Below are positions 1 through 44,442 of a DNA stretch of 44,442 nucleotides, piece by piece (the stretch's first letter is position 1; each line of letters opens with the position of its first letter). Both the position numbers and the translations under genes were made by a program. Source of the stretch: Thermomicrobiales bacterium (GTDB lineage: Bacteria; Chloroflexota; Chloroflexia; Thermomicrobiales; UBA6265); assembly GCA_047605145.1 (NCBI GenBank), contig JASGGF010000002.1, positions 1-44,442 of the forward strand, written 5' to 3'. The notes beneath the pieces were generated by a model. The model was not told the origin of the DNA, did not search any database, and saw nothing but the letters and a program-made list of their open reading frames with translations.

Positions 1-207
1 GGGCTTCCGCCGTGGGAATTGCCCGAAATCGCGGCGATCTCGGGCGACACAGCGGAAGCACTGGCCGACGCGGTCCTGCACGCCGCCATCGAGCGCGATG
101 CCGGCAAACCGAACGATGATATGAGCGTCGTGGCGCTGATCCTGCGGGAACAGAATTCGGAGCCCGTGCTGATCCGCCGCATGAGCGCGGAGGTCCCCAT
201 CAGTTAG
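1..207 (+). CDS. 3' end of a PPM/SpoIIE-type (PP2C-like) serine phosphatase; the 5' part lies upstream of the window
   Basis: The frame is open from nt 1. The C-terminal GKPNDDMSVVALIL resembles the terminal metal-binding DD(I/M)(T/S)-hydrophobic strand of SpoIIE/RsbU-family phosphatases. Only about 68 aa are visible. Confidence 0.45.
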   Translation, partial: GLPPWELPEIAAISGDTAEALADAVLHAAIERDAGKPNDDMSVVALILREQNSEPVLIRRMSAEVPIS

Positions 208-216
208 GAACGCCCC

Positions 217-594
217 ATGCCTTCGCGACGCCATGACGACAACGCAACGCCCCGTATCGTGGTGGTCGGCACGTGCGCGTCGGGGAAATCCACGCTGGTC
301 ACCGCGCTCCGCTCCCATGGTTACGATGCGCATTCGGCGGCGCAGGAACACAGCGCCGTGGCGCGGCTGTGGCAGCGCAGCTCACCAGACGTCCTGATCG
401 CCCTCGTGGCCAGCATCGACGCCGTCCGGGCCCGGCGCGGGGAAACGTGGCCCGAGTGGCTGCACACCGCCCAGCGCGAACGCCTCCAGACCGCCGAGAA
501 CGAAGCGGACCTCGTCATCGATACCTCCGGCAGGTCGGCCGAGGAGGTCCAGCAAATCGCCGTTGCGTTCCTAGAGACCCGGGCTGCGAGTTAG
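217..594 (+). CDS. small P-loop NTPase / nucleotide-kinase-like protein (125 aa), function unknown
   Basis: Walker A in RIVVVGTCASGKSTLV. Possible Walker B strand DVLIALV. ATG lies 9 nt after the phosphatase stop. No specific family recognised. Confidence 0.55.
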   Translation: MPSRRHDDNATPRIVVVGTCASGKSTLVTALRSHGYDAHSAAQEHSAVARLWQRSSPDVLIALVASIDAVRARRGETWPEWLHTAQRERLQTAENEADLVIDTSGRSAEEVQQIAVAFLETRAAS

Positions 595-1250
595 TTCGAC
601 GCGAACCGCCGCTCAGGGTGCGCCGGCATTGCGCCCGCTATCCCGGCGCTCAGCAGCAGCGCGAGGTCGCGCCGCAGTCCGTCTTCCACCATGCCCAGCA
701 TGTGCCCCGCTTCTTTTGAGGCCAACAGTTCCTGCTTCTCGCGCAACGCGAACGGGAACAACGACGCCACGGTGTACGCCATGGCCACCGGTTCCTCCGG
801 CAAAACCGGGTTCGGAATCTCGCGCTGCATCGCGGCCGCGAACGCGGCAACGTATCTGGCGACCAACGCCCGGACGCGCCGGGCCGGCTCATCGAGCGTC
901 TCTGGATTCCCCTCCGGGTTGTCGAGCCAGACTACCGAAGCCACCAGACATTCATCTTCCCATTCAGCGTCCAAAACCTGAAACCGGCGCGAGCCGGAGA
1001 CGATCAAGTTGCTGCGGCCGTCGGGCAGGCGGGCGATTTCTACGAGCGAGGCCGATGTGCCAACGTCGTGCACCTCCGGTTGATCACCCACCTCCCGGCC
1101 CGACCGCGTCAGCACGACCCCAAATATCGGATCAACGGCCTCCCGCTGATCGACTAACGTCCGATAGCGTTGCTCGAAGATGTGCAACGGCAGCAACGCG
1201 CCGGGAAAGAGCACCGTCCCCAGCGGAAACAGCGGCAATCGCTCAGCCAA
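591..1250 (-). CDS. Lon N-terminal (substrate-binding) domain-only protein
   Basis: The N-terminus LPLFPLGTVLFPGALLPLHIFEQRYRTLV is the hallmark opening of Lon N-domain proteins. TTG start at 1250 with GGGAG 8 nt upstream. No AAA+ or protease part in the 219 aa. Confidence 0.75.
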   Translation of the reverse strand: MAERLPLFPLGTVLFPGALLPLHIFEQRYRTLVDQREAVDPIFGVVLTRSGREVGDQPEVHDVGTSASLVEIARLPDGRSNLIVSGSRRFQVLDAEWEDECLVASVVWLDNPEGNPETLDEPARRVRALVARYVAAFAAAMQREIPNPVLPEEPVAMAYTVASLFPFALREKQELLASKEAGHMLGMVEDGLRRDLALLLSAGIAGAMPAHPERRFASN

Positions 1251-1267
1251 TGGTCATGCTCCCGCGC

Positions 1268-1285
1268 GCAGCGCACGTGCGCTGC
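1268..1285. promoter_or_regulatory. perfect 18-nt palindrome GCAGCGCACGTGCGCTGC in the divergent Lon-N / SBP intergenic region (operator or 5'-UTR hairpin)
   Basis: Seen directly in the sequence. It abuts the Lon-N gene SD (GGGAG, 1259..1263 on the minus strand) and lies 12 nt upstream of the putative -35 of the SBP gene. Confidence 0.3.
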
Positions 1286-1296
1286 AGCGCGCGAAT

Positions 1297-1326
1297 TTGG
1301 ACGTCATGCCGGGACAGGGCTATCAT
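1297..1326 (+). promoter_or_regulatory. candidate promoter of the SBP gene (TTGGAC-18 nt-TATCAT) positioned for a leaderless transcript
   Basis: TTGGAC at 1297..1302, 18-nt spacer, TATCAT at 1321..1326. The ATG at 1334 lies 7 nt after the -10, with no SD. Confidence 0.35.
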
Positions 1327-1333
1327 CGCGACC

Positions 1334-3013
1334 ATGAGCAACCTTCCTCACTTGCACCGCCGTCTACTGTTGCGCGTTCTTGCGGGTCTGACGGCTGTGG
1401 GCTTCGTTGAACCACTGAAGCTCCGCGTCCGCGCGCAGGATGCCACGCCAAGCGCTGATGGATCCGTGGTCATTCACGCCAACCGCGTACCACGCGCCTC
1501 GACGCCGTCCGGGGAGCAGCTCCTGCGCCTCGCCGGCGGATCGATTGACCCCGCGCCGCTCGATCCAGCGTTCGCCCGGGATGTCAATTCGAGCTTCATG
1601 TCGCGGCAGGTGTTCCGCGGCCTGACCCGGTTCGATGACGATCTCCTGCCCGTGCCAGAACTCGCGGAGACCATCGAGATCTCGCCCGATGGCCGCACCT
1701 ATCGCTTCACGCTGAGCGAAGACGCCCGCTTTGCCGACGGCCGCCAGATCACGGCCGACGATGTCGTGTTTTCGCTCACGCGCGCAATGGACCCGCAAAC
1801 AGCTGCGGACGCCGGGATTGCGCTGGCGGGACCGTCGTATCTCAACGACATCGCCGGCGCTCCAGCGTTCATTGCCGGGGAAGCCGATTCCGTTCCGGGA
1901 CTGCGCGCTATTGATGACCAGACCATCGAGATCGAGTTGGACGAGCCCCGAGCCACCTTTCTCATGAAGCTGGCGTCCGCGCCCGGTTCGGTGGTCGATC
2001 CCAATGACGTAGCCAAGGGCGGTGAGTGGTGGCGGAATCCCAACGCGTCCGGGCCGTTCATCATCGGATCTTGGGAACCCGGCGTAGAACTTCGCATGGG
2101 CCGTAACGAGAACTTCGTCGAGGGGCCACCCGATCTCGAAACCGTCTCCTTCCGTCTGGGACCCAGTAGCGCAAACCCGTTCAACCTGTATCAAGCGGAT
2201 GAGATCGACACGACTACCGTGCCATTTTCCGCCATTGAACGCGTCTCTGATCCCAGCAGTCCTCTGTTGACGGAACTTTCTTCGACGCCGATATTCTCAA
2301 CGCAGTACATCGCCTTCCGCACCGACGTGGCGCCGATGGACGATCCCGAGATCAGGCGAGCCGTGGATCTGGCGTTCCCCCGCTGGAAGGTCGCCGAGAT
2401 CATGCTCAACGGGCAGCAGGCGGTTGCCCACGGGATGACGCCGCCCGGCATGCTTGGCCGCGACTGGCCGGCCAGCGCGCCGGAGCCGGACCTCGATGCG
2501 GCGCGAGAGGCAATTGCCCGCTCCAGCTACGGCAGCGCCGAGAACGTGCCCACGCTCCGCATCTACGGCGCGACGCCCTTTGCGTCCGAGGCGCTGCGCG
2601 ATGTCCTCCATGGCGAGCTCGGCCTCGATATCGAGGTGCTGGATGTCCATTGGCCGCAATTCAACGCGGGGCTGGCCTCGCGGGCGTTTCCGGCCTTTGA
2701 GCTGACGTGGGTAGCCGATTTCCCCGATCCGGAGACGTTTCTCTGGAACCTGTTTGCGACCGACTCCCCGGACAATTACTCGGACTACAGTAACCCCGAG
2801 TACGACGCTCTGCTGGCGCAGGCCGCCGACACCCTCGACACCGATGACCGCGCGGCGCTTTACGAAGCCGCCGAGGCGATCCTGCTGCAGGACAACGCGG
2901 TGATCCCAATTGCCCACGACATCCGGTTCACCCTGACCAAGCCAGCGGTGCATGGCCTCACCGTGACCCCGCTGGGCCTGATTTACCTCGACAATGCGTG
3001 GCTGGAGCACTAG
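1334..3013 (+). CDS. ABC transporter substrate-binding protein, family 5 (peptide/nickel type)
   Basis: ATG at 1334 is in frame with ORF 629..3013, and the upstream part of that ORF is antisense to the Lon-N gene. It has an N-terminal signal-like HRRLLLRVLAGLTAVGF. The body shows typical family-5 blocks (FADGRQITADDVVFSL, LRMGRNENF, YSNPEYDALL). No permease or ATPase genes are adjacent. Confidence 0.85.
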   Translation: MSNLPHLHRRLLLRVLAGLTAVGFVEPLKLRVRAQDATPSADGSVVIHANRVPRASTPSGEQLLRLAGGSIDPAPLDPAFARDVNSSFMSRQVFRGLTRFDDDLLPVPELAETIEISPDGRTYRFTLSEDARFADGRQITADDVVFSLTRAMDPQTAADAGIALAGPSYLNDIAGAPAFIAGEADSVPGLRAIDDQTIEIELDEPRATFLMKLASAPGSVVDPNDVAKGGEWWRNPNASGPFIIGSWEPGVELRMGRNENFVEGPPDLETVSFRLGPSSANPFNLYQADEIDTTTVPFSAIERVSDPSSPLLTELSSTPIFSTQYIAFRTDVAPMDDPEIRRAVDLAFPRWKVAEIMLNGQQAVAHGMTPPGMLGRDWPASAPEPDLDAAREAIARSSYGSAENVPTLRIYGATPFASEALRDVLHGELGLDIEVLDVHWPQFNAGLASRAFPAFELTWVADFPDPETFLWNLFATDSPDNYSDYSNPEYDALLAQAADTLDTDDRAALYEAAEAILLQDNAVIPIAHDIRFTLTKPAVHGLTVTPLGLIYLDNAWLEH

Positions 3014-3883
3014 GTGGCGAGTACGAGCGCTCCGGTTCGCAGGCCGGCCGCAACAGCCACCAAACTCACCGAGGCGGATGTTCCGACGTTACGCTTGCCC
3101 GGCCGCCGCAACAACGAGGTGATGCGCGACACGCTGCGCGACCACCCGGGCCGCTCAACGTGGATGCCTGGCACCCTCGAATACTTGCTCATCGGCAGCT
3201 GGCGGAATCGGCCGGAGATTTCGAGCATCGAGGACGTCAACGCAGTGCGCCACCTCGAGCCGCTGGTTCAGCGCGCCATTGCGCAATGCCATGACTGTGG
3301 TGACGATCTGCTCGTCGCGCTGGAGCTGGAGTCTCATCGGGGCAAGTCCCGTTTCGAGCGCGCCGGCCTCGCTCCGCTGGAAGAGGTCATTACGTACGAG
3401 ATCGAGCCGGGACGCGTCCTCCGCACTCCGGCCCGAATGGTCAGCGTTGAGCACGTTTACGCCGAAGACCTGCACTGGATGCCATCGCTGATCCGGTTGG
3501 ATAACGCAGCGTTTCCGTGGCTGTGGCGCAACACCCGCGCCGAGTTTCTCGAATACCTCACCACGCCGGGCGTCTCCCTGCTGGCGCTGCATGACAGCGG
3601 TCAGCTCCTCGCCTACATCGGGGTGACGGCCTTCGACGGCTGGGGCCACGTGGACCGCGTCGCGGTCTCGCCGGAACTACAGGGCCACGGGTACGGCGCC
3701 GCCGCCGTCCTGAATGGTCTGGAGTTACTGCGCCGCTCCGGCGCGCGACGGGTGGGACTCAGCACGCAGCGCACCAACGTTCGCTCGCAGCGGCTGTACG
3801 AGCGCATGGGCTTTGAGCGCACCCCCGACCTCGACTACTACCTGTATGGCGCGTGGACTGCCACGCTGCCGGCGACGCGCTGA
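3014..3883 (+). CDS. GNAT family N-acetyltransferase with an extended N-terminal region
   Basis: The C-terminal half carries the acetyl-CoA motif A (VAVSPELQGHGYGAAAV ... RLYERMGFE). GTG at 3014 directly follows the upstream stop. The true start is uncertain and could be the internal M at residue 37. Confidence 0.7.
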   Translation: MASTSAPVRRPAATATKLTEADVPTLRLPGRRNNEVMRDTLRDHPGRSTWMPGTLEYLLIGSWRNRPEISSIEDVNAVRHLEPLVQRAIAQCHDCGDDLLVALELESHRGKSRFERAGLAPLEEVITYEIEPGRVLRTPARMVSVEHVYAEDLHWMPSLIRLDNAAFPWLWRNTRAEFLEYLTTPGVSLLALHDSGQLLAYIGVTAFDGWGHVDRVAVSPELQGHGYGAAAVLNGLELLRRSGARRVGLSTQRTNVRSQRLYERMGFERTPDLDYYLYGAWTATLPATR

Positions 3884-3915
3884 CCCCGCAATCCGGGAAG
3901 GATCGTTTTCGCGAC

Positions 3916-4980
3916 ATGGGCAGTTCATTTGGCAAGATCTTTCGCCTGACGACGTGGGGCGAGTCACACGGGCCGGCGCTGGGCGTGGTCATCGAGGGGG
4001 CTCCGGCGGGCCTCGCCATCGATGTCGCTATGATTCAGGCCGAACTGGACCGCCGCCGGGTGGGTCAGAGCAAGGTCACTACGCCGCGCGGTGAGAAAGA
4101 TCAGGCGGAAATCCTCTCCGGCGTGTTCGAGGGCGTGACGACCGGCGCCCCCATCTCCATCATCACGTACAACAAGGACGCCGATTCCTCGAAGTACGAC
4201 AACTTGCGAGACGTGTTCCGGCCCGGGCACGCTGACTACACCTACTGGGTGAAATACGGCCACCGCGATCACCGGGGCGGCGGCCGATCTTCGGCCCGCG
4301 AAACGTGGGGCCGGGTCGCTGCGGGCGCCATCGCCAAGCAGATCCTCGCCTCGGTGGGCGCCGAAGTCTATGGTTACGCCCGCGAAATCGGCGGCATCAC
4401 GATGCAGACGTTCGACCGCAACGAAATAGAGCAGAACATCGTGCGTTGTCCGGACCCCGTGGCCGCCGCCGCCATGGTCGATGCGATCATGTCGGCGAAG
4501 GCGGAGTTTGACAGCCTCGGCGGCGTGGTCGAAGTGCGGGCGGTCAATGTCCCGCCCGGGCTCGGCGAACCGACCTTCGACCGGTTGGACGCGCTGATCG
4601 CGCAGGCAATGCTCTCCATTCCGGCCACCAAGGGCGTCGAAATTGGCGAGGGCTTCGCCACCACCCGCTCGCGCGGGTCCGCCAACAACGACGCGTTCTA
4701 CGCTGAAAATGGTCGCGTGCGCACCAGCACCAACCACGCCGGCGGCACGCTGGGCGGCATCTCGTCCGGCGAGGATATCGTGGCCCGCGTCGCCATCAAG
4801 CCGACCTCATCGGTCGCGCGCGAGCAGCAGACGGTGGACATCAACCTCGAACCGCGCACCATTCTGGTGGAGGGCCGGCACGACCCTTCGGTAGTGCCCC
4901 GGGCGGTGCCAGTCGTGGAGGCCATGATGGCCATCGTGCTGGCGGACCTGCTGCTCCAGAACCGCGCCGCCCGCATTTGA
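3916..4980 (+). CDS. aroC: chorismate synthase
   Basis: FGKIFRLTTWGESHGPALGVVIEGAPAGL, GHADYTYWVKYG, RSSARETWGRVAAGA and GGISSGEDI are classic AroC blocks. ATG at 3916 is in frame with ORF 3853..4980. Confidence 0.95.
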   Translation: MGSSFGKIFRLTTWGESHGPALGVVIEGAPAGLAIDVAMIQAELDRRRVGQSKVTTPRGEKDQAEILSGVFEGVTTGAPISIITYNKDADSSKYDNLRDVFRPGHADYTYWVKYGHRDHRGGGRSSARETWGRVAAGAIAKQILASVGAEVYGYAREIGGITMQTFDRNEIEQNIVRCPDPVAAAAMVDAIMSAKAEFDSLGGVVEVRAVNVPPGLGEPTFDRLDALIAQAMLSIPATKGVEIGEGFATTRSRGSANNDAFYAENGRVRTSTNHAGGTLGGISSGEDIVARVAIKPTSSVAREQQTVDINLEPRTILVEGRHDPSVVPRAVPVVEAMMAIVLADLLLQNRAARI

Positions 4981-4994
4981 CGCTCAACGCACAA

Positions 4995-5023
4995 GACTCG
5001 CCGCGGGCGTCCCACGGCGAGTC
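4995..5023. terminator. GC-rich hairpin between convergent aroC and methyltransferase genes (candidate bidirectional terminator)
   Basis: Perfect 9-bp stem GACTCGCCG / CGGCGAGTC with an 11-nt loop. No flanking U-tract. Confidence 0.35.
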
Positions 5024-5038
5024 CTGCGCGGCATGAAG

Positions 5039-5812
5039 TCAGTGGCGGTCACCCTTGCGCGCGACAACCAGCAGCCGGTCGCTCAGATCGGAGAGCGGTG
5101 ACCCGTCGTAGGATCCAGCGAGATCCCAGTCCGCAAACCCCGCCAGCTCCAGCATCAGCTCAGTTTCAGAGGCGGTGAGCCAGCGCATCGTGAACGCGCT
5201 GCGCTCCCGGCGGAGGCTGCCATCGACCCCCGTTTGGTCGTACCAGAGGTCGGTCTCGATCACCTGCGAGGTCCAGTCCACGCCGCGTGCCGAGAACTTG
5301 GCGACTGATGAGCGGTCGTCGCGTTCCACCGACCACTCGTGCATCACCCGGCCGTCAAACGCGTCGAGCGCATCCGGCACCGCGTGGAGAACGTCGACGG
5401 CAAGCAGCCCGCCCGGCCGCAGCACATCGTGGACTTGCTGCAGCACCTCCCGTTGTTCAGCCGCCGTTTCCACGTGCAGCAGGCCATTGAGCGAGACGAT
5501 CGCCAGATCGAAGGGCCCCGGTGTGAGGTCTGTCAGGTCGGTCATCGCCCCCTCGATCAGGCGCGCGCGCCCGGCGCGAATTGGCGCGGCGAGCCGGAGT
5601 CGCGCCCGATCCAGCATCGCGGCGGACAGGTCGACACCCGTTACTGTGGCGCCAGCCTCGATCAGCGGCGCCAGCACGCGGCCGCTCCCGCAGCCCAGTT
5701 CGAGCACGCGAGGGCCAGCCAGCGAAACGAGCTGCGCATACCAGTCAAGGTCATCCGAGAACTCGTCATGCTCAAGGTCATACAGCGCGGCAATGGATTC
5801 GTATGGGTCCAC
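5039..5812 (-). CDS. class I SAM-dependent methyltransferase
   Basis: SAM-binding motif I VLELGCGSGRVLAPL followed by VTGVDLS. GTG at 5812 is preceded by GAGGAGG 4 nt upstream. The longer ORF reaching 5935 would run through the smpB promoter and start. Confidence 0.8.
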   Translation of the reverse strand: MDPYESIAALYDLEHDEFSDDLDWYAQLVSLAGPRVLELGCGSGRVLAPLIEAGATVTGVDLSAAMLDRARLRLAAPIRAGRARLIEGAMTDLTDLTPGPFDLAIVSLNGLLHVETAAEQREVLQQVHDVLRPGGLLAVDVLHAVPDALDAFDGRVMHEWSVERDDRSSVAKFSARGVDWTSQVIETDLWYDQTGVDGSLRRERSAFTMRWLTASETELMLELAGFADWDLAGSYDGSPLSDLSDRLLVVARKGDRH

Positions 5813-5860
5813 CGAACCTCCTCGGCCGAACGGGCGTAGCGCTTCATTTCGCGCGCGCGA

Positions 5861-5889
5861 TTGACGCGCACATCGCCAATTCCTATAGT
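5861..5889 (+). promoter_or_regulatory. near-consensus sigma70-type promoter of smpB (TTGACG-17 nt-TATAGT)
   Basis: TTGACG at 5861..5866, an exact 17-nt spacer, TATAGT at 5884..5889. The ATG codons at 5893 and 5896 lie 3 and 6 nt downstream, and no Shine-Dalgarno fits in between. Confidence 0.55.
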
Positions 5890-5892
5890 GCC

Positions 5893-6393
5893 ATGATGGC
5901 AGCGAAGAACACTTCTCCAACCCAACCCGGCGCAACGCGACGTGGGAATCGCGTCGTCACGAGCAATCGTCGCGCCTTCCATGATTTTCACATTCTGGAG
6001 CAGATCGAGGCCGGGATCGTGCTCACCGGCACCGAAATCAAATCGATTCGCGAGGGCCGCGCCACCATCGGTGAAGCGTACGCGCGAATCGAGAACGACG
6101 AGTTGTGGCTGATCGGCTCGAACGTCACGCCTTACTCGCACGGCAACCGCGCTAATCACCAGCCGGATCGCCCCCGCAAGCTTCTGGTGCACCGCCGCCA
6201 GATCCGCGAACTGCGCGAGGCCATTGAGCAAAAGGGTCTCACCCTTGTGCCGCTGCGCCTTCACCTGAAAGAGGGCCGCGCCAAACTGGATATCGGCGTG
6301 GCGCGCGGCAAGAAGCTGTTCGACAAGCGCGCCAGCGAGGCTGACCGCCAGTCTCGCCGGGACATGGACCGCGCCCTGCGAGATCGCGGGTAG
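5893..6393 (+). CDS. smpB: SsrA(tmRNA)-binding protein SmpB
   Basis: NRRAFHDFHILEQIEAGIVLTGTEIKSIREGRA ... LLVHRRQIREL ... GLTLVPLRLHLKEGRAKLDIGVARGKK is a textbook SmpB sequence. The start is one of the tandem ATGs at 5893/5896, and the promoter position favours 5896. Confidence 0.93.
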   Translation: MMAAKNTSPTQPGATRRGNRVVTSNRRAFHDFHILEQIEAGIVLTGTEIKSIREGRATIGEAYARIENDELWLIGSNVTPYSHGNRANHQPDRPRKLLVHRRQIRELREAIEQKGLTLVPLRLHLKEGRAKLDIGVARGKKLFDKRASEADRQSRRDMDRALRDRG

Positions 6394-6404
6394 AAAGCAG
6401 ACGC

Positions 6405-6701
6405 ATGATCCGGCACGTGGTGCTGATCCAGCCGAACTCACAGGCCACTGACGATGCGCTCCAGTCGCTGGGGGAGCAGATCGAGCGGTTGGCCGGCAGG
6501 ATGTGCGGCGATGGCGCCTATGTCATCGGCCCCAACACCACCGAGGAGCCGCTCGCTCAGGGGTACCTCTTCGGGTTCACCATGGATTTCCCGGACCGAC
6601 AGGCGCTCGCCACGTATCACGCCGACCCCGAGCACGCTGAAGTCGCCAGCTCAATCAAGGCGCTCGCCGCCAGCGTGCTGGTCTTTGACTTCAACGTGTA
6701 G
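6405..6701 (+). CDS. Dabb (stress-responsive alpha/beta barrel) domain protein
   Basis: 98 aa. MIRHVVLIQP ... FGFTMDFPDRQALATYHADPEHAEV fits the Dabb family pattern. It starts 11 nt after the smpB stop. Confidence 0.75.
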   Translation: MIRHVVLIQPNSQATDDALQSLGEQIERLAGRMCGDGAYVIGPNTTEEPLAQGYLFGFTMDFPDRQALATYHADPEHAEVASSIKALAASVLVFDFNV

Positions 6702-6717
6702 GCAAGACGTCAGCCGG

Positions 6718-7260
6718 TCAGCGGTTGCTGCGCAGGATTGCCGCCACGATCAGGCCGGCAATTCCGGCGGCCAGCACCATCGAAAGCGGCAATAGCGCAG
6801 CTGTCGGCGGCGGCGCCACGCGCATCTCGCTCCCGCGCATGATCGCGCGGCCAATGCCCACGATGAGGTGAACCGGCAGGTAGATCGCCGGCGCCATCAG
6901 TGCCCAGCCTCCCGTGCGGTCGCCACCCAACCCCACGATCAGCGCGCCCGCCAACGCGAAGCTGGCAATGGCTATTGGGAACTCGCCCGGCCGAACTACG
7001 GCTCCGAGCAGCCCGCCGGCGATAAGCGCCACTCCCCACGCCAGCGCAGGCCGCTGGGGCCGGGGCAGCGAAAGCGCCAGCAGCACGCCAGACCCGATCC
7101 ACACGATGGCGCCGACCCCGTTCAGCGCCCGCGCTGCGCTGCCGCCCAGAACAATGGCGAGCGCCACGATCAGGCCGGCCACCACCAGCCCAATGCCGCC
7201 TATCTGCCACCGACGAAGACCCGATCCTGTCCTACCCACTGCCAATGCCACGGCGAACAC
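6718..7260 (-). CDS. polytopic integral membrane protein, function unknown
   Basis: 180 aa, almost entirely hydrophobic G/A/L/I/V-rich segments consistent with about 5-6 TM helices. No family recognised. The alternative-frame ORFs here are Arg/Pro-rich shadows. Confidence 0.5.
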   Translation of the reverse strand: MFAVALAVGRTGSGLRRWQIGGIGLVVAGLIVALAIVLGGSAARALNGVGAIVWIGSGVLLALSLPRPQRPALAWGVALIAGGLLGAVVRPGEFPIAIASFALAGALIVGLGGDRTGGWALMAPAIYLPVHLIVGIGRAIMRGSEMRVAPPPTAALLPLSMVLAAGIAGLIVAAILRSNR

Positions 7261-7338
7261 CTCCTCTGGCTACCCTAGCCGCCGGTCAGCCATGCCGTCA
7301 ACGCATCCCAGCGGCTATACTCGGTTGCCGGAAGACAC

Positions 7339-7414
7339 GCCCTCGTAGCTCAACGGATAGAGTGTCTGGCTTCGAACCAGAAGGTTGGGGGTTCGATTCC
7401 CTCCGAGGGTACCA
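7339..7414 (+). tRNA. tRNA-Arg (anticodon UCG), CCA encoded
   Basis: Hand-folded 76-nt cloverleaf. Acceptor GCCCTCG/CGAGGGT (G1-U72 wobble), D arm GCTC-AACGGATA-GAGT, anticodon stem TCTGG/CCAGA with loop CTTCGAA (UCG), 5-nt variable loop, T arm GGGGG-TTCGATT-CCCTC, then ACCA. A TATACT hexamer sits at 7316..7321. Confidence 0.85.
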
Positions 7415-7537
7415 ACGGCGCCTCGCGCTATCTTCATGCATTCAGTTTCCACCACTCACCCAGAGGCATTTCGTCCGCGCCCGTGCGGTGGCTCGGGTAC
7501 AGTATTTGCGCGTGGATTGCGGCAGGCCGGAGGGCAC

Positions 7538-8701
7538 ATGCGGGCCTACATCGTTTCTATCGGCAGCGAACTCATCGGCGGTCACCTTACCGATACGAAC
7601 GCGACATTCCTCGCGCAAGAGCTCGTCGCCAAGGGCATCGAACTCCTCCACGTCGTGCAGGTCGGCGACGATCTGCCGCGCCTGACCAACGTGCTGGCGA
7701 CCGCCACGGCGGACGCCGATCTGGTGATCTGCACCGGCGGTATCGGGCCGACAGACGATGACCTGACCCGCGAAGCCATCGCTGCGCTCGCTGGCGAAAC
7801 ACCCGTCGTCGATGAACAGGCTGTCGAAGCGATCCGCGATTTCTTCGCCCGGCGCGGCATGGAGATGCCAGCGCGCAACGCCAAGCAAGCGTGGATCATC
7901 CCGTCAGCGGAAGTGCTGCAGAATCCGGTGGGAACGGCGCCCGGGTGGTTCGCGCGGATCAACGACGCCATTGTTGTGGCCATGCCGGGCGTTCCACGCG
8001 AGATGACGCGCATGTGGCGAGAGCAGGTTGCGCCCCGGCTTGGTGAGCAGTTTGGCGATGCGGTCTTCCGCTCGACGAACTTGCGCACGTTGGGCATCGG
8101 TGAATCCGCCGTCTCCGAGGTGCTGGACGAACTCACCCGCCGGCCCCAGCCCTATGTCGGCACCTACGCCAAAAACGACGGAGTCCATGTGCGCGTGACG
8201 GCCTCCGCTGCGACCGACGCCGAAGCGTCCGCCGAACTCGAGGAGACTGTTGCGGAGATCCGGCGCCGTCTGGCGGAGTTCGTCTACGCCGACGACGAGC
8301 GGTCGCTGGCGCAGGTGTTGCTCGACAAGCTCACGAGTCGCGGGTGGACAATCAGCGTTGCGGAGAGCGGCACTGCGGCCCGCTTCGGGTCGTTCCTGCT
8401 GGCCGAGCCAGCCGCCAGCGGCGTGGTGCTCGGCGCGTCCTCGGCGGCGCTGACCGCCGAGCCGCCTTCGGCCCTGTCGCTGGCGCAGCTCGCGTGCGAA
8501 CGTGACCACGCTGATGTCGGTGTTGGCGTCACGCTGACGGCCAGCCCCGTTGATAACGGGCTCTTCGAGGGCGTGCTGGACATCTGCGTCGCCGGCGCCG
8601 CCGAGCGTTCCGCGACCTTTCCCATCCGGGCGGCGTTCATCGAGATTCAGCGCCGGTCGGCGATGCACGCCGCCGATGTGCTGCGCCGCGCCCTCGACTA
8701 G
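7538..8701 (+). CDS. cinA: CinA-family competence/damage-inducible protein (MoCF-type N domain plus PncC-like C domain)
   Basis: MRAYIVSIGSELIGGHLTDTNATFLAQEL ... ICTGGIGPTDDDLTREA ... GTAPGW ... MPGVPREM matches the CinA N-domain. ATG at 7538 has GGAGG upstream. The C-terminal domain looks degenerate (see findings). Confidence 0.85.
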   Translation: MRAYIVSIGSELIGGHLTDTNATFLAQELVAKGIELLHVVQVGDDLPRLTNVLATATADADLVICTGGIGPTDDDLTREAIAALAGETPVVDEQAVEAIRDFFARRGMEMPARNAKQAWIIPSAEVLQNPVGTAPGWFARINDAIVVAMPGVPREMTRMWREQVAPRLGEQFGDAVFRSTNLRTLGIGESAVSEVLDELTRRPQPYVGTYAKNDGVHVRVTASAATDAEASAELEETVAEIRRRLAEFVYADDERSLAQVLLDKLTSRGWTISVAESGTAARFGSFLLAEPAASGVVLGASSAALTAEPPSALSLAQLACERDHADVGVGVTLTASPVDNGLFEGVLDICVAGAAERSATFPIRAAFIEIQRRSAMHAADVLRRALD

Positions 8702-9219
8702 CTGGCAGACACCCTGCCTCGCCACGCCTGAATGAGCGCGGTCTGACGCTCAAGCATCGCCGCGCGCTGCTCCGGGGTTTCATCGCGCCAGCCCAGCAGG
8801 TGCAGGACGCCGTGGACCACGAGGAAGCGAAGTTCCTCGTCTGGCGCGTGATTCCACTCCGCCGCGCGCGAGATAGCGTGATCGATCGAGATCGCGAGGT
8901 CCCCACCCTGCAGGTCGTCGCCGTACGGAAACGTCATGATGTCCGTGGGTTCATCGACATCCATGAAGCGGGCGTGCAGCGCTTGCAACTCCGCGTCGGA
9001 GACCAGCGCCGTCACAATCTCCCACGGGCCAGTGGCGCCCTCCGCAGCGAGGACGAACTGCGCGAGACTGGCTAACTCCGCTTCGATCACCGGCGCCGTT
9101 GCTTCGGACAGCCCGGACAGGCTCAGCGTGGCCGCTCGTCCATCATCGTCGTGACTCGGCCCGGGCTCCGGGCCGGCCAGCAGCGTGAACTCGAGGGCAA
9201 CGCCCGGACCGCAGGTCAC
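8698..9219 (-). CDS. ybeY: rRNA maturation endoribonuclease YbeY
   Basis: The zinc motif HGVLHLLGWRDE (H-x3-H-x5-like YbeY signature) and TDIMTFPY are present. GTG start overlaps the upstream gene stop (GTGA). The stop overlaps the cinA stop on the other strand (CTAG). Confidence 0.85.
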   Translation of the reverse strand: MTCGPGVALEFTLLAGPEPGPSHDDDGRAATLSLSGLSEATAPVIEAELASLAQFVLAAEGATGPWEIVTALVSDAELQALHARFMDVDEPTDIMTFPYGDDLQGGDLAISIDHAISRAAEWNHAPDEELRFLVVHGVLHLLGWRDETPEQRAAMLERQTALIQAWRGRVSAS

Positions 9220-9695
9220 GACCCCGCCAGCGCCGCCTTCACCGCCGCGCTGATCCGCCGTCCGTCGGCGCGGCCATCCACCTTCGCCATCGCGACGGGC
9301 ATGACCTTGCCCATTTCCTTCGGACTCGTCGCGCCGGTCTCCGCCACCGCCTCCGCGATGATGGCGGCCAGCTCGAAGTCGCTCAATTCCGTGGGCAGAT
9401 ACCGCTTCAGGACAACAAGCTGCGTTTCTTCCTTCTCGGCCAGATCGTTGCGACCCGCCGCGCGGTACTGGTCGATCGCGTCGGCAAGCTGCTTCCCCAC
9501 CTTGCGCAGCGCGGCTTCCGGGTCAGCCTCCTTGCCCGTGCCCCGCGCGTCGATTTCGGCGTTTTTCACCGCCGCCAGCAGGTAGCGCAGCGCGTCACGC
9601 GTGGTCGCGTCACCCGCACGCATCGCAGTTTTGATGTCCTCTTCCAACCGTTGCCGAATGGGAAGTTCGCTCATCTTAGTAACCCTGTCTGACAC
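9216..9695 (-). CDS. GatB/YqeY domain-containing protein
   Basis: IRQRLEEDIKTAMRAGDATTRDALRYLLAAVKNAEID ... VLKRYLP ... KEMGKVMPVAMAKVDGRADGRRISAAVKAAL is the typical YqeY pattern. Confidence 0.85.
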   Translation of the reverse strand: MSDRVTKMSELPIRQRLEEDIKTAMRAGDATTRDALRYLLAAVKNAEIDARGTGKEADPEAALRKVGKQLADAIDQYRAAGRNDLAEKEETQLVVLKRYLPTELSDFELAAIIAEAVAETGATSPKEMGKVMPVAMAKVDGRADGRRISAAVKAALAGS

Positions 9696-9697
9696 GT

Positions 9698-10045
9698 CTA
9701 TCCAAGACCAGCTTTCAGCACCGCCCCGCCCAGCACGTGGAAATGCAGATGGAACACCGTTTGCCCGGCGTCGGGCCCGTCGTTCGTGATGACCCGGTAG
9801 CCGGATTCCAGCAGCCCTTCCTGCCGCGCAACCTGCGTCGCCAGCGCCAGCGCGTCAGCAGCGATCTCCGGGTGGGCCGGCACGGTCGCCTGCAACGACG
9901 CGAAGTGCTGGCGCGGCACAACGAGGACGTGGACCGGGGCCTGCGGCGCAAGATCGCGAAACGCCACATTGTGCTCGCTCTCGGCAACAAACTCCGTGCC
10001 AAGATCGCCGCGAACGATCCGGCAGAAAACGCAGTCCTCGGTCAT
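9698..10045 (-). CDS. HIT (histidine triad) family nucleotide hydrolase
   Basis: CVFCRIV near the N-terminus, APVHVLVVPRQH, and the triad HLHFHVLGG near the C-terminus. Confidence 0.9.
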   Translation of the reverse strand: MTEDCVFCRIVRGDLGTEFVAESEHNVAFRDLAPQAPVHVLVVPRQHFASLQATVPAHPEIAADALALATQVARQEGLLESGYRVITNDGPDAGQTVFHLHFHVLGGAVLKAGLG

Positions 10046-10096
10046 GATGGCGGTTACCGGGTCCTTTCCGGGTGCGTGGTACGCTCGCAGGCCGCA

Positions 10097-10124
10097 TTGT
10101 GCGGCTGCACCAGATTGCGATCAT
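10097..10124 (+). promoter_or_regulatory. candidate promoter of mutM (TTGTGC-16 nt-GATCAT) positioned for a leaderless transcript
   Basis: TTGTGC at 10097..10102, 16-nt spacer, GATCAT at 10119..10124. The mutM ATG at 10130 lies 5 nt after the -10, and there is no SD. Confidence 0.3.
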
Positions 10125-10129
10125 CGAGT

Positions 10130-10987
10130 ATGCCAGAACTTCCCGAGGTCGAAACAGTTCGCCAGTCGCTGCTGGGCCGCGTTGTTGGTCAGCAGATCGC
10201 TGACATGCGAGTCGGCGACTTCCCCGGCGTCCTCGGCACGGACTCGCCGGAGGATGTGCTGCAGCGCGTCAGGGGCAGGAGGTTTCAGGATATCCGGCGC
10301 CGGGCGAAGTACCTGTTCTTCGACCTCGATGACGACACGGCCATCATGATCCACCTGCGAATGACTGGCAGGCTCTCGCTGGTTCCCACCGGTCGCGCCG
10401 AACTGCGTCATCAGCGCGCGGCGTTTACGCTGGGCAACGGCCACGACCTGCGCTTCTCCGATCAGCGCAAGTTCGGCCGCGTCCTCCACCTCCACCCGGA
10501 CGATGTCGCCCGGCTGGACGCCCGAATCGGCATCGAGCCGCTCAGCGACGCGTTCACGCCCGGGTGGTTACAGGAGAAGCTGCGCCGCCGCAGCGGTAAG
10601 ATCAAGGCCGTGATCCTCGATCAACACCTCATCGGCGGACTGGGCAACATTTACGCGGACGAGGCGCTATTCGCGGCGCGCATCCACCCTGAACGCGCGG
10701 CCAATTCGCTCGATCAGGATGAGCTTACCCGGCTCCAGCACGCGATCCAGCGGGTCCTGTTGGCCGCGCTCGACCGCAAGGGCACCACGTTTTCGTCGTT
10801 CGAAGATGCGGACGGACTCGCTGGTGGGTACGGGGAGAAGCTGCAGGTGTATGGCCGGGGCGGGCGCGCGGCGTGCCCGGAATGTGGCACGCCGCTGCTC
10901 CGGCTGGTGGTTGGCGGCCGGGGCACCGCGTACTGCCCAGCCTGCCAACCCCTCAACCCGGTGTCTTCGACGGAAGCGAAGAACTAA
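10130..10987 (+). CDS. mutM: formamidopyrimidine-DNA glycosylase (Fpg/MutM)
   Basis: The invariant N-terminus MPELPEVETVR, the H2TH region (LDQHLIGGLGNIYADEALF) and a C-terminal zinc finger (CPECGTPL...RGTAYCPACQ) are all present. Confidence 0.92.
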   Translation: MPELPEVETVRQSLLGRVVGQQIADMRVGDFPGVLGTDSPEDVLQRVRGRRFQDIRRRAKYLFFDLDDDTAIMIHLRMTGRLSLVPTGRAELRHQRAAFTLGNGHDLRFSDQRKFGRVLHLHPDDVARLDARIGIEPLSDAFTPGWLQEKLRRRSGKIKAVILDQHLIGGLGNIYADEALFAARIHPERAANSLDQDELTRLQHAIQRVLLAALDRKGTTFSSFEDADGLAGGYGEKLQVYGRGGRAACPECGTPLLRLVVGGRGTAYCPACQPLNPVSSTEAKN

Positions 10988-11015
10988 AAGAGCGGGGATA
11001 TGTCGCCCGCCCCGC
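10986..11015 (-). terminator. candidate intrinsic terminator downstream of the osmC-like gene
   Basis: On the minus strand, GCGGGG-12 nt-CCCCGC is followed immediately by TCTTTT. It lies in the 36-nt gap between convergent mutM and osmC-like genes. Confidence 0.45.
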
Positions 11016-11023
11016 AGGTCGCG

Positions 11024-11479
11024 CTAGACCAGTTCCCCGGTCGCGACAACCTCGACATTGCCCTTCAGCGCCTGCGACAGCGGGCACCCCTGTGAGGCCG
11101 CCGCGACCGCAGCGGCGAAGTCCTCCGCGCTGATGCCCGGAACCTTACCGGTGACCGTCAGCTCGGAGAAGCTGACCTCGAAGCCGCCGCCGACCTTCGG
11201 GTCGAACCCGACCGCAGCGGTCACGTCGAGGCTCTCTGCCGGCGTCTCGCGGCCCTGCAGCTCGTAGGACAACGCCATGGCGAAGCAGGAGGCGTGCGCC
11301 GCCGCCAGCAACTCTTCCGGCGTGGTCTGGGAATCATCGCCACCCGTGCGCGATTGCCACGAAACCGCCAGATCCTTCAGCAGGCCGGACGTGCTGCCGG
11401 TCACAGCGCCGGAGCCCTCGGTCAGGGTGCCACTCCAGTGCGCGGAAGCCTCGTGAACTGCTTGTGCGTGCCGGGCCAT
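11024..11479 (-). CDS. OsmC family peroxiredoxin / organic hydroperoxide reductase-like protein
   Basis: TTPEELLAAAHASCFAMAL and ASQGCPLSQAL contain the two conserved OsmC cysteines. AAGGAG lies upstream of the ATG. Confidence 0.85.
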   Translation of the reverse strand: MARHAQAVHEASAHWSGTLTEGSGAVTGSTSGLLKDLAVSWQSRTGGDDSQTTPEELLAAAHASCFAMALSYELQGRETPAESLDVTAAVGFDPKVGGGFEVSFSELTVTGKVPGISAEDFAAAVAAASQGCPLSQALKGNVEVVATGELV

Positions 11480-11506
11480 GGTTTCTTACTCCTTCGTTGC
11501 GTATCG

Positions 11507-11525
11507 GCCGCGCCCACCGCGCGGC
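11507..11525 (-). terminator. GC hairpin downstream of the aldehyde dehydrogenase gene
   Basis: Perfect 7-bp stem GCCGCGC / GCGCGGC with a 5-nt loop, in the 89-nt spacer before the osmC-like gene. No U-tract. Confidence 0.3.
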
Positions 11526-11568
11526 GTCGTTTCATGTGTTCCCAATCGCCTGGCGTGCGGTCGTTCCG

Positions 11569-13053
11569 CTACGCCCGCGGCGGCGGGTCCATGTAGACGG
11601 TCTTGATCTGGGTGAAGAACTCACGCGACGACTTGCCCTGCTCGCGCGAGTAGGACGAGGAGCCCTTCATGCCGCCAAACGGCACTTGTGGCTCGGCGCC
11701 GGCGGTCTCGCTGTTGATGTGGACGATGCCCGCCTCGATCTCCCGGGCGAACGTGAGCGCGCGCTCCAGATCGCGAGTGAACAGGGAGGCAGAGAGGCCG
11801 AACCGCACCTGATTGGCAACAGAGAGCGCCTCTTCGATGCCATCCACCGAGATCACGCCGAGCACCGGGCCGAACAGCTCATCCTGCCCGAGCCGCGAAT
11901 CCGGCGTGACGCCGGCGAACAGCGCGGGCGCGATGAACGCGCCGTTGGCCAGATCGCCGCCGGGGGTGTCGCCGCCGACAAGCAATTGCGCGCCGGCCTC
12001 TCGGCCAGCCGCCACTTCGCTGGCGACGCGCTTCGCCGACGCGTCGTCAATCAGTGGGCCAATCTGCGTATCCGCCGCCAGCGGGTCGCCCACCTTCAGC
12101 GAGCCGATGCGCGCGCTGAGCAGGTCGGTGAACTGATCGGCAATGCGGCGGTCCACAATCGCCCGCGACGTGGCGGTGCACTTCTGGCCGGTGCTCATCA
12201 TGGCGCCGTTGACCACGTGGGTCAGGGCGTGCTCCAGATCGGCGTCCGCCAGCACGATGGCCGGGTTCTTGCCGCCAAGCTCCAGTTGCAGCTTGGCGCC
12301 CTGCTCCGCCGCGATCTTGCGCAGTTCCGAGCCGGTCTCGTTCGAGCCGGTGAAGCTGATCGCCACGACGCGCGGATCGCGCAGCAGCGGATCGCCGATC
12401 ACCGACGCCGAGCCAGTGACGAGGTTCAGCACGCCCGGCGGCAGCCCGGCGTCGGCCAGCGCCTCGACCAGTCGCACCGCGCTCAGCGGCGTCAGGCTGG
12501 CCGGCTTGAACACCACCGTGTTGCCGAACGCCAGCGCCGGCGCGATCTTCCACGCCGGGATGGCGATGGGGAAGTTCCACGGCGTGACAACGGCCGTCAC
12601 ACCTAGCGGCTCGCGCGTGGTGTAGAGCAGCGTCAGCGGGCTCATAGAGGGGTAATGCTCGCCACTCGGCTGCTGCGCCTCGCCCGCGAAATAGCGCAAA
12701 ATCTGCACCGCGCGGGTCGTTTCGCCGATCCCCTCCTTGAGGGTCTTCCCCTCCTCGCGCGTCAGCTCCCGGCCGACGTCCGGAATGCGCGATTCGAGGA
12801 TATTGGCCGCCTTGTGCAGAATGTTGGCGCGGGCGATGGGCGAGCTAAAGCGCCACGACCGGTACGCCTCGCTGGCGGCGTCCAGCGCCGCCGTCACATC
12901 CTCGACCTCAGACGACGCGTGCTGCGCCACGACCTCGTCGCGATTGGCCGGATTGCGGTTTTCGAGCGTCCGTCCGCCGGATGCCGCCCGCCATTCGCCG
13001 TTGATGAAGTTCCCGAAGACTCCGGATTCAACCTGTGCGGGGGATGCCGCCAT
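11569..13053 (-). CDS. NAD(P)+-dependent aldehyde dehydrogenase family protein
   Basis: FINGEWRAA ... NPANRDEV, VVTPWNFP, FTGSNETG, ELGGKNP and the catalytic-Cys region STGQKCTATSR are present. ATG at 13053 has AAGGAG upstream. The longer ORF upstream of it is Arg/Ser/Pro-rich. Confidence 0.9.
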   Translation of the reverse strand: MAASPAQVESGVFGNFINGEWRAASGGRTLENRNPANRDEVVAQHASSEVEDVTAALDAASEAYRSWRFSSPIARANILHKAANILESRIPDVGRELTREEGKTLKEGIGETTRAVQILRYFAGEAQQPSGEHYPSMSPLTLLYTTREPLGVTAVVTPWNFPIAIPAWKIAPALAFGNTVVFKPASLTPLSAVRLVEALADAGLPPGVLNLVTGSASVIGDPLLRDPRVVAISFTGSNETGSELRKIAAEQGAKLQLELGGKNPAIVLADADLEHALTHVVNGAMMSTGQKCTATSRAIVDRRIADQFTDLLSARIGSLKVGDPLAADTQIGPLIDDASAKRVASEVAAGREAGAQLLVGGDTPGGDLANGAFIAPALFAGVTPDSRLGQDELFGPVLGVISVDGIEEALSVANQVRFGLSASLFTRDLERALTFAREIEAGIVHINSETAGAEPQVPFGGMKGSSSYSREQGKSSREFFTQIKTVYMDPPPRA

Positions 13054-13120
13054 ACTTGCTCCTTCGCTGCGATGCGAGTTCTGCGGGCTCACGCCAGCGT
13101 CGATTGTACGCGCCGGAGCG

Positions 13121-14131
13121 CTACACCTCGTCGATGCGCACCCACGCGCCGCTCTTGCGGCTTTGCGTGGCCGCCGCCGCGATGCGCATGGTCTGTAGCG
13201 CATCGTGAATGCCGGGTGTCGGGATGCTGCCGGCGTGCAGGGCGTTGACGAAGGCCTGCACCTCGTCGCGGTAGGCATCGCTGAAGCGCTCGACGAACTG
13301 GTCATGCCGCGCCGAGACCTTGCCACGCTCGTCGTAGAGCGCCGCCGGGAACTTCTCGTCCACCTCGGCCACGACCTTGCCCTTGCTGCCGTGGACCTCA
13401 GCCCGGATGTCGTAGCCGTAGGGCGCGCGCCACGCCTCCTGCACGACGCCGAGCGCGCCGTTTTCGAAGCGCATCAGCACGATGCCGTAGTCCACGTCGT
13501 CGAACGTCGCCAGTTCCGGCTCCACCAACACGGCCCCAATGGCCAGCACCTCGGTCACTTCTTGCCCGGTCAGGAAGCGAGCGGCGTCGAAATCGTGGCT
13601 TGCCAGATCCATGAACAGCCCGCCACTGGTGCGCAGAAACTCGATGGGTCCAAGCCGGTCACAGCTCATCCCCCGGAACATTTCCACATCACCGATAGCG
13701 CCAGCCGAAATCAACTCGTGCGCCCGCGCGTAGCTGCGGTCGTACCGGCGCTGAAACCCGATCTGGAACGGGACACCGGCGTCCTCGACGGCGCGAGCGG
13801 CGGCCTCGGCCTTGGCGACGGTGTCCGCCAGTGGCTTCTCGGAAAAGACCGGCTTGCCTGCTGCCGCCGCCAAGGCGATGTGTTCGTCATGCACCACTGC
13901 CGGCGAGGCGACAACCACTGCCTCGACGTCAGCACGCGCCAGCAGCGCCGGCACGGAGTCCTCCAGCGGACAGGGCGCCGTGCCCTCCACCTCCAGCCGC
14001 GCCCGGTGCTCCGCATCGACTGCCGCCGCCACGAGGTGAGCGCCGGCAATGCGGCTGCGCAGCGACTCCGCGTGAAAGGCCCCGATGCGGCCCAACCCGA
14101 TGACACCGAACCCAATGCTCCTGTCAGCCAC
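13121..14131 (-). CDS. Gfo/Idh/MocA family oxidoreductase
   Basis: N-terminal Rossmann fingerprint IGFGVIGLGRIGAFHAESL, then PVFSEKPLA (EKP motif). GTG at 14131 has AAGGGAG upstream. Confidence 0.85.
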   Translation of the reverse strand: MADRSIGFGVIGLGRIGAFHAESLRSRIAGAHLVAAAVDAEHRARLEVEGTAPCPLEDSVPALLARADVEAVVVASPAVVHDEHIALAAAAGKPVFSEKPLADTVAKAEAAARAVEDAGVPFQIGFQRRYDRSYARAHELISAGAIGDVEMFRGMSCDRLGPIEFLRTSGGLFMDLASHDFDAARFLTGQEVTEVLAIGAVLVEPELATFDDVDYGIVLMRFENGALGVVQEAWRAPYGYDIRAEVHGSKGKVVAEVDEKFPAALYDERGKVSARHDQFVERFSDAYRDEVQAFVNALHAGSIPTPGIHDALQTMRIAAAATQSRKSGAWVRIDEV

Positions 14132-14178
14132 CGAGACTCCCTTGTCAGACCGGTCGTCAATAGTCGAAGTGATAGCGT

Positions 14179-15708
14179 CTACGCGCCCTGTAGCAACCAG
14201 CCCGCGATCCGCTCGCCGATCACCACTGCCGGGATGTTCGTATTGGCGCGGGGCACAACCGGGATGATCGAACAGTCCGCCACGAAGACGTTCTCCAGCC
14301 CGTGGACCTTGCCCCGCGCGTCCGTCACCGCCATCGGATCGGAGGCCACGCCCATCGCGCACGTGCCGACCGGGTGGTAGTAGTGGAATACGGCGCTGTC
14401 GATCCACGCGCCGATCTCTTCGTCGCTTTGAGCCGCCGGGCCGGGCGCCGTTTCGCTCCCGAGCAGCCCGGAAAGGGGCGCCTGCGCCGCGATGGCGCGC
14501 GCCTTCCGCACCCCGTCGATCAGCACGGCGCGGTCGTGACCGGCGGCGTCGCTCAGGTAGCGGTGCTCCAACCGGGGAGACTCAGCCGGATCAGCCGAGC
14601 GCAACGTCAGTTCGCCGCGCGATTGCGGCGTCATGCAGGCAATGGGAAATACCCAACGCCACCCGCTCTCGCGCGCTGCGGATGGCCCGCCCACCGGGTA
14701 GATGTGCAAGTCGAACCCGGCCTCATCCTCCGGGTAGAGCGACGAGCGGATCTTGGCGATGGACTGCTCCTCGGGCATCCACTGCGTCTCAGCGAAGGCC
14801 GTCATCGCGTCGATCAGATCTTGCGACCCGGAGAATGCCACCTCGACCGCCGGGTGATCGTGCAGGTTGCGGCCGACGCCCGGCAGCTCATGCACCGGCG
14901 CAATGCCCAGCTCGCGCAACTCAGCGGGATCGCCGATCCCGGATCGCAGCAGCACCGCCGGGCTACCGTATGTGCCGCCTGCGATCACCACGCGCCCCGC
15001 GTCGATGCTCGCCGGGCCATCCGGCCCGATGAAGTGCACGCGGGTGGCGCGGCCCTCCGCGATTTCGACGCGGTCTACCAGCGCATTGCCAATCACGGTC
15101 AGGTTTGCGCGGTTTCGCGCATCATCGAGGTAGGCGAACGCCGAGTTCCAGCGTACGCCGTCCGCGATATTGACCGGGCTGGGCGAGATCCCCTCGTCCT
15201 CATCGAGGTCGTTCAGGTTCGTGGTGCGCGGGATGCCGGCCGTTTCCGCCGCCGCCAGCACCGCCGCGTGAAACGGGGTGACCTGCGCCTCCCCGTAGTC
15301 CATCACGCGCATCCGCTCGGTTGCCCGCGCGAAGAGCGGCTCCAGCTCGCTGGTCGCCCAACCATCGAGGCCGGCAGCGGCCCACGCGTCGTAATCGACG
15401 CGGCTGCCCCAGATGGCAGCGCAGCCGTTGTGCGAGGAGCACCCGCCGATCACCATGGCGCGCTCGAAGTTGACTTCCCGGTCCGGATAGGTGTCGCGGG
15501 AGGTGTACTTCCAGTCGTGGGTGTAACCGAGCGCCCGGGCATCCAGCAGGTCGGCAGGCCACTGGCCTTCCGCGAACGGCCCGAAGTCCGGTCCGGCCTC
15601 CAGCACCACCACCGTCTCGTCGCTTTCGCGCGCCAGCAGCCCGGCCACCACCGCGCCCGATGTGCCCCCGCCCACGATCACCGTGTCCGCCGAGCGCGGA
15701 ATCGCCAT
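14179..15708 (-). CDS. GMC family FAD-dependent oxidoreductase (choline/alcohol dehydrogenase-like)
   Basis: DTVIVGGGTSGAVVAGLLA ... VVVLEAGP is the FAD fingerprint. GGCSSHNG and the C-terminal HPVGTCAMG ... VADCSIIP are GMC signatures. ATG at 15708 has GGAGG 7 nt upstream. Confidence 0.88.
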   Translation of the reverse strand: MAIPRSADTVIVGGGTSGAVVAGLLARESDETVVVLEAGPDFGPFAEGQWPADLLDARALGYTHDWKYTSRDTYPDREVNFERAMVIGGCSSHNGCAAIWGSRVDYDAWAAAGLDGWATSELEPLFARATERMRVMDYGEAQVTPFHAAVLAAAETAGIPRTTNLNDLDEDEGISPSPVNIADGVRWNSAFAYLDDARNRANLTVIGNALVDRVEIAEGRATRVHFIGPDGPASIDAGRVVIAGGTYGSPAVLLRSGIGDPAELRELGIAPVHELPGVGRNLHDHPAVEVAFSGSQDLIDAMTAFAETQWMPEEQSIAKIRSSLYPEDEAGFDLHIYPVGGPSAARESGWRWVFPIACMTPQSRGELTLRSADPAESPRLEHRYLSDAAGHDRAVLIDGVRKARAIAAQAPLSGLLGSETAPGPAAQSDEEIGAWIDSAVFHYYHPVGTCAMGVASDPMAVTDARGKVHGLENVFVADCSIIPVVPRANTNIPAVVIGERIAGWLLQGA

Positions 15709-15757
15709 GTTCACGCCTCCGGATTTCGCTGCTGAAACGCAATCGACGCTCGCCACG

Positions 15758-18490
<2,733 letters not shown>

Positions 18491-18644
18491 AGCTGTACTG
18501 CCCTCTATCGTTTCTTCCCAACCGGGAGCCGCTCTCTCTGCGACCGCGCGAGCCGTGCGCCCGCACGCAGAGGCTGGCCGCGCCCCCGGCATGCAATTCG
18601 CTGGGCAGTTTAGACGACGTTGCCGCCTTTCCGGTTGCCGTTGT

Positions 18645-18657
18645 TGCAGAATCTGCA
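18645..18657. promoter_or_regulatory. perfect 6-1-6 palindrome TGCAGA-A-TCTGCA in the acnA / HAD divergent intergenic region (possible operator)
   Basis: Seen directly in the sequence. It lies 57 nt upstream of the HAD ATG and 155 nt upstream of the acnA ATG. Confidence 0.2.
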
Positions 18658-18713
18658 TGTTCGCGCCGCCAGACGCCAGCGTTGCGCCCGGCGACCATCG
18701 CTATCGGAGCGCC

Positions 18714-19469
18714 ATGAACGCCGCAGCCGTGACCTTCGATTTTCACAACACGTTGGCAGACTGCCCGGAGTGGTTCGAACTGGAAGTGCGGCATCTGCCG
18801 TCCGCGTTTCTGGTCTGGCAGGCCGCCCAGTTCGATACGCCGTTGTCCGAAACCGTGCGCATGGCCGCCGATGAGCGCTACCGCACGCTACGCCGCGAGA
18901 TCATGGAGCACGGCAACGAGCTGACGGCGGAGCAGAGCCTGCGCCTCGTGTTCGACGAGATGCAGATCGCTGCCGGCGATGACGAGATCGCCGAAGGTGT
19001 CGCCGCCCTGATGCGCGAAGCCGCCGCGCTCGCCACCCCAATCCCCGGCGCGATCGAGACTGTGCAGGCGATCCACGCCAGCGGCACGCCGCTGGGCGTC
19101 GTTTCCAGCGCGGTCTACCACCCGTTTCTGGAGTGGACGCTGGAAGAATTCGGGATCAAGCCGGCATTCACCACGATTGTCACCTCCGCCAGCGCCGGCT
19201 TCTACAAATCGCGGCCGGAGATTTACCTGCACGCAGCGGAGCTGCTCGGCGCAACGCCGGCTCGCATGGTCCACGTCGGCGACTCATTGCGCTACGACGT
19301 GGGCGGGGCCAGCCGCGCCGGCATGGGGACCGTCTGGTTGCAGGACCCGCACAAGCCCGGGGACGGCTCCGATTTCCTGCCGGACCTGACAGTGCAAACG
19401 TTGACCGGCTCATCGCCAGCCATTCTCGAACTGCTGGCCGCGCGGAACACGCAGGCGGACAACGCGTGA
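18714..19469 (+). CDS. HAD superfamily hydrolase
   Basis: Motif I VTFDFHNTL, motif II VVSSA, and a late VHVGDSLRYDVGGA (motif IV-like). ATG at 18714 has GGAG upstream. Confidence 0.8.
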   Translation: MNAAAVTFDFHNTLADCPEWFELEVRHLPSAFLVWQAAQFDTPLSETVRMAADERYRTLRREIMEHGNELTAEQSLRLVFDEMQIAAGDDEIAEGVAALMREAAALATPIPGAIETVQAIHASGTPLGVVSSAVYHPFLEWTLEEFGIKPAFTTIVTSASAGFYKSRPEIYLHAAELLGATPARMVHVGDSLRYDVGGASRAGMGTVWLQDPHKPGDGSDFLPDLTVQTLTGSSPAILELLAARNTQADNA

Positions 19470-20245
19470 GCGACGAGGCGCAGAGGAACGACGGCCCGCC
19501 GTTCCTCCGGTTTGACGTCTTCACCCTGTTCCCGGGCATCTTCCGGGGGCCGCTCGACGAGAGCATCGTGCGGCGGGCGCAGGACCGGGGCATCGTGCAG
19601 GTCGATCTGCATGACCTTCGCAACTGGACCACGGACCGGCACCGGACAGCGGACGATACGCCCTACGGGGGTGGCGCCGGCATGGTGATGACCGCGCCGC
19701 CTATCGTGACCGGAGTCGAAGAGATTCTTGGTGAAGATCTGCCAGCCACTCGTATCGTCGTGATGGCAGCCGGCGGGCGACCGTTTACGCAGGCGCTGGC
19801 GCACGAACTCTCGCAGGCTGGCCGGATTGCGCTGATTTGCGGCCGCTACGAGGGCATCGACGTTCGCGCCATCGAGGTGCTCGGCGCCGAGGAGGTTTCC
19901 ATCGGCGATTACGTGCTGACCGGCGGGGAACTGGCGGCTGCCGTCGTGATCGACGCGGTCGCGCGTCTGGCGCCGGGCGTCATCGAGGCCGCGTCCATTG
20001 CCGACGAGTCCTTTCAGGAGCCTCTGCTGGAGTATCCCCACTACACCCGGCCACGCGAGTTCCGGGGGCTTGAGGTACCAGAGGTGTTGCTCAACGGCAA
20101 CCACGCCGCCATCAATCGCTGGCGGCGCGATCAGGCGATCCGGCGCACGGCCCTGCTTCGGCCGGACCTGCTGGCGCGCGCGTCGCTGACGGCCGCTGAG
20201 GCCGCACTCGCGGCGGAGACGACAGGCAGCGCAGGTCAGGACTGA
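19466..20245 (+). CDS. trmD: tRNA (guanine37-N1)-methyltransferase
   Basis: FDVFTLFPGIF, DDTPYGGGAGMVM, LICGRYEGIDVR, SIGDYVLTGGELAA and PHYTRP are TrmD signatures. GTG start overlaps the HAD stop (GTGA). Confidence 0.93.
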   Translation: MSDEAQRNDGPPFLRFDVFTLFPGIFRGPLDESIVRRAQDRGIVQVDLHDLRNWTTDRHRTADDTPYGGGAGMVMTAPPIVTGVEEILGEDLPATRIVVMAAGGRPFTQALAHELSQAGRIALICGRYEGIDVRAIEVLGAEEVSIGDYVLTGGELAAAVVIDAVARLAPGVIEAASIADESFQEPLLEYPHYTRPREFRGLEVPEVLLNGNHAAINRWRRDQAIRRTALLRPDLLARASLTAAEAALAAETTGSAGQD

Positions 20246-21045
20246 GCGCCGCCGCCAAGTTCCCGCCAGACCCGCAGGCTGCCCAGATCACGCTCGCCCA
20301 CGTGCCGCAAGTAGTCGCCGATGATTTGCTCCAGTTCGCCGCGCAATTGTGGGCCGAGTTCCAGATTGATGACCGCGCCAAGGCCGCCGCGTGCCAGCAC
20401 ACGCAGGTACTTCTGCGCATCGACCGACGCCACGCGCATGCGCGCGCCGCGCGGGGCGCAGAGGTCGCACAGAAAGCCGCCCAGTTCCGGCATGAACGGG
20501 TGTGGACCTTGCGTGAGCGGTTGCCGGCATTCGACACACTGGAACAACTCGGGCCGGAAGCCAAGCTCCGCGAGGAGCACCAGTTCGTAGTGTCGGGTGG
20601 CGTGAAACGGGTCTACGCCTTCGGCCAGCAGCTGCAGCGAACCCGCCAGTAGCTCGAACACCGCAGCGTTTTCCTGCCGGTCCTGCGTCAGGCGGGCCAG
20701 CACCTCGACCATGTGCGACGCGTGACCATACGCATCGAGGTCTGCGCGCAGTGGCAGAAACGCCTCCACCGTCTCGGCGCCAGTCACGACATCCAGCTCG
20801 CGACCCCGCGCCATCATCAGGCGGGAGCGGCAGAAGTACTCGAGGTGCGGCCCCAGCCGGCTCAATGGACGGCGGGCGCCCTTCGCAACCACGCGCAATT
20901 TGCCATGCTGCCGGGAAAACACGGTCAGCAGGCGATCCGCCTCGCCAAAATCTGACCGCGCCAACACGATGACCTCGCATCGATACAGGCGTTTCGCGTC
21001 ACGTTCCGATGTCCCGGCTGGCGCTACGTCACTCACTGCGGCCAC
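20236..21045 (-). CDS. recO: DNA repair protein RecO
   Basis: The N-terminal OB-fold block VIVLARSDFGEADRLLTVFSRQHGKLRVVAKGARR and the zinc motif CVECRQP...LCDLC are present. The 3' end overlaps trmD by 10 nt. Confidence 0.88.
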   Translation of the reverse strand: MAAVSDVAPAGTSERDAKRLYRCEVIVLARSDFGEADRLLTVFSRQHGKLRVVAKGARRPLSRLGPHLEYFCRSRLMMARGRELDVVTGAETVEAFLPLRADLDAYGHASHMVEVLARLTQDRQENAAVFELLAGSLQLLAEGVDPFHATRHYELVLLAELGFRPELFQCVECRQPLTQGPHPFMPELGGFLCDLCAPRGARMRVASVDAQKYLRVLARGGLGAVINLELGPQLRGELEQIIGDYLRHVGERDLGSLRVWRELGGGAQS

Positions 21046-21096
21046 TCGCAGATTGAGAACCGAAAGCCAACGCGTATGCGCCGGGCGTTTCAGAAA

Positions 21097-21125
21097 TTGA
21101 AGCGTGCCCGGCAGAATGGTACGGT
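21097..21125 (+). promoter_or_regulatory. candidate promoter of ccdA operon (TTGAAG-17 nt-TACGGT) positioned for a leaderless transcript
   Basis: TTGAAG at 21097..21102, 17-nt spacer, TACGGT at 21120..21125. The ccdA ATG at 21132 lies 6 nt after the -10, with no SD. Confidence 0.35.
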
Positions 21126-21131
21126 TGCCGT

Positions 21132-21881
21132 ATGGGTGTTGAGGTCTCGTTCATTGCTGCGTTCCTGGCTGGCGTTCTGTCAGTGTCATCGCCGTGCGTG
21201 CTGCCGCTGCTGCCCATTTTCCTTTCGAATCTGGCCGGAGCGTCGGTTAATGGCGACGCCGGGATTGACCGGCGCCGGGTTCTGCCGAATGCGGTCGCCT
21301 ACTGCCTCGGCTTCTCCGTCGTCTTCGTTGCGCTCGGGGTCGCGCTCGGCGCGGCCGGCAGCTTCGCCTCTACTGCAGCCATCGTCGCCGAGAACCGGGG
21401 CTGGTTGGTGCGCATCGGCGGCCTCGTGCTCATCGTGCTCGGCCTGCACCAACTCGGTATCGTGCAAGTGCCCGGCCTGAGCCGGGACCGCCGGCTGCTG
21501 CCCCGGCACGCGCCATCCGGCCACGTTGCGTCATCGTTCCTGATTGGCGTGACGTTTGCGGCCGGGTGGTCTCCCTGCGTCGGCCCGATTCTCGGCGCCA
21601 TCCTCACGATGGCGGCCGGACAGGGCAGCATCGAGCAGGCAGCGCTCCTGTTGGCAGTATATTCCGCCGGTTTGTCGATTCCATTTCTGGCTGCGGCCGT
21701 CGCCATCGGCTCGGCGCCCGGCATCGTCCGCCGGTTGAACGCGCGGCTGCCGGTCCTGACCGGCGTGAGCGGCGGCGTCATGGTCGCCATGGGGGCCATC
21801 ATGGTCCTCGGGGTGTACCAGCAGCTCTTCGCCCGCATCGTGGCCATGGCGCCCTGGATTCCCTGGGAGCCGACGCTGTGA
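21132..21881 (+). CDS. ccdA: cytochrome c biogenesis thiol-disulfide transporter CcdA (DsbD family)
   Basis: A polytopic membrane protein with the two conserved SPC motifs (LSVSSPCVLPLLP and AAGWSPCVGPILG). Confidence 0.9.
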   Translation: MGVEVSFIAAFLAGVLSVSSPCVLPLLPIFLSNLAGASVNGDAGIDRRRVLPNAVAYCLGFSVVFVALGVALGAAGSFASTAAIVAENRGWLVRIGGLVLIVLGLHQLGIVQVPGLSRDRRLLPRHAPSGHVASSFLIGVTFAAGWSPCVGPILGAILTMAAGQGSIEQAALLLAVYSAGLSIPFLAAAVAIGSAPGIVRRLNARLPVLTGVSGGVMVAMGAIMVLGVYQQLFARIVAMAPWIPWEPTL

Positions 21882-21899
21882 TGCTGAACGTGGCGCCCC

Positions 21900-23348
21900 A
21901 TGTCTGAGGCAACGCTTTCCCGGCCCCAGCCCGCCCGGCGCAGCCTGCCCGAGATCGCTGTAGACCGGGTCTGGCGGTTCTTCTGCTCAGTCCGGGCGGC
22001 CATTGTCGAGATCACCATTCTGGCGCTGCTAGTGCTTATTGGCACCCTGCGCGGCAGTTCGGTGCCCCGGAGCTTGGCAGACGCCATCCCCGCCACGACT
22101 CCGCTTGTTGACGCCTGGTACGCCTGGGATGTGTTCCGGTCGCTGCCATTCGCGGCAATCCTGACACTACTGGCCGTCGCCATCTCCATCTGCACCATCA
22201 ACCGCGCGCCCGGCATTTGGCAAGCTATTGCCCATCCCACGATCACCACGACCCACGGGTTCATTCGCAATGCTGAGACGTCCGCAACGTATGAGTCCGC
22301 CCTCCCTCCAGCGGAGTTCGTCGCTGAGATTGGCGACGTCCTGAAGACGAGCCACTATCGGGTGCTCACCGCCGAGCACAACGGCGAAATTCACCTCTAC
22401 GCCGACCGCTGGCGTATGTCCCGGCTCGCCACGTTTCCCTTCCACCTGGCGCTCATCATGATCCTCTTCGGCGGGATCGTGGGCGCCGCGTGGGGCTTCC
22501 GCGAAAACGAGCTGATCATTCCGGAAGGCTCAGTGCGGGAGCTCGGTCACGGCACGGGCCTGAGTGTGCGCCTGAACGATTTCTCCGAGGTGTACAGGGA
22601 AGATGGCTCGCCGTCCATCTACCGCAGCGACATCTCGGTGCTGCGTGGCGGCGACGATGTGGCCGATGGCGAGATGACGGTCAACAATCCGTTCACGCTT
22701 GGGGATATCGTCTTCTACCAGTCCGGCTTCGGACAGGCGGTGCAGCTGAAGATCGTCGATGGCAAGGGCAACGTGGTGTTGGACGACTCGGTCCCGCTCG
22801 GCCCATTCCAGTCGAAGCTGAACCCGGATGCGCCGGCAGGCCGCCTCGACCTGCCGCAGGCAGGCATCGCGCTGAGCGCCGTTGGCCCAGACATCAACCC
22901 CGCGAACGCGCCCGAAATGGATACCCTCAACTTGCGTCCGGGCGAGATGTTCTTCATGATCCGGCCCCTCGGACCGAACAGCACCCTGACCCAGCCGGTC
23001 CCGGTCACCATCGCGCAAGGCGATTCCGCCAAACTGGGCGAATTCACGCTCACGTTCGAACGCGAGCGCCGCTTCTCCGTCCTGCAGGTCGCGCGGAACC
23101 CGGGTATTCCCATCTTTTTCGTCGCCTCCATTTTGCTGATTGGCGGATCGATGGTGACGTTCTACTTTCCCCACCGCCGGCTTCGCGGCATCATTCACGC
23201 CACGCCGCAGGGAAGCGTGGCGCGGCTGGCTCCCATGGCCCGCCGCGATTGGAGCGCGCAGCGCGTTTTCGAGCAGCTCGTCACCCGGATCAATGGAGTC
23301 ACAGGTCTGTCGCCGGTCATGACACGTCGCGAGGCGCCGACGGCCTAA
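21900..23348 (+). CDS. resB: System II cytochrome c biogenesis protein ResB/Ccs1
   Basis: It has N-terminal TM helices, a large extracytoplasmic domain and a C-terminal TM (GIPIFFVASILLIGGSMVTFYF). It sits between ccdA and ccsB as in the resABC/ccs1-ccsA arrangement. Confidence 0.85.
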   Translation: MSEATLSRPQPARRSLPEIAVDRVWRFFCSVRAAIVEITILALLVLIGTLRGSSVPRSLADAIPATTPLVDAWYAWDVFRSLPFAAILTLLAVAISICTINRAPGIWQAIAHPTITTTHGFIRNAETSATYESALPPAEFVAEIGDVLKTSHYRVLTAEHNGEIHLYADRWRMSRLATFPFHLALIMILFGGIVGAAWGFRENELIIPEGSVRELGHGTGLSVRLNDFSEVYREDGSPSIYRSDISVLRGGDDVADGEMTVNNPFTLGDIVFYQSGFGQAVQLKIVDGKGNVVLDDSVPLGPFQSKLNPDAPAGRLDLPQAGIALSAVGPDINPANAPEMDTLNLRPGEMFFMIRPLGPNSTLTQPVPVTIAQGDSAKLGEFTLTFERERRFSVLQVARNPGIPIFFVASILLIGGSMVTFYFPHRRLRGIIHATPQGSVARLAPMARRDWSAQRVFEQLVTRINGVTGLSPVMTRREAPTA

Positions 23349-23384
23349 GCCGTCAGCACGCCCGCGCAGGCAGGGAATCACCGC

Positions 23385-24287
23385 ATGGAATCACTCGTCC
23401 GCCTCTCCTTTTACTGCTTCGCCGCCGGGAGCTTCGCGTTCGCGGCATCAGCGCTGTGCTACATCGCCTACGCCATCGGACGCGTGCGGCTCCGGCGCAC
23501 CACGTTGGCGACCCCAGGCGGCCCGACGCTGACCGCGACCGGCGCCACGCTGGAGCCGCCTTCGCTCGGAGTCGGCAACGTGGCGACCCTGTTGGCCTGG
23601 TTCGGTGTCGTGTTCCAGGGGCTTTCCATTCTGCTGCGCACCATTGCCGCCGGCCGCGTGCCGCTCTCGAACATGTACGAGTTCTCCAGCACCTTTATCT
23701 TTCTGGCCGGACTGGTTTATCTCTTGTTCGAGCGCTGGTACGGGGTGCGCCAGCTCGGAGCCATTGTCCTGCCGCTGATCGTAGGTATGGCCGCGTACGT
23801 CTGGTACCTGCCGACCGGTCTGCGCGAGGTCGATGACCTGATCCCGGCGCTGCAAAACAAGCCGCTGATGACCGCGCACGTCTCGCTGGCGATTCTGGCC
23901 TACGCCACCTTTGCAGTGGCGTTCGCGGCCGCTGTGCTGTACCTCATCGCCGAGCGGTGGCACGTCTCGTGGCTGCCCAGCCCCGATCTTCTGGATGACC
24001 TCGGCTTCCGCGCCGTCACGGTCGGGTTCCCCTGCATGTCGCTCGTGCTGGTGCTGGGCTCCGTCTGGGCGTACCGCGCCTGGGGCACCTACTGGCAGTG
24101 GGACCCGAAGGAAACAGCGGCGCTGTTCACGTGGCTGGTGTACGCCGTCTATCTGCACACCCGCACGCTTCGCGGCTGGCGCGGGCGGCGGAGCGCGTGG
24201 ATTCTGGTGGGGGCATTCGGCGCGGTGATCTTCACGTACTTCGGCAACTACATCTTCGGGGGTCTGCACGCCTATGGCGGCGTCTGA
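23385..24287 (+). CDS. ccsB: System II cytochrome c biogenesis protein CcsB/ResC (CcsA family heme handler)
   Basis: The tryptophan-rich WWD-type motif WAYRAWGTYWQWDPKETAALFTWLVY is present, together with conserved His residues in flanking TM segments. Confidence 0.9.
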   Translation: MESLVRLSFYCFAAGSFAFAASALCYIAYAIGRVRLRRTTLATPGGPTLTATGATLEPPSLGVGNVATLLAWFGVVFQGLSILLRTIAAGRVPLSNMYEFSSTFIFLAGLVYLLFERWYGVRQLGAIVLPLIVGMAAYVWYLPTGLREVDDLIPALQNKPLMTAHVSLAILAYATFAVAFAAAVLYLIAERWHVSWLPSPDLLDDLGFRAVTVGFPCMSLVLVLGSVWAYRAWGTYWQWDPKETAALFTWLVYAVYLHTRTLRGWRGRRSAWILVGAFGAVIFTYFGNYIFGGLHAYGGV

Positions 24288-24918
24288 TCACGCGGTCCTG
24301 CCTGGCGAACCCTTGGCTGGTCCGGCGCTCACCCCGGCGCCGCAGGCGAACCGGCGGGTGCAGCTGATCGTGGCTGGCGTGGTGGCTGGCATCATCGTGC
24401 TCGCGGCGCTTGCTGTCGGCGCGTCGTCGGGCTGGGACACGATTGGTCGTGGTGGAATCAACCGCACGCTGCTGCCCAAGGTCGGCGAGCCCGCGCCGGA
24501 TTTCACCACCGAAGACGTCTTCGGCAACCCGGTCTCCTTGTCCCAGTTCAAGGGCCAGCCGGTCTGGCTGATGTTCTGGGGCTCGTGGTGCCCGCCCTGC
24601 CGCGCGGAGTTCCCGGATATTCAAGCCGCGTACTCGCAACTCGAGCCCAAAGGCTTGCGGATGCTGGGCGTGAGCCTGCGCGAGTCCCCCATCGACGCCG
24701 CCGCCTACGCCGGGCGCAACGGCGCCACATTTCTGGTGCTGAGCGATCCTGACGAACGAGACACCGGCGCCGCATACCCCGTCCTGAACTTCCCAACGCA
24801 CATCTTCATCGACCGCGATGGCATCGTCCGCTCCGTGGTGCTGGAAGACATGGACACCGAGCAGGCGATTGCCGAGGCAAGCCGCGTCCTCGGGGATCCG
24901 GGCCAGCCCGCCTCCTGA
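24274..24918 (+). CDS. resA: membrane-anchored thioredoxin-like thiol-disulfide oxidoreductase (ResA/TlpA family)
   Basis: N-terminal TM anchor VQLIVAGVVAGIIVLAALAV, then the redoxin core VWLMFWGSWCPPCRAEFP (CxxC). It overlaps the ccsB end by 14 nt. Confidence 0.85.
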   Translation: MAASDHAVLPGEPLAGPALTPAPQANRRVQLIVAGVVAGIIVLAALAVGASSGWDTIGRGGINRTLLPKVGEPAPDFTTEDVFGNPVSLSQFKGQPVWLMFWGSWCPPCRAEFPDIQAAYSQLEPKGLRMLGVSLRESPIDAAAYAGRNGATFLVLSDPDERDTGAAYPVLNFPTHIFIDRDGIVRSVVLEDMDTEQAIAEASRVLGDPGQPAS

Positions 24919-24936
24919 CCGGAAGCGCGCGAAGCC

Positions 24937-24980
24937 GAAAAAGAGCGGGGGACGGCTCAATGTGAGCCACCCCCCGTTTT
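24937..24980. terminator. bidirectional intrinsic terminator between resA and the cysteine-rich gene
   Basis: AAAAAG is followed by a long GC stem (CGGGGG..GGCTCA-ATG-TGAGCC..CCCCCG with a 2x2 internal loop) and then TTTT. A U-tract therefore follows the stem on both strands. Confidence 0.7.
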
Positions 24981-25006
24981 ACTCGCTGCTGGACGCGGTG
25001 GGTTTC

Positions 25007-25756
25007 CTAATCCATACAGAAGAGCGCGATGCACGCGCCATCGGGCGGCGTGCAGATGCCGCAACTCTCATTGCAGCACACCTGACCGGCTGGGCAGACC
25101 GTCCGGCCGCAGGGCACGCCAGCCGGCTCATCGCCGCAGAATTGCTCGGTGCAGAAGCCGCCGATTGGCGCGCAGATCCCGCAGCTCTCGTTGCAGCAAT
25201 ACTCATCCGGACCGCACGTAACGCCGCCGCACGCTTCGCCTTCGACATCGCGCCCACCGGGCCGGCGACCGCCGCAGAACTCGCGCGTGCACCCCTGCCC
25301 CAGCGGAATGCAGCGGCTGCAACTCTCGTTGCAGCAGTATTCTCCCGGCCCGCAAATGGCCTCGTTGCACTGCTCCGTCACGCACAGATCGTCCGAGCAT
25401 GGGACATCCGCCGGAACGCACAGACCGCCACAATTCGGGCAGCAGGTTGTCCCCTCCATACACAGCATGGCCGCGCACGGGTTCTGGTCGCCGGCAACGC
25501 AGACCCCGGCGCAATCGGCGCCGCCGGCGGCAGGATCACACCCATCCCCCTGCACATCGATGCACGACAGTCCCGGCTGGCACTGGAAGCCGGCGACGCC
25601 TCCGCACATTTCTCCCACGCTGCGCTGTTGAGCCATCGTCGAGCGGCCACCCAAAAGGGCTGCGCCAGCAGCGGCCAGCGCTGCCGCCAGCACCCTCCGC
25701 CGCGAAGGCTCCTTGCCGGCTACTCGCGCCAAGCGGTCAAAAGTCGAGCTGTCCAC
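25007..25756 (-). CDS. twin-arginine-signal secreted cysteine-rich repeat protein (249 aa, 38 Cys), function unknown
   Basis: GTG start has AAGGGGGA 5 nt upstream. Tat-like signal SRRRVLAAALAAAGAALLGG...TMA-QQ. The mature part is a 6-Cys N-module plus four 8-Cys modules. The Cys spacing is strictly periodic in this frame only. Confidence 0.7.
   Translation of the reverse strand: MDSSTFDRLARVAGKEPSRRRVLAAALAAAGAALLGGRSTMAQQRSVGEMCGGVAGFQCQPGLSCIDVQGDGCDPAAGGADCAGVCVAGDQNPCAAMLCMEGTTCCPNCGGLCVPADVPCSDDLCVTEQCNEAICGPGEYCCNESCSRCIPLGQGCTREFCGGRRPGGRDVEGEACGGVTCGPDEYCCNESCGICAPIGGFCTEQFCGDEPAGVPCGRTVCPAGQVCCNESCGICTPPDGACIALFCMD
25016..25477 (-). repeat. intragenic tandem array of four ~32-codon cysteine modules
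   Basis: Protein modules start at residues C94, C130, C176 and C216. The last three follow C-x4-C-x5-CC-x3-C-x2-C-x6-C-x4-C and share YCCNESC(G/S)(I/R)C. Recurrent DNA (GCAGAT(G/C)CCGCA(A/G)CTCTC(A/G)TTGCAGCA) is visible on the plus strand. Confidence 0.8.
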
Positions 25757-25897
25757 CGGTGTCCCCCTTGCGTTGCATCCCCAAAGACGTTGGCTGTATC
25801 ACGTTCATAACGAGGAGCGCGGGCCTCTGGTTACACCACGCGGCCTCCCTGCATCTCGCCCTGCCAGTCGCAACACCCATCGACACGCTGGCACACG

Positions 25898-25906
25898 TGC
25901 TATAGT
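25898..25906 (+). promoter_or_regulatory. candidate extended -10 promoter (TGcTATAGT) for yvcK-gap-pgk
   Basis: TGCTATAGT at 25898..25906 gives a leader of about 75 nt to the GTG at 25982. The leader contains a perfect 7-bp hairpin CTGTCCG-GGTTGG-CGGACAG (25914..25933). Confidence 0.35.
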
Positions 25907-25981
25907 GCGCGCGCTGTCCGGGTTGGCGGACAGGCCCCCGATCCTTGCATCGATCCCCGTGGGGCGCATCTCTGCGCGAGG

Positions 25982-28409
<2,428 letters not shown>

Positions 28410-28445
28410 TCACGCCTCATCCACCCCGGAACCAGGAGCCCCTTC

Positions 28446-29624
<1,179 letters not shown>

Positions 29625-29716
29625 AGGTCCGTTGGCGCTCAATACAGTGTTACGCTTAGCAGACGGTCTTCTCCCCGTTCCCGGGATTCACTGGCTCAGA
29701 AGGGTTGATCCTACCG

Positions 29717-29938
29717 ATGCACTTCGCGCTGAACATCGTCATGATCATTGTCTCCGTGGTGCTGATGGCGCTGATCCTCTTGCAAACCAAGGGCTCGTCG
29801 TTCAGCAGCGCGTTCGGCTCAGACGCCGGTTCCATCAACCGCACCCGCCGGGGCGTCGAGAAAACGCTCTTTCAGTTGACCATCGTGGTGGCAGTTGTGT
29901 ACGTCGCGTTGGCGATCGCCAGCACGCTTGTGGCCTGA
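29717..29938 (+). CDS. secG: preprotein translocase subunit SecG
   Basis: The protein is 73 aa. It has two TM helices flanking LLQTKGSSFSSAFG (the SecG LLQxGKG-type motif). The ATG at 29717 is preferred over the upstream TTG at 29705. Confidence 0.8.
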   Translation: MHFALNIVMIIVSVVLMALILLQTKGSSFSSAFGSDAGSINRTRRGVEKTLFQLTIVVAVVYVALAIASTLVA

Positions 29939-29955
29939 CGCCCCCCGGGTTTTGG

Positions 29956-29984
29956 TTGTGGCAGGGGCATCGCAGTCTTATACT
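29956..29984 (+). promoter_or_regulatory. candidate promoter of tatA (TTGTGG-17 nt-TATACT)
   Basis: TTGTGG at 29956..29961, 17-nt spacer, TATACT at 29979..29984. A leader of about 55 nt ends in AGGAGG before the tatA ATG. Confidence 0.35.
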
Positions 29985-30044
29985 TGCCGCCGCACAACCT
30001 GAACTCGCATTTCCAGTTTGGGCAATTTCGCAGGAGGTACCTTC

Positions 30045-30275
30045 ATGTTGGGCCTGGGTTGGCAAGAACTCGTTATTGTGCTCGTCATCATCATGATCAT
30101 CTTCGGGGCCGGCAAGCTGCCTGACGTCGTCAAGGGCCTCGGCCAGGGCGTCAAGGAGTTCAAGGCCGAAGCAAATGCCCCGTCTGACAGCCTCGCTGCG
30201 TCGGCGCCGGGCGCCACCTACGATCCGCTGGCTCCGGCCGCGGACCGCACCAGGGTTCGCGCGGACGAGATCTAG
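30045..30275 (+). CDS. tatA: twin-arginine translocase subunit TatA/E
   Basis: MLGLGWQELVIVLVIIMIIFGAGKLPDVVKGLGQGVKEFK is the canonical TatA TM, FGxxKLP hinge and amphipathic helix. AGGAGG lies 7 nt upstream. Confidence 0.88.
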   Translation: MLGLGWQELVIVLVIIMIIFGAGKLPDVVKGLGQGVKEFKAEANAPSDSLAASAPGATYDPLAPAADRTRVRADEI

Positions 30276-30313
30276 TCATCTTCCGGCACACGATGTCCAA
30301 CGATTTCGCAGAT

Positions 30314-30337
30314 GAGCGGGGCCTCTTCGCCCCGCTC
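30314..30337 (+). terminator. candidate terminator after tatA
   Basis: Perfect 9-bp stem GAGCGGGGC / GCCCCGCTC with loop CTCTTC, followed by the partly U-rich GTCGTGTTG. Confidence 0.45.
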
Positions 30338-30384
30338 GTCGTGTTGCCAGCCGCCTGCGCTGCTCGCAATGACAAGGCAAGTAC

Positions 30385-31080
30385 ATGACCGCGCCTCATG
30401 AATCGCCGGCCGAGGCGGCCGTCGCCGTCCCCAGTTCCGCCGCTCCCGCTCCGGCCGCCGCCGGGAGTGGGTCTTTCCGCGTTGTCCGCGAGATCGTTGA
30501 AACGCTCCTGCTCGCCGCCCTGATCTTCTTCCTGGTGCGGCTGGTGGTGCTCAACTTCCGCGTCGATGGCGAGAGCATGCTGCCGAACCTCGATGACGGT
30601 CAGATGCTGCTGGTCAACCGCAACGCCTACGAGTTCCTCGACTGGCAGGGGCAGCGGCTGTACCCCTTCGATCCGCCGGAGCGCGGCGACATCGTGGTCT
30701 TCAATCCGCCGACCAACTCGGACAAGCCGTACATCAAGCGAATCATCGGCCTCCCTGGCGACGAGATCACGTTCGACAACCGGAACAACCGGGTTCTCGT
30801 CAACGGGGAGCCGCTGGAAGAGGACTACATCGCCTACCAGACCAATTGCCGGCCCCGGAATGACGACTACTGTGACGTGGTGGTTCAGCCCGATCACGTC
30901 TTCGTGCTGGGTGACCACCGCACCAACTCAAGCGATTCCCGGGTCTTCGGCGAAGTGCCAATGGAGAACATTATCGGCAAGGCCTGGTTCTCCTACTGGC
31001 CTGCCAACGACATCGGGTTTGTTCCGCACGAAAGCTACGATGACATTCCGGAGCCGGTAGCCGCATCACCCACGCCGTAG
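30385..31080 (+). CDS. lepB: signal peptidase I
   Basis: It has a TM anchor, the catalytic Ser box GESMLPNL, the Lys box YIKRIIGLPGDEI and GDHRTNSSDSRVFG. Confidence 0.9.
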   Translation: MTAPHESPAEAAVAVPSSAAPAPAAAGSGSFRVVREIVETLLLAALIFFLVRLVVLNFRVDGESMLPNLDDGQMLLVNRNAYEFLDWQGQRLYPFDPPERGDIVVFNPPTNSDKPYIKRIIGLPGDEITFDNRNNRVLVNGEPLEEDYIAYQTNCRPRNDDYCDVVVQPDHVFVLGDHRTNSSDSRVFGEVPMENIIGKAWFSYWPANDIGFVPHESYDDIPEPVAASPTP

Positions 31081-31229
31081 CGCGAGGTGTAAATCCATGC
31101 GGCGACAGTGGTTTCAGCGCCGAACCGGGTTGTAAACTTGCATCCGGCTCAGATGGGCATATGAGCCGCATCGCCCAGGAGAGCAATGACGCTTCCCGGA
31201 TTCGGAGTGCCGCGGTCGGAGGGTTTCGC

Positions 31230-31781
31230 ATGATCGAGACCGTGGTGGAAAGCATCAGGGTTAGCCTGGTCACACAACACCGCGTCGTCATCCTCAAGGA
31301 AGTCGACGGCGAACGGCACCTTCCCATCTGGATCGGGTCGTACGAGGCCGAAGCGATCGCCATGGAGTTGCAGGGCGTGACCGCGTCGCGGCCGCTCCCC
31401 TACGATCTCATGCGGACGATCATCGATGATCTGGGCGGCAGTGTGGAACGCATCACCGTCACTGATCTCTCTGACGACGTGTTCTACGCCCGCATCATCC
31501 TGCGTAAGGATGGTCGCGAGATCGAGGTAGATTCCCGGCCCAGCGACGCCATCGCGCTGGCGGTTCGGTCGCGTGTGCCCATCCTCGTCTATGTGTCCGT
31601 CATGACCAAGGCGGGCGTCGTCCTTAGCGGCGACGACGACACTGACATCGAACCCATCAGCGAGCCAGCCACCCCGGAACTCGAGCGCGCCGGCGACGTT
31701 GATGAAGAGAGACTCTCGGTCTTCCGCGATTTCATCAACACGCTGGATCTCGATGATTTTGATCGCAAGTCCGGCAACTGA
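31230..31781 (+). CDS. bifunctional nuclease (BFN/DUF151) domain protein with an acidic C-terminal tail
   Basis: VVILKEVDGERHLPIWIGSYEAEAIAMELQGV..RPLPYDLM ... DVFYARIIL ... VDSRPSDAIALAVR is the BFN domain pattern. The ATG at 31230 has GGAGGG upstream. Confidence 0.8.
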   Translation: MIETVVESIRVSLVTQHRVVILKEVDGERHLPIWIGSYEAEAIAMELQGVTASRPLPYDLMRTIIDDLGGSVERITVTDLSDDVFYARIILRKDGREIEVDSRPSDAIALAVRSRVPILVYVSVMTKAGVVLSGDDDTDIEPISEPATPELERAGDVDEERLSVFRDFINTLDLDDFDRKSGN

Positions 31782-31810
31782 GGCTGCTGCCTCCTACGAA
31801 AGCGATACCC

Positions 31811-32197
31811 ATGGATACCTCTGAGAAGCAGATCAAGCGAATCGTTCTGGACCGCATGGAGCGCTGCAGCGTCTGCCATCGTGGCTTCGAGACCGAGGAC
31901 GTGCACATCCTCTCCCGCAAGTCCGACATGTGGATGCTGATGGTCTCCTGCGGCGAGTGCCACGCGCGCAACTTCGTGGCCGCCGTCCTCGGCGATGGCG
32001 ACGCCGAAGAGGCCCAGCTCGCGCTGCGGCGGCTGGGCGAAGAGCACGTCCGGTCTGGCCTGGACTTTGAGACGGACGAGGACGAGGAGCCAGAAGGCGA
32101 GCCTGTTTCGGTGGACGACGTGCTGGAGATGCACTCGTTTCTGGACGCGTTCGATGGTGATTTCCAGTCCCTGTTTCGCCGGAGCCAGGGGCGTTAG
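31811..32197 (+). CDS. small zinc-ribbon protein with an acidic C-terminal tail, function unknown
   Basis: 128 aa. It has CSVC...(22 aa)...CGEC followed by an acidic segment. It starts 29 nt after the BFN gene on the same strand. No family recognised. Confidence 0.5.
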   Translation: MDTSEKQIKRIVLDRMERCSVCHRGFETEDVHILSRKSDMWMLMVSCGECHARNFVAAVLGDGDAEEAQLALRRLGEEHVRSGLDFETDEDEEPEGEPVSVDDVLEMHSFLDAFDGDFQSLFRRSQGR

Positions 32198-32214
32198 CCG
32201 CCCAGTCCAATTCG

Positions 32215-32243
32215 TTGACCCACTTCGGGGACGGACATATACT
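32215..32243 (+). promoter_or_regulatory. near-consensus sigma70-type promoter (TTGACC-17 nt-TATACT) upstream of the nuoE/nuoF-like pair
   Basis: TTGACC at 32215..32220, an exact 17-nt spacer, TATACT at 32238..32243, in a locally AT-richer spacer. Confidence 0.55.
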
Positions 32244-32273
32244 CGCCACCGAACGTGAAGTTTCGGTCCATCA

Positions 32274-32927
32274 TTGTTGGACTTTTCGTGCGTTCAGCGG
32301 GAGCTGAAATTGGAAGAGGTGGCGCCGGTCATTACCGGCCAGTCTGGAAGTCCGGCGCAGCGCACGCACGACGATGAGATCCTCAATGGTGTGATCGATC
32401 TCGATGTCGTGCGCGAGATGCTGACGCATTTCCCCTACCGTGATCACCAGGAAGCCCAGGAGCTCATCCTCTCGGCGCTGCAGGAGATCAACGAGCACTT
32501 CGGGTGGGTGTCCCTCCCGGCGGCAGATGTCGTCGCCGAGCACTTCGGGACTTCGGCCAGCCGCATCTACGGGTTACTGACGTTCTACGCTGACTTTCGC
32601 ACGCAGCCCCGCGGTCGCCACTTCATGCTGCTCTGCCACGGCATGGCGTGCTACGTGCTGGGCTCGCAGCGCCTCGTGCAGGATCTCGAAGACACCTACG
32701 GCATTCGCGACGGCGGCACGACCGCCGATGGCGAACTGACCGTGCAGGTGGTCAACGGCTGTCTTGGCGCCTGCGACATCGCCCCCCTCTGCAAGCTGGA
32801 TGCTGACTTCCACGGCGAGCTGACCGTGGAGAAGCTCAACGCTGTCATCCGCGACGCAATCGCGGGCGACGGAACCTGGCGCGATGCTCACCCGCATCCG
32901 GCAGCGAACGGGAGCAGCCATGGTTGA
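32274..32927 (+). CDS. NuoE-like [2Fe-2S] thioredoxin-fold flavoprotein subunit (24-kDa subunit family)
   Basis: LTFYADF ... LLCHGMACYVLG ... VNGCLGACDIAP gives the C-x4-C...C-x3-C cluster ligands. The start is uncertain: TTG at 32274, or TTG at 32310 with GGGAG 6 nt upstream. Confidence 0.8.
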   Translation: MLDFSCVQRELKLEEVAPVITGQSGSPAQRTHDDEILNGVIDLDVVREMLTHFPYRDHQEAQELILSALQEINEHFGWVSLPAADVVAEHFGTSASRIYGLLTFYADFRTQPRGRHFMLLCHGMACYVLGSQRLVQDLEDTYGIRDGGTTADGELTVQVVNGCLGACDIAPLCKLDADFHGELTVEKLNAVIRDAIAGDGTWRDAHPHPAANGSSHG

Positions 32928-34629
32928 GAAACTCGCGTCCCGCGCGGATTTCGACGCGTATCTGGCGTCGGCGCAGGCAAACTGGGACGACCTCTGGCAC
33001 AATGACAAGCTGGTCGTAAGTGTCAACGTGGACAGCGGCTCCATTCCCAAGGGCGCCGAACGCATTCTGGGAATGCTGCGGGGCATCCTCGGTGAGACCG
33101 ACGCCGTGGTGCGGCAGGTCAGCGGCACGGGCGCCATGTGGGCCGATGTCGCCGTCGAAATCAAGCACCCGGGCAAGCCGCCGATTCTCTACCGCAATGT
33201 CACCACAGACAACGTGGGCGCGCTGCTGGCCGGCGAGTTACAGGAGCACGCGGTCGGCGTGCGCGGCGATGTCGCGTTCGATGGCATCCCGCCCCTGAAC
33301 GACCACCCCTTCTTCAAACATCAGCAGCGCATTGTCCTCGACAACGCGGGCATCATGGATCCCGATTCCATCGAGGAAGCCATTGCGCTCGGAGCGTACA
33401 GCGGCCTGATGAAGGTGCTGTTCGAGATGACCCCGGAAGAGGTCATCGCCGAGGTGACGGCCTCCGGCCTGCGCGGCCGGGGCGGCGCCGGCTTCCCGGC
33501 GGGCATCAAGTGGGAGAGCGGGCGCAAGGCGCGCGTGAAGCCCAAGTTCGTGGTGGTCAACTCCCACGAGGGTGAGCCGAACGTCTACAAGGACCGCCGC
33601 ATCCACGAGTGCGATCCCCACAAGATCCTCGAAGGCATGATCATCTCCAGCGTCACGAACGGCGCGGAGCGCGCCTACAACTACATCGGCGGCGAGTACC
33701 CGTTAGCCATCAAGCGCTTCCGCAAGGCGGTTGCCGACGCGGAACGGCTCGGCCTGATTGGCGACAATATTCTCGGCACGGGCCACAGCGTGGAAGTACG
33801 CGTGCGCACCGGCGGTGGCGCCTATGTCTGCGGCGAAGGCTCGGCGCTGATGTACTCGGTGATGGGTGTGCGCGGGCAGCCGCGTACCAAGCCGCCGCGC
33901 TCCGTCGAAGAGGGCCTCTGGAAGCGTCCCACCATCCTGAACAACACCGAAACCCTCGCGAACGTCCCCGCCATCATCAACAAGGGCGGCGCGTGGTTCG
34001 CCGGCATCGGCACGGAGAAGAGTACCGGCACCAAGCTGATGACCGTGCAGGGCGCGCTCAACTACGTTGGCCTCGTCGAAGTGCCGATGGGGGTCAATCT
34101 CAAGGTTCTCGTCGAGGAAATCTGGGGCGGCATGCGCCCGGGCCACGAGTTTGTCGGCATCCAGACCGGCGGCGTTTCCGCCGGCCCGCTAACCGCCGAA
34201 CTGTTGGACAACCCGGTCGATTTCGACTCCCTGACCAGCATCGGCGGCATGCTGGGCTCTGGCGGCTTCGTGGTCTTCGACCAGACCGTCTGCCCGGTCG
34301 ACTTCGCCCGGTACCTGATGGCCTTCAATCGCGTCGAGTCCTGCTCGAAGTGCGTGCCCTGCCGTCTCGGCAACCCGGCGCTGGTCGAGATGCTCGACCG
34401 GATCCGCCTCGGGGCCGGCAACATCAACGACCTGCCCCTGATGGAGCGCACCTCGAAGCACATCATCGAGCTGTCATTGTGCGGCCTCGGTCAGGTGGCT
34501 CCCATGCCCCTGCTCGGCATGCTCAAGATGTACCCCGAGTCGTTCCGCGAGCACATCACCACGCACACCTGTACCGCCGGGGTATGTGAGATGGGCGGCG
34601 TGCCGCAGCTCGCCGCCGTCGCAGACTAG
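32920..34629 (+). CDS. NuoF-like FMN/[4Fe-4S] flavoprotein subunit (51-kDa family) with a cysteine-free N-terminal thioredoxin-like domain
   Basis: GLRGRGGAGFPAGIKW, GGGAYVCGEGSAL, NNTETLANVP and the cluster motif ESCSKCVPCRLG...SLCGLG are present. The ATG at 32920 has GGGAG upstream and overlaps the nuoE-like stop (ATGGTTGA). Confidence 0.88.
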   Translation: MVEKLASRADFDAYLASAQANWDDLWHNDKLVVSVNVDSGSIPKGAERILGMLRGILGETDAVVRQVSGTGAMWADVAVEIKHPGKPPILYRNVTTDNVGALLAGELQEHAVGVRGDVAFDGIPPLNDHPFFKHQQRIVLDNAGIMDPDSIEEAIALGAYSGLMKVLFEMTPEEVIAEVTASGLRGRGGAGFPAGIKWESGRKARVKPKFVVVNSHEGEPNVYKDRRIHECDPHKILEGMIISSVTNGAERAYNYIGGEYPLAIKRFRKAVADAERLGLIGDNILGTGHSVEVRVRTGGGAYVCGEGSALMYSVMGVRGQPRTKPPRSVEEGLWKRPTILNNTETLANVPAIINKGGAWFAGIGTEKSTGTKLMTVQGALNYVGLVEVPMGVNLKVLVEEIWGGMRPGHEFVGIQTGGVSAGPLTAELLDNPVDFDSLTSIGGMLGSGGFVVFDQTVCPVDFARYLMAFNRVESCSKCVPCRLGNPALVEMLDRIRLGAGNINDLPLMERTSKHIIELSLCGLGQVAPMPLLGMLKMYPESFREHITTHTCTAGVCEMGGVPQLAAVAD

Positions 34630-34650
34630 GCCGGTTCCGACGTCGGGAAT

Positions 34651-34674
34651 GACCTCGCGCTACTGCGCGAGGTC
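34651..34674. terminator. hairpin at the convergent nuoF-like / cyclodeaminase junction
   Basis: Perfect 9-bp stem GACCTCGCG / CGCGAGGTC with loop CTACTG. The loop contains the minus-strand stop codon. The hairpin lies 22 nt after the nuoF-like stop. No U-tract. Confidence 0.4.
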
Positions 34675-35652
34675 AATCTCGATCCCCAATCCCTGCTCGC
34701 GAGCGCGCTCAACCGCGCGCTTTGCCACCACCATATCCTGCACCGCGTTCCCGACTGACTTGAAGAACGTGATCTCCTCAGCGGACGTGCGGCCGGTGGC
34801 GTCGCCGTTTACCAGCATCCCCAGTTCTTTCGCGAAATGCGCGCGGTCCACCAGCCCGTTGTTCAGCGGGATGATGAGGTCGCCACCCTCTTCCAGCGCT
34901 GCGTCGATGGCGTCCACCACGACCGTGGCCCGCGCCACCGTCTCCGCGGGCACCTCCTGCATCTGCGGCGTGTAGGCGCCCACCCCGCTGACATGCGTTC
35001 CCGGCTTCAAGTCAGCATCGCTGAACACCGGCTTGCGAGACGTCGTCGCCGTGCACACGATGTCAGACACACGGACCGCGCCGGCGCTGTCCGTCGACGT
35101 CTCGACCAACCCCACCAGATCCGGCCAGTCCTGCGCAATGCCGGCCTTCAACCGCTCCAGCGCTGCGTCGTTCACGTCCACCGCGATGACGCGCTCGATA
35201 GGCCGTACCGCGCAGATAGCGGCAATTTGGGTCACGCCCTGTGCCCCGGCGCCAATCACCGTCAGCACGCGGCTGTCAGGGCGCGCCAGCAGATCCGCGG
35301 CGGCGCCAGACACGGCGCCGGTGCGCAGCGCCGTCAGGTAGGCGCCATCCATGATCGCCATCGGCTGCCCGGTCGTCGTGTCCACCAGCATGACCAGCGC
35401 GTGGATGGCTGGCAGCCCCTGCGCCGGATTGTTGCGGAACACGTTGACCGATTTCAGGCCGAGCGCGTCCATTGCTGGCACGTAGGCCGGCATGAAAAGC
35501 GCGTCCGCCTCCCGGTCCGGCAGCGGAATGACCGTGCGCAAGGGCGAAACCGTGCGCCCGGCGGAGAGTTCGCCGAACGCCTGCTTCATGAGTGCGATGG
35601 CATCGGGCATCGAGACTAGCGCCCGCACCTGATTTCGTGTCAACGCCAACAT
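34660..35652 (-). CDS. ornithine cyclodeaminase / mu-crystallin family protein
   Basis: MPDAIALMKQAF ... MPAY ... LGLKSVNVFRNN ... TALRTGAVSG ... VIGAGAQG is the family pattern with its Rossmann motif. The ATG at 35652 has GAGGGAG upstream. Confidence 0.85.
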   Translation of the reverse strand: MLALTRNQVRALVSMPDAIALMKQAFGELSAGRTVSPLRTVIPLPDREADALFMPAYVPAMDALGLKSVNVFRNNPAQGLPAIHALVMLVDTTTGQPMAIMDGAYLTALRTGAVSGAAADLLARPDSRVLTVIGAGAQGVTQIAAICAVRPIERVIAVDVNDAALERLKAGIAQDWPDLVGLVETSTDSAGAVRVSDIVCTATTSRKPVFSDADLKPGTHVSGVGAYTPQMQEVPAETVARATVVVDAIDAALEEGGDLIIPLNNGLVDRAHFAKELGMLVNGDATGRTSAEEITFFKSVGNAVQDMVVAKRAVERAREQGLGIEIDLAQ

Positions 35653-35862
35653 GGATGGTTGTCTCCCTCGTATGTCGTCACCCCAGACCTGGCAGTCTAT
35701 CGCCCACTGGCGGGGTGAACAACAGCGCCGTCTACGACGTTCCAACGGTGACAAATGGGTGACGCGGGCCGGGGGTGGCCCGGAAACGCTGTGCTATACA
35801 TGCTCGCGGCCGGCGCCCGGGCACAGAACGCACCGCCCCGCGGCCAACAAGGAGCCAACACC

Positions 35863-37818
35863 ATGACGAGCCGCGCGCACGAGCGGGCCAATCACGCGGA
35901 GTCGCAGACGCCGCTGCTCGACCGCATTGCCTCACCGGACGATCTCAAGCGCATCCCCCTTTCCAATCTTCCCGCGCTGGCTGACGAGATCCGCAGTGAG
36001 CTCATCACGATTGTCAGCCGCAATGGCGGTCACCTCGGCGCCTCGCTCGGGGCGGTGGAACTGACGATTGCGCTGCACTGGGTCTTTTCGTCGCCGCGAG
36101 ACCGCATTGTCTGGGACGTCGGGCACCAGGCCTACACGCACAAACTGCTGACCGGCCGCCGGGAGCGCTTCACGACCCTTCGGCAAGAGGGCGGCATCTC
36201 TGGCTTCCTCTCCCGCGACGAGAGCGAGCACGATGCCTTCGGAGCCGGCCACGCCTCCACCTCGATCTCGGCGGCGCTGGGAATGGCCGTAGCCTTCTCG
36301 CAAGGCCCCGATCCCGACCGGCGCGTGGTCGCCGTCATCGGGGACGGCGCGCTAACCGGCGGGATGGCGTTCGAGGCGCTCAACAACGCCGGCATCCTTG
36401 ATCTGCCCTTCCTCGTGATCCTGAACGACAACGAGATGTCGATTGCGCCCAACGTGGGCGCGCTCTCCCAGTACCTTGACCGCGTGCGCACCGATCCCCG
36501 GTACAACCGCGCCAAGGACGAGATTGCGCGCATCGCCGACCGGCTGCCGCAAGGCGATCTCCTCGTGGAGCTGGGCAAGCGGTGGAAGGACTCCGTCAAG
36601 GAGTTCCTGTACCACTCGATGATCTGGGAGGAGCTCGGCTTCACCTACATGGGCCCGGTGGACGGCCACGACACCCGGGGATTGGTAGAGGCGCTGCGTC
36701 AGGCGAAGCTGGTCAACGGCCCGGTCTTCCTGCACGTCGTCACCGAAAAGGGCCGGGGCTTCGCCGCCGCGAAGACGGACCGCGAGCGCGGCCATGCCGT
36801 GTCGGCGCCGGCGCCGAAGGGCGCGCCAGCGTCGCCGCCCAAGTATCAGGACGTCTTCGCCGAGACGGTGATCGAGCTCGCTAACAGTGACCCGCGCGTG
36901 GTCGCGATCACAGCGGCGATGCCGACCGGCACCTCGCTGGCGAAGTTTCAGGCGAAGCACCCGGAGCGCTTCTTCGACGTCGGCATCGCGGAACAGCACG
37001 CCGTCACCTTCGCTGCCGGGTTGGCCGCTGAAGGCATGCGCCCGGTCGTCGGCATCTATTCGACGTTTCTCCAGCGGGCGTACGACCAGATCGTGCACGA
37101 TGTCTGCCTGCAGCGCCTTCCAGTTACGTTCGCCCTCGACCGCGCTGGTTTCGCGGGTGATGACGGGCGCACCCACCACGGCATCTTCGACCTCTCGTAC
37201 TTGCGGTGCCTCCCGAACATGACGGTTATGGCGCCGAAGGACGAAAACGAACTGCGGATGATGCTGACCACCGCCATTCAGGAGATTGACGGCCCGGTCG
37301 CCATTCGCTACCCGCGCGGCGCCGGGGTTGGCGTCGCGATGACCGACACGCTGCACCCGCTGCCGGTGGGCCGGGCCGAAATACTGCGCGAAGGCGGGGA
37401 TGTCGCCATCCTTGCGGTTGGCTCCATGGTCCTTGCCGCCGACCGCGCCGCCGACCAGTTGCAGGCGGAGGGCATTCAGGCCACCGTCGTCAACGCCCGT
37501 TTCGTGAAGCCGCTCGACGCTCGGCTGTTCCGGCGCCTCGCAGACGAAATCGGCGCCATCGTGACGGTGGAAGAAAGCGCGGCCGCCGGTGGCTTCGGGT
37601 CCGGGGTGCTTGAGTTGCTCTCGGCCTCCGGTCACGCGGCGCCGGTGCGGGTGCTGGGCGTGCCTGACCGCGTCTTTGAGCACGCGTCACAGGGGCGCTT
37701 GCGTGAGCTGGCGGGGCTCGATGCCGCCGGGATCGCCGCCGCCGCCCGGGACGTCCTGAAGGAACGCGCTGCAATTCAGGCGTTGCCTCCAGTCGCCGCC
37801 GCCGGGAGTGTCAGGTAG
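35863..37818 (+). CDS. dxs: 1-deoxy-D-xylulose-5-phosphate synthase
   Basis: GGHLGASLGAVELTIALH, DVGHQAYTHKLLTGR, the TPP motif IGDGALTGGMAFEALNN...NDN, and AEQHAVTFAAGLA are present. AAGGAG lies upstream of the ATG. Confidence 0.95.
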   Translation: MTSRAHERANHAESQTPLLDRIASPDDLKRIPLSNLPALADEIRSELITIVSRNGGHLGASLGAVELTIALHWVFSSPRDRIVWDVGHQAYTHKLLTGRRERFTTLRQEGGISGFLSRDESEHDAFGAGHASTSISAALGMAVAFSQGPDPDRRVVAVIGDGALTGGMAFEALNNAGILDLPFLVILNDNEMSIAPNVGALSQYLDRVRTDPRYNRAKDEIARIADRLPQGDLLVELGKRWKDSVKEFLYHSMIWEELGFTYMGPVDGHDTRGLVEALRQAKLVNGPVFLHVVTEKGRGFAAAKTDRERGHAVSAPAPKGAPASPPKYQDVFAETVIELANSDPRVVAITAAMPTGTSLAKFQAKHPERFFDVGIAEQHAVTFAAGLAAEGMRPVVGIYSTFLQRAYDQIVHDVCLQRLPVTFALDRAGFAGDDGRTHHGIFDLSYLRCLPNMTVMAPKDENELRMMLTTAIQEIDGPVAIRYPRGAGVGVAMTDTLHPLPVGRAEILREGGDVAILAVGSMVLAADRAADQLQAEGIQATVVNARFVKPLDARLFRRLADEIGAIVTVEESAAAGGFGSGVLELLSASGHAAPVRVLGVPDRVFEHASQGRLRELAGLDAAGIAAAARDVLKERAAIQALPPVAAAGSVR

Positions 37819-37885
37819 ACTCGAGGCACGAATCCATTCGAGCGCGCCCCTCGCGGGGCGCCCAAGCATCCGGGCGAGGCCACGT

Positions 37886-38689
37886 GTGACCAGCTCATCC
37901 CTCTCGCCGCCGGACGCGCCACCCCTTTCGGTCGTGCCGGCGCAACACAACGCAGAGGCGCCGTGGCCGGGGCTCGCCGCGGCTGCAGCCGCACGCGGCG
38001 TCCTCGTTGGGACGGATGCGCTCGCTCAACTGATCACCTATCGGGATCTCCTCGCCGAGCGCAGCCTGCAGTTCAACCTCACGGCGATTCGAGACCCGGA
38101 GGGCATCGAGCGCCGGCTGATGCTCGATGCGCTTTCGATGATCCCCGCGCTCGACGCGTGGCTGCCGGCAGCCGAGGGCAGATCGCCCCGCGCAATTGAC
38201 GTTGGCAGCGGCGCTGGTTTCCCCGGACTCGTGCTAAAAATCGCCCGGCCCGATCTGGACGTGGTGCTGATCGACGCCACGGGAAAGAAAGTTCGCTTCC
38301 TTCAGGAGGTCATTGAGGCCACGGGGTTGCGCGGCATTTCGGCTGTGCACGGCCGCGCCGAAGAATTGGCGCGTGATCCGTCGTACCGGGAGCGGTTCCA
38401 CCTCACCACTGCGCGGGCAGTTGCCAGCTTGCCGGTGCTGCTTGAGCTGACCACGCCGTTTCTCGATGTTGGCGGTGTCGGGCTGTTCCCCAAAAGCCTC
38501 GATCTGGATGCCGAACTCAAGCACAGTGCGCACGCCGCCAGGGTTCTTGGCTGCCGGTTTGCCTCGTCAGTGCTAATGCCGGGAGAAGAGTCGCGGCTGG
38601 TCATCGTCGAAAAGACCACCCTAACTCCCCGGGCCTATCCACGCGCGACTGGCATCCCGTCGCAAACGCCGTTAGGGGGCGCGTCGTGA
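37886..38689 (+). CDS. rsmG: 16S rRNA (guanine527-N7)-methyltransferase RsmG (GidB)
   Basis: FNLTAIRDPEGIERRLMLDAL ... IDVGSGAGFPGLVLKIARPDL.VVLIDATGKKVRFL ... HGRAEE are present. The start is uncertain; GTG at 37886 with GAGG upstream is chosen, and GTG at 37934 is also possible. Confidence 0.85.
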   Translation: MTSSSLSPPDAPPLSVVPAQHNAEAPWPGLAAAAAARGVLVGTDALAQLITYRDLLAERSLQFNLTAIRDPEGIERRLMLDALSMIPALDAWLPAAEGRSPRAIDVGSGAGFPGLVLKIARPDLDVVLIDATGKKVRFLQEVIEATGLRGISAVHGRAEELARDPSYRERFHLTTARAVASLPVLLELTTPFLDVGGVGLFPKSLDLDAELKHSAHAARVLGCRFASSVLMPGEESRLVIVEKTTLTPRAYPRATGIPSQTPLGGAS

Positions 38690-39273
38690 CCGCCGCGCCC
38701 CGGGTTTGCACGCCACGCATCTTCTACCGCAAGGAAAAACTGCGCGGCGCCTGCTGGGAATATCAGGTTTCCGGCGGTTGGATGACCGTCGAGACGCCCG
38801 AGGGCGCGCGAGACCTCCTGCACCACCGGTTCGCGTTCTACCGCGCGCGCGAGGTCGAGGTGCGGACGCCGGCCGGCATCGAACGCATGCACCGCACCGG
38901 GGCCGAGCAATGGTTCTTCCCGGACCGCTGGTTCTCCCTGTTGCGGTTCATCACTTCCGATGATCGCACGGTTGGTTATTACGTCAACTTCTCCCGGCCG
39001 CTGGCCGAACTGCGCGCCAATTACTACCGGGATCTGGACCTCGAACTCGATCTCTGGATCGAGCCGGATGGCACCTCGACCGAGCTGGACCGGGACGAGT
39101 TTGCTGCTGAGGTTGCCACCGAGCGCCTGACCCGCGAGTGGGCGACGGCTGTCGATGAAGCCTGTGTCTCCGTCTCCGACGCCGTAACGGAGTCGATCCT
39201 GCGCCACGGGCCGGATATGGAACTCGATCGCGATCCGGTCACCGGCATCCCCGGCTTCATCCTCCGCGCTTGA
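38686..39273 (+). CDS. DUF402 domain protein (FAU-1 / nucleoside di-triphosphatase-like fold family)
   Basis: GYYVNFSRPL ... YYRDLDLELDLWIEPDG is the characteristic DUF402 core. The GTG start overlaps the rsmG stop (GTGA). Confidence 0.7.
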   Translation: MTAAPRVCTPRIFYRKEKLRGACWEYQVSGGWMTVETPEGARDLLHHRFAFYRAREVEVRTPAGIERMHRTGAEQWFFPDRWFSLLRFITSDDRTVGYYVNFSRPLAELRANYYRDLDLELDLWIEPDGTSTELDRDEFAAEVATERLTREWATAVDEACVSVSDAVTESILRHGPDMELDRDPVTGIPGFILRA

Positions 39274-39370
39274 GCTGACGGCCTCCCATTGACACGCTTG
39301 ATGACCAGGAGCTCCCGGCTTCTCGTGGCCAGCCTGAATCCGCCGATCCCAACGACAGCTGGAGGCTGAG

Positions 39371-41023
39371 ATGCTCTATTCACGGCGCCTCCTGGCTGTC
39401 GTCCTTGTCCTGTTCACCATCGCCATTGCCGGAGGCCCAGCGTGGGCCCAGAGCGAAGCCAGCTTGCCGCCAGGCATCCTTGCGCTGGAAGTGGACGGCC
39501 AGTCGATCAACTCGCTCACGAGCCCGGTCACCGACTCCTCGACGCCGGAGGTTTCCGGCCGTGCCGATGGCACAGTGACCAGCATCACGTTGAGCATCTC
39601 CAACGCTGAGGAAACTCGCTTCGCGGCGCCGATCAGCACCGGCGGCCGCTTTCGCGCCACGCCGCCGCAAGAGCTGCCAGACGGCGAATACACGCTTGCG
39701 GTAAATGATGTGCAGGCGGGGACGTTTACGATCAGCGGAGGTGTATCTGGCGATCGCCGGCCGGGAGCCTTGCTCGATATCGCCCGCGTGACGCCGTATC
39801 CCGCCGACGCCGCTGAGTCGCTGCCGGCGCTGGCATTCCTTGATGGACGCTTCTACTCGCTCGCCGACGAAGCCGCTCGGGTGGCTGCGCGTAATCCGAA
39901 CGGACCAGCGGCCCGGGAGATCGAACGCCAGTTGGCTATGGCGGGCTGGCTGCAACGCTACGAGAGCCGGCTGGCCGTCCCCAACGCTGACCAGCCGCGC
40001 CGGTTCGACGTCCAGATCTCTTCCTTCGTGGTGGAGTACGCCTCAGGAGCCGATGCCCGAACGGCGTTTGACTCGCTGGACTCGCCGGGTGAGGTGGAGT
40101 TCGAGACCGTCGGCGATGAGTCGCAACTCACGCTGCTGGCAGGCGAGACGCCCGACACTGGCGGGGCGTATCAGGCGGCACGCCTGGTGTTTCGGGTCGG
40201 TCCCCTGCTCTGCGTCATCGTCTACGCGGATTTGCAGAACCAGCCGCCTGATCTGACCCTGCTGGGCAACATCGGCAGCGCCGTAGCCGCCCGGGGAGGC
40301 CTGGTTGCGGACCGGCAAGTGACGCCGCTGGGCAGCATGGCGTTGCGCCTGGATCTTGAAACGGCAATAGCCGACCCGGCGGTCGAAGCGCTCTATGAAA
40401 ACCGGGCCGGGGCGCTGACGGCGATCTTCGGCGAAGAGGAGACCACACGCGCCGCGCGTGCCGAACTGCTCAGCGCCACTACCGATGCCTTCAGCACGAC
40501 CACCAGCGGGACGTTCACGCGCGATGAGGATTCGCGGCTCGGCCGGCGGACAGTACCCAGCGCCACACCGTTGCCAGAAGTAGCTGCCGGTACAGCCATC
40601 GCTGCTGGCGACGACGCCAGCGCGACGACGTCGGTCATGGTGCAGACCGCACTCTATGCTTTTGCCTCGGAGGACGAGGCATCCTCATGGTTGGCAAACG
40701 AGCGACAGCGACTCGCTGCCGCGCCGCCGGGCATCACGCAGTACACCCCGCTCACCGATGCGCCCGCGCTCGCCGATCAGGCCGCAGTGCTGGCCGCCTC
40801 CACCACAACGGACAGCGGTGAGCAGTTCGAGGGGTACCGCATCCTGACGCGCTCCGGGGGTATCGTGGCCATGTTGGATGTGCAGAGCAATCCGGGCGTG
40901 TCGTTGCGCGGGGCGGTTGGGATGATGGAAGATCAGCTCGCCTGCATCGAAGCTCAGGGGTGCGCCGGAGCCACATCGTTGCCTGGCAGCATGTTCGGGG
41001 GCCGTGACCGGCCGGAAGGCTAA
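39371..41023 (+). CDS. secreted protein of unknown function (550 aa) with an Ig-like N-terminal region
   Basis: GGAGG lies upstream of the ATG. It has a Sec-type signal RRLLAVVLVLFTIAIAGGPAWA-QS. No catalytic motif recognised. Confidence 0.6.
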   Translation: MLYSRRLLAVVLVLFTIAIAGGPAWAQSEASLPPGILALEVDGQSINSLTSPVTDSSTPEVSGRADGTVTSITLSISNAEETRFAAPISTGGRFRATPPQELPDGEYTLAVNDVQAGTFTISGGVSGDRRPGALLDIARVTPYPADAAESLPALAFLDGRFYSLADEAARVAARNPNGPAAREIERQLAMAGWLQRYESRLAVPNADQPRRFDVQISSFVVEYASGADARTAFDSLDSPGEVEFETVGDESQLTLLAGETPDTGGAYQAARLVFRVGPLLCVIVYADLQNQPPDLTLLGNIGSAVAARGGLVADRQVTPLGSMALRLDLETAIADPAVEALYENRAGALTAIFGEEETTRAARAELLSATTDAFSTTTSGTFTRDEDSRLGRRTVPSATPLPEVAAGTAIAAGDDASATTSVMVQTALYAFASEDEASSWLANERQRLAAAPPGITQYTPLTDAPALADQAAVLAASTTTDSGEQFEGYRILTRSGGIVAMLDVQSNPGVSLRGAVGMMEDQLACIEAQGCAGATSLPGSMFGGRDRPEG

Positions 41024-41042
41024 TCGCCGCCCGGCTCTGACG

Positions 41043-41606
41043 TCATATATCCTCTGGCCGCAGGCCGGACGGCCGCCGCGCGATCCCGATGGAGCGGTCA
41101 TAGCGCAACCGCCGCTCAGGATCGGAGAGCTCGTCCTTCGCCTCAAGAATGTCACGCATGCGTGCCGCCGCGTCCGGCTCGGTTGAGGTATCAGGGTGGT
41201 ACTTTCGGGCGAGGCGACGGAAGGCAGCGTCAATCACTTCCGGGTCGGCCGCCGGATCAACCTGCAGCACCTGGTAGTAGGTCCGCTTGTTCGGCCCCGT
41301 TGTTGGACCGAGGGCGGCTCCCAGCCGTCGCAGACGCGCCAGCAGCTCCTCTTCCGTCATCAACTGGTTGGCGAACTCTTGCCGCGATTCTGCGGGCACC
41401 GCAAATCGCTGCATGCAGGTCCGGCATTCCAACACCATCTGGTCGCGGAACGCCACCGTTGGAATGGAGTAGACCGTCACCTTGCGTTTCGCATCGAACG
41501 CGACGAACGGCCCGGTCGCCTTGCATTTCTGGCACGTCAGCAGCAGGAAGCCGCGCGGCTCCATGTAGTCCTTGGCGCTGAGGCCGTAGAGAAGAGGAAG
41601 CACCAT
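41043..41606 (-). CDS. zinc-ribbon protein with a C-terminal J (DnaJ) domain
   Basis: The C-terminal YYQVLQVDPAADPEVIDAAFRRLARKYHPD ... LSDPERRLRYD contains the HPD tripeptide. The N-terminal part has CQKC...(34 aa)...CRTC. The alternative start M15 (41564) has AAGGA 4 nt upstream. Confidence 0.75.
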   Translation of the reverse strand: MVLPLLYGLSAKDYMEPRGFLLLTCQKCKATGPFVAFDAKRKVTVYSIPTVAFRDQMVLECRTCMQRFAVPAESRQEFANQLMTEEELLARLRRLGAALGPTTGPNKRTYYQVLQVDPAADPEVIDAAFRRLARKYHPDTSTEPDAAARMRDILEAKDELSDPERRLRYDRSIGIARRPSGLRPEDI

Positions 41607-41670
41607 GGGGGAATCAGTCGTTTCCTGTCAGCTGGCGAACGGCTGGTCTCGTGCTGTCGATGATACCCCG

Positions 41671-42696
41671 TCAGCTTGCTGAGTGAACGAGCTCCACCGT
41701 CCGCGCGAGGTTGGCCGGGTCCGTCTCCGGCAGAATGCCGTGACCCAGGTTAAAAATGTGGCCCGGCGCTTCGGCGGCCTCCTCCAGAATCCCCCGGGAC
41801 GCCGCCTCCACGACCGGCCACGGCGCCAGCATCAGCGCCGGATCGAGGTTCCCCTGGACCGCAACGTTCGCAGGCAGCCGATTCCGTGCGTCAGCAATAG
41901 ACGTCCGCCAATCCAGGCTCACGACCTGGCAGCCACTGCGGCCGATGTCACCGAGCAACGTGTCCGTGCCGGTGCTGAAGTGAATGGCCGGCGCTAACGG
42001 GCTGACGGCGGCGAAGATTTCCCGCGTGTACGGCAACACCGACTGCCTGAAGGTCTCGCGGTCTAGAAGGCCCAGCCATGAGTCGAACAGTTGCACGGCG
42101 TCGGCGCCGGCCCGCGCCTGCTCGGTCAGGTAGTCTACGGTCACTGCGGTCAACCGCTGCATGAGCGCGTGCCAAAGCTCGGGCGCGCCGTAGAGCATCG
42201 CCTTGGCGCGCGGGAACTCCCGCGAGGGCTTGCCCTCGACGAGATAGCACGCCAGGGTGAACGGCGCCCCGGCGAACCCAAGCAGCGCGGCTCGTTCGCC
42301 CAACTCGCCGCGCAGCAGGCGCAAAGCCTCCATCACGTATGGCACGCTCTCGATTGCGGGCCGCAACTCCAGCCGCGCAATATCCTCCGCCGTCCTGATC
42401 GGCGCCGCGATGACCGGCCCGACGCCCGGTTTGATCTCGAACGGAACCCCAAGACACGCCAACGGCAACATGATGTCGGCGAACAACACGGCGGCATCGA
42501 CGCCCAGTAGGTCAACAGGCAGCATTGTCGCCGCCGCCGCCAGTTCCGGCGTGGTGGCCATCTCCATGAACGAGTGCCGTAGCCGCATCGCCCGGTACTC
42601 GGGGAGGCAACGGCCGGCCTGGCGCATAAACCAGACCGGCGTGCAGTCGGTCACCTCACCAGCCGCCGCCGCCAGAAATCGTTGGCGGCCGGTCAT
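41671..42696 (-). CDS. hemE: uroporphyrinogen decarboxylase
   Basis: TPVWFMRQAGRCLPEYR, FDSW and NLGHGI are present. The ATG at 42696 gives a homologue-typical N-terminus. The ORF also has an ATG at 42750 that would overlap hemB by 13 nt. Confidence 0.9.
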   Translation of the reverse strand: MTGRQRFLAAAAGEVTDCTPVWFMRQAGRCLPEYRAMRLRHSFMEMATTPELAAAATMLPVDLLGVDAAVLFADIMLPLACLGVPFEIKPGVGPVIAAPIRTAEDIARLELRPAIESVPYVMEALRLLRGELGERAALLGFAGAPFTLACYLVEGKPSREFPRAKAMLYGAPELWHALMQRLTAVTVDYLTEQARAGADAVQLFDSWLGLLDRETFRQSVLPYTREIFAAVSPLAPAIHFSTGTDTLLGDIGRSGCQVVSLDWRTSIADARNRLPANVAVQGNLDPALMLAPWPVVEAASRGILEEAAEAPGHIFNLGHGILPETDPANLARTVELVHSAS

Positions 42697-42737
42697 GGCT
42701 GCCTGGGCCGTCGCCGTAGTCTCAGACTGGGTCAGGT

Positions 42738-43793
42738 CTAGTCTCCCCATTCACTGCGCACGTCGATGCGCCGGGAGGCGCCCAGGCGGCCCTCCCGCAG
42801 CCAGCGCACGGCATCCTTGGCGTGGTAGGTGATGATGCGGTCAGCGCCTGCCCGCTTGATCGAGGTCAGCGTTTCGAGCGTAGTCCGGCGCTCGTCAAGC
42901 CAGCCAAGCTGCGCCGCCGCCTTGATCATGGCGTACTCGCCGGAGACGTTGTACGCGAAGATCGGCACGTTGAAGGTATCCCGCGCCATCCGGATGACAT
43001 CGAGGTACGCCAGCGCCGGCTTGACGATCACCATATCGGCGCCTTCGTCCAAATCGATGTCGATCTCGCGCATGGCCTCGCGCGCGTTGGCGGGGTCCAT
43101 CTGGTGGGAGCGCCGATCACCGAAAGCCGGCATGCTGCCGGCGGCCTCGCGGAACGGCCCGTAGAACGCCGAGGCATATTTCACCGCGTAGGACATGATC
43201 GGCAGGTTGATGAAGCCTGCCTCGTCCAACGCTGCCCGGATGGCGCCCACGCGGCCGTCCATCATGTCCGATGGCGCGATGACGTCCGCTCCCGCCTGCG
43301 CCTGACTGACTGCCACGCGCGTCAGGAGCTCGACCGTGCGGTCGTTGTCCACCTCGCAGCCATCGAGGATGCCGCAGTGGCCGTGGTCGGTGTACTCGCA
43401 CGCGCACACGTCGCCGATGGTCACCAGCTCCGGGTTCTCGCTCTTGATCACCCGCAGCGCCTGCTGAATGATGCCCTCGGGGTCGTAGGCGCCGCTGGCC
43501 TGACTATCTTTCTCTTCGGGGATGCCGAACAGCAGGACACCCCCGATGCCAAGCTCTGACAGCTCTTCCAGTTCGCGCGGCAGTTGATCCAGCGAGAGCT
43601 GAAACTGCCCGGGCATCGACAGGATTTCGTGGCGCACGTTGAACCCGTGTGACACAAACAGCGGGAGCACAAAGTCTTCCGGCACCAGGCGCGTCTCACG
43701 CACCATGGTGCGCAGCGACTCGCTGCCCCGCAAGCGCCGCGTTCGGCGCACGCTGTTCATGCTTCCCGGTACGACGCCTCTCGTGTCGGTCAT
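42738..43793 (-). CDS. hemB: porphobilinogen synthase (delta-aminolevulinate dehydratase), zinc-type
   Basis: RRLR...LR..VRET.L...D.VLPLFV opens the protein. It has the cysteine-rich metal site [14 protein letters not shown] and the active-site Lys blocks ([15 protein letters not shown]). Its ATG overlaps the hemD stop (ATGA). Confidence 0.95.
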
Positions 43794-44442
43794 CGCCCTG
43801 CCATCCTTTCACTCGAATACATGGAATCGCTCAAGGCAACGGGTTCGGCCAGAACTCGTCGCTGGGTCCAGAACTCCGCCACTGCATCGGCTATCGCCTC
43901 GGCGCCGGGGTCCCGGCTGACCGCCGCGACGGCAAACCCGGCAGTGCGGGCAGCTTCGGCAGTCACCGTTCCCGCGCAGACAGCCGGGATTGCGGCTGCG
44001 GCGCTCCACCCATCCCCCAGCAGCGTGCGCAATCCGCTGATGGCGGACGGCGAGGAGAAGAGCAGCGCATCAACCTGCCGGTTGCGCACGAGGTCGTGAA
44101 TAACTGGGTCACTGTGGGTCTCGGGTAGCGTGCGGTAGGCATCGACCACGTGGAGTGGCACGCCGCATCCGCGCAGCGCAGCCGGGAAATCTTCGCGCCC
44201 GGTTGCCGAGCGGGGAAACAGCACGCGATCGTCGGGTGTCAACCGGGGCAGCAACGCCGCCGCCAGCGCCTGCGCGGTTGCCTGCGCTGGCCTGATCTCG
44301 ACCGCGAAACCTGCTTCCCGCGCGGCCTGCGCAGTGGCGGCGCCCACAGCAGCGACCCGCACCGCTTGCAGGTCAGCGACCGCAAGGCCCAACGCGTGCG
44401 CCCGGCTGCCAACGGCATCCACCGCGTTCACGCTCGTCAACA
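43790..44442 (-). CDS. hemD: uroporphyrinogen-III synthase, C-terminal part (5' end beyond the window)
   Basis: The frame is open to the window edge. TSVNAVDA ... [17 protein letters not shown] ... VLFPRS ... VDAYRT ... LLFSSPSA is the two-lobed HemD repeat pattern. It lies directly upstream of hemB-hemE. Confidence 0.8.

What the first reader, a model, noticed from the sequence alone, without database searches (positions are those of the whole stretch)
25007..25756. Tat-signal, histidine-free protein built from four 8-cysteine modules, next to the cytochrome c maturation cluster
Seen in sequence. The 249-aa ORF has a good SD and a twin-arginine-type signal (SRRRVLAAALAAAGAALLGG..TMA/QQ). Its mature part of about 205 aa contains 38 Cys (about 18 percent) and no His, Trp or Lys. 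After a 6-Cys N-module (CGGVAGFQCQPGLSCIDVQGDGCDPAAGGADCAGVC) come four modules. Three of them follow exactly C-x4-C-x5-CC-x3-C-x2-C-x6-C-x4-C and share (E/Q)(Y/V)CCNESC(G/S)(I/R)C. The first is a looser copy (CAAMLCMEGTTCCPNCGGLCVPADVPCSDDLC). There is no CxxCH, so it is not a c-type cytochrome. Established knowledge: Tat normally exports folded or cofactor-loaded proteins, which is an odd route for a presumptive disulfide-knot protein. The CPxGxxCC element is reminiscent of granulin-like modules, and the N-module resembles IGFBP/Kazal-like CGGxxGxxCxxGLxC motifs, but I cannot assign either. Inference: this could be an undescribed extracytoplasmic cysteine-module family, either a metal or metal-sulfide binder or a disulfide-rich structural or inhibitor protein. 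It might be a client of the adjacent CcdA/ResA thiol-redox pathway. It is convergent with resA, not co-transcribed, and the two share a bidirectional terminator.
Basis: partly seen in the sequence, partly recalled or inferred. Interest (0 to 1): 0.7.

Follow-up and report, generated by a model that had tools for sequence, protein, structure and literature searches.

The report
Secreted cysteine-module protein, unnamed family
This is a real, conserved gene of uncultured Thermomicrobiales bacteria for a small, acidic exported protein made of five tiny cysteine-knit modules; the modules belong to two widespread but unnamed families also found in myxobacteria and fungi, and its position next to the cytochrome c maturation genes looks like conserved gene order rather than a functional link.

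Summary
ORF 25007..25756 (-) encodes 249 aa with an SRRRVL twin-arginine-type leader. The mature part is 207 aa with 38 Cys and no His, Lys or Trp. It has one 6-Cys N-module, one looser 8-Cys module and three exact C-x4-C-x5-CC-x3-C-x2-C-x6-C-x4-C modules.

The gene is real. It has 303 homologues, all 38 Cys and the RR pair are conserved in 45 orthologues, and dN/dS is 0.07-0.36. No Pfam, NCBIfam or PDB sequence match covers the modules.

A profile search found 2,164 clusters in which the N-module and the 8-Cys module shuffle independently. They occur in Chloroflexota, Myxococcota, ascomycete fungi and a foraminiferan, often behind lipoprotein-like or eukaryote-type signal peptides. Occasional fusions are to Kazal, Antistasin, Potato-inhibitor-I and PrcB_C domains.

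AlphaFold models are confident. The N-module weakly resembles the IGFBP N-domain. The 8-Cys module resembles the granulin N-subdomain only non-significantly.

The best reading is a secreted, disulfide-stabilised binding protein, possibly a protease inhibitor. The metal-binder and ResA-client ideas are not supported: the resA adjacency is part of a frozen housekeeping block, and paralogues lie elsewhere. This is a modestly interesting, undescribed domain family.

The parts
25007..25756 (-). Complete coding sequence (249 aa + stop) of the Cys-rich modular protein
   Evidence: ORF list and translation. 303 homologues. dN/dS 0.07-0.36 and GC3 0.76.
25762..25769 (-). Shine-Dalgarno-like AAGGGGGA, 5 nt before the GTG start
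   Evidence: Read from the sequence. The start column is shared with the ATG starts of the orthologues.
25631..25756 (-). Export leader, aa 1-42. It has a conserved amphipathic n-region (FDRLAR), SRRRVL, an Ala/Gly-rich h-region, a basic c-region and a TMA/QQ cleavage-type site.
   Evidence: Pfam TAT_signal E = 0.013, below cut-off. D7, R19 and R20 are invariant and F6 is nearly invariant (>=90%) in 45 orthologues. AF2 predicts two helices at aa 3-14 and 19-35.
25694..25702 (-). Twin-arginine codons (R19 R20 R21)
   Evidence: R19 and R20 are invariant columns.
25499..25606 (-). N-module, aa 51-86, 6 Cys: CGGVAGFQCQPGLSCIDVQGDGCDPAAGGADCAGVC. It has a mini-IGFBP-like fold and an acidic D-rich loop.
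   Evidence: Recurs on its own in arrays of up to 15 copies. Foldseek top hits are IGFBP N-domains and SIBD-1. C4 and C5 are lost together in 4 copies.
25382..25477 (-). L-module, aa 94-125: a looser 8-Cys module with CC-x2-C-x3-C
25274..25369 (-). 8-Cys module 2, aa 130-161 (CNEAICGPGEYCCNESCSRCIPLGQGCTREFC)
   Evidence: Regex match. The single-module AF2 model has pLDDT 92.6 and two beta-hairpins.
25136..25231 (-). 8-Cys module 3, aa 176-207
25016..25111 (-). 8-Cys module 4, aa 216-247; the most conserved module
   Evidence: Lowest column entropy of all regions.
24946..24976 (.). Hairpin terminator between the convergent Cys-rich gene and the resA-like gene. It has a T-run on the minus strand and a shorter one on the plus strand.
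   Evidence: 14-pair stem with 10 GC pairs. MFE -38.7 kcal/mol, z = -3.2.

Best explanation
The ORF is a genuine core gene of an uncultured Thermomicrobiales bacterium.

Shown:
- It encodes a precursor with a twin-arginine-type leader and a 20.7-kDa, very acidic (pI about 4) mature chain that is almost free of Lys, His and Trp.
- The mature chain is a string of five independently folding mini-domains. These are one 6-Cys N-module, followed by four 8-Cys modules each built of two short beta-hairpins.
- Both module types are mobile building blocks of proteins that carry export signals. They occur in Chloroflexota, Myxococcota, ascomycete fungi and a foraminiferan, and no library names them.

Inferred:
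- After export the 38 cysteines form 19 intramodule disulfides: 3 in the N-module and 4 in each 8-Cys module. This would give a rigid, protease-resistant beads-on-a-string protein.
- The protein then acts outside the cell by binding other molecules.
- The most likely partners are proteins. The most specific guess is that it is a multi-headed inhibitor or decoy for extracellular proteases. The reason is that the only recognisable domains ever fused to these modules are mainly protease-inhibitor or protease-associated ones.
- The Tat-type leader is the usual export leader of this clade. It is not a sign of a cofactor.
- The position beside resA is inherited gene order.
For: - Real gene: 303 homologues. 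All Cys and the RR pair are conserved, and indels fall only in linkers. dN/dS is 0.07-0.36.
- Modular folding: the AF2 full-length model has module pLDDT 84-92 but pTM only 0.33. The single-module model has pLDDT 92.6.
- Independent modules: 2,164 clusters match the profile. N-only, 8-only and mixed arrays all occur.
- Extracellular, disulfide-type context: the modules follow lipoprotein-like signals in Myxococcota-like proteins and eukaryote-type signal peptides in fungal and foraminiferan proteins.
- Cys arithmetic: Cys counts are even in 114 of 120 homologues and step by 8. C4 and C5 of the N-module are lost together.
- Structural neighbours are disulfide-rich binding domains. For the N-module these are IGFBP N-domains, IGFBP7 and SIBD-1. 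For the 8-Cys module it is the granulin N-subdomain, not significant.
- Fusion partners: Kazal_1 in 3 proteins, PrcB_C in 3, Antistasin in 2 and Potato inhibitor I in 1.
- Leader is generic: the same leader occurs on NHL-repeat and other unrelated proteins.
- tatA, secG and a signal peptidase gene are in the window.
Against: - No experimental data exist for any family member.
- The structural matches are weak. The best Foldseek E-value is 0.15, and no hit reaches 1e-3.
- Inhibitor-domain fusions occur in only about 9 of 140 representatives. The partner domains are themselves small disulfide modules, so the co-occurrence may only reflect a generic extracellular mosaic.
- No hypervariable reactive-site loop stands out. 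The modules are rather uniformly conserved.
- Gene neighbourhoods of paralogues gave no consistent protease partner.
- An invariant RR leader on a protein that cannot form disulfides in a reducing cytoplasm remains somewhat unexplained.
Confidence: 0.5

Rival explanations
1. It is a structural or adhesive envelope or matrix protein. On this reading the disulfide-knit modules are rigid, protease-resistant spacers or cross-linkable units of the cell surface or extracellular matrix, and they have no specific inhibitory target.
For: - Arrays of up to 15 identical-type modules occur with nothing else attached.
- One member is fused to a tail-fibre chaperone domain, Peptidase_S74.
- The composition is Gly/Pro/Cys-rich, acidic and almost free of Lys and Arg.
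- Cys-rich repeats of other kinds are described in diatom adhesive proteins (10.1101/2023.03.06.531300).
Against: - No cell-wall anchor, transmembrane segment or sortase signal follows module 4. The protein ends 2 residues after the last Cys.
- Each module position keeps its own conserved sequence across orthologues. That suggests specific surfaces rather than generic spacers.
Confidence: 0.2
2. It is a metal or metal-sulfide binding protein, loaded and folded in the cytoplasm and exported folded by Tat. This would be a metallothionein-like or Csp1-like extracytoplasmic metal store or buffer.
For: - The RR leader is invariant.
- The mature chain is 18.8% Cys with CC and CxxC elements and almost no His.
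- From established knowledge: Tat usually carries folded or cofactor-loaded proteins, and Csp1 is a precedent for a Tat-exported Cys-rich copper store.
Against: - The same modules are exported behind lipoprotein-like signals and eukaryote-type signal peptides in Myxococcota, fungi and a foraminiferan, where disulfide formation is the rule.
- Aromatic residues are conserved (EYCC, xFC) and the fold is a beta-hairpin fold, unlike metallothioneins.
- A Cys pair is lost together.
- No metal-homeostasis genes lie nearby.
- The leader type is shared with unrelated proteins.
Confidence: 0.1
3. It is a client or redox partner of the adjacent CcdA/ResA thiol-reducing pathway. For example, it could be a thiol buffer linked to cytochrome c maturation.
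For: The gene sits between cofD and resA in about 25 Chloroflexota genomes, even where the protein has diverged to about 41-49% identity.
Against: - The whole block, from aconitase through the ccs genes and glycolysis genes to secG, tatA and lepB, is syntenic. The adjacency therefore carries no specific signal.
- The gene is convergent with resA and has its own terminator.
- Extra paralogues in the same genomes, and all Myxococcota relatives, are unlinked to ccs genes.
- CcdA/ResA delivers reducing power for apocytochrome CxxCH (established knowledge). A 38-Cys disulfide protein needs an oxidant.
Confidence: 0.06
4. It is a spurious ORF, and the real gene is the opposite-strand ORF 24818..25810.
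For: High-GC genomes produce long antisense ORFs, and a 330-aa ORF does exist on the plus strand.
Against: - The protein-level pattern is conserved across more than 300 homologues with indels in multiples of codons.
- dN/dS is well below 1.
- The GC3 pattern favours the minus frame.
- The plus-strand ORF starts inside resA and runs through the terminator hairpin.
Confidence: 0.01

Closest known systems
IGFBP N-terminal domain: mini-IGFBP, SIBD-1 and the IB domain of IGFBP7 (Pfam PF00219)
   Same: - It is a small disulfide-rich domain with the motif CG-x5-C-x2-GL-x-C ... G-x-G-V-C.
- The top Foldseek PDB hits of the full model are all of this type: 7wrq_B, 8ivd_D (prob 0.94, rmsd 2.3 A), 1h59_B (TM-score normalised to target 0.62) and 3zxc_B (rmsd 1.7 A, 28% identity).
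- As in IGFBP7 and HtrA1 (from memory), some relatives combine the module with a Kazal domain.
   Different: - There is no sequence-level match, either to Pfam IGFBP or with the N-module profile against PDB sequences.
- Foldseek E-values are only 0.15-1.2.
- The N-module has an extra C4-C5 loop with an acidic DDPxDxCDPxxGGADC segment.
- It lacks the GCGCC subdomain.
- It occurs in bacteria, fungi and a foraminiferan as tandem arrays.
Granulin/epithelin module (Pfam PF00396), N-terminal subdomain
   Same: - It starts with C-x4-6-C-x5-CC and is predicted to form stacked beta-hairpins.
- The best PDB structural neighbour of the isolated module is the granulin A N-subdomain, 1g26 (25 columns, 36% identity).
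   Different: - The match is not significant (E = 4.8).
- The module has 8 Cys with a single CC pair, against 12 Cys with four CC pairs in granulin.
- There is no Pfam Granulin hit in any of 140 members.
- The invariant CCNxSC core is specific to this module.
Multi-headed disulfide-rich protease inhibitors (Kazal, Antistasin, Potato inhibitor I families)
   Same: - They are also exported tandem arrays of small disulfide-stabilised modules.
- Some relatives carry these inhibitor domains in the same polypeptide.
- The chain is acidic and poor in Lys and Arg, so it should resist tryptic attack.
   Different: - The window protein itself contains none of these domains.
- The Cys spacings differ.
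- No reactive-site loop has been identified.
- Inhibition is untested.
Other bacterial and eukaryotic cysteine-rich repeats: the Myxococcus cysteine-rich repeat DUF4215, and the CysRRep of Daugavet et al. 2026
   Same: They are short Cys-rich repeats shared between bacteria, notably Myxococcota, and eukaryotes, and their function is unknown.
   Different: - The spacing differs. CysRRep is Cx6-9Cx5-7Cx8-11Cx7-8CC.
- No DUF4215 hit was found in the window protein or in 140 relatives.
Csp1, a Tat-exported Cys-rich copper storage protein (recalled from the literature, not tested here)
   Same: It also combines a Tat leader with a Cys-rich mature protein.
   Different: - Csp1 is a four-helix bundle with Cys lining the core.
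- This protein is predicted to be all short beta-hairpins in separate mini-domains.
- Relatives of this protein carry lipoprotein-like or eukaryote-type signal peptides.

Membership tests
Tat (twin-arginine) signal peptide | S/T-R-R-x-F-L-K-type motif with consecutive arginines | tested here: met
   The motif is S-R-R-R-V-L-A at aa 18-24. R19 and R20 are invariant in 45 orthologues.
Tat (twin-arginine) signal peptide | Weakly hydrophobic h-region, a basic residue in the c-region and an AxA-type cleavage site | tested here: met
   The sequence is VLAAALAAAGAALLGG, then R38, then TMA/QQ. The orthologue consensus is ...RRxxxAQ.
Tat (twin-arginine) signal peptide | Score above the curated HMM cut-off (Pfam PF10518, NCBIfam TIGR01409) | tested here: not met
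   Pfam TAT_signal scores 15.9 bits against a cut-off of 22.7 (E = 0.013). NCBIfam gives no hit. Short signal models often miss true cases, so the assignment rests on the motif.
Tat (twin-arginine) signal peptide | Tat-dependent export shown experimentally (RR to KK, or a tat mutant) | not testable with these tools
   Only tatA is seen, at window 30045-30272.
IGFBP N-terminal domain (PF00219) | Sequence match to the family model | tested here: not met
   There is no Pfam hit at E<=10 for the window protein, and none among 140 relatives at E<=1e-3. The N-module profile finds no IGFBP among PDB sequences.
IGFBP N-terminal domain (PF00219) | Same fold and disulfide framework | tested here: inconclusive
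   The top Foldseek hits are IGFBP or SIBD structures with rmsd 1.7-3.6 A over 47-50 columns for ranks 2-7, but E is 0.15-1.2. The C1/C2/C3/C6 layout fits mini-IGFBP if C4-C5 is a local pair.
Granulin (PF00396) | 12-Cys framework with four CC pairs, and a match to the family model | tested here: not met
   The module has 8 Cys and one CC pair. There is no Pfam hit. The only structural neighbour, 1g26, has E = 4.8.
c-type cytochrome | CxxCH haem-binding motif | tested here: not met
   The protein has no His at all.
Metallothionein-like metal binder | Cys-rich chain, no aromatic residues, no regular secondary structure without metal, and metal stoichiometry | tested here: not met
   Aromatic residues are conserved in every module. 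The beta-hairpin fold is predicted with confidence. Metal content cannot be tested here.
Canonical disulfide-rich protease inhibitors (Kazal, Antistasin, Potato I) | Match to an inhibitor family model in this protein | tested here: not met
   There is none in the window protein. Such domains occur only as fusion partners in some relatives.
Canonical disulfide-rich protease inhibitors (Kazal, Antistasin, Potato I) | Measured inhibition of a protease | not testable with these tools
   This needs biochemical assays.

The most novel reading that the evidence does not exclude
The invariant twin-arginine leader may mean that the protein is folded in the cytoplasm around metal ions or metal-sulfide clusters held by its 38 thiolates, and then exported intact by Tat. 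It would then be a new kind of extracytoplasmic metal or redox buffer, kept next to the cytochrome c maturation genes in Thermomicrobiales. On this reading the lipoprotein-signal and eukaryotic relatives would be a disulfide-bonded offshoot of the same fold.
Probability: 0.07. Interest if true: 0.75.

Novelty: new variant of a known kind. Interest (0 to 1): 0.42.

Why it matters
Two small cysteine-rich modules turn out to be widespread. The profile matches 2,164 clusters at 50% identity, spread across Chloroflexota, Myxococcota, ascomycete fungi and a foraminiferan. The modules have no name, no solved structure and no known function.

Defining them would annotate thousands of "hypothetical" exported proteins. 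It could also reveal a new class of microbial protease inhibitors or binding scaffolds. Small, very stable disulfide frameworks of this kind are useful for protein engineering.

The Thermomicrobiales version also poses a tidy question for Tat biology: how does a protein that should only fold after oxidation pass a transporter that normally checks folding?

The cross-kingdom distribution is a candidate case of domain transfer between bacteria and eukaryotes.

Tried and rejected
- Pfam-A and NCBIfam on the whole protein found nothing but a sub-threshold TAT_signal hit.
- Three PDB sequence searches found no meaningful hit: the whole protein, the 8-Cys module profile and the N-module profile.
- Foldseek of the full model against the viral BFVD library found nothing.
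- An Rfam scan of the flanks found nothing.
- Literature searches for the CCNESC motif, for Tat with disulfide-rich Chloroflexi proteins, and for Thermomicrobiales cysteine-rich secreted proteins found no description. Two papers on cysteine-rich repeats concern different repeats.
- N-glycosylation sequon as the reason for the invariant N-x-S in CCNESC: rejected, because X is Pro in 40 of 310 modules.
- Specific linkage to the ccs genes: rejected after the synteny analysis.
- Paralogue neighbourhoods gave no consistent theme. A small Peptidase_M55 gene lies upstream in two related contigs, which is probably shared ancestry.
- My first N-module alignment (A4) used an out-of-frame window reference. 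It was discarded and redone as A5.
Source names were checked with cluster look-ups instead.
- Disulfide connectivity could not be read from the models, because coordinates are not exposed.
Full report
**1. Observation**

The ORF at 25007..25756 on the minus strand is exactly as described.
- It is 249 codons long with a GTG start. AAGGGGGA lies 5 nt upstream.
- The leader ends ...SRRRVLAAALAAAGAALLGGRSTMA/QQ.
- The mature part is 207 aa with 38 Cys (18.4%) and no His, Lys or Trp.
- The regex C-x4-C-x5-CC-x3-C-x2-C-x6-C-x4-C matches three times, at aa 130-161, 176-207 and 216-247.
- A looser copy (CC-x2-C-x3-C) lies at aa 94-125.
- A 6-Cys N-module lies at aa 51-86.

The gene is convergent with a ResA-like redoxin gene (24274..24918). 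The two are separated by a 14-bp, GC-rich hairpin at 24946..24976 with T-runs on both sides. The window has 66% G+C.

**2. It is a real gene**

- A search of the large protein collection gave 303 homologues at E<=1e-3. None has a Pfam domain, and all named ones are "hypothetical protein" from Thermomicrobiales or Chloroflexota MAGs.
- In an alignment of 45 orthologues, all 38 Cys and the RR pair are invariant or nearly so. Insertions and deletions occur only in the linkers. All sequences start at the same column as the window's GTG.
- dN/dS against four orthologues is 0.07-0.36, with dS saturated.
- The minus frame has the expected GC3 excess (0.76). The 330-aa opposite-strand ORF 24818..25810 does not: its GC3 is 0.66 and below its GC1. 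That ORF also starts inside resA and runs through the terminator. The spurious-ORF alternative is rejected.
- The lack of H, K and W is a family trait: K 0.09%, H 0.2% and W 0.2% of mature residues, with R 1.2% against D+E 11.8%. The mature protein is 20.7 kDa with pI about 4.05.

**3. What the modules are**

Pfam-A and NCBIfam recognise nothing except a sub-threshold TAT_signal match. PDB sequence searches are empty.

An exhaustive profile search with the 45-sequence alignment found 2,164 representative clusters at E<=1e-3, and 773 at E<=1e-10. I built separate HMMs for the modules and mapped the architectures of the 260 proteins in hand. The N-module and the 8-Cys module are independent building blocks:
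- N-L-8-8-8, the window's layout, occurs 58 times.
- Pure 8-Cys arrays and mixed orders also occur.
- Pure N-module arrays reach 15 copies.
- In the family, Cys counts step by 8 (22, 30, 38, 46) as modules are gained or lost, and they are even in 114 of 120 homologues.

**4. Distribution**

- The full-length Tat-leader form is confined to Thermomicrobiales, Sphaerobacteraceae and Chloroflexia MAGs. Several genomes carry 2-3 paralogues.
- Module-only relatives are common in Myxococcota (Polyangium, Chondromyces, Labilithrix, Sandaracinaceae, Archangiaceae). One occurs in an acidobacterium.
- Other members come from ascomycete fungi (Madurella mycetomatis, Podospora fimiseda, Mycothermus/Humicola, Peltigera) and from the foraminiferan Bolivina argentea. 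All are uncharacterised.
- Judged by eye from the N-terminal sequences, many of these relatives carry lipoprotein-like (Myxococcota-like) or eukaryote-type signal peptides rather than RR leaders. No signal-peptide predictor was run. So the modules appear to work outside the cell regardless of export route.

**5. Structure**

- The full-length AlphaFold2 model has mean pLDDT 81, with modules at 84-92, but pTM is only 0.33. This means well-defined beads on a flexible string. The leader forms two helices.
- A single 8-Cys module modelled with 74 diverse copies reaches pLDDT 92.6 and consists of two short beta-hairpins.
- Foldseek against the PDB gave no hit at E<=1e-3.
- For the full model, the first seven hits are all IGFBP N-domains or relatives: IGFBP3, IGFBP7 (prob 0.94, rmsd 2.3 A), mini-IGFBP-5 (TM-score normalised to target 0.62), IGFBP4 and spider SIBD-1 (rmsd 1.7 A, 28% identity).
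- This fits the shared motif CG-x5-C-x2-GL-x-C...GxGVC of the N-module. The query range was not reported, so assigning these hits to the N-module is an inference.
- In degenerate N-module copies, C4 and C5 disappear together along with the acidic loop between them. That suggests a local C4-C5 disulfide. It leaves a C1/C2/C3/C6 framework like the four Cys of mini-IGFBP as I recall it.
- The isolated 8-Cys module's nearest PDB neighbour is the N-terminal subdomain of granulin A (1g26, 25 columns, 36% identity) at E = 4.8. This is a resemblance, not a membership.
- No IGFBP or Granulin Pfam match appears in the window protein or in 140 relatives.
- The invariant N-x-S of CCNESC is not a glycosylation sequon, since X is Pro in 40 of 310 modules.

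**6. Functional clues**

Among 140 diverse representatives, the only Pfam domains found alongside the modules were these:
- Kazal_1 (3 proteins), PrcB_C (3), Antistasin (2) and Potato inhibitor I (1).
- Peptidase_S74 chaperone (1).
- Weak FOLN, EGF_3, Somatomedin_B and Toxin_7 matches.

Most of these are protease inhibitors or protease-associated domains. This is the basis for proposing a protease-inhibitor or protein-binding role. The caveats are that such fusions are rare (about 9 of 140) and that the partner domains are themselves small disulfide modules. The near absence of Lys and Arg, together with dense disulfides, would make the protein hard to digest. That fits either an inhibitor or a structural role.

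**7. The neighbourhood**

Around the gene the window carries these genes:
- aconitase, trmD, recO, ccdA, resB, ccsA and resA on one side;
- cofD/yvcK-like, gap, pgk, secG, tatA and lepB on the other.

The same order is found in about 25 Chloroflexota genomes, even where the Cys-rich protein has diverged to about 41-49% identity. Because the whole block is frozen, the adjacency to resA says nothing specific.

Second and third paralogues in the same genomes, and all Myxococcota relatives, lie elsewhere without ccs genes. In addition, CcdA/ResA is a reducing pathway for apocytochrome CxxCH (established knowledge), not a disulfide-forming one. The "client of ResA" idea is therefore not supported.

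**8. The Tat question**

The leader has the defining motif: SRRRVL, an Ala/Gly-rich h-region and a basic c-region. The RR pair is invariant, although the HMM scores are below cut-off.

The conserved n-region plus RR pattern (FDxLxRxL...SRR) also occurs on unrelated proteins in Chloroflexota DNA fetched here. These include an NHL-repeat protein, a substrate-binding-like protein and small Cys proteins. So it looks like a clade-typical export leader.

The mature chain is hydrophilic and acidic. From established knowledge, Tat can pass small hydrophilic unstructured chains, and in some high-GC lineages it is used very broadly. I therefore regard Tat export followed by extracytoplasmic oxidation as plausible. 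It remains the one mildly puzzling feature, and it keeps a small probability on a metal-loaded reading.

**9. Verdict**

- The IGFBP-like and granulin-like impressions get weak structural support but fail the membership tests.
- The metal-binder and ResA-client ideas are not supported.
- The best explanation is a secreted, disulfide-stabilised, multi-module binding protein, possibly a protease inhibitor.
- The main rival is a structural or matrix role.

Novelty is at the level of new domain families within a familiar class of small disulfide-rich extracellular modules. Interest is moderate.

Noticed in passing
window 25757-25981 (intergenic, divergent with the cofD-like gene at 25982): A conserved GAGTATAGCA-like box (window: CACTATAGCAC) and a small conserved inverted repeat, GGAACG-N12-16-CGTT, are shared by the window and orthologous loci L001-L003. 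They could be a -10 element plus an operator, or a leader hairpin. There is no Rfam match.
   Followed up: partly
window 29717-31071: secG (29717-29881), tatA (30045-30272) and a type I signal peptidase S26 gene (30565-31071) lie 4-5 kb from the Cys-rich gene. They are part of the same syntenic block in all orthologous loci.
   Followed up: partly
L005 7305-8807 and L087 6229-7702: A paralogue class has a different RR leader (RxxDRRQAGLLGAALLALL) and a Lys/Arg-rich linker before the modules. In two contigs it lies directly downstream of a short Peptidase_M55 gene. This is probably shared ancestry.
   Followed up: partly
L006 about 6247 (+), L006 about 3575 (-), L087 about 5786 (+), L025 about 8105 (+): Unrelated proteins carry the same FDxLxRxL...SRR leader. 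They include an NHL-repeat protein, a 140-aa protein, a 109-aa protein with 8 Cys and a 541-aa protein. The conserved amphipathic n-region upstream of RR may be a clade-specific feature, possibly a chaperone-binding site.
   Followed up: partly
P0206, P0255, P0235, P0272 (fungi) and P0149 (Bolivina argentea): Both module types occur in ascomycete fungi (Madurella, Podospora, Mycothermus/Humicola, Peltigera) and in a foraminiferan, as well as in Chloroflexota and Myxococcota. This patchy cross-kingdom distribution is suggestive of horizontal transfer of the modules.
   Followed up: no
P0170 (388 aa): Four 8-Cys modules are fused to a Peptidase_S74 domain, the intramolecular chaperone of endosialidase and tail fibres. 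This hints that some module arrays sit in fibre-like or phage-derived proteins.
   Followed up: no
window 25499-25606 (N-module, aa 66-82): The acidic loop (V/I)DDPxDxCDPxxGGADC is conserved, and D81 is invariant. It is reminiscent of Ca2+-binding loops of LDL-receptor class A or thrombospondin type 3 repeats (from memory). It is lost together with the C4-C5 pair in degenerate copies.
   Followed up: no
window 19133-20245 (+): The mechanical ORF for trmD is 370 aa, but the Pfam match starts at residue 147 and orthologues are about 260-285 aa. The true start is probably about 100 codons downstream, and the upstream part overlaps a HAD-hydrolase-like gene seen in the syntenic loci.
   Followed up: no
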